From: a virus
Lineage: Duplodnaviria; Caudoviricetes
Length of the DNA stretch: 64,000 bases
Reading direction: 5' to 3' (one strand)
IMG/VR virus record: IMGVR_UViG_3300010163_000003
Span: 1 to 64,000 of that record
Shown here: piece by piece, positions 1 through 64,000 of the stretch
How positions within the stretch are numbered: the stretch's first letter is position 1
Layout: each line of letters opens with the position of its first letter
Notes under the pieces: generated by a model
What the model saw: only the letters and a program-made list of their open reading frames with translations
Told to the model about the DNA's origin: nothing
Databases searched by the model: none
Translations under genes and position numbers: made by a program

Positions 1-2
1 AT

Positions 3-446
3 ATGCATGGCTATACAACGTTCATCAGTGGAGGAGCACAAGGCGTAGATCAACTTGCGTTCTGGGCTGTAAACCGTCTAAAAACAAAGGGATATCCCGT
101 AACCAACATTGTTTACATTCCCTTTAAAGGACAAAACAGTCGTTGGAGCGAAAAAGGAACATTCTCTAAACATGAATATGGCCTTATGGTGTGCAAGTAC
201 GCTGATAGGGTAAGAATCATTACCAATAGCGTAAACGACGCACATTTCAATGAGGTTAAAGAGGCTATGCTGAAACGCAATCGCGCCATGGTGGACGATA
301 GCGATGCAGTGTTTGGAGTATATTGGGATAACACATGGCAAACTAGCAACGCTAAAGACCCTATGACAGCCTATACTCTGCGCTATGGGAAAAACAAAAA
401 TAAACCCTACTACGTATTTCATCCAACAGAACTTAGATTCGTATAA
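3..446 (+). CDS. SLOG/YspA-like (DUF1273-type) protein, probably 5'-truncated by the window edge
   Basis: ISGGAQGVDQ and KRNRAMVDDSD motifs typical of YspA/SLOG proteins. Confidence 0.7.
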   Translation: MHGYTTFISGGAQGVDQLAFWAVNRLKTKGYPVTNIVYIPFKGQNSRWSEKGTFSKHEYGLMVCKYADRVRIITNSVNDAHFNEVKEAMLKRNRAMVDDSDAVFGVYWDNTWQTSNAKDPMTAYTLRYGKNKNKPYYVFHPTELRFV

Positions 447-450
447 CACA

Positions 451-480
451 AAAGCAGCATCTTTAATAAGATGCTGCTTT
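451..480 (+). terminator. Hairpin after SLOG gene
   Basis: aaagcagcatct..agatgctgcttt inverted repeat directly after the stop codon. Confidence 0.5.
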
Positions 481-501
481 CATTTAGAAAGGTATGATAA
501 T

Positions 502-708
502 ATGAATAGCATAATAGGTAGCGTAATAGCTTTGGTACAAGATGCTCTTGAGATACAATCGGATACAATTTATCCTTCAGCAATTGTGATGCTCAAGAAG
601 AACCACAAACTGTACAAAGTAACAGAAACATACGCGCACGGAGAAAAACTTGTTCTTGACGATTACGATTATATCGTTACGCCCAGCGAAGTTTTGCTTG
701 TTGGTTAA
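502..708 (+). CDS. Hypothetical protein
   Basis: RBS gaaagg upstream of ATG 502 (in frame with ORF-track 385..708). Confidence 0.55.
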   Translation: MNSIIGSVIALVQDALEIQSDTIYPSAIVMLKKNHKLYKVTETYAHGEKLVLDDYDYIVTPSEVLLVG

Positions 709-720
709 GGAGGAATAACC

Positions 721-876
721 ATGAAATTCAAACCATATATGAACATAGTATTCTGTTATAAATGCAAATGCCCCATACCGCGCGTGGGCATAGCTTGCAG
801 AACACAGGCGGGGACAGTTTCTCTTTCATCACCTATAATATGCCCTAAGTGCAAGCTTCTTGGAAAACGTCGGTAG
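721..876 (+). CDS. Small Cys-rich (two CxxC) Zn-ribbon-like protein, 51 aa
   Basis: aaggagg RBS; MKFKPYMNIVFCYKCKC...CPKCKLLGKRR; below the ORF-track size cut-off. Confidence 0.55.
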   Translation: MKFKPYMNIVFCYKCKCPIPRVGIACRTQAGTVSLSSPIICPKCKLLGKRR

Positions 877-924
877 CTGCTACATTAAGTTAAAAACTAT
901 ATGCCATAAAGGAGAAACGTTCAA

Positions 925-1380
925 ATGACTATTCAAGAAATTCTCAGCAAGTTATCAGACTGTGTTGACTTTAACGATTCCAATTATATATGTTCTTCCG
1001 TCGCTCTTTCGTTTGCTGATGGCAAGGAGAGAAATTTTTCAGTCTTCAACGATAACGATAAGCGTAATGAAATGTACATTGCTCTTGGAAAGGGCTATTC
1101 TACGTTCAAGCATGGGCACATCAAAACCGTTTACTGCATACTTCCAAGAGAGGCAGCAATATCTGAAATTGAACAGTATCGTGATCCGCAAGATCCTATT
1201 ATGTACAAGTACCGTCTGCCAGAAGGAATATTTAATTCCATTCTTAATCAATTTCCAATTGATATTGACAGCACTGTTGAGAAATGCAGGTATCATTATG
1301 CTCAATATGGGTACAAATGGGACGACGATATTAATTGGAAAAGAAAGATGCAAAAATGGTTCGGATGGGAATATAAATAA
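925..1380 (+). CDS. Hypothetical protein
   Basis: aaggag RBS, 151 aa ORF. Confidence 0.6.
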   Translation: MTIQEILSKLSDCVDFNDSNYICSSVALSFADGKERNFSVFNDNDKRNEMYIALGKGYSTFKHGHIKTVYCILPREAAISEIEQYRDPQDPIMYKYRLPEGIFNSILNQFPIDIDSTVEKCRYHYAQYGYKWDDDINWKRKMQKWFGWEYK

Positions 1381-1436
1381 TACAACATATTAAAAAGCTG
1401 ACCTATCGGCAATACGGGGAGAAATGGAGATGTATC

Positions 1437-1988
1437 ATGAAATGCATATATATCGCTGGTAGTCTGAAACAGATGAGGAAGCCTATATTCTCAGATATGC
1501 TTACTACTCTGGTAAAAGCACAAGAAGAGCCATTCACTATCATAGCCGTAAACGATAAGAAATGGGTAGGCTGCTGGGCCTGGGAATGGTGCAACAAGTA
1601 TGGTGTAAGAATGGAACTCTATCCTTCGCTGCCTTCTCTTAAAGAGGGCATGAAGAAGTATGATTCCAGGGAAGCCATAATTTTAGTGAACAGCTATAAC
1701 ATCGACCAGCCATGGTTGCTTGACGCTTGGCAATTGGCAAAATCGTACAAGAGCGACATCAAGCTGTATCACACTTACACCAAATGGTTTATGAATGAGC
1801 ATGACTCTAGGCTCACCAATCCGTTGCTTAGGATGATGCCCATGCAGAAATCATATACCGACAGAGTTATGACCATCAAGGAACGCATGGTGGCATACGA
1901 AGAAAGGTATAAAGACGTTATCAAACAGGTAACGAAAGTTACAACGTTACAGATACAGACAAATAGGAGAATTCACACCTATGCATAA
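1437..1988 (+). CDS. Hypothetical protein
   Basis: ggag RBS, 183 aa ORF. Confidence 0.55.
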   Translation: MKCIYIAGSLKQMRKPIFSDMLTTLVKAQEEPFTIIAVNDKKWVGCWAWEWCNKYGVRMELYPSLPSLKEGMKKYDSREAIILVNSYNIDQPWLLDAWQLAKSYKSDIKLYHTYTKWFMNEHDSRLTNPLLRMMPMQKSYTDRVMTIKERMVAYEERYKDVIKQVTKVTTLQIQTNRRIHTYA

Positions 1989-2046
1989 TTATGCATAATT
2001 TTGTGTAATAAATCTAGAATATAAAAATCATAGGGAGGTTCATATC

Positions 2047-4074
2047 ATGAGCATTCAAAGGACTGTAAGTAGGAACCCTGTTAGTGGCATTTCAAAAGCT
2101 ATTGATATGCTTGGCAGTAAAGAAGCCGCAAATCATGCGTGCGCTTATCGTATTCTTAATACAGGCATGATAAAGCTTACTGGCAAAGAAATCGTGCAAG
2201 CGGCAAAGGATTACCAGTTCATGCTGTCTCTCGGTGAAACGACCGAGTACACGATGGAGCAGGCTGTTCGCGTAGCTGAAATCGTAGGAGTTCCACAGAG
2301 CTTTATTGAGCGTGATGGTGGCCCCACTGAATTTGTCAGCAAACGCTATCGTTTCTTTGTTATGTCGGCGATAGCTGGAAGACCACATAAAGAACAGATA
2401 TCTATGGTTAAAAGTACTATGGATGAGCTAGAGTTTAGAGAAAATGGCATTTTCCTTCCGGCTGATAAGATAAGCGATTTCACCAACATCAAGAAAGCTG
2501 CAAATAGTTCTGCTGATGCTACAACCAGAGTGATAGATACTTCAGAGGACGGAATATCCCGAATGCTCATGGAACACGGGATTAACTCTGCAACACTCTT
2601 TGTTGGACAAGTAAGCTTTGATGAAACAGAACAGAATGCAATTGACGAAAAGAAACGTCGTTTGTTTACTGAAGGTTTTATCAATGAAGCTACTGGCAAA
2701 CATTATATGTTCAGTTTTCAATCTCCTTCATCGGTGCGTAAGGGTAATTTCACATTTGTTGAAGCTAATTCTTGGCGCGAAGTCGTATCTCTTTGGATAG
2801 AAATTAGTGGCTTACTCACCAAAGAAGAAATTGAAACCAAGACTCAGGAAGAGCTTCTTGATATCCTGTTGTCTAAGTCTGTTGGTCTTGCTAATGAAGA
2901 GCATGAAGTTGTAATTGCTAAATTGCTTGCAAGGCTTTCTACTCGCGGCTCTAATAGTTTCAGCCTTGACCGTAGGGCTGAAACTAAAGAGCAGAAAGAA
3001 GCTCTGACTTTCGTTAAAGGCATAAATGTATTCTATCCTAAGAAGGATATGAAAGTCAAGATTACTCGCGACTACTACACGTTTGGCGATGAAGATGGCG
3101 TTCTTAAGCTCATCACTGGCAAACAGCGTACAGTAACTCCGGGCGATGGACAGATGCTTGGAAGCTATAGACTCCATGCATATATTGCATTCATTCTCAA
3201 TCTCATTTCCTATACAGACTTCAAGCGCTTCTTGAAACTCTGGGAAGAAGCAAACGAAGATGATAGAAATGTTGAGGAAGGAAGCGAACTTGAGCGCCTT
3301 ATCCTTAAGATACCATGCATATTTCAGATAAGGCATGGTTCTAAGAAGGGCATTTGTGTTAGAACTAACCTCGAAAGAGTATCCAAGTATGACGCAATCG
3401 TTCCGCCTTCTGTTCGTAAGTTTGTAGAAGGTGAGTGGAAGAACTTCCCGCTCGAAATCTGCAACTGGATTAAGAAGACTCCTGCACAGCCCACAGTTAT
3501 GCTGAATAACCAATTTATCAGTGCTCTCGATATAGAGCCTGAGAATCTGCGTAAGGTTGCGGATTACTGGTTTGACATCATGAACAAATCTCTTACGTCA
3601 GAAACCGAAGCTATGAAGTTTCATAAGATGATTCGGGCTACTGATGAAGAGGATGAGCTTGATGAAGACCTCAGCAATAGCATGGTAAGCCATTGTATAT
3701 GGGCAAACTCTAAACTCATGCTTGATCGTCAGGTATGTAACTGGAGAAAAGACCAGTATACCAAAATAATTAACAACATGAGTATCGGACGTATAGGTGT
3801 ACCAGGAATCTATAGCTATATGGTATGTGACCCGCATGCGTTAGTAAACTTCTATCTTGAACTCAAAGACGAAGACAAGATGGAAGAACTTAAAGCTGGC
3901 GAGTACTACTATTGCGGTAAAGATAACTGCACAGCAGCCTTGTTTCGCTCTCCGCTAATTCATCCATTTGAAGTACAAAAAGTAACGTTGAAGTATCTCA
4001 GGGCATTCTTTGGCATTCAAGGCGCTATCATTTTTAACGTACATGATGGCAAGTGGGATGCAATGGGAGGAGCT
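2047..4074 (+). CDS. Single-subunit YonO-like (two-barrel, RdRP-related) DNA-dependent RNA polymerase, exon 1
   Basis: LFRSP motif; ends ...MGGA, and joined to exon 2 gives the catalytic GADFDGD; spliced product about 1252 aa. Confidence 0.8.
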
Positions 4075-4423
4075 AAGTAATATTGGCCCCATCAACAGTA
4101 ATGTTGTCCTGACCCAATAAACAGGAATTACTCCGTGAACCTAGAAATCTAGGGTGTGTAGTGTAAACTATGCTAACAGGGAAAGCTAAAAATGTATAAA
4201 TTCATGCTAACCTCTGTGCCAAGCTCTGTAAAGAGAAGGTGCATCGACTAACTGAAAGTACTTTGTTATTCGAGAAATACGATAGCACAGTCTTTCGAGA
4301 CCTATAAGGTGAAACTCCTTATGGGGTAGCGCGGAGCTTCTGCATATGGTAACAGTATGCAGAATGAAGATATAGTCAGATGAGTGAAGAGAAATCTGCG
4401 TTGCAAAAGCAATACACTCATTG
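4075..4423 (+). ncRNA. Group I intron (349 nt, no ORF) in RNA polymerase gene
   Basis: Exon ends in U (gct), intron ends in G; R element catcgacta 4242-4250; S element aagatatagtc 4367-4377; removal restores the frame. Confidence 0.88.
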
Positions 4424-6154
4424 GATTTTGACGGCGATATTTGTGCGATTGTACCAGAAGATACCGATATTGGTGCATTAATAGTGAATGCCGTTCGTGA
4501 TATTCCTTATGATATCTGGGAAGAAGCTCAAGTTGCTAAGAAAGTTAAATTCACTTATGACATGAAAGCATTGATTGAGCATCTCGTAAAGAACGCTAAA
4601 GTTGACCGTACTGGGCCTATAACTAATCATGCTATGAGGTCTAGCGAGATATCTAATCATTTTACTCAGATAGCTCGTACTTGCAGGAGAAACGGTATTG
4701 ATAATGTGTTCTTTAAAGAGCCTTGGTCATTCCCAGAAGTAGACGAGAAGTATGGCTGGTATGGTGATAAGTATCGCGGTCTTCTTTGGAAAGATAATAC
4801 CGGGAAACAGTTTATGACTGTACGTGGTATTGCAAAATGCAAGAAAGTAGGGGCTTTGTGGGTATGGGATAAAGGACCAGAAGCTTTTGTTGGCTGGAAA
4901 TCTGTCACGGAGATAGAAGAGGAAGCCAAAAAGTATATGGATAAAGTTAAAGTTCTTCGTCTGCTTCAAGGCCGTGAGATTGATGGAGCTAAGACTGGTG
5001 TATATGCCGAAGGGCCAGAAGGTCGGAATGACTTTACTGACGAAGTAAAAGTCATAACAACTCCGCATCAGATGCTTGCTCGTAGAGTAATCCTTAAGAA
5101 GGGCGAGTCTAAATCTGATAATCACAATTCCTTTGTTAGCTTTTCTCCCCTTGGCGACTTGTATGACTATGTACAGAGCCGTCGTCACGAGATAGAAGAT
5201 AAACTGGATAACGGCATAAACATGACACAATATCTCTTCACTTTGCTTACCAAAGATGAACTTCGCTGGTTTTACGCTAGATGGAATGTAACAAATCCTG
5301 AAACCAACGAAGTAAAAGATAAAAGCCTGCTTGAGATTATCGAAGACCACAAGAAAGTATATTCTCAAGCATGGGCTAATGCTCGTGAGCTTCCTGATGA
5401 AGACCGTATGACATTCGGGAAGAAGATTAAGGAAGAAGAGCACGAATGGTTGTTGAGCCTTACAAACTATACGAATACAACCAACAATAATCTTCCTCTT
5501 ACAGTAATTGCTACGGCTGCATATATAGTAGCTTATGACAAGAAGAATAACCAGAACACAGGTTTAGGTTATGGCTGGATTCTCGCCTCCACACTTCTTG
5601 ATGTATTTGCTCGTGGCAATAACAAGCGCCGTCTCGTAAGGCTTCCTCATAAGAACGTAGAATCTGCTGAAATCAAAGATGGCTGGTTGTACGTGAATGA
5701 GATGAAGCACATGAAAGTCAATAGCGTTGAAGGCCCAGTGGATGTAATCAATGTTAGTGGACAGAACTGTGCTATGCTTCAAAAGAAAGTAGATAATGCG
5801 GCTAGCACGGCTCCGTTTGTATTCCCAGGCGCAATAGACGCTAACGTTCTTTACAGTATAACCGCAAGCGGATTGGCTTATACTCAAGCGGAGAATGCGG
5901 TTAACTGGATTGATCTTGTGAGAGCCAATGGGGGTTACTTTGATATCATCATGAATAGCCAAAAACGTGTAGTTATGGTTATCAATGGTGAAGAAATTGG
6001 ATTCCCGATATTCAATTGTTCTCCCCTTCAGTCTCTGCACATGCTCAACAAGCGGGTTAAAGTTATGAATCTTGATAACCCGATTGATGATAAACTTGTT
6101 GCGTCTACCAAGACTGGTAAGAGCGTCAAAGACATCTGGGTTGCAATAGCGTAA
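4424..6154 (+). CDS. YonO-like RNA polymerase, exon 2
   Basis: Begins DFDGDICAIV; later EIDGAKTG motif of the RdRP/YonO family. Confidence 0.8.
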   Translation, partial: DFDGDICAIVPEDTDIGALIVNAVRDIPYDIWEEAQVAKKVKFTYDMKALIEHLVKNAKVDRTGPITNHAMRSSEISNHFTQIARTCRRNGIDNVFFKEPWSFPEVDEKYGWYGDKYRGLLWKDNTGKQFMTVRGIAKCKKVGALWVWDKGPEAFVGWKSVTEIEEEAKKYMDKVKVLRLLQGREIDGAKTGVYAEGPEGRNDFTDEVKVITTPHQMLARRVILKKGESKSDNHNSFVSFSPLGDLYDYVQSRRHEIEDKLDNGINMTQYLFTLLTKDELRWFYARWNVTNPETNEVKDKSLLEIIEDHKKVYSQAWANARELPDEDRMTFGKKIKEEEHEWLLSLTNYTNTTNNNLPLTVIATAAYIVAYDKKNNQNTGLGYGWILASTLLDVFARGNNKRRLVRLPHKNVESAEIKDGWLYVNEMKHMKVNSVEGPVDVINVSGQNCAMLQKKVDNAASTAPFVFPGAIDANVLYSITASGLAYTQAENAVNWIDLVRANGGYFDIIMNSQKRVVMVINGEEIGFPIFNCSPLQSLHMLNKRVKVMNLDNPIDDKLVASTKTGKSVKDIWVAIA

Positions 6155-6165
6155 GAATATACAAA

Positions 6166-6201
6166 GCCCCCACTAACGTGGGGGCAATCTTTTTATTTTT
6201 T
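6166..6201 (+). terminator. Intrinsic terminator with C-TAAC-G loop
   Basis: gcccccac-taac-gtgggggc followed by a T-rich tract. Confidence 0.7.
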
Positions 6202-6215
6202 GGCATATACTACAA

Positions 6216-6244
6216 TTGACTTAACAACTTCCATAGAGTATAAT
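6216..6244 (+). promoter_or_regulatory. SigA-type promoter
   Basis: TTGACT-17bp-TATAAT. Confidence 0.75.
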
Positions 6245-6267
6245 GGGAGTCAGAAAGGAGTGTTAGT

Positions 6268-6444
6268 ATGGCTAAAATGGGACGACCCATAAAAAAGGAT
6301 GCTAAACGAACTAAAGTGACAGTAAGACTTGATGATGAAGGGCTTATGATGCTTAAAACTAATGCAGAGCATTTTGATGACACATTAGCTGATTCGTTAC
6401 GTAGAGCAATATATCTTTTGTACAAAGAAATCAAAAAAGAATAG
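6268..6444 (+). CDS. Small ribbon-helix-helix (Arc/CopG-like) regulator, 58 aa
   Basis: gaaaggag RBS; MAKMGRPIKKDAKRTKVTVRLDDE...LADSLRRAI; not in the ORF track. Confidence 0.7.
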   Translation: MAKMGRPIKKDAKRTKVTVRLDDEGLMMLKTNAEHFDDTLADSLRRAIYLLYKEIKKE

Positions 6445-6513
6445 GGTATCGCCCACATCCTGCGATACCCTATCGTCCCTAGCCAACAACCTTTAGAGAG
6501 CCATTGTAACAAC
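6432..6513 (-). ncRNA. Predicted antisense sRNA between RHH gene and antirepressor
   Basis: Minus-strand consensus promoter at 6548-6520, then hairpin tagggtatcgc/gcgatacccta with minus-strand U-tract. Confidence 0.55.
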
Positions 6514-6519
6514 AACATT

Positions 6520-6548
6520 ATTATAATGGTTTCTCTAAAGGTTGTCAA
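6520..6548 (-). promoter_or_regulatory. Consensus SigA promoter, antisense orientation
   Basis: Minus strand reads TTGACA-17bp-TATAAT. Confidence 0.75.
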
Positions 6549-6579
6549 GTATTTTTTATTTTTATAAGGAGAAACTATT

Positions 6580-7446
6580 ATGAAAGATTTAGTTCCAATT
6601 GAACACGAAGGGCAACGTGTTCTTCTAACGTCTCAACTTGCAGAGGCGTATGAAACAACTGTTCGACGCATATCAGAAAACTTTAACCGTAACAGCGAAC
6701 GTTTTCAAGAAGGCAAACATTTCTTTGTGTTAGAAGGAGAGGTAAAACGAGACTTCCTGAACCATACGCAAATTGCGGACGGTTTAAAAAATGCCCAAAA
6801 AGTTTATCTTTGGACCGAGAAAGGTGCTCTTTTACATGCCAAGTCCTTAAATACGGACAAAGCGTGGGAAGTGTATGACTATCTCGTAGATTTCTATTTT
6901 ACTGTTAAGCAGAAAATTTACGATGATTTGTCTCCTGAACTTCAAGCGGTCAAGCAAATACTCGACGCTATGGCAAAAACTGAACGCGAACAAAAACGTC
7001 AAGCTGAAGAGCAAAAACGTCAAGCAAATGAATTAGTACGGCATGACAAAGAACTTGCTAAGGCTAAGCAAGACATAAGAAATATGCGTGATATCTTTAC
7101 TATCGACAATATATCTTGGCGCAGAGATTGTGGAAAAATCGTTAAGGCGGTGGCGTACAAACTCGGCGGTGGCGATCAGTATAAAGATGTTAACACTGCT
7201 TGTTATCAAGAGCTTGAGCAAACAGCAAAAGTTAATCTCGGAATAAGACTCAATAACCTCAGAAAACGTATGAAAGCGGCAGGCGAAACGTCAAGCGCAT
7301 GCAAGAAGATGACCAATCTCGATATAATTGAAAGAGATCCCAAGCTTAAGGAAATGTACATAACAATAGTCAAAAAAATGGCTATTCGTTATGACATAGA
7401 CCCGAATATAGCAATAAACAGTAATCTCGACCCAATTGAAAATTAA
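6580..7446 (+). CDS. Phage antirepressor-like protein (ORF6N N-terminal domain, coiled coil, ORF6C-like C-terminus)
   Basis: GQRVLLTSQLAEAY...YLWTEKGALLHAKSLNTDKAWEVY ORF6N signature. Confidence 0.85.
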   Translation: MKDLVPIEHEGQRVLLTSQLAEAYETTVRRISENFNRNSERFQEGKHFFVLEGEVKRDFLNHTQIADGLKNAQKVYLWTEKGALLHAKSLNTDKAWEVYDYLVDFYFTVKQKIYDDLSPELQAVKQILDAMAKTEREQKRQAEEQKRQANELVRHDKELAKAKQDIRNMRDIFTIDNISWRRDCGKIVKAVAYKLGGGDQYKDVNTACYQELEQTAKVNLGIRLNNLRKRMKAAGETSSACKKMTNLDIIERDPKLKEMYITIVKKMAIRYDIDPNIAINSNLDPIEN

Positions 7447-7501
7447 AATATACCCCGGCTAACGCCGGGGTATTGATATATAAATACACAGGAGGAATAT
7501 C

Positions 7502-8008
7502 ATGGGAAGCATAAGAATAGCAAATCTGAACGATATGAAGGTTCTGCAACAGTTTGGAATTCATTTGGACGAAATATATTTCATCGTTCGTTCTCTAAAG
7601 AATCCAGATATGCCACTGTACAACGGACAAATGTATATCCACTTACCTGAACTTTCGCCTTCTCGTGATCTATTTTATAGTTATCTAAGATTAAGAAATG
7701 CAGGGCAGTGGAACAAGAACACATTCTTTACGCAGTATGCACCCACATTCCTGAAGCAAATGCATGAGACAGTTCCTCGCGCATGGCTTAACAGGCTCTT
7801 TAAAGATGTTACTAAGCACGGCAAAGATATCGCGCTTGTGTGTTTCTGCAAAGACGAAGAACTATGTCACAGAAGTATTGTAGGCGGTTTATTACAAGGA
7901 GCGTGTTTAGCGAATAGCAAAGATGTTAAGTTAATGAATATGACAGGTAACATTGAACAATACAGTTTCTACTACGACATGTACCGAGGTAAGGAAGTGC
8001 GATTATGA
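7502..8008 (+). CDS. DUF488-family protein
   Basis: LSPSRDLF and IALVCFCKDEELCHRSIV motifs. Confidence 0.65.
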   Translation: MGSIRIANLNDMKVLQQFGIHLDEIYFIVRSLKNPDMPLYNGQMYIHLPELSPSRDLFYSYLRLRNAGQWNKNTFFTQYAPTFLKQMHETVPRAWLNRLFKDVTKHGKDIALVCFCKDEELCHRSIVGGLLQGACLANSKDVKLMNMTGNIEQYSFYYDMYRGKEVRL

Positions 8009-8385
8009 AAAGAAAAAAAAGAAGCAAAGAAGAGGAAGCATCATTCGGATACAATCTTAAAGATCAGTTCTACAGAGGTATCAGATTGAAGCTCATTCCG
8101 TATCATCCAACACACTACGCAAGTAAAAAAGCAAAGCGCTATGAGCTTGGCGAAAGCCAATACGGGCAAAATGTATGGATTCCTAACAAATATCTTAAAG
8201 ATGATGGAACCATACAAGAATGGGCTAATCTTGATTTCGTTATGCGTGAAGCAATTTTACAGAGGAAATTCATGAAAGCCTATCTCGATGCGTCTATATT
8301 TGGATTTGGTCCATATTATGGGCAAACAAGAGAACAAATATATGAAGAGGGCCTTAAACGGCTTGGTATAGATAATCCCGGCTAA
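8005..8385 (+). CDS. Hypothetical protein
   Basis: ORF overlapping the upstream stop; its stop codon lies in a C-TAAC-G hairpin loop. Confidence 0.6.
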   Translation: MKRKKRSKEEEASFGYNLKDQFYRGIRLKLIPYHPTHYASKKAKRYELGESQYGQNVWIPNKYLKDDGTIQEWANLDFVMREAILQRKFMKAYLDASIFGFGPYYGQTREQIYEEGLKRLGIDNPG

Positions 8386-8418
8386 CGCCGGGATTTTGAA
8401 TTATATTGGAGGAATATT

Positions 8419-8709
8419 ATGATAAACGTTGATAAGTTTGATGAGTACCTCAATGAACGCAATGAAACAATAGATAATGCCGCATATAATTTAATATGTG
8501 CGCTTACAGAAATGCCTAATGGAGAAGAAACTCCATGGAGTAAGAAGAAAATCTCTACGGTAACGTTTGCAGTAGAGCAAGCGTTAGAACAAATGGGCAT
8601 GCATATATGTAATCCATTCTATTATTCAGAGGATGGAACAGATGAAAATCCATGCCCTATAGAAGGAGCGTGTAATACGCCTAATTGTCCCTTTAAGGAG
8701 AATAAATAA
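8419..8709 (+). CDS. Hypothetical protein (Cys-rich C-terminus)
   Basis: ggagg RBS. Confidence 0.6.
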   Translation: MINVDKFDEYLNERNETIDNAAYNLICALTEMPNGEETPWSKKKISTVTFAVEQALEQMGMHICNPFYYSEDGTDENPCPIEGACNTPNCPFKENK

Positions 8710-8987
8710 TGAAAAAGTTAACGCCAAAACAGTTAAATGCCGCTATCGAGAAAATCAAGCCATCTATAGAAGAGGATCAAGCAATAGGCACAATTTCACA
8801 TCGTGAAATGATCTGCTTAATGGCTGGTTATATCTGGGCTGAAGCAGATCATTATGTTATGGATGAAGATTCCACCTTCTGGGATAGGTTCAATGGATAT
8901 CTACGAGATAATAAAGAACGCTATCCCGGCCTGATAGATAGCAATGTCCTCACATATGAGGAATGGGCTGACAGACACGAAAGATAA
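8709..8987 (+). CDS. Hypothetical protein
   Basis: aaggag RBS, coupled to the upstream gene. Confidence 0.6.
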   Translation: MKKLTPKQLNAAIEKIKPSIEEDQAIGTISHREMICLMAGYIWAEADHYVMDEDSTFWDRFNGYLRDNKERYPGLIDSNVLTYEEWADRHER

Positions 8988-9031
8988 ATAACGCTTGGCT
9001 AACGCCAAACTATCGGATTGGAGGTAAAATC

Positions 9032-9496
9032 ATGATAGTCGAACACATAGGTGGCAATATGTTTTATCTTCCTGTTAGTTATGATGAAGCTGTTGCTGTT
9101 ACCACAAATGGCGTCGTTAAAGCAAATCATGAAGCGGTCATGGGAGCTGGTTGCGCAAAAGAAGCGAATGAGCTATTCCATGTAAGCAAAAAGCTTGGCA
9201 AGTATCTTCTTGAGTATGGCAATAGACCTTTTAATCTCGGTCTGTACTCAAATGGAGAAACCAGATTAACTCTTCTTACATTCCCTACGAAATGGGATTG
9301 GAAAGACAAATCCGATATGCGTCTTATAAAGAAAAGCGCTACACATCTGATAGAAATGGCAGATAAGTTTCAGTTAAAGAAAATCTACATCCCTCGTGTA
9401 GGTTGTGGATGCGGAGGACTTGATTGGAATAAAGAAGTCTGCCCTTACCTTAAAACTGTCTTTGATGACAGATTCATTGCAGTCACTAGATACTAA
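9032..9496 (+). CDS. Macrodomain (ADP-ribose binding/hydrolase, Poa1p/DarG-like) protein
   Basis: TTNG..VMGAGCA, FPTK.DW, P.VGCG.GGLDW motifs. Confidence 0.8.
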   Translation: MIVEHIGGNMFYLPVSYDEAVAVTTNGVVKANHEAVMGAGCAKEANELFHVSKKLGKYLLEYGNRPFNLGLYSNGETRLTLLTFPTKWDWKDKSDMRLIKKSATHLIEMADKFQLKKIYIPRVGCGCGGLDWNKEVCPYLKTVFDDRFIAVTRY

Positions 9497-9603
9497 GAAC
9501 CGCTCGGCTAACGCCGAGCTTTTGAATTAATCAATAAACGCCTTGCTAACGCAAGGCTATTGAAATATAAAAACATACACACATATTATGGAGGTAATTT
9601 ATC

Positions 9604-10179
9604 ATGAAAATCATTCTCAACAAAAAGGAAAAGACCGCTCTTAAGGATCTCGTCACCGCTACTGACTACGGCACAATGAGTGAATTCCAAAAATCAATTG
9701 ACGGTGTAACCAACAAGTTCAATGTTGTCAGAATAACGTCGGCTGACAACAACGCTTGCATCGACATTGACAGCGACTTCCTCACCGATTTTATCAAAGA
9801 ATCCAGCGTTACTGTGCGCATAATGTGGCCCATGCTTCACGGCTTGTATAACATGGGTCAAAACTTTGGCTTGAGTATCAGCCGCATCCTGGAAAAGTAT
9901 CGCAAACCGGATACGTGTCGTAAATCGGAAGATTCCAAGTTCAAGAAGATATCTGAAAACGATGATTCCAGCAAGACGCTCGACCCTGAGCCTGCGAAAG
10001 AAACGTACCTCGAAATTGAGGCCAATAAAGATGTTGTTAGAACCGTTTATAAAGATATCATCCATACCTACAGCGTTCCAGGAGAAAAAGAAATGACTCC
10101 AAGGCTGTTTAGCGCCATTAAGAAAGTATACGGTGAAGGTATTGCTTTGGCAGTGGAAGCATATATGGATAATAAATAA
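9604..10179 (+). CDS. Hypothetical protein
   Basis: ggaggt RBS. Confidence 0.6.
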   Translation: MKIILNKKEKTALKDLVTATDYGTMSEFQKSIDGVTNKFNVVRITSADNNACIDIDSDFLTDFIKESSVTVRIMWPMLHGLYNMGQNFGLSISRILEKYRKPDTCRKSEDSKFKKISENDDSSKTLDPEPAKETYLEIEANKDVVRTVYKDIIHTYSVPGEKEMTPRLFSAIKKVYGEGIALAVEAYMDNK

Positions 10180-10264
10180 ATGAACTACAAATAGCAAATA
10201 CAAGAAAATATAAATCGACGGGACACTAATTATCCCGTCGATTTATTATCTACGAAATACAACC

Positions 10265-10304
10265 ATGATATAGATATGATATAGATATGATATAGATATG
10301 ATAT
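10265..10304. repeat. Tandem repeat, 11-bp unit ATGATATAGAT x about 3.6
   Basis: Direct reading of sequence. Confidence 0.8.
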
Positions 10305-10328
10305 GGACCAGAAAGGAGAAAATGATAA

Positions 10329-10772
10329 ATGGAGTTTGATAATACACAATGCATGGATGATGAAGAACTGCGCAGAATGTTCGGTGATGCCGCTGAAGCG
10401 GTAAATGACACCATGGATTCTTTCAGTGATGAAATACCTGAAGAGCCAGTAACCGAAGAAGAAGTAAAGAGTGCTAAAAGCTATCTAAAGCAGTTCATGG
10501 ACTATATCAAAAGCGCTGGGTTCAAGAAAGATATAAATAACGCTGCCTATCAGTATCAAGTACCGCCGAAGAAAGTAGCACAAAACTTTTTCGAGGGAAT
10601 ACTCGGTACAATCGGAGATATCCTTGGTGTAGCAATAAGTACTGCGGGAAATGCTGCTCACACTCTTATTGATGTGCTTGCAACAGTAGCCCATGGCGCA
10701 GTGAATATTCTTGTGCATGTAGCACAGGGAATCGCCAGCTTCTTCACTCTCAATAAAACGAAGATAGCATAA
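10329..10772 (+). CDS. Hypothetical protein with amphipathic/hydrophobic C-terminal half
   Basis: gaaaggag RBS. Confidence 0.6.
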   Translation: MEFDNTQCMDDEELRRMFGDAAEAVNDTMDSFSDEIPEEPVTEEEVKSAKSYLKQFMDYIKSAGFKKDINNAAYQYQVPPKKVAQNFFEGILGTIGDILGVAISTAGNAAHTLIDVLATVAHGAVNILVHVAQGIASFFTLNKTKIA

Positions 10773-10815
10773 AAACGCTTGGCTAACGCCAAGCTATTGG
10801 ATTGGAGATGACAAT

Positions 10816-11073
10816 ATCTACAAATTTGCAGTAATAACCACATACTCGTTTGATTCAGAAGCTTCAGTATATTTATTTGAAGATATAACATCAGCAAGAA
10901 AATTCCTTAAAGAAATATACGAAAAAACAAAAGCGCTTGAGGAAGGAGAAGATGAGTATGATACCGAAGGAGAAATCTCTGATGAAGGGTGGTATGCAAG
11001 TGTAACGAATTATTTTCCAGACCGATATGAAACGATTGAATTCCGTATAGGAGAAATCAAAAATAATAAATAA
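10816..11073 (+). CDS. Hypothetical 85-aa protein with non-canonical start (ATC), or start-codon-mutated pseudogene
   Basis: Open frame IYKFAVITTYSFDSE...IGEIKNNK* after ggag RBS; fills an otherwise empty gap. Confidence 0.45.
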   Translation: MYKFAVITTYSFDSEASVYLFEDITSARKFLKEIYEKTKALEEGEDEYDTEGEISDEGWYASVTNYFPDRYETIEFRIGEIKNNK

Positions 11074-11092
11074 TTAAAAGGAGAAAAATAAA

Positions 11093-11869
11093 ATGGAAAG
11101 CTTTATCAATGTAGTAAGAACTGGTTCTCTCATCGCTCCGTATAAGTGCGAAAAGCGTACAGGGGCAAACGGCTCTTTCGAGTCTAAGTCTATCTGCTTT
11201 AATGTGGCGGTGGATCGTGAACAGACTCAGATCGTAAACGAAAACGGACAGAATGTACGCAGGCCCATCACTGACTGGTTCGCAATGCGTGTCGTAGGAA
11301 ACGCGGCAGACATTATGAACACGTATGGCACAGCAACAAATAACGGCAAGCTCATTTCTCGCCGCCTCTTGGTTGGTGGACACATTGAGCGCTATGACAG
11401 GACATGGACGAATCCAAAAGGCAAAATCAAGGCATTTGATGTAACTCTACCTGACGGGAAGATATATACCATTCCTGAACATGAAGGCCCGACCGAGGAA
11501 ACCTACAAGGAAACCATTCTGGTTATAACCAGTGTAAAGTTCCTTGACAGTAATCCTGTTAAAGCAACCGGAACAACTACGATTCCCAGCGGCACGCCTA
11601 TCATGGCACAGCCTGTGGCAACGCCAACAAATGGCATAGCGACAATAGCATCTGCAACGCCAGTAGGCAAGGCAGAAAGCCCTGCTCCAGTACAGAACGC
11701 TCCGATAACGAATTTCGCAGAACAGGTACAGCAAGCGGCGGCAAAAGTTGCTGCGGAACAGAATGCCAAGCCTGAAAACGAACAACCTATCGGAATGCCT
11801 ATGGGCATGGCAACTGCGCCCAGCGTAAGCAATGGCTTTACCGCAACAAGCGATACAGCACCTTTCTAA
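11093..11869 (+). CDS. SSB-like OB-fold protein with long low-complexity linker
   Basis: FNVAVDR...TDWF..RVVG..A..M, LLVGGHI; acidic C-terminal DTAPF tail. Confidence 0.65.
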   Translation: MESFINVVRTGSLIAPYKCEKRTGANGSFESKSICFNVAVDREQTQIVNENGQNVRRPITDWFAMRVVGNAADIMNTYGTATNNGKLISRRLLVGGHIERYDRTWTNPKGKIKAFDVTLPDGKIYTIPEHEGPTEETYKETILVITSVKFLDSNPVKATGTTTIPSGTPIMAQPVATPTNGIATIASATPVGKAESPAPVQNAPITNFAEQVQQAAAKVAAEQNAKPENEQPIGMPMGMATAPSVSNGFTATSDTAPF

Positions 11870-11942
11870 CAGAAATAATCCCCTCTCTAACCAGAATCTA
11901 ACCATTCTAATCAGAGAGGGGAATTATAATTATAACATAGTA

Positions 11943-11971
11943 TTGCATTTTTAGATTTCCCATAGTATAAT
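11943..11971 (+). promoter_or_regulatory. SigA-type promoter
   Basis: TTGCAT-17bp-TATAAT upstream of 11993. Confidence 0.65.
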
Positions 11972-11992
11972 CATCACAAGGAGCGTGATATT

Positions 11993-12556
11993 ATGGCTAC
12001 GGAGCAAGAAATCCAAGACTTCTTAATACAAGAACCTGGATATAAAGAAGGATTGGAAATCTTTAAAAATTTAGACACTAACGCTCATCATGAAGCTGAA
12101 GAATTAGCAAAACTCATGATTGAGAAAATTGTCCGTAAAGAGGATGAATTTAATTTATCTACAGCACTCCTCGCAACGGCAAAAACATTAACGCATCTTA
12201 CCTCTTACCTGTATGATACAGAAGAAGAATTTCTTGCAGATGTCAAGAAAGCTCGTTCTTGTATCGTTACAGACATAGTTCCAGCACTGCTCGACCCACA
12301 GCCTTGTGGCAAATGCGAAAATTGCAAGAATGGCAATCCCGCAGAATGCAAAGACCCACAAGTCAGAGCAGAGTACACAGAAACCCGTTTCTTGCCTTTA
12401 GTGTGTGACATGCTTATCGAATATGATATGTTCAATAAAGTATTGCATATGCACGCATTAAAGGAAAAGAACGCGGCTAACGCCGCGCAACAGGAAGCCA
12501 AAGAACAAGATCCTATGCATACAAAAGATGCAGAAAAGAACAAAGAAACAGAATGA
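11993..12556 (+). CDS. Hypothetical protein (CxxCxxC cluster)
   Basis: aaggag RBS. Confidence 0.6.
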   Translation: MATEQEIQDFLIQEPGYKEGLEIFKNLDTNAHHEAEELAKLMIEKIVRKEDEFNLSTALLATAKTLTHLTSYLYDTEEEFLADVKKARSCIVTDIVPALLDPQPCGKCENCKNGNPAECKDPQVRAEYTETRFLPLVCDMLIEYDMFNKVLHMHALKEKNAANAAQQEAKEQDPMHTKDAEKNKETE

Positions 12557-12641
12557 TATAAATATTTTGCGACGTGGCTTTTCCAATCAAAAATATTTTG
12601 TGGCATGGCTTTTCAATCCGATAAGGAACAGGTGAAGACAA

Positions 12642-13151
12642 ATGGCAATGAGTGAAAAAGACCAGAACTTAAAATCTGGCCCTTTACAAATTACAACCGA
12701 AGACTTTTACTTTAACAATATCAGACCATATGCGCTAGAAGTTATGGTTAAATGTCGAACCGATAAAGAACTTACTCGCACTATTGAAAAAGTACTCAAT
12801 GCAAGTGATTCCTTTTGCCAGTCAGGAGCATATACATTAGTATCCGATTCTTTTGATGTGCTCAATACTGCAATTACAGACCCTAATTATTTCAATGGCG
12901 CAATGAGAACAGCTCCAGAAGAAGAAAAAGAACTTGTTCGAGGTTTAGCTGAAAAAATATCAGACCTCAAAATGATTATTCAATTTGATGGCGAAAAATC
13001 AAAACCCGAACCTAAAATTAAGGATAGGCTTAATTTTGATCCAGACAAAACACCTTGGGGAGAAAACAAGGACTATCCTATGCATAATATGAAAACTCTT
13101 AACGAGCCACACCCTAAACAACGTATCCCTAATAAAACAGCATATTCCTAA
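12642..13151 (+). CDS. Hypothetical protein
   Basis: ORF with RBS. Confidence 0.55.
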   Translation: MAMSEKDQNLKSGPLQITTEDFYFNNIRPYALEVMVKCRTDKELTRTIEKVLNASDSFCQSGAYTLVSDSFDVLNTAITDPNYFNGAMRTAPEEEKELVRGLAEKISDLKMIIQFDGEKSKPEPKIKDRLNFDPDKTPWGENKDYPMHNMKTLNEPHPKQRIPNKTAYS

Positions 13152-13177
13152 TAAATTTAAAAAAGAAAGGAATTCAA

Positions 13178-14032
13178 ATGGATATTGGAATCAATACTGG
13201 ACTTATCTTTTCTGCTCTTCCTCATGATAGACAAAAAGAAATAGTCCATACTCTACTCATCAACCCAGATAAACGTAATAACATAAAAACAATGATTGTT
13301 GCAATTGGGAAAGACGATGAATCTCAGCGTCTTGATATTGATGCGTTAATTGAAAATGAAGGCATCGAAGCCGCAGAAGATCTTCTCATTAACATTATGT
13401 CTAGTTCCGCATGTAGCACTCATATGTTGGACGCAAACGCCATAGATGAACTTATGGAAAAAGTCAGAAATGGCACAGCGACTAAAGAAGAGAAATGCAT
13501 TGCCGAACAAATTATGGGTGAAATGATGACTGCAATGAATGGAACACATGAATTCATCACTATTCTTACCCAAATTATTTTGGATTTAATGCATTATGTT
13601 AATGAAACAGGATTGCATGTCTCTCACATTAATGATATCATTGTGGGCATATATCTGCTTTCAATTGGTATAATGTGCAACAATCCAAAAAGCGTTATGT
13701 ATAAGCACAAGGACAATACTCCTTCGCAAAATCTTGCAATAGGAGAACAAATTGCTCAAGACATTCAGAAATGCCTTGAAGAACACCTCTGGAAAGATAC
13801 TGATGTGCCCGCTGAATATAAAACACTTGGCGCATTAAAATATATAGAAAAGGTTTCAGCAGGCAACCCTGGCATGTTTGGAAATGATGTAAAAGCAATA
13901 GCTAATTTTCTTGGCCTTGAGCATGATTTTATATCAGCAGAAGAAATAAATAGTAAAGCAAAAGAAGCCAGAGAAAAACAAAATAAAAGCTATATTGATG
14001 AAGACCTTCCAAGATTCGATAAGATGTTCTAA
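13178..14032 (+). CDS. Hypothetical protein
   Basis: gaaagg RBS, 284 aa. Confidence 0.6.
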   Translation: MDIGINTGLIFSALPHDRQKEIVHTLLINPDKRNNIKTMIVAIGKDDESQRLDIDALIENEGIEAAEDLLINIMSSSACSTHMLDANAIDELMEKVRNGTATKEEKCIAEQIMGEMMTAMNGTHEFITILTQIILDLMHYVNETGLHVSHINDIIVGIYLLSIGIMCNNPKSVMYKHKDNTPSQNLAIGEQIAQDIQKCLEEHLWKDTDVPAEYKTLGALKYIEKVSAGNPGMFGNDVKAIANFLGLEHDFISAEEINSKAKEAREKQNKSYIDEDLPRFDKMF

Positions 14033-14046
14033 AGAAGGTATCATTA

Positions 14047-14271
14047 ATGCTTGAACCAATTGAATGTCAAATATTCAGTGGGTATCATTATGAACACGTA
14101 ATGCAAGATGTAAATAAACAATTGAAATTACGTGAGGGATGGATGATTCATGGGGAATTGCAAATAACGTCCACGGTAAATGGACCACTTTACTCAATTC
14201 TTCTTGAACGTTTTAATCTTTCTGATGTTAAAAATGAATTTAAAAACCTTCCTGATAAAACTGAAAAATGA
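14047..14271 (+). CDS. Hypothetical protein
   Basis: ORF with RBS. Confidence 0.5.
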   Translation: MLEPIECQIFSGYHYEHVMQDVNKQLKLREGWMIHGELQITSTVNGPLYSILLERFNLSDVKNEFKNLPDKTEK

Positions 14272-14274
14272 ATC

Positions 14275-14303
14275 TTGACTGTACTGTCAAACTATGTTAC
14301 AAT
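14275..14303 (+). promoter_or_regulatory. SigA-type promoter upstream of tRNA-Pro
   Basis: TTGACT-17bp-TACAAT with extended TG. Confidence 0.6.
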
Positions 14304-14378
14304 AATCATGTCCCATTTAAGCGTCTTCTTTTTTACTTTGTATCCTTACCTGCGGCTGGCCCCGCACCAGCCGCACAT

Positions 14379-14456
14379 CCAGGTTTAGCGCAGTTTGGCT
14401 AGCGTACATGCTTTGGGAGCATGGGGTCGTGAGTTCAAATCTCACAACCTGGACCA
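14379..14456 (+). tRNA. tRNA-Pro(UGG)
   Basis: Acceptor ccaggtt/aacctgg, anticodon arm catgc-tttggga-gcatg, T-arm gttcaaatc, CCA. Confidence 0.92.
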
Positions 14457-14583
14457 TTGAAGCTAGTTCCTCTTATATCGCAAAGATGTGTCAAGACAGG
14501 AATGGGCCTAAAAAATCTTCCTGCCCAAATCTAAAACAATATCGCGGCTAACGCCGCGATTATGAAATAAATACAAATCAGAG

Positions 14584-15435
14584 GTGAAATCTGTGGAGTT
14601 ACTAAAGAGTCCCATGAATTATACTGGGAATAAATTTAAGTTACTTCCTCAAATTTTGCCTCTTTTCCCATCTAACATTGATATCTTTGTAGATTTATTC
14701 TGTGGAGGTCTCGACGTAGCTATTAACGTCGATGCTAAACAGAAAATCTGTAATGATATAGAAAGACCCCTCATAGACCTATATAACTATCTTTCATCCG
14801 TTGACGGAAATCATATACATAATCTAATCTTGAGAATTATACATGCTTATCAGTTGAGTAAGACTAACAAAGATGGCTATCTTCAGCTTAGACAAGATTA
14901 TAACAAGACTAAGAATCCTATCTTGCTTTATACTCTTCTTTGTTACAGTTTTAATAACCAATCTCGTTTCAACTCGAAAGGCATGTTTAATATTCCCTTT
15001 GGGAAAAGGGAGTACAACGTGAAATTGCAGAAAAGACTTCCTGCCTTCACGGATAGATTGGATTCTACGTATGCATTTAGCAGCGTAGATTTTAGACAGT
15101 TTTCATTTAGATCTATGGGGTTAACGCAAAACTCATTCGTTTACGTTGACCCCCCTTACTTAATAACCACAGCTACATATACAGAGAATAACCACTGGTC
15201 TTTAAAGGATGAAGAAGATTTACTATCTACCTTAGACCAATTACATAAAGAAGGCATTAAATTTGGTTTATCAAATATAATGCAACGGAACAATAAAACT
15301 AATACATTATTAAAGAACTTTGCTTCTAATTATAATGTACATGAAATAGATAGCGATTATATGCACTGCTCTTATCACAAAAAAGATAGATACTCAGAAT
15401 ACACAAGAGAGGTATACATTTGCAATTATGATTAA
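14584..15435 (+). CDS. dam: Dam-family DNA adenine methyltransferase
   Basis: SPMNYTGNK, FVDLFCGG, YVDPPY motifs. Confidence 0.88.
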   Translation: MKSVELLKSPMNYTGNKFKLLPQILPLFPSNIDIFVDLFCGGLDVAINVDAKQKICNDIERPLIDLYNYLSSVDGNHIHNLILRIIHAYQLSKTNKDGYLQLRQDYNKTKNPILLYTLLCYSFNNQSRFNSKGMFNIPFGKREYNVKLQKRLPAFTDRLDSTYAFSSVDFRQFSFRSMGLTQNSFVYVDPPYLITTATYTENNHWSLKDEEDLLSTLDQLHKEGIKFGLSNIMQRNNKTNTLLKNFASNYNVHEIDSDYMHCSYHKKDRYSEYTREVYICNYD

Positions 15436-15661
15436 TCCAAGAGACATTCAAGATATGCTCGAAATGGGTATGTCATTCAATAACGTAGATTTTACGCCAG
15501 ACTCCAACCGAGAACAACCTAATGCTCGTTATGACAGGTATCAGAGATATATTGACAATATAGAGCCTCTGTTTAGCGAATTCGGAGATGGCTGGGGCGG
15601 CAGTACAGAAGCTAGAGATATGGCAATGAAAGTTTGCCCATATGAAGACTGGATGGAATAA
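15428..15661 (+). CDS. Hypothetical protein
   Basis: gaggt RBS, overlaps the dam stop. Confidence 0.5.
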   Translation: MINPRDIQDMLEMGMSFNNVDFTPDSNREQPNARYDRYQRYIDNIEPLFSEFGDGWGGSTEARDMAMKVCPYEDWME

Positions 15662-15674
15662 GGAGAATAATTAA

Positions 15675-16142
15675 ATGGATAGCTACATTGGAATAGAAAT
15701 GGTACAAGCAAAACCATGTAAAGCGTGGGTTCCTGTTGACGGATACAAACAAGGAGAACCTGGCTATAGCGTTATCTATCCAAATGGGTATAGTAAATGG
15801 AGTCCAAAAGACATTTTTGAGAAAACCTATTTAAAAGTAACTAATAATCCTCATATGAAGACTAGTGCACCTAGTATCAGTCAAGAAATGGTTGATGATT
15901 TCATAGCTCATACGGAAGTCATCACAATGGGCGATAAAAATACAGTTGTGCGTGCTGTTCTTAAAAACGGTTTTGAAATCGTAGAAAGTTCGGCTTGCGT
16001 AAGCGCAGAGAATTACGATGAAGCTTATGGCGCAAAAATCTGCATGGAGAAAATAAAAGATAAAGTGTGGATACTTTTGGGCTTTTTACTTCAAACAGCA
16101 ATACATGGAATAACATACAATGAATCTAATCAAAGAGAGTGA
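15675..16142 (+). CDS. Phage Gp49-like family protein
   Basis: GY.V.YP.GY..WSPK.FE N-terminus plus L.NGFEI..SACVS.ENYD...G..IC C-terminus. Confidence 0.7.
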   Translation: MDSYIGIEMVQAKPCKAWVPVDGYKQGEPGYSVIYPNGYSKWSPKDIFEKTYLKVTNNPHMKTSAPSISQEMVDDFIAHTEVITMGDKNTVVRAVLKNGFEIVESSACVSAENYDEAYGAKICMEKIKDKVWILLGFLLQTAIHGITYNESNQRE

Positions 16143-16748
16143 ATAAAAATGAAAAAATATAATATCATTAAAGCAATGCTTAAAAATGACTATTCTGTAT
16201 GTAGATAAATGACATGGGACGTGGGATACGATAATCGGCCTCTGAAGAAGAGGTAATCAAACAATTATTACGACAAAGAAATCTGCATGAATTTTTACTC
16301 CTATATTTGTTATTTTGCAGCTTCCATGGGTATTTTGTCCTTTCAGGGGATTTACCAAAATCCATTTATTTCACCTTTTCGGAATATAACGGCATCCTTT
16401 ATTTTGGTATATAGTTCGGCATGATGTAACTCATCTCATGCATATATTGTCGATAATGTTGTTAGCGCAGAGAGAAACTGCCCGTAATGAGGTTTGACTC
16501 CTCAACGTCCTACCATAAAAATGGCGGCTAACGCCGCCCATTTGGAATTATATTATTGTTTTAAAAAGACTTATAATGGGGATCTACTATAGGCATACAA
16601 GAAAAAATCTAAAAATAAACAAAGTCGGCCAATACACCGTATGCCTTGTACTTTATAGTAGCTGTAAGAATGGTACTACCCATGTTCCTGCCCAGAATAA
16701 TATATTTTTCATATATATTATTAATTACAGAAAGGAGAGCGTATTTCA

Positions 16749-16961
16749 ATGTTTAACAATATGCGCCGTGTTATTACATCTTTAATGCGCTCACTTTGTG
16801 TAATGGCGCATTATGAGCCGAAGAAATATAGTTTGATCATGGAGTGTTCAGGTACGAAGATTCACAAAGAAACATTAGAGGGTATTCGCCCCCAGGATAC
16901 AGCGCCGCTTGCGCCGTATGGATATGCTTCTTTGTATTATCGTAACCTGGTTCCTACTTAG
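16749..16961 (+). CDS. Small hypothetical protein, possible leader peptide
   Basis: gaaaggag RBS, 70 aa. Confidence 0.5.
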   Translation: MFNNMRRVITSLMRSLCVMAHYEPKKYSLIMECSGTKIHKETLEGIRPQDTAPLAPYGYASLYYRNLVPT

Positions 16962-17045
16962 CGCTTCGGCGCTATAAGGTCTATGTTTATCTATATTTAT
17001 TCTTGTTTATGTTTATTTATTTACACTCCAAAGGAGAATTTTAAT

Positions 17046-17075
17046 ATGAAGTACCGGTTTTCACACCCGCCGTAG
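17046..17075 (+). CDS. 9-codon mini-ORF MKYRFSHPP*
   Basis: Strong aaaggag RBS with normal spacing. Confidence 0.35.
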   Translation: MKYRFSHPP

Positions 17076-17539
17076 CTGCGGACGTGTATATGATTTTTGT
17101 TATTTTATATTGTATATTTATATTTTTAGGGGCTGTAGGAGAAAGACAACTTCTTCAAAAAACTCGTTAAGACATTACATGCTGCAACATGCTGGTTCAC
17201 TTAAAAATGTGAAAAATAAAGAATAATTCGCCCCGCCAATGTTGGCGTATCCATACATCGAAATTGATGGAATGTCCGTAACAATACTAAAAATGTTGCC
17301 ATATTGTTACCGGGTGGACGAGATATGTTCGGCAATGCGCCAACACTTATATTTTTTATTATTATTTATGTTTTCTTTAAAGTGTTAAGAATCCGATAAG
17401 GTTGATGCAGTATTATATTCATGAATACAAAAAATTATCAAGCAATCTATTATAGTATGTCGTAGCGATAAGCCAACTGTACACGCTATTCATAGAATGT
17501 AATGCTGCACAACCTATGGCCATAAAAAGAGGTATTTAC

Positions 17540-17779
17540 ATGAGACTAACATCAAGTTTTGCTAGAAGTTTATACAAGCCAGATACCGCAGAAGAAAATC
17601 TTGGCATCCGTGTAATTCATTATTCCACAGGAAGAGTTCTTTTTGATGGTACTATAACAAAACTTCCAAAATGGGATGATATCGAAAACAAATACAATAT
17701 CGTTGAAATAAAACGTAGTAAAATATTACAACGCGAAAAACCATTATACAATCGTGATATTGTTATTACAGTAATATAA
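17540..17779 (+). CDS. Hypothetical protein
   Basis: gaggt RBS before ATG 17540. Confidence 0.5.
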   Translation: MRLTSSFARSLYKPDTAEENLGIRVIHYSTGRVLFDGTITKLPKWDDIENKYNIVEIKRSKILQREKPLYNRDIVITVI

Positions 17780-17783
17780 AAAC

Positions 17784-17859
17784 GGAGAGGCAGCATGGTT
17801 GAGGTCATGCGCCGGGACTCATACTCCCGGAGACGGGGGTTCGATTCCCCTCCCATCCA
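17784..17859 (+). tRNA. tRNA-Met(CAU), imperfect acceptor stem, no encoded CCA
   Basis: Anticodon arm cggga-ctcatac-tcccg; T-arm ggggg-ttcgatt-cccct; two acceptor mismatches. Confidence 0.65.
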
Positions 17860-17862
17860 TAT

Positions 17863-18000
17863 GTCGGTATAGCTTAAGGTAAAGCAATTGTTTATTTTTA
17901 AACAATATTGAAAGGATAATAATTCCAAAGGGCTTTCATATGTTTAACTTCATTGTATAATAAACAATGTCTAACAGTTCAATTCTGTTTACCGACACCA
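17863..18000 (+). ncRNA. tRNA-like RNA with 62-nt insertion in the anticodon loop
   Basis: Perfect acceptor gtcggta/taccgac+ACCA, D-arm, 10-bp anticodon stem, T-arm aacag-ttcaatt-ctgtt. Confidence 0.65.
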
Positions 18001-18855
18001 TAGCCAGTGTATTAGTAAGATACACTTCCCGCCAGAGTTTTGTGCATGAATATACCTCCTAAAAATATTTTTCACATACTTACTAATACATTGGCTACAT
18101 TGCTTTCCACAATTTTTTCTTCTTTCTGCCACCGCAATCAGCGGTGGTCTATGGTCCCGAATCGTATGGGATGTTTCCCCAGTTCAATTCTGGGCGGGAC
18201 CACAGAACCCCTTGCTTTCTTACAGGTATGTTTGCGTTTGGGTAAAAACGGAGCTGGTAGCGATTTAGTTCCCTAGTGATTCCCTTGGGTAAGGTTCAAA
18301 AAGAAAGCCAGCAAGTAGCTATTCTTACCCGGAATAGTGAAAAAGTCACACTGTATAAACAAGTATTGAACATCATCCGTAAGAGTTAATCGCCTTATGG
18401 GTAATGGACAATACAGAGTGATGTGCGAGGACTGATTATCCTCTCTGGAGAGTCCCCAGAAGTGTGATATTAAAATTATCTATTGGAACGGCGAGTAATG
18501 TGCGTAGTACAAATGTTGGGGGCTTCAATCTCTCTGTTCCAAGTTTTATGCAAACCTTCGATATAAGTATGAATGGTCTTGTGGAGCGTTGATGTATGAG
18601 GAATAAGGTATCTTGAGAAGTAGCATATGGTCAGTGATAGTATGTGAAAATCTGGTGATACAAACTTCAATAACAGCGGAGCTTAGAAGCAAGGTATTGA
18701 ATTACTTATTGGTCAAGACTAAGTTGCTTGATACTGATTCTTGGGTTATATACCCAATCCGATAGGAGCAGTAAAGGAATGTTGTGGGGCATCCTGGTTG
18801 ATTAACAACTGGTGTCAATGGATGCAACATTACGCCGGGGGAAGCGTAATCTTAC

Positions 18856-18947
18856 GCTGTCATAGCTTAACGTAAAGCACCCTATAAAATAGTAATGATA
18901 TCTAAATCTATAATAGGGAGTTTTCAGTACAAATCTGACTGACAGCC
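18856..18947 (+). ncRNA. tRNA-like RNA with 27-nt anticodon loop
   Basis: Acceptor gctgtca/tgacagc, D-arm nearly identical to the 17863 element, stem ccctat/ataggg, degenerate T-arm. Confidence 0.55.
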
Positions 18948-19039
18948 ACTGTGGATAAGTTTTTATTATTATCCATGGGTAGCACCCCTCTATGTAATAT
19001 TGCCCAATGGTTCTTGTGATTTCTCCATTGGGCAAATAC

Positions 19040-19114
19040 AGAGGTATAGCCAAGAGGTAAGGCACTAGACTTTGACTCTATTATACGCAGGTTCGAATCC
19101 TGCTACCTCTGCCA
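19040..19114 (+). tRNA. tRNA-Gln(UUG)
   Basis: Acceptor agaggta/tacctct, anticodon loop ctttgac, ggttcgaatcc, CCA. Confidence 0.9.
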
Positions 19115-19193
19115 TGGACGAAAGTCCAATGAACGGTGAGAATTCGCCCTTCGTATTTTATCTTCTTTTATGGGTGGCTAACGCCACCCGTAT

Positions 19194-19268
19194 GGTCCGT
19201 TAGGCAAGCGGTTAAGCCACAGCCCTTTCAAGGCTGCATCGTGGGTTCAAATCCCGCACGGATCACCA
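19194..19268 (+). tRNA. tRNA-Glu(UUC)
   Basis: Anticodon arm cagcc-ctttcaa-ggctg, ggttcaaatcc, CCA. Confidence 0.92.
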
Positions 19269-19375
19269 CTCATGTCTCATTCCTCCAGTACAAGACATGA
19301 AACTTGCTGAATTGGGCATAATATTTGTTATGCCCAACATGCCGCTGTGGTGGAACAGGTAGACGCAAGGGACTT

Positions 19376-19985
19376 CGACAATTCTAGAAGAGGTGACAAG
19401 ACAATGAAAGTTATTAACATTTATACATGCCCCGATGGAAGAGTTAGGGCATATTGTAGAGATGATAATAATAATGTAAAAATTGTTTCGTACCCTCGAA
19501 TTCTAATGGAAGAGAAATTGGGCAGACCATTAGAGCCATATGAAGATGTTCATCATATCGATGGAAATAAGTTAAATAACTCTATTGATAATCTTGCTTT
19601 AATTAATCATGGGGATCATCAAAAAATGCATATGGAACATGACACAAAATATCATAATAAAGAAATGACTTGTGATGTGTGTGGTAAAACTTTCATATGG
19701 ACTATAAAATCCCAAAGAAATTATTATTGTGATTTGAATAGAGGCAAAAATAGAATTATATCTTGTTCCAGAAAATGTAGCTCTTATTATGGTAGACAGG
19801 AGCAGCTTGGGAGGAATCCCAAGGCTGAATGCGGGCTAAACGGTGAACCCTTTCCCAATGGGAATACCGTGCCAAATAAGTGAAAACTTATGTGTGTAGA
19901 GAATATACACCCGCCATCCAGAACGGATGAAGATTGATTCCAGACCACAAAACTTTAAATAGGTAGCGAAAGCTATAGTGGTACG
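19376..19985 (+). ncRNA. Group I intron in the tRNA-Leu anticodon, HNH-containing
   Basis: U|...G| boundaries inside the anticodon; R-like gtagagaata about 19895-19904 and S-like aagattgattcc about 19930-19941. Confidence 0.8.
19404..19883 (+). CDS. Intron-encoded HNH homing endonuclease
   Basis: R.LMEEKLGRPL...VHHIDGNKLNN..DNL HNH motif plus C-terminal CxxC..CS..C; gaggtg RBS before ATG 19404. Confidence 0.85.
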   Translation: MKVINIYTCPDGRVRAYCRDDNNNVKIVSYPRILMEEKLGRPLEPYEDVHHIDGNKLNNSIDNLALINHGDHQKMHMEHDTKYHNKEMTCDVCGKTFIWTIKSQRNYYCDLNRGKNRIISCSRKCSSYYGRQEQLGRNPKAECGLNGEPFPNGNTVPNK

Positions 19986-20143
19986 AAAATCCCTCGGTAG
20001 AGATACCATACGGGTTCGATTCCCGTCAGCGGCACCATGTGCATCCAGATTATGTGTTCTCAAGTATGGTTATCTGCACAATAATATGGATGCACACCTT
20101 CTTATGTGTGTTTGCCCCCTTATCTGGTTGTAGGGGGCAATAT

Positions 20144-20272
20144 GAAACTATAGTATAATTGTCAATACGTCATAACTAATGGCCTGTCCATATTTTTTGG
20201 TTCCATATCATACCGTCCTTTATTTATTTATCTTTAGTTATGAAGATGAAGGTTAGAATCCTTCTAGTTTCT
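20144..20272 (+). ncRNA. tRNA-like RNA with 54-nt insertion in the anticodon loop
   Basis: Acceptor gaaacta/tagtttc, D-arm, 10-bp stem tcataactaa/ttagttatga, T-arm gaagg-ttagaat-ccttc. Confidence 0.6.
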
Positions 20273-20356
20273 CATTGCATTACATCCTTATTTTTCATTT
20301 TCTGCTATCCCACCGAATAAAACCGCTGTTCGGTGGGATCTTTCTAAGGAGATATT

Positions 20357-20926
20357 ATGCTTAAACATTTTTCTAATATATTGGGCATGGCAAAAGCGTC
20401 TAAAAGGTTTGCTGAAACAGTTGCAGATAGAGAATTTAAATGCCCCATTCTTATGGAATCAGATGCAGATATACAAGCAAGAGAATTTATAGATAATATA
20501 TATTCCACAAATGAACTTGGTAGAAATAATTCAAATGCTATCTTTAAAGTAAAAGAAATGATTGATTCCATTTCTGATACAATACCCAGAGAAGAAAAAG
20601 CAAGAACATTAATTAGAATAGCAAAGATAGCAGATATACATATTTCACCATTTAAAGATGATGGAGAAAAGCGTTTACAAGCAATCTCTTCTGCTTTCTC
20701 TGAATTTGCAGATACATCTAAAAAAGAATTAGATGACCTCGATAACACAATTGATTCTTTGACAAGACAAATTGAAACACTTCGAGAAGAAAGGCAAAAT
20801 AAAGCAGAACTAAGAGAAGCAATCAGCATGGCAATTGAAAAAGAAAGAAGACAAATAAATAGTCTTCTAGAAACTTTGGAAGACGCTTGTCATGACGAAG
20901 GAATTATCATACAAGTTTCTTTATAA
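20357..20926 (+). CDS. Hypothetical coiled-coil protein
   Basis: aaggag RBS. Confidence 0.6.
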   Translation: MLKHFSNILGMAKASKRFAETVADREFKCPILMESDADIQAREFIDNIYSTNELGRNNSNAIFKVKEMIDSISDTIPREEKARTLIRIAKIADIHISPFKDDGEKRLQAISSAFSEFADTSKKELDDLDNTIDSLTRQIETLREERQNKAELREAISMAIEKERRQINSLLETLEDACHDEGIIIQVSL

Positions 20927-20950
20927 ATTACTAACGAGAGGAGAAATCTT

Positions 20951-21490
20951 ATGGCTAGTTATCCAGGCGCACGTAGAATATGGAATAAACATAGCGAATT
21001 CGCTGGCAAAGCTGATGCTGACAAGGTTCAAAAAGAAATTGACCTTATTGCATCTCAAGACCCTAACGGCAAATGTACCGATGAAGGATTGGTAGACTAT
21101 GCAAGAAACAATCCTAACAGCGAATCTCATAACTGCTTCGAGTGGAACGACACAACTGCGGCAGAAAAATACAGATTACATCAAGCTGCTCGTATTAAAG
21201 TTTCCATCATAACTGTATACGACAAAACTGACAAAGATACTGAAAGCAGCGTCAATCAAAATACGAGCGTCCCAATTCAGGTAGTTACTAACCATGCTTT
21301 AAAGACACCAGGAGATGGGCATAAGAATATTGAATTCATTCTTCAGGACAAGAATGATTCAAAAGTTCTTGACGAACAAATGAAGCAAGCATGCATTCAG
21401 TTCATGGATAATTTTGAACGTAGATGGTGTCTTGCCCCATCATTCAATCAAGTATTCCCCAAACTACAAGCATTCGTAAACTCGTTATAA
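20951..21490 (+). CDS. Conserved phage protein (H.CFEW.D..AAEKYRLHQA motif), candidate accessory of the Cas7-like locus
   Basis: gaggag RBS; motif recognised by eye; sits immediately upstream of the pentamer array. Confidence 0.65.
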   Translation: MASYPGARRIWNKHSEFAGKADADKVQKEIDLIASQDPNGKCTDEGLVDYARNNPNSESHNCFEWNDTTAAEKYRLHQAARIKVSIITVYDKTDKDTESSVNQNTSVPIQVVTNHALKTPGDGHKNIEFILQDKNDSKVLDEQMKQACIQFMDNFERRWCLAPSFNQVFPKLQAFVNSL

Positions 21491-21530
21491 AAGTATGGGG
21501 CGCTAACGCGCCCCTACTGAATTATAAATT

Positions 21531-21791
21531 ACATGCCAAAATAGGCAATCTTAAATTATCATAGCACACGCTAACATATTATAATATAATACAAAAAATT
21601 AAATCAATAAGCGAGGTCATGACCTCAATACACCAAATGTTACGATAATAAGATTTCAACATAAACTACTTTATTGTAATTTATAATATTGATGTTCGTG
21701 GCTTCGCTTATTGATTTAATAATCAATAAATTTAGATCAAACTATCCTAAATGAAGCAAAAATATGATATTATATTATACCGTAAAATAGA
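21531..21791 (+). repeat. Pentamer (NYA-NN) array part 1: three modules (21531-21595, 21625-21685, 21732-21791), module 2 enclosed by a long stem
   Basis: A at every 5th base, e.g. tta ga|tca aa|cta tc|cta aa|tga ag|caa aa|ata tg|ata tt|ata tt|ata cc|gta aa|ata ga; stem 21598-21630/21687-21720 with G-U pairs. Confidence 0.85.
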
Positions 21792-21801
21792 GGATTTAAA
21801 T

Positions 21802-22011
21802 ATGGATGAAAACGAAAATGTAACTATTTGTTGTGATTGTCAATATTGTTGCGACAAATATAGTTTCCCATTACCAAATGATATACCCGAATTTAACGGA
21901 AATAATTTTCTTCTTAAAGCATATTGTTGTTGTATGGAAGATTGTGAGCTATACGGCAAACGTATTGATATGCTTGGGATTACTTCCTGTGAATATTTTA
22001 AAGAATTATAG
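21802..22011 (+). CDS. Small Cys-rich hypothetical protein inside the array
   Basis: gagg RBS before ATG 21802; CCDC.YCC, CCC..DC. Confidence 0.55.
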   Translation: MDENENVTICCDCQYCCDKYSFPLPNDIPEFNGNNFLLKAYCCCMEDCELYGKRIDMLGITSCEYFKEL

Positions 22012-22024
22012 GAGAGATAGTTAG

Positions 22025-22561
22025 TTGATATATAAAACAACAGTTTATATTCCAAGTGGAACGATTGAGAGAGTAAACAGTTTACTTTGTGCTCTTTCTT
22101 TTAAAGATCTTTCTGAAAAAGAAATTAGCAAATATAAGTTTAGAACCAACTCATGTGAAACTATTTTTAATGTGAAGTTCGAAGATAATAGCACATTAAC
22201 ATATGAATTATGTTCTGGCGATTCTAATTATTATGACAATGTTGTATGGAGAAGCGCTGATGGGATTGAAGAAACAATAGAATGTTCTTTCAGATTATTC
22301 AATGAGATAGAAATTGAAATCAATTCAAACAAATATATTGTTAATCTCATAGAAAATCCTCCTGAACATGGCAAAAAAAGATTAAACGTTACTGTGAATT
22401 GTTTAGCTACTTATAATAGTAGCATACTCGTTCCATATACTATGAATCTTGAAGAAGCTATACAATATGCTGAAAAACATATTGATGATATACCCCTTGG
22501 TTTATTGGAATATGTGTCAGACAGTGACAGTATCGATGAAGAAAATTGCAGTTTCGATTAA
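22025..22561 (+). CDS. Hypothetical protein inside the array
   Basis: ggag RBS, TTG start, 178 aa. Confidence 0.55.
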   Translation: MIYKTTVYIPSGTIERVNSLLCALSFKDLSEKEISKYKFRTNSCETIFNVKFEDNSTLTYELCSGDSNYYDNVVWRSADGIEETIECSFRLFNEIEIEINSNKYIVNLIENPPEHGKKRLNVTVNCLATYNSSILVPYTMNLEEAIQYAEKHIDDIPLGLLEYVSDSDSIDEENCSFD

Positions 22562-22607
22562 TAAGCTTTAGCTAGCTTTTAGCTAATTTTCTAGCTAAAA
22601 GCTAGCT

Positions 22608-23680
22608 TTATAGCTTCAAATATTGACTTAAGTATTGTAAGTCGATAAACGAGATTTAGTCTCAATACATGCTATACTATCATAATGTATAACACTATAT
22701 CACACGACAATATATAATATCTTAAGTCAATATTTGAAGCTATAAGTTTCAAAACAGGCCAAAATAGTCTAGCTTAGAATACTATCAGCGTACTATAGGA
22801 TATATTAAAACATTTTATGGTCTCAAATATTGACTTTAAGTCAATGACATCCTATTACAACCCATCTCAACTTAGCTTATAATAGCATAAAATAATATAT
22901 AGTAATATTATTACTTAAAGTCAATATTTGAGACCATAAAGGTCAGCAGATTACAAACTAAGCTTAATTTAGGGTAAATTAAAGTAGGACAATTTTAGCA
23001 TATGCTAGGATATTTTACTTTATGGTTTCAAATATTAGCTTTAAGCTAAAATACAAGCTATGCAATCCTAAAATAAATTAGCACAATCTATGCTATTATA
23101 TGACACTATAAAATATTTAGCTTAAGTCAATATTTGAAACCATAAATTTTTATGGTTTAAGACAAAACGCCATAAAATACGATAGCACATGTAATCATAT
23201 GCAACCATAGGACATGCTATCATAAGATATTTTACTTTATGGTTTCAAATATTGACTTAAGTTAATAACAGAAAAGAGATGTATAATAATGACTATATTA
23301 CTGACTTATCTGGTTTTTGTAATAAAAAATTCCCAGTTGAAAAACATTTTTATGTTAAAACTAATATTTAAGGTCATAAACCTTATCAGAATGTAATGTA
23401 ATCTATCGCATCTCATGACAACATATGGCACCTTAACATAATATAAAACAGTTTATGATCTTAAATATTAGTTTTAGCTAATAATAACAAACAAAAATAC
23501 TATATGATAAAACACTTCATTATAATTTAGACCAAAGTAAAAATAATACAAAGTATTTTATATGTAGACACCGCTACTTTTACAAAAGTAGCGGTGTGTG
23601 CTTATAAAAGCAAGCTTAAAGTAGGTCATTTAAAAATAGTTTAGCACATCCCACCTTAAGCTAATATAGCACATAATATC
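22608..23680 (+). repeat. Pentamer (NYA-NN) array part 2: nine modules separated by alternating-orientation ~26-bp repeats
   Basis: Modules 22662-22721, 22749-22814, 22842-22906, 22943-23019, 23053-23117, 23172-23236, 23383-23452, 23487-23562, 23611-23680; repeat consensus tttatggtYtcaaatattgacttaag. Confidence 0.9.
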
Positions 23681-23714
23681 ATGATATTTTAATTATTATT
23701 TGGAGGAATTAAAA

Positions 23715-24446
23715 ATGGCCACAAAAACTAAAGACGAAAACAACACTCCTATTGAAGAAAAGCTTACTCCGGGCACAGTTATCAAAATGAAACCCTTTGT
23801 TAAGGAACGACTTCAGGTAACTATTTGCAGCGATGACCACTGCGATCTTATTTTGAATAAGATGACACAAGAAGCTATTGAAGAAATCAAAAGCACACAA
23901 ACTAAGACGGCTAAGGGCACAAAGAAAGCGGTCAATATGTGGCAAAGGCTTATTGAGGGCCTGCATTGGATGGACAAGTATACTGGCCCGTATGTAGATG
24001 ATAAAGGCAAAATTCTGCATACAGAAGAAGCATACTATGACCTACTTAAAACCAATCGTATCGGTTACGATGCAAGTGGCATCAAGAAGGGTCTCTGCGA
24101 TGCGGCTGTTCGTGTACTTGGCGAATCTAAATCTACCATTATCAATGCCAATCTTCAGGTTATTCCTGAGAAGAGAAATCTCGTTCAGATTGAATTCAAC
24201 GAGAGTGATATTGATGAATCCGTAATCACTAACTGGAAAGGCTCTGCTTTCATTACCTATCGTACTATCCTGCGCGGATGGTCTAGTACATTTGCTGTAG
24301 AATATCTGCCAGATAATTTGTCTCGTGATCAGGTTATCGAGATGTTCCAGGCGATGGGATTTAGCGGCGGTCTTGGCGCACATCGTGTTGGGCTTAAAGG
24401 CGGCACTCATGGTAAATTCCATGTAGATAAGGTAATGCAACTCTAA
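23715..24446 (+). CDS. Stand-alone Cas7/RAMP-like RNA-binding protein (Vipr-like candidate), 243 aa
   Basis: ggagg RBS; internal IGYDASGIKKGLCDAA helix, YR..L.GW...F.VEY strand, C-terminal Gly-rich loop GFSGGLGAHR..LKGGTHGKFHV. Confidence 0.7.
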   Translation: MATKTKDENNTPIEEKLTPGTVIKMKPFVKERLQVTICSDDHCDLILNKMTQEAIEEIKSTQTKTAKGTKKAVNMWQRLIEGLHWMDKYTGPYVDDKGKILHTEEAYYDLLKTNRIGYDASGIKKGLCDAAVRVLGESKSTIINANLQVIPEKRNLVQIEFNESDIDESVITNWKGSAFITYRTILRGWSSTFAVEYLPDNLSRDQVIEMFQAMGFSGGLGAHRVGLKGGTHGKFHVDKVMQL

Positions 24447-24465
24447 AAGTTAATAGGAGATAAAA

Positions 24466-25428
24466 ATGGCTAAGAAGTATATTGATTCTCAAGCCGTTAT
24501 AGACAACCTAGATACTAACGGTGACGAGCTTACAGACAAGAGTAAAAGACTTGAAGTAATAAATAAATGCGGTTTAACCCAAAGACTTCAAGAAGTACTG
24601 ATTACGCCAGCTATGGCAACCGGACTTCTTCGCCTTAATCATGGTACTCGTGTTCGTCATGGCAATAAAGAAAAGATGAAATTTGACATGACTCATGGCC
24701 TTTGGGGAACCTGTGATAGCATGATTATGTTTAGTCCTAATGGTAATCTTGTTAATGGCAAAATGATATTAGAGGCTATACAAGAAAGCGGAATTGCACA
24801 AAGACTTGTGGTTATGACAGGCGTTGTACCGCATGTAGAAATAGATACTGGCGCTAATAGAACTCCGTTTGAAGTCATAACCATGTATAGAATTGGTGGC
24901 AGTAATTATGATGCTATACGTACTCAAAAAGTTATATCCGCTATTGGTAGCATGCTGCGTCGTAAATGTAGGCATGGCATGCGAATAGAAAATAGCGATT
25001 ATTGTCGGCTTTTTGAAACGTATAAAGATACCCTGCTTGAACTCCGTGATGTGTTAAATACATATCAGGGAGATGCTTATATCAATGCAGCTTTGATAGC
25101 AGCAAGATTAGATGGCGTTGATATTGGAGACATTTCTAGTTTTAAAGCTGCTTATTGTAAAATGGGTAGAAGTTTAAACGTGGATGATGCTCCAGTCAAC
25201 GTTTTTTGGGATTATTATCATGAAATACTCAGTGGATGCAGCACGAATCATTTTAAAGATAAGAAATTTGCAGCTACACAAACTGCCTTATATGCTTATC
25301 TGAATCAAACTACAATGACAAAGAAAGATTATATGCACTCCAGCTCTAAAGCGATTCATGATTACGATATTACGTGGCTGAATCAAACTATAAATGGAGG
25401 TTATGATTCTACAAAGTTCCATCTATAA
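24466..25428 (+). CDS. ParB/Srx-like N-terminal domain protein with degenerate active-site motif
   Basis: ITPAMA..LL..N...R, G.W, I.F...G.L.NGKMILEAI..SG, IDTG..R pattern; DGQHR replaced by NGKMI. Confidence 0.55.
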   Translation: MAKKYIDSQAVIDNLDTNGDELTDKSKRLEVINKCGLTQRLQEVLITPAMATGLLRLNHGTRVRHGNKEKMKFDMTHGLWGTCDSMIMFSPNGNLVNGKMILEAIQESGIAQRLVVMTGVVPHVEIDTGANRTPFEVITMYRIGGSNYDAIRTQKVISAIGSMLRRKCRHGMRIENSDYCRLFETYKDTLLELRDVLNTYQGDAYINAALIAARLDGVDIGDISSFKAAYCKMGRSLNVDDAPVNVFWDYYHEILSGCSTNHFKDKKFAATQTALYAYLNQTTMTKKDYMHSSSKAIHDYDITWLNQTINGGYDSTKFHL

Positions 25429-25441
25429 TGAGGACTGAAAT

Positions 25442-25636
25442 ATGATCGATAATGAATGGAAGCTATCCCAAGCATGTGATATATGTATAGCAGATATGGG
25501 GAAAGAAGATGAATTTTTATCACGTAGACTTTATGCATACGTTCGAGACCATTTTGGCATAGTCCCAGGTAGAGACTGGGACTATGACCTTATAGATAAA
25601 ATTCTTCTTGATATGTTAAATAAAACAATAATATGA
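25442..25636 (+). CDS. Hypothetical protein
   Basis: gagg RBS. Confidence 0.5.
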   Translation: MIDNEWKLSQACDICIADMGKEDEFLSRRLYAYVRDHFGIVPGRDWDYDLIDKILLDMLNKTII

Positions 25637-25667
25637 TTCCATAAAATATAGAAAGGAATCATAAGCG

Positions 25668-25988
25668 ATGAATCCAAATGAAATTGATGTAGACAATAGC
25701 ATTGTTGTCCGACAAAATATAACCAAAGTTGACGAAAACACGGTATTTTGTAGTATATGCTACAAAAGAATAGACGAAAAAATGGAAAATCCATATTATT
25801 TCGTATATTTTGTATGCGATGCAGAAACTATGCAATCTATCATTTTAGAGTCTACCTATGTAGAAGGAATTAAACCATCTTTTACTCTTATAGAAAGAGA
25901 TGAATATATAGACTCTATTCATGATGAATATTTAAATGCAAATAGAGAAAAGATTATTTCTGTAAGAAACAATACACAATGGGATTAA
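25668..25988 (+). CDS. Hypothetical protein
   Basis: gaaagg RBS. Confidence 0.5.
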   Translation: MNPNEIDVDNSIVVRQNITKVDENTVFCSICYKRIDEKMENPYYFVYFVCDAETMQSIILESTYVEGIKPSFTLIERDEYIDSIHDEYLNANREKIISVRNNTQWD

Positions 25989-26101
25989 AAGTTACAAAAT
26001 GGTAACAAATAATGAATTTTCATAGTGTATAATATATGTTCATGAGCTGCCTCTAACGAGGCGCTCATGGCATACACTACATTACGAAAGGAATTATTAA
26101 A

Positions 26102-26728
26102 ATGAACACAAAAAGAGTAATGCGAGGAATTTGTACACTGTGTCTCGTAGGAGCAGCATCTATCTTCTCAGCCGGAGCTTCATCTACAGAGACAAAAATC
26201 GTTATGGATCTTAAAGCTAAACAAATATCTGAGCAAGTTAAAATTATGGAGACTGCACACGATATGGCTGAATGTGCTAGAGCATTAGGCGAAAATGAAA
26301 ATAGCGTCGTTATACATACAGCGAAAGATTATTATAATGACGCTATGAACGCCCATAAGACTTTTTCTTCTGAATATGAAACTCTTTCTAACATGTATAA
26401 TGCTGAAGTTAAAGCAGAAGAAGAACAACGTCAAAAAGGTTCTTATATTGGCAAGTTTCTCGTTAGCGCCTATACTCCTTCTCCAAGCGAAAATGGAGGA
26501 TATGCTGTAACATGTACAGGCGTACCGCTTGCAGGGAACGAATGGGCATTATGTGCCGTAGACCCTAATGTTATTCCTCTTGGTTCTACTATTTATATTG
26601 AAGGCGTAGGTAATGTACGATGCCAGGATACAGGCGGGGCCATTAAAGGAAATCGAATTGACCTTCTGGTCGGATATGGAGAAGCAAATCGATGGGGAGT
26701 ACAAACAAGAAACGTATATTTAAGGTAA
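26102..26728 (+). CDS. Secreted 3D-domain (cell-wall lytic transglycosylase-like) protein
   Basis: Signal-peptide-like N-terminus; SAY, AVDPNVIPLGS, DTGGAIKGNRID motifs. Confidence 0.88.
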   Translation: MNTKRVMRGICTLCLVGAASIFSAGASSTETKIVMDLKAKQISEQVKIMETAHDMAECARALGENENSVVIHTAKDYYNDAMNAHKTFSSEYETLSNMYNAEVKAEEEQRQKGSYIGKFLVSAYTPSPSENGGYAVTCTGVPLAGNEWALCAVDPNVIPLGSTIYIEGVGNVRCQDTGGAIKGNRIDLLVGYGEANRWGVQTRNVYLR

Positions 26729-26894
26729 AAGATATGGCAATAAAATATGTTATAGAATATTCTAGCGTAAATGGGACAGTAGAAACATTTTGTGACAATT
26801 ATCATGATTTCGAACAAAACTTATTTGCTGATGTAGAAAGAGAAGTTCGAAGAGGCGCTACTGAAATTAGAGTTACTATTGCTGGCGATAAAAA

Positions 26895-27458
26895 ATGATT
26901 ACAGTTAAACCATTAGAATGGTATCCATGTGGGAATACAGGATGTATTGCATCATCTATGTCTGTTGACGTTGGACTTAAATTAATTATTGATATTCGAT
27001 ATTTTATAGAGCCTACAAAAAATGGATATGATGCAATTTTAATGTTTAAAATAGAAACAAATTATGAACATTTCGATACCATTGAAGAGGCAAAAGCTTA
27101 TTGCGATCAAGAAAATCAAAAATTTTGGCAAGAAGTATATGAGCGAATGCTAAGTAATGTGATAACAATAACTGCTCTGCCAAACATTGAAAAACGCGGT
27201 GAAATTATGAAACTTATTGATGCTAATCATTTAGTGTTTAATGCTGAAAACGAAAGATATGCAACTATGCGTGAAATTGCCAACGAACCTAAAGTAGACC
27301 CAGTTCATGCGGCAGGCGCATGCTATTGCAAAGAATGCAAACATTGCTTCTATGACGAAATTAACAAACATAATTATTGCAACCGCCCTCTTGGTTTAAT
27401 TGGGTATTCAATCGTAAGAGGCGATGATTTTTGTAGTCATGGAGAAAAGAAAAACTAA
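26895..27458 (+). CDS. Hypothetical protein, C-terminal CxxC domain
   Basis: ORF; VDPVHAAGACYCKECKHC..DDFCSHGE type phage domain. Confidence 0.55.
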   Translation: MITVKPLEWYPCGNTGCIASSMSVDVGLKLIIDIRYFIEPTKNGYDAILMFKIETNYEHFDTIEEAKAYCDQENQKFWQEVYERMLSNVITITALPNIEKRGEIMKLIDANHLVFNAENERYATMREIANEPKVDPVHAAGACYCKECKHCFYDEINKHNYCNRPLGLIGYSIVRGDDFCSHGEKKN

Positions 27459-27472
27459 TCTATAAAATAATA

Positions 27473-27538
27473 CATGGTGCGTTCCTCTCTCTTTTATGTT
27501 ATAATATTTATAGCTATTAAGAGGAGGAACGCACCATG
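27473..27538 (+). promoter_or_regulatory. RBS/start-sequestering hairpin with an internal extended -10 promoter
   Basis: catggtgcgttcctc (27473-27487) pairs with gaggaacgcaccatg (27524-27538); TGnTATAAT at 27497-27505 in the loop. Confidence 0.7.
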
Positions 27539-28567
27539 AACGCTTCTGAGAAAAAGGCCATAGTTAAACGTGCATGTGAGATTATTTACTCTAACGAGGG
27601 TGACTATGGCTCTGTAAACAAGAATGACAATGGTGCTTTGTCAATAGGCAAAGTGCAATGGCACGCAGATAGAGCATTATCTCTTTTAAGAGATATCATT
27701 AAAGCTAACGAATCTCAAGCTAAGACAATCTTAGGGGATACTCTTTTTAATGAAATTAAAACTACTACCAGCAATTGGAGTAATCGTATAGTTAATACAA
27801 TCGAAGCAAACTGCATTACTAAATTACTCATAACAAGTGCCGGTAAAAAAGTACAGGATAAGCTTGCTGAGAAAGATGTAGAAAGCTATATTGATATTGG
27901 AATATCTTATGGTATTCAAGATCCCGATTCTCTTATCTACTTTGCTGATGGAATCAATCAATATGGTTCATATTCTAAAGTGTGGAAAAATATCGCTATT
28001 AAATCTGTACATAATGGTGATACGTTAGACTCTATACATGCCGCAGCATCTTCCATGGCAAGTCAGTATATCTCTAGACGTATTAAGACATATAACATCA
28101 TTAAAGGGCATAATACAGTAAGTAAATCTAATACCTACACTAAATATAAAGACTCAAATAAAGTAAAATACATACAAGGTTGGGTAAATACTCAATTATT
28201 AGGTACTAACTTTACAGCTTTAAGTGTAGATGGCGTTATAGGTCTTAAAACTAAAGCCGGGATTGTTAAGTGTTTACAACAGTGTTTAAATCATGAATTT
28301 AATGCCAATCTTGATGTGGATGGAATATTTGGTCGCATGACGCAAATAGCATGCCCTACGGTTACTACATATAAGTGCAATTCTGGAGATATAGTTCACA
28401 TCATACAATTTGCTTTATATTGTAACGATATAGAGATAGATAAGTTTGATTATTATTATGGCTCTAAAACTGCTAATGCTGTAGGGATATTTCAAAGACG
28501 TAACAATTTACCGATTACCGAACGAGTTGATGATACAGTCTTTAAGTCGCTATTCGATGGCTTTTAA
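27536..28567 (+). CDS. Putative endolysin: lysozyme-like N-terminal domain plus peptidoglycan-binding repeats
   Basis: NEGDYGSVN.NDNGALSIGK.QWH; L.VDG.IG..T and L.VDGIFG..T PG-binding motifs. Confidence 0.75.
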   Translation: MNASEKKAIVKRACEIIYSNEGDYGSVNKNDNGALSIGKVQWHADRALSLLRDIIKANESQAKTILGDTLFNEIKTTTSNWSNRIVNTIEANCITKLLITSAGKKVQDKLAEKDVESYIDIGISYGIQDPDSLIYFADGINQYGSYSKVWKNIAIKSVHNGDTLDSIHAAASSMASQYISRRIKTYNIIKGHNTVSKSNTYTKYKDSNKVKYIQGWVNTQLLGTNFTALSVDGVIGLKTKAGIVKCLQQCLNHEFNANLDVDGIFGRMTQIACPTVTTYKCNSGDIVHIIQFALYCNDIEIDKFDYYYGSKTANAVGIFQRRNNLPITERVDDTVFKSLFDGF

Positions 28568-28607
28568 TGACGGCTAACGCCGTCCAACTAGATTTTGAGG
28601 TGATAAT

Positions 28608-29324
28608 ATGAAATTACAAGCGATGAACAAGAAAATTACTGACTATGGCTATGATTATGAAATTGAATATGGCAATCCTGAATTTCATGGTCATGTTAAA
28701 GGCGTTGAGCTTTGTGTAATAGATGCTAGAACTGGATATGTTACAGAAAATCATCTTCCTAATAGCGTTAAGGAAAATAGAGATGAAGTTCTTGACAAAA
28801 TCCTTAATGATGATAGCATTATTAAAGTTGTCAATAATGCTCTTATTGCAACTGAAAGTGGCGGATTAGTCCCAGAAGATATTTATATGCTTCCATATAT
28901 GGTGATAGACCATTCTTGTTTACAGCCTACAGCCAATTTTGTGAGCGTAGTACCAGAAACAATGTTAGATCCATCCGATTTGCAATATTGTATGGATATA
29001 GAAGTACTGTTCTGCTGCAATAATCTTAACAGATATATGACATTGCATCTTCAGTCTCATGCAACTCCTGTTATTGACTTAGTTTTATATGTGTTTAGCA
29101 GCGATAATGACGATCTTGATGAGTTCTTAAAGAACGCTACTGATATCAAACTTACGCCTACTGAAAATCATGAACATGCTGTTACATTAGATATGTACAA
29201 TGAATGCGGAGATAGATTTGATATTAAATTTCCATCTATCGATCATCTTGCAGATCGTATTACGTCAATACGTCTTTTAGACTGCAAACCGCTTACGACT
29301 TCAACTCCAGCTGAGGATGATTAA
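28608..29324 (+). CDS. Hypothetical protein
   Basis: gaggtg RBS. Confidence 0.6.
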   Translation: MKLQAMNKKITDYGYDYEIEYGNPEFHGHVKGVELCVIDARTGYVTENHLPNSVKENRDEVLDKILNDDSIIKVVNNALIATESGGLVPEDIYMLPYMVIDHSCLQPTANFVSVVPETMLDPSDLQYCMDIEVLFCCNNLNRYMTLHLQSHATPVIDLVLYVFSSDNDDLDEFLKNATDIKLTPTENHEHAVTLDMYNECGDRFDIKFPSIDHLADRITSIRLLDCKPLTTSTPAEDD

Positions 29325-29326
29325 TA

Positions 29327-31135
29327 TTGTTAGTAGTTACTCAACTTACTAATGGTAATCTTAGCATAAAATCTGATTACTATTATAAAGATAGAATAAA
29401 ACGAATACCATCGGCACAATTTGATCCTGAACGTAAAGAATGGGTCATATTGAAAGAGTATTTGGCAAATCTGGAACAAGAGTTCGCAGGAGAACTTGTA
29501 TATAAAACACCCAGGTGGATCATTAGAGGCGATCCTATGCCAGATTACTCTGATATGTACAAAATTACAAATAATAATATAACTCTTCCAAATTTAAAGA
29601 TAGAACCATATGATTATCAAAAGTATGGAATTAAGTTTATGATTGATAAAATTCAAAAACATAATTTCGTACTTAATGCAGACGATGTAGGCTTGGGAAA
29701 GACTTTTCAAGCAATTGCAGTTATAAAATGGTTTATGGAGAACTATCTATTTAGGAAAATTCTTATTGTTTGTAAAAAATCTATAAAGAAACAATGGATG
29801 GATGAATTCAGTAAATTTACTGATATTCACGACAATATTCCTATTGTTTATACAAAAACTACCCCTAAAAAGAGAGCAGCAGCATATGCTGTTATCGACA
29901 ATTCTCCACAAGGAATATTGATAACTAATTATCATACATTCCTTAATGATACAGATAAAATTAAAAGTTTAGGCTTTGATATGTGTGTCATTGATGAAGT
30001 TCATTCAGTGAAAGCACGTAATGGTAAGCTTAATAATAATATCTCTCAGGTTGTTCGTGGTAAACCTACTATATTTCTTACTGGCACTCCTATTATGTCT
30101 AGACCAGAAGATATATTTGGCATAGTTCAAATGGTTAATCGCAACTATTTCGGCTCATATTTTGATTTCAGCAGAAGATTTTTAACTACTGACTTATATA
30201 GCAAATTTGGACCAAAAATAGTAGGAGCAAAGAATCTTGATGAGCTTAGAAATAAAGTTCAAGATATTGTTATTAGGCGAACAGAATATGAGGTAGCAGT
30301 ACAATTACCTGAAGTTATTTTGCAACAGAAAGATTGTGAAATGGACCCCACTCAGGTTAAGATTGCTAAAGCTATACATGCCAAAAGCGAATTTATAATG
30401 GATGGAATGGAGTCTTTAATGACAGAAGCTGCTAAGCCTAATGTCGATAAAGATGTTATTGCTAATAAATTAAAAGTACTTGACGCGCAATCTAAAGCAT
30501 TGATTGCTGCTCGTCAAGCTGTAGCAAATGATCCTCGTTTATTCCTATCTAGTAATTCTATAGCGATGAGAAAAGATTATGGGATTTTAATTCCTAAATC
30601 TTATACAATGTCTCCTAAAACAGAATCCATATTAGAAACAGTGGAGGATATCGTTAGTAATGGAGATAAAGTTATCTTGTTTACTAAGTTTAGAACTTGT
30701 GCTAGAATGGTAAAACAAGATATAGAGCAGAATCTTAAAACAAATGCATTGTTATATACTGGTGGCGAAAACGATGATCAGCGCAATGACGCGCTTGATT
30801 TATTCCGTAATACTTCTACTTATAATATATTAATAGGTACAGAAGCATTAGCAGAAGGAGTAAATCTTCAGGTTGCTAAATATGTTATAAATATAGACCA
30901 ACCTGACACATTTGCTATAAAGACGCAACGTATAGGTAGAGCAAGACGTGTAGGATCTCAATTTGATAATGTAATTGTATACGATATGATTACTAAATCA
31001 GAGGGGGGAGTTATTTCTAAAGACGAAGAAAGACTCCGTAATATAACTAACAATGAAGACCTTACAGATGCTCTTGTAACGCTTAATGAAGCTCAGCAAA
31101 AGGCAATTATTGAAGCTATGAAAGAGGAACAATAA
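29327..31135 (+). CDS. SNF2-family (DEAD/H) helicase
   Basis: DDVGLGKT, IDEVH, LTGTP, EGVNLQ, QRIGRARRVG. Confidence 0.9.
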   Translation: MLVVTQLTNGNLSIKSDYYYKDRIKRIPSAQFDPERKEWVILKEYLANLEQEFAGELVYKTPRWIIRGDPMPDYSDMYKITNNNITLPNLKIEPYDYQKYGIKFMIDKIQKHNFVLNADDVGLGKTFQAIAVIKWFMENYLFRKILIVCKKSIKKQWMDEFSKFTDIHDNIPIVYTKTTPKKRAAAYAVIDNSPQGILITNYHTFLNDTDKIKSLGFDMCVIDEVHSVKARNGKLNNNISQVVRGKPTIFLTGTPIMSRPEDIFGIVQMVNRNYFGSYFDFSRRFLTTDLYSKFGPKIVGAKNLDELRNKVQDIVIRRTEYEVAVQLPEVILQQKDCEMDPTQVKIAKAIHAKSEFIMDGMESLMTEAAKPNVDKDVIANKLKVLDAQSKALIAARQAVANDPRLFLSSNSIAMRKDYGILIPKSYTMSPKTESILETVEDIVSNGDKVILFTKFRTCARMVKQDIEQNLKTNALLYTGGENDDQRNDALDLFRNTSTYNILIGTEALAEGVNLQVAKYVINIDQPDTFAIKTQRIGRARRVGSQFDNVIVYDMITKSEGGVISKDEERLRNITNNEDLTDALVTLNEAQQKAIIEAMKEEQ

Positions 31136-31320
31136 TGTATGACCCCAATATGAGTATAGAGGCAATAAAAAGTAATCTCACTACTATTAGAAATAAGTTA
31201 TGGAGAACTTTGATGCCTTATCAAGTTGACGCAATAGATACTGCATTTAACATCATAACGGCTTTCGATAATGAATCGAAAGCCAAAGATGTTCTCGAAA
31301 AGATATATGAATCGAGATGA
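31135..31320 (+). CDS. Hypothetical protein
   Basis: Translationally coupled ORF. Confidence 0.5.
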   Translation: MYDPNMSIEAIKSNLTTIRNKLWRTLMPYQVDAIDTAFNIITAFDNESKAKDVLEKIYESR

Positions 31321-31670
31321 TAAAAATGGATATGAACGCCTTTTATATTCCAGGTATAGAAAGTAAAGTATGCATCGTATGGGATATACCTCATAGCCTT
31401 ATTAACCGATATACAATTTACAGAGATGATGTACCTATCGTTACTGGAAATATAAATGACGAAGATTTTCCATTTGAACATCCTACTCCGTTTGATAGAG
31501 ACCACCATACAAATCTCTTTTTTAAAGATTCCCCTCATCAGTATATGTATATAGATAGAAATATCTATAAGCATCAATATTATAAATATCAAGTTTATGC
31601 CGAAAGAGTAGAAAATGGTGAAGTATTAATGCGCTACAAATCTAAAGCAGATTTCATAGGTGTATTTTAA
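31317..31670 (+). CDS. Hypothetical protein (FnIII-like beta-rich)
   Basis: W..P...Y.IYRD..., Y.D......Y.YQVYA pattern. Confidence 0.45.
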   Translation: MIKMDMNAFYIPGIESKVCIVWDIPHSLINRYTIYRDDVPIVTGNINDEDFPFEHPTPFDRDHHTNLFFKDSPHQYMYIDRNIYKHQYYKYQVYAERVENGEVLMRYKSKADFIGVF

Positions 31671-31672
31671 AA

Positions 31673-31975
31673 ATGAATGAAGAAATCTTAAACTTTATAA
31701 ACACCTTTAAAAACGTGTTCCCGAAAGAAGTTGAGTTTACCTTTTATAGAGGTCAGTGTTATTGGTTTTCTCATATTTTGGCAACACGTTTTAAAGGTGA
31801 TATTTGGTTTAATGCCGAATTAGTCCATTTTGCATGTTTTATCGATAATGCCTTATATGATATATATGGCAAAATCGAAGATATGCGAAATTGGACTAAT
31901 TGGCATGACTTTCAATGTATGTATCCTGATTTAGTCGATGACATTGTTGATTCTTGTATCAAAAAAATAAAATAA
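31673..31975 (+). CDS. Hypothetical protein
   Basis: G.CYWF..IL, HF, YDI.G conserved-looking motifs. Confidence 0.55.
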   Translation: MNEEILNFINTFKNVFPKEVEFTFYRGQCYWFSHILATRFKGDIWFNAELVHFACFIDNALYDIYGKIEDMRNWTNWHDFQCMYPDLVDDIVDSCIKKIK

Positions 31976-32088
31976 TGTATTCGACATGGTATATGCCGCG
32001 CATGAGGAAATTTGGTCATCAGCGGAAATTGAATATATGACCAAATTTCCAAAATTAAAATTTCGCAAAAATATTAGGAATTGGAATT

Positions 32089-33294
32089 ATGGAACTAACC
32101 CATATTTTTTCTGAGATATTGTGGTGGATAATAGTTGCGATATTTATATTATATTATCCAATAAAAATTTTTATTGAGCATAAAGAAGAAAAGAAATTTA
32201 TTGCTCATATGGAAAATTTAAGAGAACAAATTCAAGATCAATATGGTTGGGATATAAGATATTATTCATGTACAAGATTCTCATCAAAGGAAGAATTCAT
32301 TAATAAATACGAAATACAGATAGTCGCATTTCGTGAACCAGTTTTTCCTAAAGGACTCTACTTTAAGAATTTTATATATATGGATAAAAACGTTCTATTG
32401 AAATATCCGAATCAATTACTGTTAGACTTAGGTGATCTTAAATATGAGTTACAAAACAAAAAAAATAAATCGCCCTCTAACGAGGGCGTATCGAGATCTA
32501 AAAATACACAAGAAAGGGGTAAGCATAAGCCTATGGTTGAGATTCCATATATAGATATAAAAGCAACTACTAGTGAAATCAATAGAGTATTAACAGATGT
32601 AGTTGATAGATGGCCTGCCAAGATGGAATATTCTATAGAGCCTGTAACTTTAAGAAAAAATAGAAATTCTGGTAGGCGTATAAAATTTAAAAATGAACAC
32701 GATGACTTAAAATTTGATGTCGTTACAAAATATGATCCCAATACAGATACCATAATTTTTTGTAACTTAAAGATTGCTAGCATGAAAAAGAAGTTCTATC
32801 TTGCAGATATGGGTGTTCAATATCAGCCTGGAGCTTCTGAAGATACTACACTTCTTGCTGTAACTTGTCTGATAAAGCTTGCGGAAGAATTCAATGGTAC
32901 TATTGCATGTCTTGCATCGGATGATGTCATGACTATCATTAAGAACGGTAAAAAAGTTGAAGCAGAAGGCATCGGTTTAATAGATACCAATGGTGAAGTA
33001 TATGTACCATCTAATTTCGATAAGCCTATAAGTGTCAAAGATGAAGATGATGAATCATCTTTCCAAATAAATAAACCTATAAACGTATGGCTTGATGAAA
33101 ATCCAAAAGTAAAAGAAAAAATGATGACATATAATACTATGCCAGAAAGAATGGATTTCGTAGGTAAAGTATTAATTCAATTAAAACTACGAGATACAAT
33201 TGATACAGATGAATTTATGGATATATTCAGACAAGCTGGTGTTATAGGTTTTTCTGATTCGTCTGTATCAAATATATATAAGTTATTAATTTAG
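32089..33294 (+). CDS. Hypothetical protein, probably two genes fused through an A8 tract (second start ATG 32533)
   Basis: N-terminal TM helix; internal hairpin and RBS at 32471-32520. Confidence 0.5.
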   Translation: MELTHIFSEILWWIIVAIFILYYPIKIFIEHKEEKKFIAHMENLREQIQDQYGWDIRYYSCTRFSSKEEFINKYEIQIVAFREPVFPKGLYFKNFIYMDKNVLLKYPNQLLLDLGDLKYELQNKKNKSPSNEGVSRSKNTQERGKHKPMVEIPYIDIKATTSEINRVLTDVVDRWPAKMEYSIEPVTLRKNRNSGRRIKFKNEHDDLKFDVVTKYDPNTDTIIFCNLKIASMKKKFYLADMGVQYQPGASEDTTLLAVTCLIKLAEEFNGTIACLASDDVMTIIKNGKKVEAEGIGLIDTNGEVYVPSNFDKPISVKDEDDESSFQINKPINVWLDENPKVKEKMMTYNTMPERMDFVGKVLIQLKLRDTIDTDEFMDIFRQAGVIGFSDSSVSNIYKLLI

Positions 33295-33313
33295 GAAGGA
33301 GATAAATATAGCA

Positions 33314-34714
33314 ATGAACGACTTCAATTTTGACGAATTATTTAGTGGCCTTAATCTTGATTCGTCTAACACTAACACTACTACCACAACGATAACACAG
33401 ACGCAACCGCAAATCGTTGCAAAGCCTAAAACAGAGGAGGCGAAAATGAATGACACAAATAAATCGTCATTGTTGCAATCTGCACAGGATAAAATGCAGC
33501 GTATTGCGGCGGAGCTTAATGATAGCTATGTAGAACGTGATGTTCTTATTAATCTTATGCAGATAGCTATTGCAACAGGCACTAATTTGCTTATGCTTGG
33601 CCCTCCGGGAACTGCAAAGAGTCAGATTACTCATGACCTGTGCTCTCGTATTGATCAGGCTAATTACTTTCAGTGGATGCTGAATAAGACCACTGACCCG
33701 TCTGAGATTCTCGGATCTTTTTCCGTTAAAGAGCTGGAGAATGATAAGTTTCTTCGTATCACTACAGGTAAGCTTCCTGAAGCACATATTGGATTTCTTG
33801 ATGAAGTATACAAGAGTAACGCTCCTACTTTGAATGCTCTGTTGACTATCATGAATGAACATATCTTCTACAATGATGGCAAAGCTGTTGATATACCTCT
33901 TATCTCTTTAATTGGTGCATCAAATGAACCGCCAGAGGATGAGACTTTGCTTGCTCTGCATGATAGGTTTATCTTCAGAATTAATCTGGAGTATGTTCAT
34001 GACGTAGCAAACAAGAAGCGTATGCATTCTAACTATCTTGACAAGAGGGCTGGTTTGCTTGGACTTGCAGGGCGTAGTTCTATTACTCTTAATGAAATTA
34101 AAGCGTTGCAGGAAGCGACTAATACCGTCAAGGTATCTAAAGATATCATCAACAAATTCATTCGCCTTATCAGTACCCTGGAACGTCAGGCAATTCATGT
34201 ATCTGATAGGCGGCAGAATGAGTGTCTTAAAGTCATGCAGGGTAGCGCCGTTCTTGCGGGACGTAACTCTGTAACGCTTGATGACTTCAAGCCATTGATA
34301 TATGTCTTGTGGGAACAAGAAAGTCACATCCCGATTATCGAAACCGAAATTACAAAGATCATTAATCCGTATGACGACAAGTTCAAAGACATTCGGATAA
34401 ACTTCGAGAGTATTAAGACTAACATTGATACTACTAACGATCCGAATGAAAAGACCAAGAAAGCAATAGAGTCTAAAATGGCGATTGAAAAGCTTGTTTC
34501 TAAAACCAATAAACTTATCAATGATGCCGCTAAGAACAATCGTGACGTAACAGAGTTTACCAACTTCCGTAATAGTATGGTACAATTTATGCAAGAATTG
34601 CTTAACAGTACTCTTGGTACTACTTTTTCTCCATCCAATAAAACTAATGGCACAGTAACCGCTGATAACTCCACTTCTATTATAGGAGAAGATGAAGATA
34701 TCATACCATTCTAA
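33314..34714 (+). CDS. MoxR/RavA-family AAA+ ATPase
   Basis: LLMLGPPGTAKS, FLDEVYK, LNALL..MNE, ASNE.P, AL.DRF. Confidence 0.9.
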   Translation: MNDFNFDELFSGLNLDSSNTNTTTTTITQTQPQIVAKPKTEEAKMNDTNKSSLLQSAQDKMQRIAAELNDSYVERDVLINLMQIAIATGTNLLMLGPPGTAKSQITHDLCSRIDQANYFQWMLNKTTDPSEILGSFSVKELENDKFLRITTGKLPEAHIGFLDEVYKSNAPTLNALLTIMNEHIFYNDGKAVDIPLISLIGASNEPPEDETLLALHDRFIFRINLEYVHDVANKKRMHSNYLDKRAGLLGLAGRSSITLNEIKALQEATNTVKVSKDIINKFIRLISTLERQAIHVSDRRQNECLKVMQGSAVLAGRNSVTLDDFKPLIYVLWEQESHIPIIETEITKIINPYDDKFKDIRINFESIKTNIDTTNDPNEKTKKAIESKMAIEKLVSKTNKLINDAAKNNRDVTEFTNFRNSMVQFMQELLNSTLGTTFSPSNKTNGTVTADNSTSIIGEDEDIIPF

Positions 34715-34729
34715 AAGGGAGGTATACGT

Positions 34730-36466
34730 ATGGCTGTAGATGACTTGTTCGCAAATATAAATTTGTGGGAAGATGTGTCTGAAGAAGAAAAAGCACAAGA
34801 GTTAGAACGACTTCGTGTTCGAGACAGTAATGCAACTATAAAAGAAAACCTTAATGGTAAGTCCACACAAGAAGTGCTTGGGCTTACCAATCTTAAAAAG
34901 GCTATCGTGTATAAATTCAATGCCATTAAGTGTGATATTACTGACGTTGAAGATTATGAAGATATTCTTGCAGAATCTCCAGTAATGCAAAACACCGTAG
35001 CTAGGGGAGAATCATTGCTTCCTACATTTAGGTATCTTCATCAGGATTTCTATCTTAGTCTCGTTAAATACTCGCCAGAGCTAAATCCTGGTGTAGAAAT
35101 GCATGCCTCTACAAGAATGAATCGTGGCATATTCTCTAAGATTATTAATACTCCAGAATTTATTAAACTTAGAAAGATATGCAGGCTTGATAGATTCAGT
35201 GCAGCTTTAGGGGCAGAGATCCTTGGACAAGAAGCTATTGAAATTATAGAAGATTTAATAGCTAAAACTAAAGACGCAGAAGAACAGCGTAAAGCATTGC
35301 AAAAACTTATGGAAAAAGAACAAGAGATTGATGACATTCTTGAAGAACAAGAATCTCTTGACGATATCCTTAAGCAAATGCAACAATCTGGCGGATCACC
35401 TGAAGATCTCCAAGAAGTGTCTGATATGATGAATGAGAATGGACACACGCTTGAAGAAGCTAAAGCTATTGCTAATGCATTGGCTCAACAGTGCGATGAT
35501 CTTATTCAAGAAGATGGCGATGATATAGTTAATGCTGCCAATGCATTAGGCCGAGCAATGACTCAAGCTACCACAGAAATACAAGAAGTGTCTCAATATT
35601 GTGCAACATGGGGACTCGGTGAAGGCGGAGATGGTAAAGTAGCATTCCAAAATAAACGAGAGGCTATCGAAAAGATACGTCGTTCCACTAAACTTAAGAA
35701 AATGACTGATGCTATTGGTCGTTTTAAAGAATCTGCAATCACTGAACAGAAAAAGAAAGCCAAAGATGGAGCTGTTGAAATACACTCCACTGAATTGGGG
35801 GATAAAATACAAGACACTCTCCCATCAGAACGTATGGGGTTGGTACGCCAAGAAACAAAGCTTGACTTCTATCGAAAATTACAAGAGAAACAGCTTCTTG
35901 TGTACAGCAAGAGAGCACACAAGCAAAAGAACAAAGGACCAATCATTGTATGCGTTGATACATCTGGGTCTATGAGTGGTGACTCAGAGATATGGAGTAA
36001 AGCAATGACTATTGGAGTTCTTGAAATTGCTGAAATGCAGAAAAGAGACTTTGCTTGTATAATATATAGCTCTTATGCAGATGAACCTATTATTATACGC
36101 AAAGGAGAAACTGCTCCTGAAAAGATTATTCAGTGCGCAGAAAAGTTTCATAATGGTGGAACAAATTTTCAGGAGCCATTAGAGAAAGCAATAGAATTAA
36201 TTAACACGTCTACCTTTAAAAATGCTGATATATTATTTATATCCGATGGCGACTGTAGTATATCAGATCCTTTCTTGCGTAGATATAAGAAAATTAAGGA
36301 AGAAAAAGAGTTTAATACTCAGGGCGTGCTAATCAATCTTGGGCGAGGTCATTCATACGATGGAACCATGAAAGAGTTCTGTGATAAAATCACTCTTGTT
36401 AGTGATGTAGCAGATTTAAAGGATAGTGACTCTGATATAAACAAATCCATTTTTGGTTCTCTTTAA
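34730..36466 (+). CDS. VWA-domain (ViaA-like) partner protein
   Basis: GPIIVCVDTSGSM MIDAS, GGTNF, ADILFISDG. Confidence 0.88.
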   Translation: MAVDDLFANINLWEDVSEEEKAQELERLRVRDSNATIKENLNGKSTQEVLGLTNLKKAIVYKFNAIKCDITDVEDYEDILAESPVMQNTVARGESLLPTFRYLHQDFYLSLVKYSPELNPGVEMHASTRMNRGIFSKIINTPEFIKLRKICRLDRFSAALGAEILGQEAIEIIEDLIAKTKDAEEQRKALQKLMEKEQEIDDILEEQESLDDILKQMQQSGGSPEDLQEVSDMMNENGHTLEEAKAIANALAQQCDDLIQEDGDDIVNAANALGRAMTQATTEIQEVSQYCATWGLGEGGDGKVAFQNKREAIEKIRRSTKLKKMTDAIGRFKESAITEQKKKAKDGAVEIHSTELGDKIQDTLPSERMGLVRQETKLDFYRKLQEKQLLVYSKRAHKQKNKGPIIVCVDTSGSMSGDSEIWSKAMTIGVLEIAEMQKRDFACIIYSSYADEPIIIRKGETAPEKIIQCAEKFHNGGTNFQEPLEKAIELINTSTFKNADILFISDGDCSISDPFLRRYKKIKEEKEFNTQGVLINLGRGHSYDGTMKEFCDKITLVSDVADLKDSDSDINKSIFGSL

Positions 36467-36475
36467 GGAGGAAAT

Positions 36476-37090
36476 ATGACTAATTCAGAAATGACTACAA
36501 TAGAAGATTCAATGGAAGCTTCTATGACTGTTTGTTTTAAGTTGCAAGAGTGTCTGAACAATCCAGACACTCCTCTGCATGTAAAGCAAGTATACTTCAT
36601 GGATCATGAAGCTGAGATAAGAAAGGCAACTAGTACTATTAGTGATACTATTAATAGGATAGCTCAGTTGCCCGCTGAAGAAAAGATGGATATAACAGTT
36701 GCCTTTTCTGATATGTTAGATGAGGCAAAAGCTATGTTAGAAAATACTAGAATGAGTATCTACGATTTTAAACAGTCATTAACTGTTAACAAAGATGTTT
36801 CAGAAGAAGACTTAAAGGTATCTATTACAAAAGAAACTTTAAAAGATATTAATGAGCTTCAAGAAGTACCTACAGGATTTGCTTCATGTAATTATATACT
36901 TACTTGTGGCAACATAATTAGGGCTTTTTATGCTGATGAAAATAATAAACATGACATTAATGCATGTTTAGCTGAGCATATTGAGGCAATATCACAGAAT
37001 CCAAAGTACGATCCTAAAAGTGAAGTAAGATTGTTTAAGATATCTTCTAAAGAAATTCCTTTAAAGGAACGGATAATATATACTGTGTGA
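36476..37090 (+). CDS. Hypothetical protein
   Basis: aaggagg RBS. Confidence 0.6.
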   Translation: MTNSEMTTIEDSMEASMTVCFKLQECLNNPDTPLHVKQVYFMDHEAEIRKATSTISDTINRIAQLPAEEKMDITVAFSDMLDEAKAMLENTRMSIYDFKQSLTVNKDVSEEDLKVSITKETLKDINELQEVPTGFASCNYILTCGNIIRAFYADENNKHDINACLAEHIEAISQNPKYDPKSEVRLFKISSKEIPLKERIIYTV

Positions 37091-37097
37091 GGTAGTT

Positions 37098-37379
37098 ATG
37101 GAGATACCCAAATTTAAATTTAATCCACACAGTTTATTGGATAAAGAGCACCAAGCCTATGAACATTATAAAATGGTATGGATGCTTAACCATGGATATA
37201 CTTTGCACAATATTCTTCTTGCTCTTGATTATTGTATGAGCGAATACAGCGAAGACTTTGATGAAGCTATAGAAAACTTTGAAAATAATATAGGATTCCA
37301 TGGTGAAATATGGCCTTATTTTTATGAGTTCATGCAATGTGAATATCATGAATGCGGATACGATAAGGAGGAATCATGA
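37098..37379 (+). CDS. Hypothetical protein
   Basis: gaggt RBS. Confidence 0.55.
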   Translation: MEIPKFKFNPHSLLDKEHQAYEHYKMVWMLNHGYTLHNILLALDYCMSEYSEDFDEAIENFENNIGFHGEIWPYFYEFMQCEYHECGYDKEES

Positions 37380-38350
37380 GTAAAGCAATATATAAAACAC
37401 ATAAAGATTTTCCCCAGAACTTGCTTCTGGGGAATCTTATGTTTATGACACTTGGCGATATGAAAATACCTGTATCTGAGCTTAAAGATATATTTAATGT
37501 TAATAACATTCCTGAACATTATGTTAGGGATATATCTGCGGCTGATGCATACCGCCGCGCTTCGTCTGACCTTAAGAATCGCAAGGTGTTTTGGAAAGAC
37601 GACATGGGAAACGCAGAAGTTTGTCGTGTCGAGGTGGACGAGGTACGTAGCGATATAATAGGTATTAAACGCATTGTAGGTATAAAGCAAATAGATGAAG
37701 GAGCTGAGGAAGTCGGCTATCTTCCTATTGCTGAACTTACATTTAATAGGAACGGAAGCAGTATAGGTGCAGTTCCGCTTATAGATTGTAGCGATGCAAA
37801 TTATTCTGAAGTTAATGATCTGTGCAGACTTTTTGAATCCAATTATAATGATTGGTCTGTGTATCATAATAAAGCTACAGTACGAAATATTATTAATCGT
37901 ATAGTAGCTGACACTCACCCTATCAATCTCACATCTACAGGATTATGTAAGTTTACACCTCAGTCTTCTACCAATCTCCTATACAATTTAAAACATGCTC
38001 TTGAAGCTATGAATACTTTTCTTACTCCTGGTCAAAATGGAATAGAGAATGCTATGGAAATTATACCTGTTATTGACACAGATGAACAGAGAGATACCAT
38101 AGAAAAGAGCTTTAGAAATGAATCCCTTAGTGAGATGAACGCTATGGTGATAGAACTTAAACAAGTTCTTCAATCTAAACAGACATTGTCATCTCGTACT
38201 GCCGCTTCTTATGTTGAAAGATTTAAAGATCTTAAGGCAAAAGCTGCGGACTATGAAAATCTTCTCGGAATCTACGTAGATGCATTGCATACTCAACTTG
38301 CTGAAGCAATACAACTCGTTGATGATAACACTACAAAGAAAGGAGCATAA
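37376..38350 (+). CDS. Conserved protein associated with MoxR-VWA loci (DUF6744-like)
   Basis: LLG.LMF, DAYRRA, G...F.P, K...YE.LL pattern; context next to MoxR/VWA. Confidence 0.5.
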   Translation: MSKAIYKTHKDFPQNLLLGNLMFMTLGDMKIPVSELKDIFNVNNIPEHYVRDISAADAYRRASSDLKNRKVFWKDDMGNAEVCRVEVDEVRSDIIGIKRIVGIKQIDEGAEEVGYLPIAELTFNRNGSSIGAVPLIDCSDANYSEVNDLCRLFESNYNDWSVYHNKATVRNIINRIVADTHPINLTSTGLCKFTPQSSTNLLYNLKHALEAMNTFLTPGQNGIENAMEIIPVIDTDEQRDTIEKSFRNESLSEMNAMVIELKQVLQSKQTLSSRTAASYVERFKDLKAKAADYENLLGIYVDALHTQLAEAIQLVDDNTTKKGA

Positions 38351-38352
38351 CT

Positions 38353-39216
38353 ATGGATAATGTATCTAGGTTATGTCCTCATTGTGGCTCTGCTCAATTT
38401 ATGGCATTGAAACAATACGCATGTATTGTACAGGTGGATGGTCTTGGTCTTAACGATGTTCCAATTATAAATATCGTTAAAGAAGGCCCAAAGGGTCAGT
38501 ATGAGGTTAAAATATTTAAATGTCTTAAGTGTAAACATGACATTGATGTCAATGACTTGATTACTGGTGTCAAGTGTAAGCATTGCGGTAAGACTTGTTC
38601 TCCAGATGAAATTGACGAGAATGGCATCTGTGATACATGCAATATGATTATTAACAATCCTGCACTCGCAAATGCTTCTGCTGCGGATCTTCTTAAGCTT
38701 CTTGCGAAAGCATATCGTAAGAATAGTTCTGTGTCACAAAAGATTGAAAAGAAAGTAGAACATGCTACTCAGATAGAACAAAAGCTTAATGAAGAAAACA
38801 CAGCAGCAGACGACATTTTAAATGGAGTGACACCACAAGATGCAATACCACAGAAGAGGACTAGAAAGAAAGCTACGAGGAAAAATCCAGCGCCACAGGA
38901 GAATCAAGAAACAACGCAGGAAAGTAACGAAGCTGATGGGCATGTCGTATATGTACCTGATATACCCGCCGAAAGCGTCGTTCAAGAGAACAATGACAGT
39001 CAAGTACAACCTCCGACGCAGCCTGAGAATATACCAATAAATACTGAAGAAGCTCAAGCTGCTATAGCATCTGAACAAGATGCTCCGTTCCCTGATATTC
39101 CAACTCCGAGTATTCCAGACATGCCAACAGATGCTCAACAGTTTACTAATGCAGAGCCACCAGCACCTAGCGGATTCAATATGTTTGATGCTAGTGACGA
39201 TGATGAACCCTTCTAA
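38353..39216 (+). CDS. Multi-Zn-ribbon protein with acidic Pro-rich tail ending DDDEPF
   Basis: Four CxxC motifs. Confidence 0.6.
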   Translation: MDNVSRLCPHCGSAQFMALKQYACIVQVDGLGLNDVPIINIVKEGPKGQYEVKIFKCLKCKHDIDVNDLITGVKCKHCGKTCSPDEIDENGICDTCNMIINNPALANASAADLLKLLAKAYRKNSSVSQKIEKKVEHATQIEQKLNEENTAADDILNGVTPQDAIPQKRTRKKATRKNPAPQENQETTQESNEADGHVVYVPDIPAESVVQENNDSQVQPPTQPENIPINTEEAQAAIASEQDAPFPDIPTPSIPDMPTDAQQFTNAEPPAPSGFNMFDASDDDEPF

Positions 39217-39259
39217 GACAATATACACCACGGACAAATTGTCCGTGGTGTAATCCTTT

Positions 39260-40006
39260 ATGGAGGAAACAATGGATAATTATTTACCTTTTGAAGTTAC
39301 TCAAACCAGTAATGGTACAGAAATTAAACTTTATCCTGAACGTGTAACTGAAAGTTTATACGATAAACTATCAAAAGAAGATGCAAACTTAGGAGCAGAG
39401 TCAGTAAAGAATAGTATGCAATTCCATACTATTTATACTCATTTGTATAATCAGTGTTGCAACACTAACTGCTCCATTAAAGATGGTGATGAGTTTAGAG
39501 CGGTCCCTAATGGTAATGCACATGCTTCTGTGATGTTCATTAATAAAATGCCTACAACATATGAAACACGAAGCTATTATAGTGGCTGCGATAGAGCGGC
39601 TATATTCTTTTCTTTAATCTTACAAAAGTTAAATGTAAATAGAGATGATGTATACTTTACAGATTTAGTAAAATGTAGTCAGCCATTTCATGATGATTGT
39701 GTTAAGACATGCTTTGATACCTATCTCTCTAAGGAGATATATTATGTACAACCAAAAGTTATTATATTCAATGGCCTGTCCATGTTGAAAAGTTGTGCAG
39801 TATTGGGTATAATCAACGGCTTGCCTGATGACGCTAAGTATGGTATGATATATAATGTTACAATTGGAGCGTATCCAGCCCAAGTTATAGCAATCTATGA
39901 ATTAAATAGAGTCCTCAATAAGACTGGCGAAGATTATGAAAAATGTAAAACACAGTTATGGACTCAGATTTTAACAGCATTTAAAGCAAGTACAGGAGGT
40001 CAGTAA
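39260..40006 (+). CDS. Uracil-DNA glycosylase family-4-like protein (degenerate)
   Basis: VP.GN..A.VMFI, R.DVYFTD.VKC, YL..EI..VQPKVII. Confidence 0.6.
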   Translation: MEETMDNYLPFEVTQTSNGTEIKLYPERVTESLYDKLSKEDANLGAESVKNSMQFHTIYTHLYNQCCNTNCSIKDGDEFRAVPNGNAHASVMFINKMPTTYETRSYYSGCDRAAIFFSLILQKLNVNRDDVYFTDLVKCSQPFHDDCVKTCFDTYLSKEIYYVQPKVIIFNGLSMLKSCAVLGIINGLPDDAKYGMIYNVTIGAYPAQVIAIYELNRVLNKTGEDYEKCKTQLWTQILTAFKASTGGQ

Positions 40007-40007
40007 A

Positions 40008-40316
40008 ATGAATGTATCAAAAATCCGTATCAATGGCGCTCGTGTTCTCGTAAAAGAATTTAAGTATGAAGACAAGATGTCTTCTGGCATCATTGTATCA
40101 GGTCGTAGCAAGCAGCAAACTAATCAGGGTACAGTGGTTGCAGTAGGTGACGGAGCTATCCTTGAGAATGGTACTCGCGTTCCCATGCGCGTTAAAGAAG
40201 GGGATAGGGTAATCTATTCTGCATTCAGTGGTTCTCCCATCAAGGAAAAAGCAGATGACCCGGAAGAGTATCTCATCCTTAATGAGCGTGATATTCTCTG
40301 CATCATAGAGGATTAA
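40008..40316 (+). CDS. groES: Co-chaperonin GroES
   Basis: RVLVK, SGIIV, GTVVAVGDG, VKEGDRVIY, YLILNERDIL. Confidence 0.92.
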   Translation: MNVSKIRINGARVLVKEFKYEDKMSSGIIVSGRSKQQTNQGTVVAVGDGAILENGTRVPMRVKEGDRVIYSAFSGSPIKEKADDPEEYLILNERDILCIIED

Positions 40317-40320
40317 TACT

Positions 40321-40665
40321 ATGGTAGACTTCATTGAAATGTGGAAACCAATTCATATAATAAGGTCCATCCATGATAACAAAACGCATAAGATGTCTCA
40401 AAAAAGATATGAATATCATTCTTTTTGCAAGGTTATAGACGATTATCGTGACATGTATAAAGCTGATAAAGTTCTCTTCGATTTTGCGAAACACGATATA
40501 GCGCTTCATCGTTTATTCTTTGATGAACAGAAGAACACATATGCATATTCATTTACCATTGGCGATGTTCAGTTATGTGTTGAGATAGAAAAAGAAAGCC
40601 TTATGGATATGGTAAGAGAAATATATGGTGGAGTGTTAGACAACGATGATGCTAAAAATAACTAG
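40321..40665 (+). CDS. Hypothetical protein
   Basis: ORF in operon. Confidence 0.5.
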   Translation: MVDFIEMWKPIHIIRSIHDNKTHKMSQKRYEYHSFCKVIDDYRDMYKADKVLFDFAKHDIALHRLFFDEQKNTYAYSFTIGDVQLCVEIEKESLMDMVREIYGGVLDNDDAKNN

Positions 40666-41443
40666 CCGTTGCTCTATGGGATGTACCCATTGTATGAACG
40701 ATGCTCAATGTCCTGGCGAAGATATGGATCTCGAACTTATGGATTATGCTATGGATTTTGTTCAATTATATGGAGGCCCATTTCTTATCGTCAGCGGTGG
40801 AGAACCTACACAGCATAAAGATTTTATGGGTGCAATGAGAGTATTGAAAAACAGATATGCTTCTGCCCCGTCATTCTCTCCTATATATATTACAGTAACT
40901 ACTAATGGTTTGTGGTTACAAGAACATTATGATGAGTTTTTAATTCTTAAAAACGAATTTAAACATGGACCATTGGAAGAACATGAAACATTATTATGGC
41001 AAGTTACAAATGACCCAAGATATTATCCTGTGTCCTTGGATATGACTAATCCTGTTTTTGAAGAAGATTCTGTTATGGTTTTTAATGAAGTTCCTCAGAT
41101 TTATCCTCAAGGCAGAGCTGTTAAAAATAACTTACCATGGAAAGCTAAAGCATCAAAGTGTTTTAACATAAGATCTATTACTCATCAAATGGTAGATCGG
41201 TATAGACGTGCCGACCTTAGAGATATATTATTAACATTGGTATCTCATAATAAATTCTGTACTCCTCATATCGATATTAATGGCAATATTAAGTTAGGAG
41301 AAAGTGATTTGTGTCCAGTGTGTAGTAATATATTCAAAAGCTCAGACAAAATTGTTGATGATATATATTTTTTCCGTTGTAATAAATGCAAACATATTAA
41401 CGACAAATTATCTGACGAATATAAATCTCTTATTGGAGAATAA
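40646..41443 (+). CDS. Radical SAM protein
   Basis: CSMGCTHC (CxxxCxxC), SGGEP, TTNG. Confidence 0.85.
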   Translation: MMLKITSRCSMGCTHCMNDAQCPGEDMDLELMDYAMDFVQLYGGPFLIVSGGEPTQHKDFMGAMRVLKNRYASAPSFSPIYITVTTNGLWLQEHYDEFLILKNEFKHGPLEEHETLLWQVTNDPRYYPVSLDMTNPVFEEDSVMVFNEVPQIYPQGRAVKNNLPWKAKASKCFNIRSITHQMVDRYRRADLRDILLTLVSHNKFCTPHIDINGNIKLGESDLCPVCSNIFKSSDKIVDDIYFFRCNKCKHINDKLSDEYKSLIGE

Positions 41444-41457
41444 AAAGGAGGTTCCGT

Positions 41458-42651
41458 ATGTTTGAAATTTCCATTGAGCAATCAGTGTTGGCTAAAGCTA
41501 TAGAGTATTTAGAACCAACTGTAGGTAAGAATACTAAAGGCTTAGGAGATAATTGTATTAGTATGTGTACTACTAACCACAATACTGTCGAATTGTATAC
41601 ACTTAATACAGTTGAATGCACTGCGCTTGAGGCCATTGTATCGTTTAGTTCTGCTCCTAATGAAGTTGCTCCGTATGTAGACTTCAAACGATTCAAGACA
41701 ATAATCTTATCTATTCCTGCTAATGAAATTATATCTATTAAAGAAGGCATTAATAAGATAGACATTTCATTTGGATTAAATAAACGTCCAGTAAGTTTAG
41801 TTGGATGTAATAATGGTATGATACCAAGACCAATGGCTCAGTCTAGTGCTAACGCTAATTGCATTTCTATACCAAAGAATCTTGTACAGCGTACTTTAAC
41901 AAGAGCATGCGCTATTATAACAGATAGCAATTCTGCTCCAATATATAATTGCATTCGTTTTTCTTCTCATATGAATAATATTGAAGCAACTGCTCTTGAT
42001 ATCTCACGTAAGCGTACCTTCGTAGAACACGGTAAAGCTGTATGCAATAATCCTGATGACGAAGTGCTTGTCGAAGCATCTAAACTTAAGAAATCTATGA
42101 AGTTATTTGAAGACTATAACGAAATAGAATTTACCATGGATTGTTCTGTCATACAGCTTAAAGCGGCAGACCCTGTTGCCCAGAATTCTATGAAGACAAA
42201 GGGCATGATAGATAATATCAGATACTTTTGCCAGCGTATCTCAGGTAACTTTCCAAATAATATTGGAAAAAACTTTTCAACATTACCTAATGAATTCATT
42301 GAGCTTAATGTCGATGATATATATAAATGCTTCACCCGCATTAAAGCTATAGAAGACAAGACTAGCGCTGGTGTCATTAATTTTGACGCTAATAACAATG
42401 GTGTTATCATATCTATGAATACAACATGCGGAAATGTAGAGGAAGAAATATCTTCTGTTCAATATACGAATAGTTTATTCAGTGTAAAGTTTAAGTATCC
42501 AGATATTATGGATATCTTAAAGGTAATTGGGACTGGAACATTTGAAATAGGTGTCCTTCCAAAGTACCCTAATAACTATATCGTAAGAGCAACTGGACAA
42601 ACGGATGTCATGTTTACTGTCCCAATCATGGCTGGAGCTAACGCTCCATAA
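41458..42651 (+). CDS. dnaN: DNA polymerase III beta sliding clamp-like protein
   Basis: About 397 aa three-domain size, ATALD...R, RISGNFPN, C-terminal F.VP; upstream of dnaE. Confidence 0.7.
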   Translation: MFEISIEQSVLAKAIEYLEPTVGKNTKGLGDNCISMCTTNHNTVELYTLNTVECTALEAIVSFSSAPNEVAPYVDFKRFKTIILSIPANEIISIKEGINKIDISFGLNKRPVSLVGCNNGMIPRPMAQSSANANCISIPKNLVQRTLTRACAIITDSNSAPIYNCIRFSSHMNNIEATALDISRKRTFVEHGKAVCNNPDDEVLVEASKLKKSMKLFEDYNEIEFTMDCSVIQLKAADPVAQNSMKTKGMIDNIRYFCQRISGNFPNNIGKNFSTLPNEFIELNVDDIYKCFTRIKAIEDKTSAGVINFDANNNGVIISMNTTCGNVEEEISSVQYTNSLFSVKFKYPDIMDILKVIGTGTFEIGVLPKYPNNYIVRATGQTDVMFTVPIMAGANAP

Positions 42652-42666
42652 CAAATACTATTTACA

Positions 42667-43146
42667 ATGTCAACAAATGCTACGAAAAAGACTATAGTGG
42701 TTTTAGATCCTAGTGGTCTTTTTCTAAGCTTTTGTACTTGGAAGAAAGCATTTAAGTTATTGTGCCGGGGACGGGCCGTTCGCTTGAACGTTAACACCAT
42801 AAAGTTAAACGAAACACCTCAAATGCGGAGACAGCGTAGGCGTAATATCATTCTAAGAGACGGAGACACATGTTACATATGTGGTCAGCGTGTCATTAGA
42901 AAAGGTAATGCAACCATTGACCATGTAGTTCCCAAGTCCAAAAGCAATAAGGCAGACGTATATGGTAATATGAAATGTTGTTGTGATAGATGTAATTCAG
43001 ATAAAGGGAATATGATGCCTTCTGAATACATTAAACATATTCTTGATAATAGAGAACGATATGATTATATATCAGATAAAAGGCTCAAAGATTTATCTCT
43101 GTTGTTTAAAGAATATGAAGAATTATTCACAGAAAAGGAAGAGTAA
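42667..43146 (+). CDS. HNH endonuclease
   Basis: RD..TCYICG, TIDHVVPKS, N..CCC..CN..K. Confidence 0.85.
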   Translation: MSTNATKKTIVVLDPSGLFLSFCTWKKAFKLLCRGRAVRLNVNTIKLNETPQMRRQRRRNIILRDGDTCYICGQRVIRKGNATIDHVVPKSKSNKADVYGNMKCCCDRCNSDKGNMMPSEYIKHILDNRERYDYISDKRLKDLSLLFKEYEELFTEKEE

Positions 43147-43147
43147 T

Positions 43148-44335
43148 ATGATTGAATATGCTCAACTTCATTGTCATACTAAATATTCTATACAAGATGG
43201 AATGCCATCTCATAAAGATTATGTAGATGCCATTTATAATGCTAATGAAAAGAGTGATAAATATAAATGCGTTGGCTTTGCAGCTACGGATCATGGTGTT
43301 ATCTACGGACTAGCTCAGCAGTATAACGCATGTAATAACCCCGATCATAAAGAACGAATAACTAAAGCTATCTATGGATGTGAAGTATATCACTGTATAG
43401 ATATAAATAATAATCCAAATAAAGATAGGTTCCATCTCGTTCTTCTTGCAAAAAATCAAAAAGGATTAACCAATCTATATCAGATAGTTTCTCATGCAGG
43501 TATGCATCCTATACATGGTAGGTCAAAAGATTTTCCAACTACTGACTTAGAATATATGACTATGCATGGTGAAGGAATCATAGCTCTTACTGCCTGCCTA
43601 GGTGGATTGATACCAAAGTTAATTCAAGCAGGAGATATAACAAAAGCAGAAGGATTTCTTCAATGTATGATGCATATATTTGATGAGGTTTGCTTAGAAG
43701 TACAGCCTCATGATATGCCTGAGCAACTTATGGTTAATCAAACTTTGGTACAGCTATCTAAAAAATATAATCTGAAGTTAGTAATGACTTCTGATAGTCA
43801 CTATATACATGCAAGTGACTCACAGTATCATGACATATTAAAGAACATGTGTCATCAAAAGCCATTCAGTACAAGCAATCATATGTTCTTAGCAGAAGAA
43901 ATGGAACAGTACTGTATTAAAAATAATATTCCATTGGAATGTATATCTAATACTGGATTGATTGCTAAGGAATGTAACGTTGACCCTAAACCTAAAGATA
44001 ATAGAGGATTATTACCTGTATATAAATGTCCTCCAGGGTTTACAGAAGAGACTCTTCTTCGTAAAGTAGCATATGAAGGGCTACAAGAAAAAATGATTAA
44101 GAACAACGTGAGCAATCCCGTAAAATATTTTAAGCAAATGAACTATGAACTTGAAGTAATATGTGGACAAGGATTTGCTAGTTATTTCTTAATCTTATGG
44201 GATTGGTTTCAATGGTGTAGGCAACAAGGCATATTATTAGGCCCAGGACGTGGTAGTGCTGCTGGTAGTATAGTGTCTTATGCATTGAATCTTACGAAAG
44301 TAGACCCAATAAAGAATGAGTTTTATTTTGAGCGT
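43148..44335 (+). CDS. dnaE: DNA polymerase III alpha, exon 1 (PHP domain to FER)
   Basis: LHCHTKYS..DG, TDHG, GPGRGSAAGS. Confidence 0.92.
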
Positions 44336-45483
44336 TGAAGAGAGAAGGCGCTCCGAAGCAGGCTATGGCGACCTGTGGACAAAAACTCCGTTAAAAGGGG
44401 AACGAAGCTTTTCAAGCCAATCCCTTACCAAGTCTGTAAAGAAATTTACAGATAGTGTCTAACGACTAGAGTTGAGGCGTTCAGCTAATAATTACTCCAA
44501 GAAAGCGGGGAAACTATAATACTTGACAATATATCTAATAAGTGTTATTATTTTGATAGAAATAAGAGACACGAAAGGATTGAGTCAAATGCCATTAAAA
44601 GAAACTTATATTAAACGTGTAAATGGAAAAGAATATTTATGTCATAGAAAATCTTATGAACATCAATGCAAATATTGCAATAAAACTTTTTACAGTCATA
44701 AGAATGTTCAACATTATTGTAGTCGTTCATGTAAATCAAAAGATTATTCATATAAAACTAGAGATAACTTGAACGGGTTCAGTTATAACGATGAATCTTT
44801 CTTTGAAAATAAAATTGATACAGAAAATAAAGCATATGTTCTAGGATTATTTATGGCGGATGGTAGTATTTCTAACAATCAAATATCGATTAGTTTGAAT
44901 GATTTGGATATCATTGAACAAATAAGAGATATGGTAAATCCAAATCGCAAAGTATATCATAATAAAAATTCGCATACCATAGTATGGAGAAATAAAGAAG
45001 ACTTAGACTTCTTAAAATCCATTGGAGTCACCATTAAAAAATCATACGATGCCAGAATATATTTTGGGATACCAAAAGAATTAATGCATCATTATATTCG
45101 TGGATGGTTTGATGGAGATGGTTGCGTATTTCAGAGTAAGACACATGATAAAAAAACTAATAAAGATTATTATTATAATTATGTGTCTTTCACTACTGGC
45201 AGTGTTGATTTCATAAAAGATTTACAAACAGTATTATCTGAAAATGGAATAAGCACAACATATAATGAAGATTGTAGAAAAGCTACATGGTACGTAACTA
45301 TAAAGAAAAAAGGTATGGTACAAAAATTCTTTCAGTATATTTACAAAGATGCTAATATTAAGTTAAATAGAAAGTATTATAAGTTTATGAGATAGTCTAA
45401 CCTGGATTGGAATTGACCAATCGATGCAAATGAGTGAGAACTCCAGAGTGCAAGATAAAGAGCTTGCAGCTAATAACAAAATG
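44336..45483 (+). ncRNA. Group I intron 1 of dnaE
   Basis: Exon ends gagcgt, IGS ggcgctc; R ctaacgacta 44459-44468; S gagatagtc; ends aaatg before FLSPQR. Confidence 0.88.
44589..45395 (+). CDS. Intron-encoded LAGLIDADG homing endonuclease
   Basis: AYVLGLFMADG and IRGWFDGDG; own promoter TTGACA-17-TATTAT 44523-44551 and RBS before ATG 44589. Confidence 0.88.
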   Translation: MPLKETYIKRVNGKEYLCHRKSYEHQCKYCNKTFYSHKNVQHYCSRSCKSKDYSYKTRDNLNGFSYNDESFFENKIDTENKAYVLGLFMADGSISNNQISISLNDLDIIEQIRDMVNPNRKVYHNKNSHTIVWRNKEDLDFLKSIGVTIKKSYDARIYFGIPKELMHHYIRGWFDGDGCVFQSKTHDKKTNKDYYYNYVSFTTGSVDFIKDLQTVLSENGISTTYNEDCRKATWYVTIKKKGMVQKFFQYIYKDANIKLNRKYYKFMR

Positions 45484-45522
45484 TTTCTTTCTCCTCAACG
45501 AAGAGATTTGCCTGACATTGAT
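45484..45522 (+). CDS. dnaE: DNA polymerase III alpha, 39-nt micro-exon 2 (FLSPQRRDLPDID)
   Basis: Completes FER|FLSPQRRDLPDID|TD conserved palm motif. Confidence 0.9.
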
Positions 45523-46803
45523 AAATTAAGGGTTGCTTAATTTCAAAAGTCATGATATAATTAGCCTATCATTGATACAGATGTCTGTATTATAGAAAGG
45601 TGAATATCATGGCAAAACGTTATGATAAAGAAATTGAAGAAAAAATTGTTGACGCATATAATAGTGGATTGAGTGCATATAAAATTGTAGAAGCAATCCC
45701 TGAATTATATGGCAAGAGACCAAGTGTCATTTACGGTGTGCTTAAAAGATTAGGTATTCAAGTTAGAAGACCTACTATTGTTACTGATGAACAAAAAATT
45801 AAACGTCGTAAGTTTCATGTACAAGATGATTTCTTTTCTGTTATTAATACAGAAGAAAAAGCATATTGGTTAGGATTTATATATGCAGATGGCTATATAA
45901 AAACTAATGCTGATGTTATAGGTATTTCGTTAGCAGAAGCAGACATAAATCATCTTGAAACTTTTAAGCAATCTATAAAGTTTACTGGCAAAGTTAAAAA
46001 ATATGTAGAAACTCAAGGCTATAATGCGGGAGCTACATATGCAAGAATTATAGTAACCAGTAAACAAATGAAAAATGATCTAATAAAACTTGGAGTAAAA
46101 GAAAAGAAAACTAATATATTAACATTTCCTACTGAGGATCAAGTTTCACCTCATCTTTTAAATCATTTCTTAAGAGGATATTTTGATGGTGATGGATGTT
46201 TAACACACCTTAACCAGCGAAAAAGTGGAATATGGGAATGGGCTTTAAAAATAATCGGGACACGCGAAATGTTAGAAGGTTTTCAAAATTTCTTTGGTAA
46301 GCATATAAAATTATATCAACGATTTCCAGAACGCAATGTTAATAACTATAGTTTAGAATACGGTGGAAATCAACAAGTTAAAAAATTCATGGATATGTTA
46401 TATGCTAACGCAACAATTTATCTCAATAGAAAATTCCAAAAATATAAGCAACTTTTGTCGTCCATGGTTGACGCTACAGAAAACCATGGATTATGAATGC
46501 GGAATTAAGCTGGAACCGAGAGGAACCAGAACCGAAGGCGTAGTTTATAAACTACTAAACCATATAAGTTTTAAACGAAATTGGTAATGTCTGTAATATC
46601 AGACAGTCAGGGGCAACGGGTAGAAGATGAAATAATTCTTCCACGAGACCGCATTAACTTTGTAGCTGAAATAATGAGTTAAAAAGTTACCCTAGCCTGG
46701 GCATGAATTAACATGCCGATAACATAGACTACGAGGAATCTATGAAATGAGGTTATCAAGCCTCCAGAGGATAGGATAAAAAGCCTATCGTTAATAACAA
46801 GCG
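45523..46803 (+). ncRNA. Group I intron 2 of dnaE
   Basis: U|...G| boundaries; covariant P7 gcaacgggta / aagttaccc; removal restores PDID|TDVPRDRR. Confidence 0.85.
45609..46496 (+). CDS. Intron-encoded LAGLIDADG homing endonuclease
   Basis: AYWLGFIYADG and LRGYFDGDG; promoter TTGCTT-17-TATAAT 45533-45561. Confidence 0.88.
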   Translation: MAKRYDKEIEEKIVDAYNSGLSAYKIVEAIPELYGKRPSVIYGVLKRLGIQVRRPTIVTDEQKIKRRKFHVQDDFFSVINTEEKAYWLGFIYADGYIKTNADVIGISLAEADINHLETFKQSIKFTGKVKKYVETQGYNAGATYARIIVTSKQMKNDLIKLGVKEKKTNILTFPTEDQVSPHLLNHFLRGYFDGDGCLTHLNQRKSGIWEWALKIIGTREMLEGFQNFFGKHIKLYQRFPERNVNNYSLEYGGNQQVKKFMDMLYANATIYLNRKFQKYKQLLSSMVDATENHGL

Positions 46804-49038
46804 ACAGATGTTCCTCGTGACCGTAGGGCGGAAGCCATTGAATATCTAAAAACTAAGTATGGCGAGGCGAACGTTAGTCAAATAGTAACCTTTGGTGAGT
46901 ATAAAATAAAGAATACTATCAAAGCTATTATGTCTATGCTTGGCTGTAGCTTTCAGGAATCTAATGAAGTTACTAAAAACATACCAGACATTGTAGATGG
47001 CAATGCAGTAACTTATGAACTCATAGAAGATGTAGCATTACATCCTGATAAAGATAAGTATGCTACTATGTCTGAAAGTGATAAAAACAGTCTTGGTAAG
47101 ATATATAATAAACTCAAAGAACTATTTCAAAAGTATCCATTAATATATAGTGGCGTTAAAAATGTTTGTGGATGTCTAGCTAGCACGGGTATTCATGCTG
47201 GTGGTGTAATTATATCCAGCAAACCAATAAATGAAAACGCTGCTATTATTGATGGAGGAGATACAGCGGTACTTCCATTAGTACAGGTAGAGATGACTGA
47301 TTTGGATTTCTTTGGTCTTCTCAAATATGATCTTCTTGGTTTAAAGACTCTTGATGTCATTAAGAAAACCATGGAACTTACTGGTCTTGATTATGACTGG
47401 TATGATTCTGAAGACTTTAGTGATTCTGCTGTATATGATATGTTAAGGAATGGAGAGACTACAGATGTCTTTCAACTCTCTACTTTCACTCCTACCAGTA
47501 TGCTGGTGGATTTTAACGTGCGTGATATTGATGGTATCTGTGCAGTTAATGCCGGAAACAGACCCGGTCCGCTTGAAAAGGATAAGACTAGCGGTAAATC
47601 TATGGTTGACACTCTCGCTGAGCGTACTAGGGTGGGTACTTTTGAAGGATTTCATCCAGATATTGATCCAGTACTTGAGAAGACTATGGGATGTGTCTGG
47701 TATCAAGAACATGTTATTAAGATTGGTCAGATAATGGCTGGATATAATCTCGGTGATGCTGATAGTCGTATTCGTAAAGTATTAGGTAAGAAATTAAAGA
47801 AAAAGATACCTGAAATACGTAATGAATTTATTTATGGTAAAACATCTGTGTATGATGAAGACCATAATGTAATTGGCATTGGTGATTCTCCTTCACCTTA
47901 TTGTGAAGGAAGTCTTGCTAGAGGATATAGCTTAGAACTTTCTGAAAAGATATTTGATATCATGGAAGCCTTCGCTAAGTATTCTTTTAATAGATCCCAT
48001 TCATTTTGTTATGGAGTGTTAGCATATAAGACTGCATGGCTGTCTCTTCATTATCCAGCAGAATTTGCAGTAGCAAACTGTACTATCAATGGAGAAACAG
48101 AAGCTATCACTTCTACTCTTGCTCTTGCAAAACGTCGTAAGATACCTATTCTTCCACCTGATATAAATCATTCACAGATAGGATTCAGCCTTGATAATGG
48201 AGCTATCAGATACGGACTTAAAGCCATTAAAGGTATTGGTAGTTCTGTATTGAACTTCATTGAAAGATATAAAACATTGGACACAGTACCGTTTAAAGAT
48301 TTCGATGATTATTATAATAGGATTCATGACGTAAATAATCCTGTTGTAATACAGTTAATAAATGAAATCAGACAACGTACTGGTAAACAAAGTCCTAATC
48401 CTATGAAGAAGGATGTCGAATTAGCTCTCATATTGTCTGGAGCATTTGATTATTGTGAAAGCAATAGGTACGCTTTGCTTTATCATTATATTGCAGACAT
48501 TCGTAAAGAAAAATCTTGCAAGGTAATGGGCGAAGATATTGATGTTATTGATAAAGATAAATTATCTAAGCAATACAAACGTAAAGTTAAACTTGCTTTA
48601 GAGAAACATTATATGGGTAGTTATATATCTGAACATCCTCTTGACCCATTCCCCTATACTGATTTCGATTCTTGTAAAGAGAATGAGACAATTAAGACTT
48701 CTGGTATTGTTATCAGTGTTTCTTTAAAGCAAACAAAGAAAGGCAGTTCGTTTATATCAATGAGAATTAAGTCTAAAGATGATATAGAAAGAACTGTTAA
48801 TGTGTTTAATGAAAAACAGATTGATTCCATTAAACAAAATGTAAAGAAGAACTCTATTGTGATTGTAACTGGTAAAGTAAGCAAAAAATTTAATAATATT
48901 AATGCTTCTTCTGTGTCGCCTGTCGCATTTAAGAAACAGACTATTGATACAGAACAGCTTGATATCAATGTACAAGATACCAAGCAAGCTCCAGTTATAC
49001 CTCCAGTAGAATCTGTAGGATATGGCAGCATCTTCTGA
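46804..49038 (+). CDS. dnaE: DNA polymerase III alpha, exon 3
   Basis: GIHAGGV, LLKYDLLGL, YQE, YSFNRSH, IRYGL.AIKGIG; spliced DnaE about 1153 aa. Confidence 0.92.
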   Translation, partial: TDVPRDRRAEAIEYLKTKYGEANVSQIVTFGEYKIKNTIKAIMSMLGCSFQESNEVTKNIPDIVDGNAVTYELIEDVALHPDKDKYATMSESDKNSLGKIYNKLKELFQKYPLIYSGVKNVCGCLASTGIHAGGVIISSKPINENAAIIDGGDTAVLPLVQVEMTDLDFFGLLKYDLLGLKTLDVIKKTMELTGLDYDWYDSEDFSDSAVYDMLRNGETTDVFQLSTFTPTSMLVDFNVRDIDGICAVNAGNRPGPLEKDKTSGKSMVDTLAERTRVGTFEGFHPDIDPVLEKTMGCVWYQEHVIKIGQIMAGYNLGDADSRIRKVLGKKLKKKIPEIRNEFIYGKTSVYDEDHNVIGIGDSPSPYCEGSLARGYSLELSEKIFDIMEAFAKYSFNRSHSFCYGVLAYKTAWLSLHYPAEFAVANCTINGETEAITSTLALAKRRKIPILPPDINHSQIGFSLDNGAIRYGLKAIKGIGSSVLNFIERYKTLDTVPFKDFDDYYNRIHDVNNPVVIQLINEIRQRTGKQSPNPMKKDVELALILSGAFDYCESNRYALLYHYIADIRKEKSCKVMGEDIDVIDKDKLSKQYKRKVKLALEKHYMGSYISEHPLDPFPYTDFDSCKENETIKTSGIVISVSLKQTKKGSSFISMRIKSKDDIERTVNVFNEKQIDSIKQNVKKNSIVIVTGKVSKKFNNINASSVSPVAFKKQTIDTEQLDINVQDTKQAPVIPPVESVGYGSIF

Positions 49039-49052
49039 TATGTAACTTAACA

Positions 49053-49081
49053 TTGCACCCTCGCCTAAAATATTGTATAAT
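49053..49081 (+). promoter_or_regulatory. SigA-type promoter
   Basis: TTGCAC-17bp-TATAAT. Confidence 0.6.
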
Positions 49082-49107
49082 ATTAATATAAAGGAGTGGG
49101 TGCAATT

Positions 49108-49353
49108 ATGCTTAGTGATGAAGTAATGAATTATATGTTGGCTAAAGCATATAGAGACTCTATAGCAAAGACTAAGCCACCTGTTGTTAAGCGAGACATA
49201 TCAGAAGAAGAAGCCTTACAGATATTTAATGAAATAGTAGAGTTATACAAATCACATAATGTGTCTTATCAGTGTGCTTGTAGGCTTACTATGGCATTGA
49301 ATCATGCATTTCTAACTGGCGCTGTAGAGTTATACGAACGTGAAATGAACTAG
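49108..49353 (+). CDS. Hypothetical protein
   Basis: aaggag RBS. Confidence 0.55.
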   Translation: MLSDEVMNYMLAKAYRDSIAKTKPPVVKRDISEEEALQIFNEIVELYKSHNVSYQCACRLTMALNHAFLTGAVELYEREMN

Positions 49354-49400
49354 CGCTAACGCGCTTATATCGTAATATTATACAAAGGAGAAATAACATT

Positions 49401-49946
49401 ATGATTGGTACAAATAATGTTTGTATGTTCCAAGGTCGTATCACAAAAGATCCAATATATTCTTCGTATACATGCCAAGGACAGCAAGGTCCATACCAGT
49501 TGGATAAAGCGTTATTTACTATTGCAGTGGACCGTCCGCTATCTTCAGACCAGCGCCAAAAGGCAAGGAATGGAGATAAAAGCATTAAGACCGCAGACTT
49601 TGTTCCTGTTTCATTGACAGGATCGCAAGTAGCTACGTTGAAACAATACTTCTTTAAAGGCAAAGGAATTACTGTCCTTGGGCATTATGAAGAATATGTT
49701 ACAAAAGACCCAAATACTGGTGAAAATAAATACGGACATACAATTGTCGCTGAAAGGATAGGCTTCACTGTGCAAGATCCAAAGAACGCACAACAAGGTC
49801 AGCCTCAGCAACAACAGTATCAGCAACCACAACAGCAATATCAGCAACCGCAGGCACAGTATCAACAGCCACAGCAGCCTCAGTTTGGAACACCGCCTCA
49901 GCAAACAAACTTTAGCATGTTTGATGAATCCAATTCTCCGTTTTAA
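49401..49946 (+). CDS. ssb: Single-stranded DNA-binding protein
   Basis: N.....GRITKDP, FTIAVDR, ADFVPV, KGK.I.V.G; Q-rich linker; SPF tail. Confidence 0.9.
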   Translation: MIGTNNVCMFQGRITKDPIYSSYTCQGQQGPYQLDKALFTIAVDRPLSSDQRQKARNGDKSIKTADFVPVSLTGSQVATLKQYFFKGKGITVLGHYEEYVTKDPNTGENKYGHTIVAERIGFTVQDPKNAQQGQPQQQQYQQPQQQYQQPQAQYQQPQQPQFGTPPQQTNFSMFDESNSPF

Positions 49947-49958
49947 GGAGGTATAACA

Positions 49959-50321
49959 ATGGAAAGTAGTAAGGCCGCTGGAGCTAAGGAAGCAGTAAGT
50001 ACAATGATGTTTTACTATTTGTCATCTCTTATAGGTACACAAGAAGATCCTAAACAATATATAGCTGGCGAACTTGGAAACATGATTGGGCTGACAGAAG
50101 ATCAAATAGCTTATGTACGTTCAACGATCAATACTGACAATAAAATTATCAGCAGTCTTCAGACTTCCATTGATTTATTAAATAACATGTTAGAGTCTAA
50201 AAAAATAGACATAGACTCTATGAATATTGTTATTGAAATCATGAAAACATTAAAGGCAGAGTGTACAAAAGCTATTACTAAATATATAGGTGAAGAGTCT
50301 GATGACATGGAGGAATCATGA
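49959..50321 (+). CDS. Hypothetical protein
   Basis: aaggagg RBS. Confidence 0.6.
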   Translation: MESSKAAGAKEAVSTMMFYYLSSLIGTQEDPKQYIAGELGNMIGLTEDQIAYVRSTINTDNKIISSLQTSIDLLNNMLESKKIDIDSMNIVIEIMKTLKAECTKAITKYIGEESDDMEES

Positions 50322-51487
50322 ATCCAAATAAAAAGAAAAACTTAATGAAAACTATTGAAGGTATCAATAAACAATTTGGAGCTGATACAGTTATGACTGC
50401 TGCTAATGCAATGGCGGCAGGCAAACTTACTAAAAAAAGAATCAAGACTCCATCATTAGAGTTTAATGATATGCTTCATGGAGGTTTCGCAAGTATCGTT
50501 GAATTATTTGGACCTACTGGTTCAGGTAAAACTTCACTTGCTATTGAAACCATTGCCTTAGCACAAAAAGAAGACCCCGATTTTATTGCCGCTTGGTTAG
50601 AAACAGAGGGGTCAGTTACCGCAGAAATTCTTGCCGCTCATGGTATAGATATGGAGCGTTTAGTATTTTGGAGGCAAGAAGATGTGGGCAATGCCGAAAA
50701 CGCTCTCGATATCGCTAGGGGCTTTATTAACGGTGGCGATATTGATCTTATGGTTGTTAACTCTATCGCAGGATTAGCTCCAAAGGTAGAGACGGAAGAT
50801 GACTTAGAGAAACAAAACATAGCTCTTACTGCTCGTTTGTTATCTAAGTTCTTTAGAGTTGCCACAAGTGCAGCATCTAAGAATGATATTGTTCTTCTGT
50901 TTATCAATCAGATACGCGATAATGTTGGCGTTATGTATGGAGACCCTACAACTACTCCTGGAGGTAAAGCTCTTGGATTCTTTGCAAGTCAACGTATCCG
51001 TATGAGTAAAGTTAAGCTCCAAAAGAGCGACCCGATATCCGAACAAGATGGATTAAAGATATCCTGTTCGACGTACAAGAATAGGTTTGCTAACGGAGAG
51101 AATCCTTACACTAAATGTACCTATTATGCAACTTATGCTAATGGTATAGATTCTATTGTAGCTATTCCTCAATTGCTTCTTAACGCAAAGATAGTACGTC
51201 AAGCTGGTGCATGGTGGTATTATGAAAATGAAAACGGTGAACCGATCACCTTCAATGGAGCGGTTTGTAAATGGAGAAGTCATTCTGCTTTTATTGATGC
51301 TCTCAGAAGCGATAAACAGTTGACTCAAATGTTTATCAATAAACTCAATGGTCAATTGGCAGAAGATCAAAGCGCTGAAGAAGAAGCAGAGGCTAAACAA
51401 ATGCAATCAAGAATCAATCAAGAAGGTGATGCTATGGAACGAAGCATCGAAACAGATGAAATAAATACTGTTCTTACAGAAAATTAA
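50318..51487 (+). CDS. recA: RecA/UvsX-like recombinase
   Basis: ELFGPTGSGKT, FINQIRD.VGVMYGDPTTTPGGKALGF, AGAWWYY. Confidence 0.93.
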   Translation: MNPNKKKNLMKTIEGINKQFGADTVMTAANAMAAGKLTKKRIKTPSLEFNDMLHGGFASIVELFGPTGSGKTSLAIETIALAQKEDPDFIAAWLETEGSVTAEILAAHGIDMERLVFWRQEDVGNAENALDIARGFINGGDIDLMVVNSIAGLAPKVETEDDLEKQNIALTARLLSKFFRVATSAASKNDIVLLFINQIRDNVGVMYGDPTTTPGGKALGFFASQRIRMSKVKLQKSDPISEQDGLKISCSTYKNRFANGENPYTKCTYYATYANGIDSIVAIPQLLLNAKIVRQAGAWWYYENENGEPITFNGAVCKWRSHSAFIDALRSDKQLTQMFINKLNGQLAEDQSAEEEAEAKQMQSRINQEGDAMERSIETDEINTVLTEN

Positions 51488-51512
51488 AAAATAAAATAAG
51501 GAGGAAGTTCCC

Positions 51513-52238
51513 GTGCCTACTAATCTTAGTATGCTCAATGAGCAGCAGAGGGCTGCTGTACTGGAAAGTGTTAACCATAATGTAGTTCTCCTAGCTGGAG
51601 CTGGCTCAGGGAAAACTTCTACGCTCATTAAAAGGACTCAGTATCTTATTGATGATCTTGGTGTGAGTCCTGAAAACATTATGATGATTACGTTTACCAA
51701 CAAGGCTGCGAATGAAATTAAAAGCCGTGTTGCAAACGTATCAAAGGACTATTATAAAATGTGGATTGGAACATTCCATCACATTTGTTGCCGTATAATG
51801 CGTATGTTTGGTAGCAAACTTGGTATCGAGAATTTTACTATTCTCGATACCAAAGATGCTAAAAACATTATTAAAGAAATCCTTACTTCTCGTAGTATAG
51901 ACGCTAGCCGTTATGTCATTAATGGTATGGCGGCTAAAATTTCTAAGTTTAAGAATGATTTAGTTAGACCAGCTAAGGTATTATCCGATGGCAAAGAAGA
52001 TAAACTCATAGCAGATGTATATCAAGAATACCAGAATATCTGCTGGAGGAAAAAATGTTTTGATTTCGATGATCTTATTATATATGCCATCCTTCTTCTT
52101 AACTCTTACTCTGATGTTGCTGACTGGATTCATAACACTATTAAGTATCTCATGGTTGATGAGACTCAAGATACAAACAGTGCTCAATTCACCCTCATTA
52201 ACCTTATTAGTGGCAATAACAATGTTATGTGCGTCGGT
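51513..52238 (+). CDS. pcrA: PcrA/UvrD superfamily-1 helicase, exon 1
   Basis: AGAGSGKT, TFTNKAA, TFH, VDETQD, ends VG. Confidence 0.9.
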
Positions 52239-53401
52239 AAATAACATTGCTGACGTTAAACCGTACTAATTGCGGGAAAGTCGTATATTATATAGATACC
52301 GCTTTATGTTGGAAACAACATAAGTAAGCAGATAAGTTAACTCTTATTGGATGGTAATAAGTCTATATAAATGACAATCACATCAAAACGCAGCCAGGTT
52401 CCCTAACGTAAAGGCGAGGGAGCAAGGTTCATCGACTAGGGAAAGCTATAGACGCTGAAATACGCGGTGAAAATAAGGTAGAGTAACATCTACACGAAGC
52501 AAGTAGACGTAGTGCCATTTTTGCATGGTTGGTCTTAAGTAATAACCCATTTAAGGGAAGTAGCTTAATATAAAATCCATTAAAACGAAATGAGCGGCGG
52601 CTAAATAGCCGAAGATATAGTCAGTTTAAACTATTGCAATATCTAAAACTATATGATATAATATTCCTACCAATAAAGAAAGGGGTATTATATATGCAAA
52701 AATATAGTCTCGATGAAAATTATTTTGACGTTATCGATACAGAACATAAAGCATATTGGCTAGGCTTTCTTTATGCTGATGGTTCTCTGTCAAAAACCAC
52801 TTCAAGTAGTAGTGGAAAGAATCGATTGCAACTTACGTTGTCAGTAAATGATATAGAGCAACTTGAAAAATTCAAAAATGATTTAAACTTTACTGGTCCT
52901 ATTCATAAAAGTACTCTTTCTAATGCTTATAAAATGGACACTGAAGTCTGTTATATGCATATCAATTCAAGACCATTATGTATCTCATTAGAGAGACATG
53001 GATTTGAATTAAAAGATAATAGAGTAGCTATTCCTAATATGTCTAAAGATTTAATACCTCATTTTATTCGTGGATATTTTGATGGTGATGGATGTATTAG
53101 TGTATTTGAATATGACGCTAAAAGAAGCAATGGAAAGACTTATCACAGGTATTGTCAAGAATTTTCTATTACTTCTAACGAAGATATATTACAAGAGTTT
53201 AAAAGTATTTTTGAAAAAGAATGTAATGTATCTAAAAGGGTAAAATTCAAAGTTTATAATCGTACATCTAAAGCTGTATCTTTAAGATATGGTGGCAAAC
53301 AAGATGTTATTTCTCTTTATCATTATATGTACGATAATGCTACCATCTATATGGCAAGAAAGTACAATAATTTTCAACAAGTTTTATTGCGATAGCAAAC
53401 G
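52239..53401 (+). ncRNA. Group I intron in pcrA motif III
   Basis: IGS gctgacg pairs with exon cgtcggt; R ttcatcgacta; S aagatatagtc 52612-52622; splice gives VG|DVNQSIYAFR. Confidence 0.9.
52694..53395 (+). CDS. Intron-encoded LAGLIDADG homing endonuclease
   Basis: AYWLGFLYADG and IRGYFDGDG; promoter TTGCAA-17-TATAAT 52634-52662. Confidence 0.88.
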   Translation: MQKYSLDENYFDVIDTEHKAYWLGFLYADGSLSKTTSSSSGKNRLQLTLSVNDIEQLEKFKNDLNFTGPIHKSTLSNAYKMDTEVCYMHINSRPLCISLERHGFELKDNRVAIPNMSKDLIPHFIRGYFDGDGCISVFEYDAKRSNGKTYHRYCQEFSITSNEDILQEFKSIFEKECNVSKRVKFKVYNRTSKAVSLRYGGKQDVISLYHYMYDNATIYMARKYNNFQQVLLR

Positions 53402-54574
53402 GATGTTAATCAAAGTATCTATGCATTTCGTAATGCAAAGCCTCAATACCTTGAGTATTTCGCAGACCACAGAGCAAATACTATAAAGCTAAAACTAGAA
53501 CAAAATTATCGCTCTAGTAAAACTATTATTGATGCTGCAAATCATGTAGTTAATCACAACGTTTTTGGCACCAAGCTTAAAATGTTTTGTACTAACGAAA
53601 CAGGTTCGCCTATCTCATATTATACAGCTCAGAATTCTACTGATGAAGCACGTTGGATAGTTTCAGAAATTAAAGCTAGTGGTAAACCATATTCTGATTT
53701 TGCAGTTATCTATCGCACTAATGTACAATCTCGTCTTATAGAACAAGAACTTACCAAAGCTGGTGTTGGATATACTATCTTTGGCTCTCAATCATTTTAT
53801 ACTCGTAAAGAAGTACGTGACCTAATTGCTTATTGCAAAGCAGTTATTAATCCTAATGACGAGGAGGCGTTTCGTCGTGTTCTCGGAACTCTTAAAGGTG
53901 TTGGCAAAGTTACTATCAATAACATGGTTAACAATGCTAGGGCTAAAGGTCTTAACATGCATTGTGCAATTAAATCTTATGCCAATAGTGCCTCCCTTAG
54001 CTCTAGCGTGCGTGTGCGTTTATCTCGCGTTGATGGAATCCTAAACCATACGTATACTAAATGTTCAGATATCATCAATGATGTCTTGTTTCTTACAGAA
54101 TATCGTACAGAGTTACGCGCAGTACAGACTGAAGAGACTATTGAAAAGCTTGCTATTATAGATGAATTTGAAGAAATGGTTAAAACTATGGAAGCTAATA
54201 ATAAAGATCAGTCTATGGTTGAAACTATTGATCAGATATCTACGCTTTCTGATGCTAAAGGCGCAGAAAAAGAACAGCTTAATGCTGTAAAACTTATGAC
54301 TGCACATGCATCTAAAGGTCTTGAGTTTGAGAATGTGTTTATTATTGGAACAGAAGAGGGTTCTTTCCCTCATGCAAATGCTATCAATACTCATAAGTCT
54401 GAAGCTATTGAAGAAGAACGTCGCTTGTTCTATGTAGCTATGACTCGTGCTAAGAAACATTTGTATATTACCAATGCCAAGCGTATTGGTAATATTTCTG
54501 ACGGATTTACATTCGCAAGACCAAGCAGATTTATTAAAGAAATCCCTTCTAATCTCATAGAAGAAGCATTTTAA
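53402..54574 (+). CDS. pcrA: PcrA/UvrD helicase, exon 2
   Basis: LEQNYRS, LMTAHASKGLEF, EERRLFYVAMTRAK. Confidence 0.9.
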   Translation, partial: DVNQSIYAFRNAKPQYLEYFADHRANTIKLKLEQNYRSSKTIIDAANHVVNHNVFGTKLKMFCTNETGSPISYYTAQNSTDEARWIVSEIKASGKPYSDFAVIYRTNVQSRLIEQELTKAGVGYTIFGSQSFYTRKEVRDLIAYCKAVINPNDEEAFRRVLGTLKGVGKVTINNMVNNARAKGLNMHCAIKSYANSASLSSSVRVRLSRVDGILNHTYTKCSDIINDVLFLTEYRTELRAVQTEETIEKLAIIDEFEEMVKTMEANNKDQSMVETIDQISTLSDAKGAEKEQLNAVKLMTAHASKGLEFENVFIIGTEEGSFPHANAINTHKSEAIEEERRLFYVAMTRAKKHLYITNAKRIGNISDGFTFARPSRFIKEIPSNLIEEAF

Positions 54575-54586
54575 GGGGGAAGAATT

Positions 54587-55234
54587 ATGGCGGATAAAGG
54601 CTATAATTATAAAGATAAAGGCTCAGTAAAATTAAGTGATGAGTTTAGACAAAAATTTATTGTAAACATTAAAGGGAAAGAAGCAGTTAAGTTGGAAGGC
54701 TTAACTGTACTTGCTCATGAGAAAGGACTTTGGAAACTTGAAACAGAGATTATTCAGTTCCCTAGCGACGCTAATCAGTGGACTGCTATATGCCGTACTA
54801 CAGTGGGTGGTTATGACTATGACCCAGTTACTGACAAGATACGTGAAGTCATATACTCAGACATTGGCGATGCAAACCCCAGCAACTGTACTAAGCTGGT
54901 AGCTGCATCTTATATCCGTATGGCTTCTACACGTTCACAAGGACGTGCGTTAAGAAAATATACGGATATAGATATGGTATGTTCGTCTGAACTTGATAAT
55001 GCGACGGAAGAACCACCAGAATCAATTATAACAATTGAACAGCTTACAGAAGTAAAGAAGATGCTAAAAGAGAAAGGATTCAATCAAGAAAAGTTTGGTG
55101 CCTTATTATTTAATCTCTTTAAACACCAGAACTTCGCGCAGTTAACTATGTCTCAGGGTGACATACTAATCAATACATTACATTCCTATCCAGATATACA
55201 AAAACAAAATGAAAATGTCAATGATGCCAGTTAA
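54587..55234 (+). CDS. Hypothetical protein, possibly ssDNA-annealing recombinase-like
   Basis: GDA...N, RMA.TR..GRALR motif; recombination gene context. Confidence 0.4.
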   Translation: MADKGYNYKDKGSVKLSDEFRQKFIVNIKGKEAVKLEGLTVLAHEKGLWKLETEIIQFPSDANQWTAICRTTVGGYDYDPVTDKIREVIYSDIGDANPSNCTKLVAASYIRMASTRSQGRALRKYTDIDMVCSSELDNATEEPPESIITIEQLTEVKKMLKEKGFNQEKFGALLFNLFKHQNFAQLTMSQGDILINTLHSYPDIQKQNENVNDAS

Positions 55235-55268
55235 ACATGGTATATCTTATTAAAAAGGAAGTGATATA

Positions 55269-55781
55269 ATGATTACAGAGTATAACTATGATAATGCAAT
55301 GAAAGTATTAGAACAATTTAAAGATTCTAACATTGCTACATTATACATTAAAAATGAAAATGGTATATGTGTAATGGAATATACTCTAGTGGAAAGTTAT
55401 CATCCCGAATTAAGAGATAAAATTTCTGCTCGACTTAGAACTGTAATGCCTCAACGGTTAGGGTTAATTAAAATCTTGAATGATTTTATCATCACTAGAA
55501 CAGTAGATCCTAGCGTGTCACTTAATCTTGAATTTAATGCTGTAGAATCAGATAAACCAAAAATATTGTACACATTGAATGGCAACATGTTACAAAGTGA
55601 AGATTATGTAGGATTACTCGACAAATGTATGAATAAAATTGATTTTCTTACAGGGAAGCTTGGTATAGGAAACCTTCCTGTTGATGGCCTGTTCCGCAAA
55701 ATAGGTACAGGTAAAGGAAGAAAGCATATACCAGTAACTGTTAAAGACGTAATATGTGCGTTAAACAAAACCGTTCACTAA
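55269..55781 (+). CDS. Hypothetical protein
   Basis: ORF with RBS. Confidence 0.55.
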   Translation: MITEYNYDNAMKVLEQFKDSNIATLYIKNENGICVMEYTLVESYHPELRDKISARLRTVMPQRLGLIKILNDFIITRTVDPSVSLNLEFNAVESDKPKILYTLNGNMLQSEDYVGLLDKCMNKIDFLTGKLGIGNLPVDGLFRKIGTGKGRKHIPVTVKDVICALNKTVH

Positions 55782-55784
55782 TTG

Positions 55785-55820
55785 AACTCCCCCTACCAAA
55801 TTAAAGGTAGGGGGAGTTTT
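55785..55820 (+). terminator. Intrinsic terminator
   Basis: aactccccctacc/ggtagggggagtt followed by T-tract. Confidence 0.7.
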
Positions 55821-55834
55821 CTGTTAAATATATA

Positions 55835-55863
55835 TTGTAAATGCTTTTGAAATGTATTATAAT
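55835..55863 (+). promoter_or_regulatory. SigA-type promoter
   Basis: TTGTAA-17bp-TATAAT. Confidence 0.55.
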
Positions 55864-55898
55864 ATATGTAACTTAATGTTGCAAAACGAGAGGTTAAT

Positions 55899-58298
55899 AT
55901 GAAAATATTACATGTCACAGACTCACATGGTACAATGAAAAGTCCTGAAAGCAGAAAAGATATATACTATATAGCATTTCTGCGTAAGTTATACGAGCTT
56001 GGACTTGTCGTAAAGAAGGAAAATATAAACGTTGTAGTGCACACTGGTGACTTGTTTCATACTCCAAGGGTATCCAATAAATTTGCAGGTCAAGTATCCG
56101 AGATGATTAAAGACATGGGTATTCCATTCTACGTAGTACCAGGTAATCATGATATCGAAGGATACAACATAGATACTATTGACCAAACAATGCTTGGATT
56201 ACTTTCAAAAACTGGTGTAATTACCATACTTGATAGAAGCCACCCAGTTACTCTTGATGTTCATGAAGATGGAGAATCATATACAGTTGCTTTAAGTGGA
56301 CAGGAGTATTATGCAAACATTGACAGGGGGAATCCACAAGATTTTGAAATGCAGCAGTGCGAAGCGGATATTAACATATTGGGCTATCATGGTTATTTAT
56401 CTAATATTGATCAACCTCCTGGGATTATCTATACTCCTACCAATAGTGTTATTACCGACGCTGATATTATCCTTAGTGGACATTATCACAGACAATTTGA
56501 AGCCGTAGTTGGGGATGTAAGTATATATAATCCTGGTTCCATGATGCGTGTAGACCAAACTGATTATAATAGAACACATACTCCACAATATGGTATACTT
56601 CATATATCTGTTGATGATAATATCGGTCTTCAATATGAATACACATTTCATAAATTTAAATGTGCAGTCCCATCAGAAACAGTATTTGACTATAGCGGAA
56701 AGGGTCAAGATAAACAATTTAAGATAAGTTTGGATGGCTTTAAAAATTCTATCATAAATTCAATGAGTTCTATTCAAACTGGAACAGATGTATTAAAAAG
56801 TATACAAGACATTATTAACACATTTGATCCTCAAGATGTTCTTCTACAAGATGTAGGTAAATCTGCTATATCTGCTTATCAATCTGCTTATACTGTTATG
56901 TCTCGTAACGATGTAGTCAGTCAGGGATACGTTCCTGATACAAATTATAAGTCTATAGTTAGAGTTACAATTGATGGCTTTCAATCTCACAAAAATACTG
57001 ATATTGTTTTCAATAATACAAGTGGATTAACTGTTATTTCTGGTGAATCAAACAATGGGAAAACCTCTATTTTTAGGGCCATCATGTGGGCAATTGATAA
57101 CTATCCGTTAGGCAATGCTTTTATTACAGCGGGAGAAAAAGTATGTAACGTTACAATTTACTTCAGCGACGGCTCAAGTATAACTCGTGTAAGAAGTATC
57201 AATGATACTGGTAGTTATATTGTAGATAATCCTGTGAATGGAATGCCTGTTCTTAAAACATATAAAGGTTTCACTAATTGTATTCCTGTTGAAGTTGAGA
57301 ACACACATCAAATGCCTAAAATACCTGTTACAAGAGATATACCTACGCATCTTAATGTTATGTCTCAACTTGACCCCCCTTTCTTAATTTCTGAAAGCCC
57401 ACAGAATAAAGCGGCTGCTATAGGTAATATTACTGGAACAAATATTGCCGATACTGCTATAAGAGCTTTAAAGGCTTCTATTAGGACTGGTAAATTTATA
57501 TGTGATGAGTCTGATAAAAAGATTATTAAGAAGCAATCCGAATTAGATGCATTACCTAGCGTCGAATTATTAGATGAAGCATCTAATGTTAGTTCAAAGA
57601 TAGAAGGTTTCATCAGGTGTTCTGAAAAGTTTATTAACGATGAAACATCTCATTATAATAATCTTCAGTCGCTCGACCAAGAAATACAGAAAGAAGATGC
57701 TAACGCATCTAAATATAAATCCCTTCTTGTGTTAAATCCCATTATTGAATTGGCAGATGAATATCGGATACAAACAGCTACTTGTCTCACGTATATTGAA
57801 CAAAATAATGCATTACTAGAAGAGACTGACAAGTGTAATGCTTTGTTGCGTCAACACCAATTTATGTCCACTGTCAAACAAGCATCTGAATATGCTGCTG
57901 ATCAATTACAATCTTTGCAAAAATTAAGCAATATACTTTCTGCGTATAATATATGTACTCAAAATATTGCAAAGGAAACAGATACTATTCAATTAATCCA
58001 AGGTTATTTAACGTTGTCTAATAGTATCACTAACTATATTTCTACCATTACATCGTTTGTAAAAACATTGATGCATCCTATGTCGCAATTAAATGACGTA
58101 GATAATGAAATAGAAAAGGGAAAGAAATCCCTTAGCTCTATTAAGAAATTATTAAGGAATGCCAATGCTGAACTAGAATGGCAAAGAAATGATAGAATTA
58201 ATTTCATTCTAAAGAATGGAATATGCCCGTGCTGTGGTCAGCCTGTTGAAACTGAAGAACAAGCTGAACATATTGGACATTTTATGGAGGAGACATAA
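55899..58298 (+). CDS. SbcD/Mre11 nuclease fused to the N-terminal half of SbcC/Rad50 (Walker A, coiled coil, Zn hook)
   Basis: DSH, GDLFH, GNHD, GHYH; GESNNGKT; terminal CPCCGQ. Confidence 0.85.
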   Translation: MKILHVTDSHGTMKSPESRKDIYYIAFLRKLYELGLVVKKENINVVVHTGDLFHTPRVSNKFAGQVSEMIKDMGIPFYVVPGNHDIEGYNIDTIDQTMLGLLSKTGVITILDRSHPVTLDVHEDGESYTVALSGQEYYANIDRGNPQDFEMQQCEADINILGYHGYLSNIDQPPGIIYTPTNSVITDADIILSGHYHRQFEAVVGDVSIYNPGSMMRVDQTDYNRTHTPQYGILHISVDDNIGLQYEYTFHKFKCAVPSETVFDYSGKGQDKQFKISLDGFKNSIINSMSSIQTGTDVLKSIQDIINTFDPQDVLLQDVGKSAISAYQSAYTVMSRNDVVSQGYVPDTNYKSIVRVTIDGFQSHKNTDIVFNNTSGLTVISGESNNGKTSIFRAIMWAIDNYPLGNAFITAGEKVCNVTIYFSDGSSITRVRSINDTGSYIVDNPVNGMPVLKTYKGFTNCIPVEVENTHQMPKIPVTRDIPTHLNVMSQLDPPFLISESPQNKAAAIGNITGTNIADTAIRALKASIRTGKFICDESDKKIIKKQSELDALPSVELLDEASNVSSKIEGFIRCSEKFINDETSHYNNLQSLDQEIQKEDANASKYKSLLVLNPIIELADEYRIQTATCLTYIEQNNALLEETDKCNALLRQHQFMSTVKQASEYAADQLQSLQKLSNILSAYNICTQNIAKETDTIQLIQGYLTLSNSITNYISTITSFVKTLMHPMSQLNDVDNEIEKGKKSLSSIKKLLRNANAELEWQRNDRINFILKNGICPCCGQPVETEEQAEHIGHFMEET

Positions 58299-58301
58299 TA
58301 T

Positions 58302-58673
58302 ATGAGTAGAACGAGTCATAAAAAATCTGTAAAAACTCCCCCTGTATTTAGGTGTGGACAAATCATACGACATTTTAAATACTGGCAATGTACTTTGAAA
58401 GACAGAAAAGCGAACAGATATATGTACAAAATTATTGGAATTGGTATGCTTCCTGATAATGATACTCCTATGATGGTATATCAAGCATTATATAAACCTT
58501 ACAATGCATACATCCGTCCACTTTCTATGGCTCGTGATCTTGTTGATAAAACATTATACCCTAAAGCACGACAAACTTATCGCTTTGAAATATGGAGTGA
58601 AGAAAATGAATTATGCAGAAACCCTCAACAGTTACGAACAGACACTAAATACACTCAAAGAGCAATGTGCTAA
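58302..58673 (+). CDS. DUF1653-family protein
   Basis: RHFK, YKIIG, VYQALY, RP..M, VD..YP...Q.YRFE. Confidence 0.75.
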   Translation: MSRTSHKKSVKTPPVFRCGQIIRHFKYWQCTLKDRKANRYMYKIIGIGMLPDNDTPMMVYQALYKPYNAYIRPLSMARDLVDKTLYPKARQTYRFEIWSEENELCRNPQQLRTDTKYTQRAMC

Positions 58674-58923
58674 TGCTGAGAAGAATGCAATCATTGCCGA
58701 GACCAACCTTAAGTCTTTAAAGGATAGGAAGAAACAGCTTGTTGATGAGTGCGTTAAAGCTACAGGTAAATCTATCGAAGAGCTTCCTAGTCTTTTAGAG
58801 GAGCAAAAAAAGAATCTCGATGCTATTATGGAAAGCTTATCTAAGATTCATTTTGGTGGAGAGATCACAGAAGATACTGTTAATGCACTGAAAGAAATAG
58901 CTGAACGTTTTAATATAAAGTGA
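58606..58923 (+). CDS. Coiled-coil protein, likely a middle piece of split SbcC
   Basis: ggagtg RBS before ATG 58606; heptad pattern. Confidence 0.55.
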   Translation: MNYAETLNSYEQTLNTLKEQCANAEKNAIIAETNLKSLKDRKKQLVDECVKATGKSIEELPSLLEEQKKNLDAIMESLSKIHFGGEITEDTVNALKEIAERFNIK

Positions 58924-58930
58924 GGCTATT

Positions 58931-59647
58931 ATGAGGCATAAGACAAGTGATTTCTATATCGCATTAGGTGCTATAAAAGATCAAGCAATGGTTGCAAAAG
59001 CACTTAGGCGTGAGATTGAAAAAGATATAAAAGAAGCTAAGCAATGTAAGAAAAAAGAAAAACATTCTGTAGAAGTAGACACAAAAGCTATAGAGCTTAT
59101 AAAGTCAGCTTCTGATGCTTCTCGTTCAAGTGTTAAAACACATTTTGAAGACATTGTTACTCAAGCTCTTCAGTTTGTTACCCAGAGTTCTGATTATAAA
59201 TTCATTATTGAAGAGAAGAATTCTGGTAACAAACCAGGATATGAATTTTATATTCAATCTTCTGTTAATGGAACAGTAACTAAACAAAAACCAGAGGACG
59301 CTAACGGCGGAGGGTTTGTTGATATCATTTCTGTTTCATTAAAGTTTGCGTACCTTATATTGTTTAGCAATCCTACAATTAAAAATTCAACTATACTTCT
59401 TGATGAACCAGGTAAAATGATATCAAATGCGATGTCGATTAAATTTGCAGAGTATCTTAAATTCCTTGCTCAGCAATATAACAAACAAATTATTATGATT
59501 ACCCATAATGAAAATCTAATCAATCTTGCTAATGAACATTTTACTGTAGTAAAAGACGTTAATGGCATAAGTAATGTCGTTAACGAAAAAGACTTACCAC
59601 TAAACCTTTTAATGGATTTATTTAACGGTACTGAAACGGAGGAATAA
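58931..59647 (+). CDS. C-terminal half of SbcC/Rad50 ABC ATPase
   Basis: GGG signature, ILLDEP Walker B, QIIMITH. Confidence 0.85.
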   Translation: MRHKTSDFYIALGAIKDQAMVAKALRREIEKDIKEAKQCKKKEKHSVEVDTKAIELIKSASDASRSSVKTHFEDIVTQALQFVTQSSDYKFIIEEKNSGNKPGYEFYIQSSVNGTVTKQKPEDANGGGFVDIISVSLKFAYLILFSNPTIKNSTILLDEPGKMISNAMSIKFAEYLKFLAQQYNKQIIMITHNENLINLANEHFTVVKDVNGISNVVNEKDLPLNLLMDLFNGTETEE

Positions 59648-59651
59648 TAAT

Positions 59652-60383
59652 ATGCAATTAGCACTTGTTAATGGAGACAAACAACTCGTTATCAATTTTG
59701 ATGGATTCAGGGTTGATAGTATTGAAGAAATTAGTGCATTGATGACCGAAGCAGGTAAACTTTTCAACACATATGATAACCATGTTTGTCATTGTAAAGA
59801 GAAGTCAAGCTCTAATGCACCTACTCATGTACCTGCTCCTCCACAAGAGCGTGACTTCTCTGTCCGTGAAAGATTGCCAAACAATGTCGTAGATCTTAGC
59901 ACCTTGAATGTTAAACAAGCTAAAGCATCTAATGTTCTTGTTCGTTGTCCTTCATGTGGTCAGAGTCATTGTGTAATGGTTAAGCTTGAAAATGAAAGTT
60001 ATTTCATGCGTAAAGATTATAAATTACAAGAATTTATAATCATTGGTCATTACCCTGTCGAATTTGATTGTATTAAACATGCATATATTCAATATGGCGA
60101 AAAGCCCAATGATTATTTCAAACGGATACAATCAATGGGAGAAATAAATTCTAATGATTTCAATGTGTCGCCTGACACTGAATTATTTTGCCCTATTTGT
60201 GGCAAGGGTGACGAATTCAAGTCATGGAATGACGCATGGGAACATCCAGAAAAATATTTTGAACATGAGCATATATGTGAAGCATGTGGCGGAGAGTGTT
60301 CTCTTATCGTAAGTAAAGATAATACTGATAACCATATGGACAAATATAAGTGTGAAACATGCGGCTCACTGTGGGATGATTAA
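59652..60383 (+). CDS. Multi-Zn-ribbon hypothetical protein
   Basis: Four CxxCG motifs. Confidence 0.6.
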   Translation: MQLALVNGDKQLVINFDGFRVDSIEEISALMTEAGKLFNTYDNHVCHCKEKSSSNAPTHVPAPPQERDFSVRERLPNNVVDLSTLNVKQAKASNVLVRCPSCGQSHCVMVKLENESYFMRKDYKLQEFIIIGHYPVEFDCIKHAYIQYGEKPNDYFKRIQSMGEINSNDFNVSPDTELFCPICGKGDEFKSWNDAWEHPEKYFEHEHICEACGGECSLIVSKDNTDNHMDKYKCETCGSLWDD

Positions 60384-60393
60384 GGAGGATATT

Positions 60394-60696
60394 ATGAAAA
60401 GTAATGAGATCCGTGAAGTTTTAAAGGCTCTTGAAAGCGATTTGTCTCCTGTGGCCGTAGGCGATTATTCTCCCAACAAAATGGCTCGAATGCTCAGGGA
60501 ACGTGGATTAATTAAATGTACAGCTGACATGAATCGTCTTGCTCTTGAGATGATACAGCAGATAATTAGAGATGGCGATGAAATCCCTGTTCATTATTAC
60601 AATAAGAACGAAGATATGCCTGAAGGCAGCAGAGTTATTAACGACGTCCCTTGTCTTACAGATGATTATATCGCTACTTACATGAGTGGAGAATAA
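60394..60696 (+). CDS. Hypothetical protein
   Basis: aaggagg RBS before ATG 60394. Confidence 0.6.
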   Translation: MKSNEIREVLKALESDLSPVAVGDYSPNKMARMLRERGLIKCTADMNRLALEMIQQIIRDGDEIPVHYYNKNEDMPEGSRVINDVPCLTDDYIATYMSGE

Positions 60697-60744
60697 TATT
60701 CGCCCCTAACGGGGCGATAGTGAATATGTTTAAGGAGGTAGCCA

Positions 60745-61953
60745 ATGTACGACATTGATACTGCCGACTTAAAAGCTCATGCACCTCTTATTCCATATAT
60801 ACAGAATCATTATAAAAATAAAATCATTCCCGAAAAAAGAACTAAAGGGACAGTCTTTTGTAAATGCTTATGGCATCAAGAAGATACACCTTCATTAGCT
60901 TTCTTTGAGAATGGAACGTACAAGTGTTTCGGTTGCGGAGCGCACGGAGATGTTATATCTCTCGTGCGCTCCATTGAAGGTGTAGGCTTTGAAGAGGCAT
61001 GTAAAATTATCGCAGATAATGTAAACTATCCACTTATCATGCGTAATATTAATCCTGCTCATGAAATATATAAAGATAAACTCGATGAATTTAACCGTAG
61101 GTATTGGGCGAATCTTCAGAATAATTCTACTGCATTAAATTATGTCATGAACGTTAGAGGTATTAACGCTAACATGATTGACTTATATAGGCTAGGTTTT
61201 ACCGACTCAGAAGAATATAAATATCGAACTGATATTGGAAATATATCTTCTAAGTTAGTATTCCCAATACTTGAACATCGCAGACGAAAAGCAAAATGCG
61301 TAGGTATGGCTTATAGGACACTAGGCAATGACAAACCTAAGTATCTTAATGACCCTAATCAAGAAGGTAAACAAGGGCAAGATAACGCTTTAATAAATGT
61401 ATTTATTAAGGGCAACATGCTTTATGGTTTACCTCAAGCATACGAGGGCATATCTAAATTCAGATATGCTATTATTGTTGAAGGATATTTCGATGTTATC
61501 AGCTTATATCAAAGTGGATTAACAAATGCAGTAAGTACAATGGGAACTAATATAACAATGGCTCAACTTGATGCATTGAAAAAGATAACAGATAATGTTC
61601 TTATATGTTATGACGGAGATAATGCTGGTATAGAAGCCACTTCTAAAAACATTAAAAAGTTATTAGAGTATGGTTTCAATGTTGCTGTATGTTCTTTAAG
61701 TGCAGGGCAAGACCCTGCTGACTTATGCAAGTCATTAGATTTTAATTATTTTAAAGTTAATGATGCTATTAAAGAACACACAACACAAGGAATAGAATTT
61801 ATTGTTAGTCGAATCGTTCAACATTATGAAAGTATAGTTATTAAAGAAAGAATTAAAGCAGTGAAAGAGGGACTATCTTTTATTGAATGCATTAAAGATC
61901 CATCAATGAAAGAAGTGTTTAAAAATTATTTGAATAAGCGATTGGATATATAA
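60745..61953 (+). CDS. dnaG: DNA primase
   Basis: CHC2 finger (C.WH.EDTPS, CFGCG), PKYLN, VEGYFDV, YDGDNAG TOPRIM. Confidence 0.93.
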   Translation: MYDIDTADLKAHAPLIPYIQNHYKNKIIPEKRTKGTVFCKCLWHQEDTPSLAFFENGTYKCFGCGAHGDVISLVRSIEGVGFEEACKIIADNVNYPLIMRNINPAHEIYKDKLDEFNRRYWANLQNNSTALNYVMNVRGINANMIDLYRLGFTDSEEYKYRTDIGNISSKLVFPILEHRRRKAKCVGMAYRTLGNDKPKYLNDPNQEGKQGQDNALINVFIKGNMLYGLPQAYEGISKFRYAIIVEGYFDVISLYQSGLTNAVSTMGTNITMAQLDALKKITDNVLICYDGDNAGIEATSKNIKKLLEYGFNVAVCSLSAGQDPADLCKSLDFNYFKVNDAIKEHTTQGIEFIVSRIVQHYESIVIKERIKAVKEGLSFIECIKDPSMKEVFKNYLNKRLDI

Positions 61954-61961
61954 GTGAGGTT

Positions 61962-63041
61962 ATGGTATTGAGTAATTTTACTAACTTTGGTTCTAACTAT
62001 TCCAAAGACGAACAAGAACAAATGCTGCATGCTGTTGTTAATGCCGATGGAGTAGACGACACTACTACATTTATTGACATCAATGACAAAATTGATTTTA
62101 AATGTCAGAGATGCGGAGCATGTTGTTTAAATAGAGACGATATACTTCTAAATGCATATGATGTTTATAGGATATCTAAACATCTCGGGATGAGTTGTTT
62201 TGACTTTGTCAAGAGCTATACAGAAATTGGCTTAAGCGGAGACAAAAGGCTTCCAACAATAAAACTTAAAACTAATCAATTAACTGGTTATTGTCCCTTC
62301 CTTATGTTCGATTATATGCATGGCGGCGTTTATAAATGCAAAATCAATGATGTTAAACCTGGAGCATGTGCAAGTCATCCTTTAGGAATTTTATCTATGT
62401 GTGATAGAGATGATACAGATCATATAGAAACTACTCTTGTTAAAGTAGAACAGTGTGACAAAAGTAAAGTTGGAAACATGATTAATGTAAGAGATCATAT
62501 GGCTTATTATTTTAATCATGAAAAAGAATATAACTTAGCTCATATACTGTCTATTACTGTAGCCAATAATTTTGATTGGCGGTTGTTATACTTTATATCA
62601 ATGGCTTGTACTGCAAGTCTCATCAAGAAAGGTCTTCCATTAAAAGATGACATCATGGCATCTACAATAAACGTTGTTGCAAGCGTAGCTCTTCACTATA
62701 TATACTTTGAATATGACATCAATGAATACTTCATTCCGCAGGCAGAAGAAAATCTTGCAATAATTAAACATCTATTCGTCGAACCATTTAACGAACATGA
62801 ATTGTTAATGGAAGCTATGTGCGGTATATTTACGAATTGTACTGGAGAAGATCCTAAAGAAGTATTAAAATACGCCGATGAACATGGCATTGACATAGAG
62901 GACATTCTTAAAGAGTATGCCGATGGTAAGCGTAAAATTGATTACGAAGGATTTAAGAAAAAGAAACATCCTGAAGAAGATAGTAATGACTACGAATACA
63001 GTGACAACGAAGAAGAGGAGGCATACGACGATGAATGCTGA
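61962..63041 (+). CDS. YkgJ-like CxxCxxCC Zn/Fe-chelating protein
   Basis: CQRCGACC, CPFL, C.I...KP.AC..HP. Confidence 0.75.
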   Translation: MVLSNFTNFGSNYSKDEQEQMLHAVVNADGVDDTTTFIDINDKIDFKCQRCGACCLNRDDILLNAYDVYRISKHLGMSCFDFVKSYTEIGLSGDKRLPTIKLKTNQLTGYCPFLMFDYMHGGVYKCKINDVKPGACASHPLGILSMCDRDDTDHIETTLVKVEQCDKSKVGNMINVRDHMAYYFNHEKEYNLAHILSITVANNFDWRLLYFISMACTASLIKKGLPLKDDIMASTINVVASVALHYIYFEYDINEYFIPQAEENLAIIKHLFVEPFNEHELLMEAMCGIFTNCTGEDPKEVLKYADEHGIDIEDILKEYADGKRKIDYEGFKKKKHPEEDSNDYEYSDNEEEEAYDDEC

Positions 63042-63414
63042 TGAAGTTTTTAACGCTCAAGAACTTAAAGCTTTTGAAGCCTTAGATGAAATTAATAAAA
63101 AGGTTAAAGCCCTTGAAAAGGAAAAGAAACGATACAGTGATAAAGTTAAAGCTCTAATGCAAGACAAGAAGGTTGATTCCATAGAGCATGATGGGACCAA
63201 GTTTTCTATTACTAAAAGCGAACGTCACGTTGTTAAGTCATCAAACGATTTTGTATCTAAACTTATATCCATGGGCAAGAAAAGCCTTGTGAGATATGAA
63301 ATTGTTCCAGATGTTGAAAGCATTTTAGCAGAAGTAAATGCTGGCGCATTGGATAAAGATTTCGTTGATGATTATATTAAAGTTACTCCTATTACAACTC
63401 TTCGGTGTACCTGA
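63031..63414 (+). CDS. Hypothetical protein
   Basis: gaggagg RBS before ATG 63031. Confidence 0.6.
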   Translation: MNADEVFNAQELKAFEALDEINKKVKALEKEKKRYSDKVKALMQDKKVDSIEHDGTKFSITKSERHVVKSSNDFVSKLISMGKKSLVRYEIVPDVESILAEVNAGALDKDFVDDYIKVTPITTLRCT

Positions 63415-63965
63415 TGTCCGTTGAGGATATGAAAAATTATCTCTTGCCTTTAGATATTCCACCTGAAGGCAAGAGATACGCCTTAAACTTCTGCAAAAAG
63501 ATAAAATATATGGAGGGACTAAGAAGAAAAGCTGCTACCGATACTGGAAGCAATGTCTCTCTTGGGTATGGAGATATAAATTCTAAAATATGTTTTATCT
63601 TTCAATCGCCTAATGAATTAGGCAAGATAAAAAATAGAGTTCAAAGTGAATTGGACAAGTATTCAATAAATTTCTGGCAAGTATGGACCACCTTTATTGA
63701 TAAAACTAACACAGAATATCCAGACAAATTAACACTGTTGGCTTATGAAATAAATGCTGTAAATCCTACAATTATATATTTTTTTGGAGATAATGAAGAT
63801 ATATATAACGATACAATAAATAGTATTTATAACTGTAAGCCTAGTAATTTACAAAAACACTTCTTCATTGACATTAATGATTTAGGTTCTGATAATCCAG
63901 ATATTAAATCTGTACTATGGAAGAAGATGCATTACCTTATAAACTACCAAACAATAGATAAGTAA
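63405..63965 (+). CDS. Hypothetical protein, possibly a second degenerate UDG-fold protein
   Basis: GYGDINSKICFIF, VW.TFIDK, EI..VNP.II..FG resemble the UDG fold. Confidence 0.4.
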   Translation: MYLMSVEDMKNYLLPLDIPPEGKRYALNFCKKIKYMEGLRRKAATDTGSNVSLGYGDINSKICFIFQSPNELGKIKNRVQSELDKYSINFWQVWTTFIDKTNTEYPDKLTLLAYEINAVNPTIIYFFGDNEDIYNDTINSIYNCKPSNLQKHFFIDINDLGSDNPDIKSVLWKKMHYLINYQTIDK

Positions 63966-64000
63966 AGGAGAATTACATTGAGTGATTCTAAAGGATTTAA

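What the first reader, a model, noticed from the sequence alone, without database searches (positions are those of the whole stretch)
22608..23477. Array punctuation by alternating-orientation ~26-bp repeats that form long RNA stems
Seen: forward copies at 22608-22632, 22814-22840, 23019-23050, 23236-23261 and a diverged one at 23451-23477. Reverse copies lie at 22721-22745, 22914-22940, 23116-23146 and a diverged one at 23355-23381. Each pair co-varies (gctt/aagc, ggtct/agacc, ggttt/aaacc). G-U pairs in the 23355/23451 stem and in the separate 21598-21720 stem work only for a plus-strand RNA. Guides lie both inside loops and between stems. Inference: 25-30 bp duplexes are RNase III-type substrates, so one cut per stem would release unit guides without Cas6. 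The repeats might also drive array expansion or shuffling.
Basis: partly seen in the sequence, partly recalled or inferred. Interest (0 to 1): 0.75.

Follow-up and report, generated by a model that had tools for sequence, protein, structure and literature searches.

The report
Hairpin-punctuated phage VIPR guide-RNA array
A 218-kb gut phage carries a CRISPR-like VIPR guide-RNA array whose guide units are separated by repeats of alternating orientation; these fold into about 29-bp RNA helices, a layout absent from the VIPR papers I read and a plausible but untested cutting signal for a double-strand RNase.

Summary
Nine ~25-30-nt arms alternate strictly (FRFRFRFRF) at 22608-23478 and form perfect or near-perfect stems. 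A tenth stem lies at 21598-21720. Eight related phage loci have the same layout: 40 stems, median 29 bp, with loops of about 70 nt. Stems pair with their own partner (20.8 of 22 positions) far better than with other arms (9.4). G.U exceeds A.C 92 to 33, so a plus-strand RNA is under selection.

The arms punctuate a VIPR array, a system described in 2026 preprints. The next gene (23700-24446) is a RAMP/Cas7 fold whose best PDB sequence match is SUSP1 Vipr. Every inter-arm segment is a tract of 12-16 pentamers n-Y-A-N-N. Reading NN with a one-nucleotide skip matches conserved codons of rival phages' DNA polymerase A and a Cro/C1-type regulator.

Two features are new relative to the VIPR papers: the YA anchor instead of GGY, and punctuation by inverted-repeat helices.

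RNase III cutting is plausible, since a mid-stem cut would give units of about 99 nt and no ribozyme was found.

The scan noted VIPR loci before on other DNA (e1-349360). It also noted a helix-closed layout in another genome (e1-5708455). I did not check either.

The parts
21528..21603 (+). pentamer guide tract ('pre') of the upstream mini-array
   Evidence: 16 in-phase A at period 5
21598..21720 (+). separate stem (arms 21598-21622 / 21696-21720) enclosing a weaker tract
   Evidence: 22 WC plus 3 G.U, 0 A.C, loop of 73 nt
21729..21799 (+). pentamer guide tract ('post0')
   Evidence: score 15
22570..22607 (+). 16-bp perfect palindromic hairpin just before the first arm
   Evidence: (I22)
22608..22632 (+). 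arm F1
   Evidence: 25/25 with R1 (I8)
22664..22729 (+). guide tract L1, in the loop of F1:R1
   Evidence: score 14
22721..22745 (+). arm R1
   Evidence: I8
22749..22813 (+). guide tract S1, with a 1-nt register slip
   Evidence: NN of 11 units equal codon positions 1-2 of KGKVAELALGY (PolA motif B) in 112 of 114 viral PolA genes
22814..22841 (+). arm F2
   Evidence: 28/28 with R2 (I5)
22839..22904 (+). guide tract L2, in the loop of F2:R2
   Evidence: score 14
22913..22940 (+). arm R2
   Evidence: I5
22940..22991 (+). guide tract S2
   Evidence: the first 7 units match GALTAMG, 4 codons after motif B in the same PolA genes; short match, moderate support
23019..23051 (+). arm F3, the odd arm
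   Evidence: pairs less well with R3 (21 WC of 23) or R2 than R3 does with F4
23050..23115 (+). guide tract L3
   Evidence: 13 of 13 in-phase A
23116..23146 (+). arm R3
   Evidence: 29 WC plus 1 G.U with F4
23174..23239 (+). guide tract S3, in the loop of R3:F4
   Evidence: score 14
23236..23265 (+). arm F4
23262..23354 (+). non-periodic spacer L4 between F4 and R4
   Evidence: only 9 of 19 in-phase A
23354..23381 (+). arm R4 (diverged)
   Evidence: 26 WC plus 2 G.U with F5
23380..23455 (+). guide tract L5, in the loop of R4:F5
   Evidence: the antisense NN read matches (TF)IVGHVHDEIIIE, PolA motif C
23451..23478 (+). arm F5 (diverged)
23484..23545 (+). guide tract S5
   Evidence: matches YNKLWKLLIDKKM of a Cro/C1-type HTH gene in the PolA-bearing phages
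23556..23609 (+). GC-containing hairpin, possibly a terminator or boundary
   Evidence: I12
23608..23678 (+). pentamer tract S6 in the leader of the RAMP gene
   Evidence: score 15
23700..24446 (+). vipr-like RAMP gene; the likely start is the ATG at 23715
   Evidence: AF2 pLDDT 84. Foldseek top hits are all Csm3/Cmr4/Cas7 (E 3.8e-7); VIA Z 10.5. The best PDB sequence hit is SUSP1 Vipr, E 0.003
24466..25428 (+). downstream gene, a candidate accessory (vap-like) gene of unknown family
   Evidence: phrog_5931 only. Position is conserved in relatives but sequence is only 13-26% identical

Best explanation
The region is the guide-RNA array of a phage VIPR system, that is, a Vipr RAMP protein plus vrRNAs.

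Each segment between arms is one vrRNA guide tract of 12-16 pentamers n-Y-A-N-N. The nYA part would be held by the protein. The NN pairs read target DNA with one nucleotide skipped, usually the codon wobble base. The targets are conserved codons of rival 40-60-kb phages of gut Firmicutes.

The ~25-30-nt arms are the array's punctuation. Because they alternate in orientation, neighbouring arms pair in the plus-strand precursor RNA into ~29-bp helices.

Most likely mechanism (inferred, not shown): a host double-strand-specific endoribonuclease of the RNase III type cuts each helix. One staggered cut per helix frees both the loop-borne guide and the guides between helices. The products would be units of about 100 nt, each carrying half-arms at both ends. 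Vipr then coats each unit.

Shown here: the anatomy, the strand, the selection for pairing, the Vipr kinship and the target code. Inferred: the cleavage, the enzyme and the order of events.
For: Stems:
- The stems are real and partner-specific.
- In 40 non-overlapping stems from 8 loci, an arm pairs with its own partner at 20.8 of 22 positions and with other partners at 9.4. G.U is 92 against A.C 33.
- F/R alternation is strict in 5 arrays of 5-15 arms.
- The plus-strand fold has z = -18.8.

VIPR kinship:
- The fold is RAMP.
- A profile of the protein family hits SUSP1 Vipr first in the PDB.
- In the pentamer lattice, position 3 is A in 928 of 930 units and position 2 is Y in 86%. High-scoring tracts occur only at this locus in the genome and in every related locus.
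- The one-nucleotide-skip read hits PolA motifs B and C and other genes, with 0 hits in shuffled controls.
- The published VIPR rules are the same.

Processing:
- Stem length is tightly kept (IQR 27-31 bp). Loop plus stem has a median of 99 nt, against the ~100-nt vrRNAs in the paper.
- Published VIPR arrays of other types separate units with hammerhead ribozymes, so units do need separating. No Rfam family matches here at E<=1.
- A Vipr filament has 6 protomers per 72 A of pitch. A 13-14-unit tract coated by protein would therefore be about 160 A long and could not stay closed by a stem. This last point is inference.
Against: - No RNA-end data exist.
- The phage has no RNase III gene, and the host is not identified.
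- The arm sequence (core TCAAATATTGGCTTTA) is conserved across phages whose Vipr is only 60-75% identical. RNase III alone would not require that.
- The pentamer register runs into the downstream arm. A short conserved hairpin follows each R arm. Both hint at protein-recognised handles.
- Either pairing register is possible for most arms, so the structure in vivo is not fixed by sequence alone.
Confidence: 0.5

Rival explanations
1. The arms are not RNase III sites. They are the conserved handles or tails of the vrRNAs, the counterpart of the SUSP1 3' tail. They set the register and the limits of Vipr filament assembly and protect the RNA. Units are separated by single-strand RNases or not at all. 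The long-range pairing is then a storage or stability form of the naked RNA.
For: - Arm sequence is conserved beyond pairing.
- The lattice is phase-locked to the downstream arm: offset -2 for F in 12 of 17 cases and -1 for R in 8 of 14.
- A conserved mini-hairpin follows R arms.
- SUSP1 vrRNAs have an invariable structured 3' tail.
Against: - Two complementary kinds of tail (F and R) would have to serve the same protein.
- Strong partner-specific co-variation and a kept length of 27-31 bp show that the full duplex is selected, not just a handle.
- Distant relatives keep the duplex while changing most of its sequence.
Confidence: 0.27
2. A dedicated phage protein recognises the conserved arm duplex and cuts it, doing Cas6-like work. 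Candidates are the uncharacterised neighbours: the 86-aa Cys-rich protein (21751-22011), the 178-aa protein (22025-22561) and the 320-aa protein (24466-25428).
For: - The arm sequence is conserved.
- Genes without any family hit sit inside and beside the arrays, and their placement is conserved in relatives.
Against: No nuclease or RAMP signature was found in them. The downstream protein evolves fast. I did not fold them.
Confidence: 0.13
3. The inverted repeats act at the DNA level, for recombination, inversion or duplication of guide cassettes, or as cruciforms. RNA pairing is then incidental.
For: Homologous guides occupy different array positions in different phages, for example the KLWKLLID guide in the main array here and in the upstream mini-array of L012 and L016.
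Against: - The G.U over A.C excess and the plus-strand-only A lattice show single-strand selection.
- Inversion between adjacent arms would flip a guide and destroy its lattice, and no flipped tract is seen.
Confidence: 0.06
4. The arms are chance inverted repeats or miniature transposable elements.
For: Terminal inverted repeats of 25-28 nt flank ~70-90-nt segments.
Against: - 0 matches are expected by chance.
- The arms are confined to one locus.
- They are conserved in position next to vipr in 8 phage loci.
- Scans of genome contigs and viral contigs gave only three isolated single matches with no arrays.
Confidence: 0.01

Closest known systems
VIPR systems (Vipr RAMP plus vrRNA), type II exemplar Escherichia phage SUSP1; bioRxiv 10.64898/2026.04.26.720920, 10.64898/2026.04.26.720927 and 10.64898/2026.10.15.759431
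   Same: - The system is phage-encoded.
- A single small RAMP gene is flanked by long non-coding arrays.
- Guide tracts have 9-16 pentamers with a fixed trinucleotide and a free NN.
- The target is read with a one-nucleotide skip that falls on wobble positions.
- Targets lie on both strands.
- Targets are rival phages' regulators and replication genes.
- Units are about 100 nt.
   Different: - The anchor is n-Y-A, not GGY. The papers list only the G-anchored variants NNNGG, YNNNG and NNNNG.
- The G-loop residues that read GGY in SUSP1 (D-W-R) are A-H-R here.
- The protein is larger (243 vs about 200 aa).
- There is no pseudoknot tail. Instead, units are bounded by arms of alternating orientation that form ~29-bp helices.
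- The arrays are larger, with about 12 tracts.
Hammerhead-ribozyme-interspersed and staggered VIPR arrays (same paper, figs S18-S20)
   Same: An inter-unit element serves to separate vrRNAs from a multi-unit precursor.
   Different: No ribozyme is found here (Rfam, E<=1). The inter-unit element is half of a long duplex and would need a trans-acting dsRNA nuclease.
Type II CRISPR maturation: tracrRNA anti-repeat pairs with each repeat and host RNase III cuts the duplex (established knowledge, Deltcheva et al. 2011)
   Same: Repeat and anti-repeat duplexes of about 25 bp mark each guide boundary. A host enzyme stands in for a dedicated Cas6.
   Different: Here the anti-repeat is in cis, as every second repeat of the same array. 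The effector is a RAMP filament, not Cas9.
RNase III processing stems of rRNA operons and of phage T7 / SP82 early polycistronic RNAs (established knowledge)
   Same: Long-range inverted repeats enclose a functional RNA and are cut to release it. Phages are known to rely on host RNase III.
   Different: The enclosed RNAs are ~70-nt guide tracts. The stems are tandem, and each arm can pair with either neighbour.
Canonical CRISPR arrays processed by Cas6
   Same: Repeats alternate with guide-bearing segments beside a Cas7-family gene.
   Different: - The repeats are inverted relative to each other, not direct.
- The 'spacers' carry an internal 5-nt lattice and match targets only at 2 of 3 positions.
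- No cas1, cas2 or cas6 was recognised among the neighbouring genes I scanned.

Membership tests
VIPR | Vipr protein: a minimal RAMP with an RRM core, G-loop and thumb | tested here: met
   AF2 model pLDDT 84. Foldseek top hits are all Cas7/Csm3/Cmr4, best E 3.8e-7. VIA Z 10.5 and 10.2. The family profile's best PDB hit is SUSP1 Vipr, E 0.003, over the strand-helix-G-loop region.
VIPR | vrRNA made of tandem pentanucleotide repeats with fixed positions and a hypervariable NN | tested here: met
   Position 3 is A in 928 of 930 units, position 2 is Y in 86%, and positions 4-5 are near uniform. There are 9 tracts of score 12-16 here against a genome background of about 10 or less, apart from one score-13 run inside a gene at 38795-38875. 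The tracts are present in all 8 related loci.
VIPR | GGY (or G-anchored) repeat consensus | tested here: not met
   The fixed part is n-Y-A. G is rare at these positions. The paper lists YNNGG, NNNGG, YNNNG and NNNNG only.
VIPR | NN read against the target with a one-nucleotide skip, on wobble positions, on either strand | tested here: met
   The matches run over 11-18 consecutive units, perfect or with a few half-matched units, to PolA codons in sense and antisense. Shuffled controls gave 0 hits. The position after NN differs at 4 of 11 units between two phages while NN differs at 1 of 22 positions.
VIPR | Targets are competing mobile elements | tested here: met
   The targets are PolA, a Cro/C1 HTH gene, an Enc34-type SSB, an IrrE-like peptidase, a DUF2800 nuclease and a ParB-methylase of 40-60-kb phages of gut Firmicutes. 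No match was found to the phage's own genome.
VIPR | Vipr-vrRNA filament forms and binds dsDNA | not testable with these tools
   This needs biochemistry or cryo-EM.
VIPR type II (SUSP1-like) | Invariable ~40-60-nt 3' tail with a hairpin and pseudoknot after each tract | tested here: not met
   Tracts are followed by F or R arms that pair with the neighbouring arm. I did not look for a pseudoknot, so none is shown.
CRISPR array | Direct repeats of one orientation | tested here: not met
   F/R alternation is strict in 5 arrays.
CRISPR array | Adjacent cas1/cas2 adaptation genes and a cas6 processing gene | tested here: inconclusive
   Pfam and PHROG scans of 17 nearby genes show none. Unknown proteins remain unfolded.
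RNase III substrate | Continuous dsRNA of about two helical turns or more | tested here: met
   Predicted stems have a median of 29 bp, IQR 27-31, in 40 cases. Stems in the window are 25-30 bp without bulges.
RNase III substrate | Staggered cleavage inside the stem in vivo, dependent on rnc | not testable with these tools
The phage lacks PF14622. The host is unknown.

The most novel reading that the evidence does not exclude
VIPR arrays of this clade mature through cis repeat/anti-repeat helices cut by host RNase III. This would be a third way to separate vrRNAs, beside structured tails and hammerhead ribozymes, and it converges on the tracrRNA logic of type II CRISPR. The same clade uses a different protein-RNA anchor: n-Y-A read by an A-H-R G-loop instead of GGY read by D-W-R. 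That would show the noncontiguous code is portable to other anchors. Because either neighbour can pair, loading of one guide could free or lock its neighbours, giving ordered or competitive guide maturation.
Probability: 0.4. Interest if true: 0.7.

Novelty: new variant of a known kind. Interest (0 to 1): 0.55.

Why it matters
VIPR was described only in 2026. How multi-guide vrRNA precursors are cut into units is known for a few layouts at most.

This clade adds two things. The first is an array whose punctuation is half of a long RNA duplex, which points to a host dsRNA nuclease and parallels tracrRNA-dependent CRISPR maturation. The second is an adenine-anchored pentamer with matching changes in the Vipr G-loop.

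Both are directly testable. They bear on how portable and engineerable the noncontiguous code is, on how to find VIPR arrays that GGY-based callers miss, and on the proposed path from VIPR to CRISPR repeats.

The locus also documents large gut phages aiming many guides at the polymerase, SSB and lysogeny-switch genes of smaller rival phages.

Tried and rejected
No read mapping was possible and I did not try another route.
- Promoters: sigma-70-like sites are not enriched in the region, 22 found against 18 expected. The start of the precursor is unknown.
- Known RNA families: nothing in 21400-23800 at E<=1. The window-wide gathering scan gave only tRNAs and a group I intron.
- DNA similarity of the region to 50,697 phage records: none.
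- The arm consensus in genome contigs and viral contigs gave only three isolated single matches without arrays or vipr, so they look like chance.
- Self-targeting: no guide matches the phage's own genome above shuffled controls.
- Close-relative scan of viral contigs with the RAMP protein: none. Relatives came from the protein search and contig look-ups instead.
- A distant homologue (44% identity, L018) has no pentamer tracts upstream.
- Neighbour proteins: the Atlas search and homologue search were uninformative.
- Literature and database searches that found nothing: '5-nt periodicity' terms, Cas7-like/phage/filament terms, peptide strings of the motif, and a PDB search with the 14-aa decoded peptide.
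- Ideas considered and dropped once the Vipr kinship and the code were seen: a TRAP-like ring binding, a replication origin, phased DNA bending, MITEs, and a CRISPR-repeat mimic (anti-CRISPR RNA).
- Reading the base after NN as a true third codon base is not supported. It matches target third positions in only 32-37% of cases, and some tracts then contain stops.

Full report
**What is there**

The window is the first 64 kb of a 218,431-bp phage record with direct terminal repeats. In it, almost all long ORFs lie on the plus strand. Between a 178-aa gene ending at 22561 and a 248-aa gene starting at 23700 lies 1.1 kb without ORFs.

A consensus 25-mer with up to 3 mismatches hits 6 times, against none in 100 shuffles. 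The family occurs nowhere else in the genome.

F1:R1 is 25/25 and F2:R2 is 28/28. R4:F5 has 26 Watson-Crick pairs plus 2 G.U. The unrelated stem at 21598-21720 has 22 pairs plus 3 G.U. None of these has an A.C opposition.

There is one correction. R3 is a better partner for F4 (29 plus 1 G.U of 30) than for F3. The minimum-energy fold of the plus strand (z = -18.8) uses F1:R1, F2:R2, R3:F4 and R4:F5 and leaves F3 unpaired.

**What the arms punctuate**

- Every inter-arm segment except 23262-23354 is a tract of 12-16 units n-Y-A-N-N.
- Over 930 units from 8 loci, position 3 is A in 928 and position 2 is a pyrimidine in 86%.
- Position 1 is A-rich, and positions 4-5 are nearly uniform.
- Tracts of this quality occur only at 21528-23678, apart from one score-13 run inside a gene. 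They always have A on the plus strand.

**The neighbouring protein**

The 248-aa protein has 71 homologues, many on ~200-kb contigs. Its AlphaFold model has pLDDT 84. The model matches only Cas7-family RAMPs at the top: Foldseek E 3.8e-7 for Csm3, and VIA-align Z 10.5 and 10.2. A profile of the family finds the SUSP1 Vipr protein as its best PDB sequence match, E 0.003, over the G-loop region.

**The code**

I read N4N5 of successive units as codon positions 1-2.

- Tract 22751-22802 gives KGKVAELALGY. The homologous tract of another phage (L012) gives KGKIAELALGYG. NN differs at 1 of 22 positions between the two, while the following base differs at 4 of 11.
- A degenerate DNA pattern for this peptide finds at least 114 viral contigs. 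All hits lie in ~650-aa ORFs. The two I scanned with Pfam are family-A DNA polymerases.
- The same proteins carry IVGHVHDE(L/I)IIE, which tract 23385-23450 encodes in antisense.
- Tracts of relatives hit YGPKFVENI.QAV of the same polymerase.
- Further tracts hit a Cro/C1-type HTH gene, an Enc34-type SSB, an IrrE-like peptidase, a DUF2800 nuclease and a ParB-methylase of the same 40-60-kb phages.
- In the PolA-only scan shuffled tracts gave no hit. In the wider scan shuffles gave only bare 7-unit seeds, well below the 11-18-unit matches reported here.
- The phage's own genome is not matched.
- The polymerase family belongs to phages of Oscillospiraceae, Ruminococcus, Lachnospiraceae, Streptococcus and similar hosts.

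**This is a known system**

A literature search found three 2026 preprints on VIPR. They describe:

- a phage-encoded ancestral RAMP (Vipr);
- vrRNAs of 9-16 GGY/NN pentamers;
- a one-nucleotide skip that falls on wobble positions;
- targets on either DNA strand;
- targets in rival mobile elements;
- transcripts of about 100 nt.

The system as a whole is therefore already described, and my decoding only re-derives its rules for this locus.

Two things are not in those papers.

1. The fixed trinucleotide here is n-Y-A. The papers list only G-anchored variants. The SUSP1 G-loop residues that read GGY (D177, W178, R179) align with the nearly invariant A-H-R of this family.
2. The array layouts they list are tails with a pseudoknot, staggered arrays, hammerhead-interspersed arrays and single vrRNAs. 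The words 'RNase III', 'inverted' and 'stem' do not occur in the discovery paper. Term searches of the other two papers ('RNase', 'hairpin', and 'inverted repeat' in one of them) found no mention of RNase III or of stem-forming repeats.

**Are the stems selected, and on which strand?**

All eight related loci with upstream sequence carry the same design.

- Alternation is strict in arrays of 5, 6, 9, 11 and 15 arms.
- In 40 non-overlapping stems, an arm pairs with its own partner at 20.8 of 22 positions and with other arms of the same array at 9.4.
- More distant phages (L010, L015, L017) keep the helix while most of its sequence differs. They retain only a GGCTTTAA end and a UU/UU internal loop.
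- Among transition mismatches, G.U on the plus strand outnumbers A.C 92 to 33, p about 1e-7.

Stem length is tightly kept (median 29 bp, IQR 27-31). Loops have a median of 70.5 nt.

**How it most likely works**

Units of VIPR arrays must be separated, since other types use ribozymes for this. No ribozyme or other Rfam family is present here.

A double-strand cut in each helix would free the loop guide and both flanking guides. The resulting units would have a median of 99 nt, close to the published vrRNA size. A Vipr filament has six protomers per 72 A of pitch. A coated 13-14-unit tract would therefore be about 160 A long and could not remain closed by a stem. So the stems must act on naked precursor RNA and be cut or melted before loading; this is inference.

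RNase III needs about two turns of dsRNA (established knowledge), and the stems provide that. The phage has no RNase III gene, so a host enzyme would be used, as for tracrRNA:pre-crRNA and for T7 or SP82 early RNAs (established knowledge). I put this at about 0.5.

**What speaks for rivals**

- The arm core is conserved far beyond what pairing requires.
- The pentamer register continues into the downstream arm. The last in-phase A is the A of the arm's TTATG in 12 of 17 F cases.
- Each R arm is followed by a short hairpin of the form GRCC-AUAA-GGYC.

These features suggest that the arms, or their halves, are also handles read by Vipr or another protein. Alternatively, a dedicated phage nuclease may do the cutting.

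A purely DNA-level role is unlikely given the strand asymmetries. Still, homologous guides at different array positions in different phages leave room for repeat-mediated cassette exchange.

**Limits**

- No transcript ends could be examined.
- The host is unknown.
- Promoter scans are uninformative.
- I did not fold the neighbouring proteins of unknown family.

**Earlier notes of this scan**

The scan had described a SUSP1-like VIPR locus (e1-349360) and a helix-closed VIPR guide layout in another genome (e1-5708455). I did not examine those loci.

Noticed in passing
window 24360-24390 (protein residues about 219-224): The G-loop of the Vipr-like protein reads G-G-L-G-A-H-R where SUSP1 Vipr has G-V-G-D-W-R. 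In SUSP1, D, W and R contact G1, G2 and Y3. The change goes together with the n-Y-A anchor.
   Followed up: partly
window 22940-22955, 23146-23162, 23381-23390; also L008 and L014 after each R arm: A short hairpin follows every R arm: the last 4-5 nt of the arm, an AUAA-type loop, then a GGYC(U) copy. It overlaps the first pentamers of the next tract.
   Followed up: partly
L010:1835-3476, L015:2767-3906, L017:3238-3884: More distant relatives use a second class of arm. It ends in ATTGGCTTTAA, has a conserved UU/UU internal loop 8 bp from that end, and has an otherwise freely co-varying stem. L016 mixes both classes.
   Followed up: partly
window 23608-23678: A full pentamer tract sits in the leader of the vipr-like gene, after a GC hairpin at 23556-23609. 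It could be a guide, or an autoregulatory binding site for the protein.
   Followed up: no
window 23262-23354: This is the only inter-arm segment without the A lattice. It contains a possible 35-codon ORF from the ATG at 23290, preceded by a weak purine-rich stretch.
   Followed up: no
window 22749-22991: The tracts on either side of hairpin F2:R2 match neighbouring parts of the same polymerase gene: motif B, then GALTAMG four codons later. The second match is only 7 units long.
   Followed up: partly
window 21751-22561: Two genes without any family hit lie between the mini-array and the main array: an 86-aa Cys-rich protein and a 178-aa protein. Relatives also have two genes there, but of other sizes (60 and 388 aa in L012).
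   Followed up: no
window 4065-4401: Rfam finds a group I intron (52 bits) between ORFs 2047-4080 and 4421-6154, so this is probably one interrupted gene.
   Followed up: no
window 17863-17997: Rfam reports a tRNA match spanning 135 nt that ARAGORN does not call. It is possibly an intron-containing or degenerate tRNA.
   Followed up: no
window 29327-31135 and 33314-36466: An SNF2-family helicase lies 5 kb downstream of vipr, and SNF2/ResIII genes are also near vipr in L009 and L010. A MoxR AAA+ and VWA gene pair follows.
   Followed up: no
window 38795-38875: This is the only other period-5 A run of comparable score (13) in the genome. It lies inside ORF 38353-39216.
   Followed up: no

Follow-up and report, generated by a model that had tools for sequence, protein, structure and literature searches.

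A probable VIPR system of a 218-kb phage with a guanine-free pentamer anchor and guides matching family-A DNA polymerase genes

Results of our analysis indicate that the 243-aa protein described here very probably functions as the Vipr subunit in a VIPR (Viral Interference Programmable Repeat) system that is carried by a 218-kb phage, acting by RNA-guided silencing of DNA as in Escherichia phage SUSP1. As a Vipr protein, it belongs to a kind that has been known since 2026. VIPR systems, as originally described, consist of a Cas7-like Vipr protein encoded by phages, together with vrRNAs, each of which is composed of 9-16 tandem YNNGG repeats and a 3' tail. The protein sequesters the GGY bases and leaves the NN dinucleotides to pair with double-stranded DNA in such a way that every third target base is skipped; by this means rival mobile elements are silenced at the level of transcription (10.64898/2026.04.26.720920). 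The gene of the 243-aa protein, designated here vipr, is preceded by an array of pentamer tracts, and at least two guides of this array, one for each strand of the target, match motifs B and C, respectively, of rival family-A DNA polymerases (PolA) of phage type.

The window, i.e., the whole 64,000-nt stretch of DNA that was analysed, covers the initial 64 kb of a phage genome that is complete at 218,431 bp and has direct terminal repeats (CheckV 100 %). The GC content of the window is 34 %, nearly all of its genes are located on the + strand, and the region of the array and vipr is very AT-rich (29 % GC). The open reading frame reported in an earlier note, which was made from the sequence alone, is real, has the coordinates given there and is preceded by a GGAGG site (Table 1). 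The same note had described the gene as standing without other cas genes. This holds for the complete genome, in which neither Cas1 (PF01867) nor RAMPs (PF03787) were found and in which the Vipr family is represented by exactly one gene; a search of the protein and its neighbours with NCBIfam and PADLOC also found nothing. The phage probably infects rumen or gut Clostridia. This hint of host range comes from the perfect PolA targets described below, which are present almost only in metagenome-assembled genomes (MAGs) of Clostridia, and from strong Shine-Dalgarno sites. Neither this Vipr nor its sub-branch was found in cultured phages among 50,697 records.

Structure prediction supports the Cas7/RAMP-like character of the protein that had been proposed in the earlier note. 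The AF2 model (pLDDT 84, pTM 0.79) has the Cas7 RAMP fold, with Csm3 and Cmr4 as the nearest solved folds, and its best structural matches are backbone Cas7 subunits. The three segments on which that proposal was based all find their counterparts in the model: LQVTICS, taken for an N-terminal strand together with DLIL, is beta-1, and DLIL is a short strand (residues 45-47); GYDASGIKKGLCDAA, likened to the RAMP helix, comprises a strand and the first RRM helix (residues 116-133); and the terminal GGLGAHR....GTHGKFHV is a Gly-rich loop of low confidence followed by the last strand (residues 235-242). The choice of these segments was not a matter of chance, since it is in them that conservation is highest among the ~70 known homologues, all metagenomic and several of them encoded on contigs of ~200 kb. 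In the alignment of 34 clade members, 41 columns are invariant, mostly in GYDASGIKKG and MGFxGGLGAHRVGLKGGTNGxF, which indicates strong purifying selection on the protein. No model of Pfam, NCBIfam or PADLOC matches it, and its match in PHROGs is the unnamed family phrog_4652.

The assignment of the protein to the Vipr superfamily rests on profiles, as its similarity to SUSP1 Vipr in a direct sequence comparison is weak (16 % identity). The profile of the clade matched PDB chain 36pp_D, the SUSP1 Vipr protein, with an E-value of 0.0024, which is a weak match; a profile of 87 sequences seeded on the 243-aa protein matched the same chain with an E-value of 8.2e-14 over its residues 24-188, i.e., nearly the whole chain. 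The comparison of the clade with the SUSP1 Vipr gene product by hhalign gave a probability of 91 % and an E-value of 9e-7. An exhaustive HMM search indicates that the superfamily comprises at least 2000 cluster representatives, and a distant member of it matches 151 phage records, chiefly those of Escherichia, Mycobacterium and Salmonella phages.

Two gaps upstream of vipr, at 21.5-21.7 kb and 22.6-23.7 kb, are filled by ~12 tracts of 6-14 pentamers. In an unbiased lag-5 autocorrelation scan of the 64-kb window, the top five 100-nt segments (23001, 22795, 23379, 21550 and 23177) all fall in these two gaps, which are non-coding and closely precede the gene, and the 5-nt periodicity of the gaps is the strongest in the genome. 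All 11 tracts that score at least 7 in the whole 218-kb genome, both strands included, are located at 21532-23681 and consist of 7-14 units each; the tract score reached 14, as compared with at most 9 in shuffles of the same AT-rich region. When the lag-5 scan was applied to SUSP1 as a positive control, all four published vrRNA sites were found, with a similar excess. A scan of the window for GGY/GG with a period of 5 revealed one weak run only, at ~8350 (5 of 9 units), and none near vipr.

The composition of the pentamers is Y, A, N, N and an A-biased n, with positions 3-4 unconstrained. Their constant bases are Y-A, and not the published GGY or that of the alternative published repeats NNNGG, YNNNG and NNNNG (10.64898/2026.04.26.720920). 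Three to five such tracts are present on the same strand within ~700 nt upstream of the homologues of vipr in L001 (the same as L005), L003 and L007, and nowhere else in these loci, which are independent contigs encoding Vipr proteins that are 55-59 % identical. The orthologous first guides of L001 and L007, compared over 13 units, differ 3, 0, 1, 1 and 7 times at pentamer positions 1 to 5, respectively. As the A is fixed, the Y alternates between T and C, the NN pair is maintained and changes accumulate at position 5, the unit can be written as n-Y-A / N-N.

The change of anchor has its counterpart in the protein. In the SUSP1 structure, H17 and D177 of Vipr read G1, R138 holds G2, on which W178 stacks, and Y3 lies in a pocket with R179 (10.64898/2026.04.26.720927). 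Mapping of these residues by alignments shows that H17, D177 and W178 are replaced by N48, A222 and H223, respectively; the thumb arginine (R138, here R183) and the arginine of the Y pocket (R179, here R224) are kept. We infer that the substitutions of the G readers may be the cause of the anchor change. In the nearest sub-branch (P0072, P0075, P0079 and P0084), the position of D177 is occupied by Ser, and the motif reads GIGS.. versus GIG[DE]WR. This sub-branch may use yet other anchors.

Table 1. Features of the vipr locus, of the Vipr protein and of the arrays of its relatives (positions in the window unless a contig or residues are named)
Feature	Position	Strand	Basis or remark
Candidate accessory (vap-like) gene, 179 aa, phrog_15946	20951..21490	+	precedes array in L001, L003, L007
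GC-rich hairpin GGGGCGC-TAAC-GCGCCCC	21497..21514		between 179-aa gene and first tract; terminator score on - strand only
Outlying array part	21532..21720	+	tract 21532-21596 (13 units), tract 21657-21691 (7 units)
Main vrRNA-like array, ~10 Y-A-N-N-n tracts, 23-28-nt alternating repeats	22608..23681	+	periodicity, pairing
Guide tract, 11 units	22663..22717	+	loop of perfect 25-bp stem 22608-22632 / 22721-22745
PolA motif B guide, 11 units, one with 2-nt spacer	22750..22805	+	target match
Guide tract, 12 units	22848..22907	+	loop of perfect 28-bp stem 22814-22841 / 22913-22940
Guide tract, 12 units	23059..23118	+	loop of stem 23019-23041 / 23124-23146
Guide tract, 10 units	23173..23222	+	followed by conserved TA(A/G)GA TATTT TACTT TATGG into next repeat arm
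PolA motif C guide, 13 units	23384..23448	+	target match
Guide tract, 9 units	23498..23542	+	followed by GC-rich hairpin 23556-23609
Guide tract, 13 units	23617..23681	+	immediately 5' of vipr ribosome-binding site
GGAGG Shine-Dalgarno sequence	23702..23706	+	8 nt before vipr ATG; from sequence
vipr gene, 243 aa	23715..24446	+	ATG at 23715, stop ending at 24446; Cas7-like RAMP
Vipr, beta-1	residues 31-39		AF2 model
Vipr, helical insertion	residues ~52-113		AF2 model
Vipr, RRM helix-1	residues 120-133		AF2 model
Vipr, thumb-like hairpin, including R183	residues ~163-187		AF2 model
Vipr, G-loop GGLGAHRVGLKGGTHG	residues 217-232		AF2 model
Relatives' arrays with capsid guides	L001:4495-4870, L003:1374-1904, L007:1285-1634		exact matches, many IMG/VR contigs

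The tracts are separated by repeats of 23-28 nt in alternating orientation, and the arms on the two sides of each tract are able to pair. A 701-nt stretch of the array folds far better than its shuffles, with z of -15.6 on the + strand and -13.4 on the - strand; the use of minimum-free-energy folding as an indicator of the strand was dropped, as both strands fold well. The second tract of the outlying part lies inside a 25-bp stem (21598-21622 / 21696-21720) of other sequence, the three mismatches of which are all G.U on the + strand. The layout is the same in the relatives L001, L003 and L007, with completely different arm sequences, and the outlying unit 21598-21720 contains a third arm sequence, which argues that it is the pairing that is conserved. 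The alternating repeats give rise to long stems that may serve as processing signals, and the punctuation of the array by hairpins suggests a processing route new to the VIPR descriptions. A pseudoknot tail similar to that of SUSP1 was not identified on the tracts of the window, and no hammerhead or other Rfam family was found in the array, the Rfam scan of 17-27 kb having returned tRNAs only. No promoter is claimed by us, as the counts in a sigma-70 promoter scan were not above those in shuffles. A perfect 16-bp palindrome (AGCTAGCTTTTAGCTA / TAGCTAAAAGCTAGCT) occupies positions 22570-22607 of the window, between the stop codon of ORF 22025-22561 and the first repeat arm. Farther upstream, the window contains three tRNA genes (17863-19265), in one of which the match, at 17863-17997, has 135 nt versus 71 positions of the model, which indicates an insertion; an ORF for an HNH-like protein (19347-19883) is located just 3' of the last tRNA gene.

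The tracts are presumably transcribed into RNA, with the + strand favoured. The strand decides how the anchor is to be read, as Y-A reads T-R on the other strand. The stem mismatches compatible with G.U pairing number 23 on the + strand and 9 on the - strand, although the copies are related and these counts are not independent. The relatives L001, L003 and L007 carry a terminator hairpin on the + strand after the first tract, followed by a U-run, and the stem of this terminator covaries (GGTGTGT vs. GGCACGT) around a conserved loop. Moreover, the vrRNAs of SUSP1 are co-oriented with vipr. On the other side, two terminator-like sites in the first gap of the window score on the - strand, and a U-R-y reading would match the strong-strong-weak pattern of conservation, as in G-G-Y. 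We consider the reading of the tracts from the + strand to be clearly the likelier of the two, with some room left for the opposite one.

For the identification of targets, positions 3-4 of each pentamer were joined, with one wildcard between them, in accordance with the published rule of a 1-nt skip. The 10-unit pattern derived in this way from tract 23394-23443 has 60 exact matches in IMG/VR, and all 60 encode, in the opposite sense, IVGHVHDEII, which we take to be the catalytic motif C of family-A DNA polymerases; the genes concerned belong to PF00476 (DNA_pol_A). Two units located 5' of this pattern also match in 25 of the 60 cases, and the three 3' units, which belong to the repeat arm, are at background level; the bounds of the motif C guide were set on this basis. 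The 12-unit pattern, in which 24 bases are specified, was found 25 times without mismatch in bacterial contigs of a one-genome-per-species collection of 596 Gb, in which we estimate that ~0.004 matches would be expected by chance. In 21 of the 25 the match extends to 26/26 nt over F-IVGHVHDE(I/M)IIE, to which the guide is antisense. The ORFs of the target genes, where complete on the fetched stretch, have mostly ~660-710 aa, and nearly all 25 come from gut or rumen MAGs of Clostridia (Ruminococcus, Oscillospiraceae, Acutalibacteraceae, Roseburia, Acetatifactor, Erysipelotrichaceae). Eight of the contigs with PolA targets (L074-L098) are labelled Ruminococcus.

The motif B guide matches 20-21 of 22 nt of the sequence encoding KGK(I/V)AELALGY, in the sense orientation, as compared with at most 18 when the order of units is shuffled, and its site precedes motif C by 462 nt in the same rival genes. 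When five registers were combined with four skips, only positions 3-4 with a skip of 1 reached at least 20/22 (19 sites), and the other 19 combinations gave at most 18. As the motif B guide had no part in the choice of the PolA loci, this result is an independent test of the way in which the guides are read. Guides of the relatives match, in the sense orientation, genes of HK97-type major capsid proteins (PF05065), namely in the regions encoding GGFLVPAEF(D/E) (5 matches) and VAIKVTEELLYD (more than 113 matches).

Among the ~12 tracts, five were scanned in public collections as exact patterns, one of which matched, and the motif B tract was matched in the fetched PolA loci. The four blank scans (guides starting at 22848, 23173, 23617 and 21532; 0 matches) concern patterns of the same design, so the empirical background is about zero. 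Guide 22848 had 0 matches also when as many as 3 mismatches were tolerated in five PolA-bearing MAGs, or as many as 2 in 401 related genomes, and in 770 kb around the PolA targets the guides other than the two PolA guides were at background level. In a search for self-targets with skips of 0-3, the best self matches equalled those of shuffled controls, and no PF00476 gene was found in the genome of this phage.

By analogy with SUSP1, each vrRNA made from the array would serve as the track for a polymer of many Vipr copies, in which every pentamer is taken by a single protomer. The constant n-Y-A would be held by the protomer and the two variable bases offered for pairing; the filament would engage double-stranded DNA in steps of two paired bases and one skipped target base, and a gene on which such a filament sits would not be expressed. 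The same analogy suggests that Vipr binds the tracts of the array and that its binding silences the target rather than cuts it, in support of what had been inferred in the earlier note.

The same complex of Vipr and vrRNA could act on RNA or cut its target, as an mRNA binder or a nuclease. The nearest solved folds, those of Csm3 and Cmr4, belong to RNA-cleaving proteins, the motif C guide would be antisense to PolA mRNA if transcribed from the + strand, and nucleases are carried by VIPR types III-V (10.64898/2026.04.26.720920). The statement of the earlier note that no nuclease motif is evident could be confirmed in part. An Asp residue, D44, which is conserved in most of the clade, follows beta-1 at the linear position of the catalytic Asp of Csm3; however, in deeper clade members and in the consensus of the superfamily this position is occupied by Pro, and no nuclease gene syntenic with vipr was found. 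Additionally, one strand of the array yields the sense guide for motif B and the antisense guide for motif C of the same gene, and the capsid guides of the relatives are sense, which fits the targeting of DNA rather than of mRNA. An action on RNA or by cutting appears to us improbable in the light of these observations.

We assign a still lower probability to the notion that the RAMP only processes or caps hairpin RNA in the manner of Cas6, or is a decoy for CRISPR RNAs of the host, and that the tracts work without Vipr. Mimics of Cas components are encoded by certain phages, Cas6 endoribonucleases are RAMPs, and the long stems flanking each tract resemble processing sites. Nevertheless, the structural matches of the protein favour backbone Cas7 over Cas6, and its homology to SUSP1 Vipr, which forms the filament on the repeats (10.64898/2026.04.26.720927), extends over its length. 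The binding of one protomer per repeat requires a 5-nt period and an anchor that is fixed in each unit, as observed here, and the substitutions in the G-loop track the change of the anchor. That we deal with the non-functional remains of a type III/VII CRISPR-Cas locus that was captured by the phage and has decayed, next to an unrelated AT-rich regulatory region mistaken for tracts, is hardly credible. The Cas7-like fold would agree with such an origin, and TA-rich patterns must be frequent at 29 % GC, but the protein is under strong purifying selection in the clade, members of which reside on ~200 kb contigs; no other cas gene and no match to Pfam RAMPs was found in the searches given above, the tract scores exceed those of shuffles of the same region, and the 26/26-nt PolA match in 21 genomes, together with the exclusive result for register and skip, is beyond what base composition can give. 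The assignment of the protein as the Vipr subunit of a DNA-silencing system is thus the one preferred by us.

The 179-aa gene located 5' of the array is a candidate accessory gene of the system. It has no similarity to SUSP1 vap1 or to Pfam or PDB sequences, and Foldseek found no PDB match for its model (pLDDT 75). Its look-alikes in the Atlas are hypothetical viral proteins, and a weak structural row resembling Rep3_N (TM 0.36-0.40) is not trusted by us. The two small ORFs that split the array in the window, 21751-22011 (86 aa, Cys-rich) and 22025-22561 (178 aa), are absent in the relatives; they look like an insertion into the array, as the 179-aa gene precedes the array directly in L001, L003 and L007. 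The 320-aa ORF located directly 3' of vipr (24466-25428) matches phrog_5931 and no model of Pfam, NCBIfam or PADLOC. It was ruled out as an accessory gene and is probably outside the system, as it is absent beside the homologues in L002 and L004. Farther downstream, the regions 26102-28567 and 29327-31135 encode a 3D-domain peptidase-like protein, a protein with peptidoglycan-binding domains and a SNF2-family helicase, which are ordinary phage functions.

VIPR was published only in 2026, and in the available texts all guides are anchored by guanines. A different anchor accompanied by matching substitutions of the reader residues offers a direct handle on the recognition of repeats by Vipr, and bears on the re-engineering of the anchor, e.g., for orthogonal VIPR tools within one cell. 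The range of VIPR would be widened to 200-kb phages of gut and rumen Clostridia. Guides that are directed to invariant catalytic motifs and leave the wobble position free would silence many rival phages at once.

As compared with the variants described in the accessible VIPR texts, the clade departs from every one of them in the anchor, the layout of the array, the anchor-reading residues and the carrier phage. That it constitutes a further type of VIPR, with a rewritten anchor, guides released from stems and near-universal motifs as targets, is a tentative proposal, the chances of which we put at slightly less than even; the clade may also sit inside one of the seven types published in those texts. 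In such a further type, the anchor would have been rewritten from G-G-Y to n-Y-A by way of H17->N, D177->A and W178->H, a double-strand-specific RNase would free the guides from a single long transcript by cutting the stems of the alternating repeats, and one guide aimed at motifs B or C of PolA or at motifs of HK97 capsid proteins would disable whole families of rival phages.

The closest known system is type II VIPR, described for Escherichia phage SUSP1 and a Pseudomonas fulva prophage and composed of Vipr, vap1 and vrRNAs (10.64898/2026.04.26.720920, 10.64898/2026.04.26.720927, 10.64898/2026.10.15.759431; PDB 36pp). The likeness concerns the minimal phage-borne locus, the homologous Vipr, and the tracts of 6-14 units, in each of which three bases are sequestered and two serve as the guide; these tracts are located on the strand of the gene if the favoured strand is assumed. 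In both systems one nucleotide is skipped, the skipped base being the wobble position of coding targets, and rival mobile elements are targeted on either strand, by several guides per element and with no self-target. The unit described here, n-Y-A / N-N, shares the 3 + 2 layout with the GGY / NN unit of SUSP1, but its anchor is n-Y-A instead of G-G-Y. Vipr is larger (243 aa vs. 195-202 aa in type II) and has a larger helical insertion; the ~12 guides are all upstream of the gene, in contrast to one upstream and three downstream in SUSP1; the guides are bounded by alternating inverted repeats that form stems of 23-28 bp, where in SUSP1 each guide carries a hairpin or pseudoknot tail; and no homologue of vap1, present in SUSP1, was recognised. 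The carrier is a 218-kb phage, apparently of Clostridia, and its guides are directed to universal catalytic motifs of a polymerase rather than to a satellite.

With the other published VIPR types the clade shares a degenerate anchor and a 5-nt period, but each of those types, as far as the accessible texts describe them, keeps at least one G in the anchor, and this clade keeps none. Published arrays vary in form, having hairpin or pseudoknot tails or being staggered, single or interspersed with hammerheads (10.64898/2026.04.26.720920), and a layout punctuated by hairpins of alternating orientation is not mentioned in the available parts of the VIPR texts. Csm3, Cmr4, type VII Cas7 and Cas7-11 are backbone RAMPs of class 1 CRISPR systems; the Vipr described here has the Cas7 RAMP fold of Csm3 and Cmr4 and does not match the Pfam RAMPs family. 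Unlike in systems of the Csm3/Cmr4 type, no cas10, csm, cmr or cas1 gene and no CRISPR array was found with the locus (PF01867 and PF03787 searched genome-wide, PADLOC and NCBIfam in the neighbourhood). The period of those systems is 6 nt, whereas here it is 5 nt, the guide is non-contiguous, with two of every five bases used, and the target is probably DNA.
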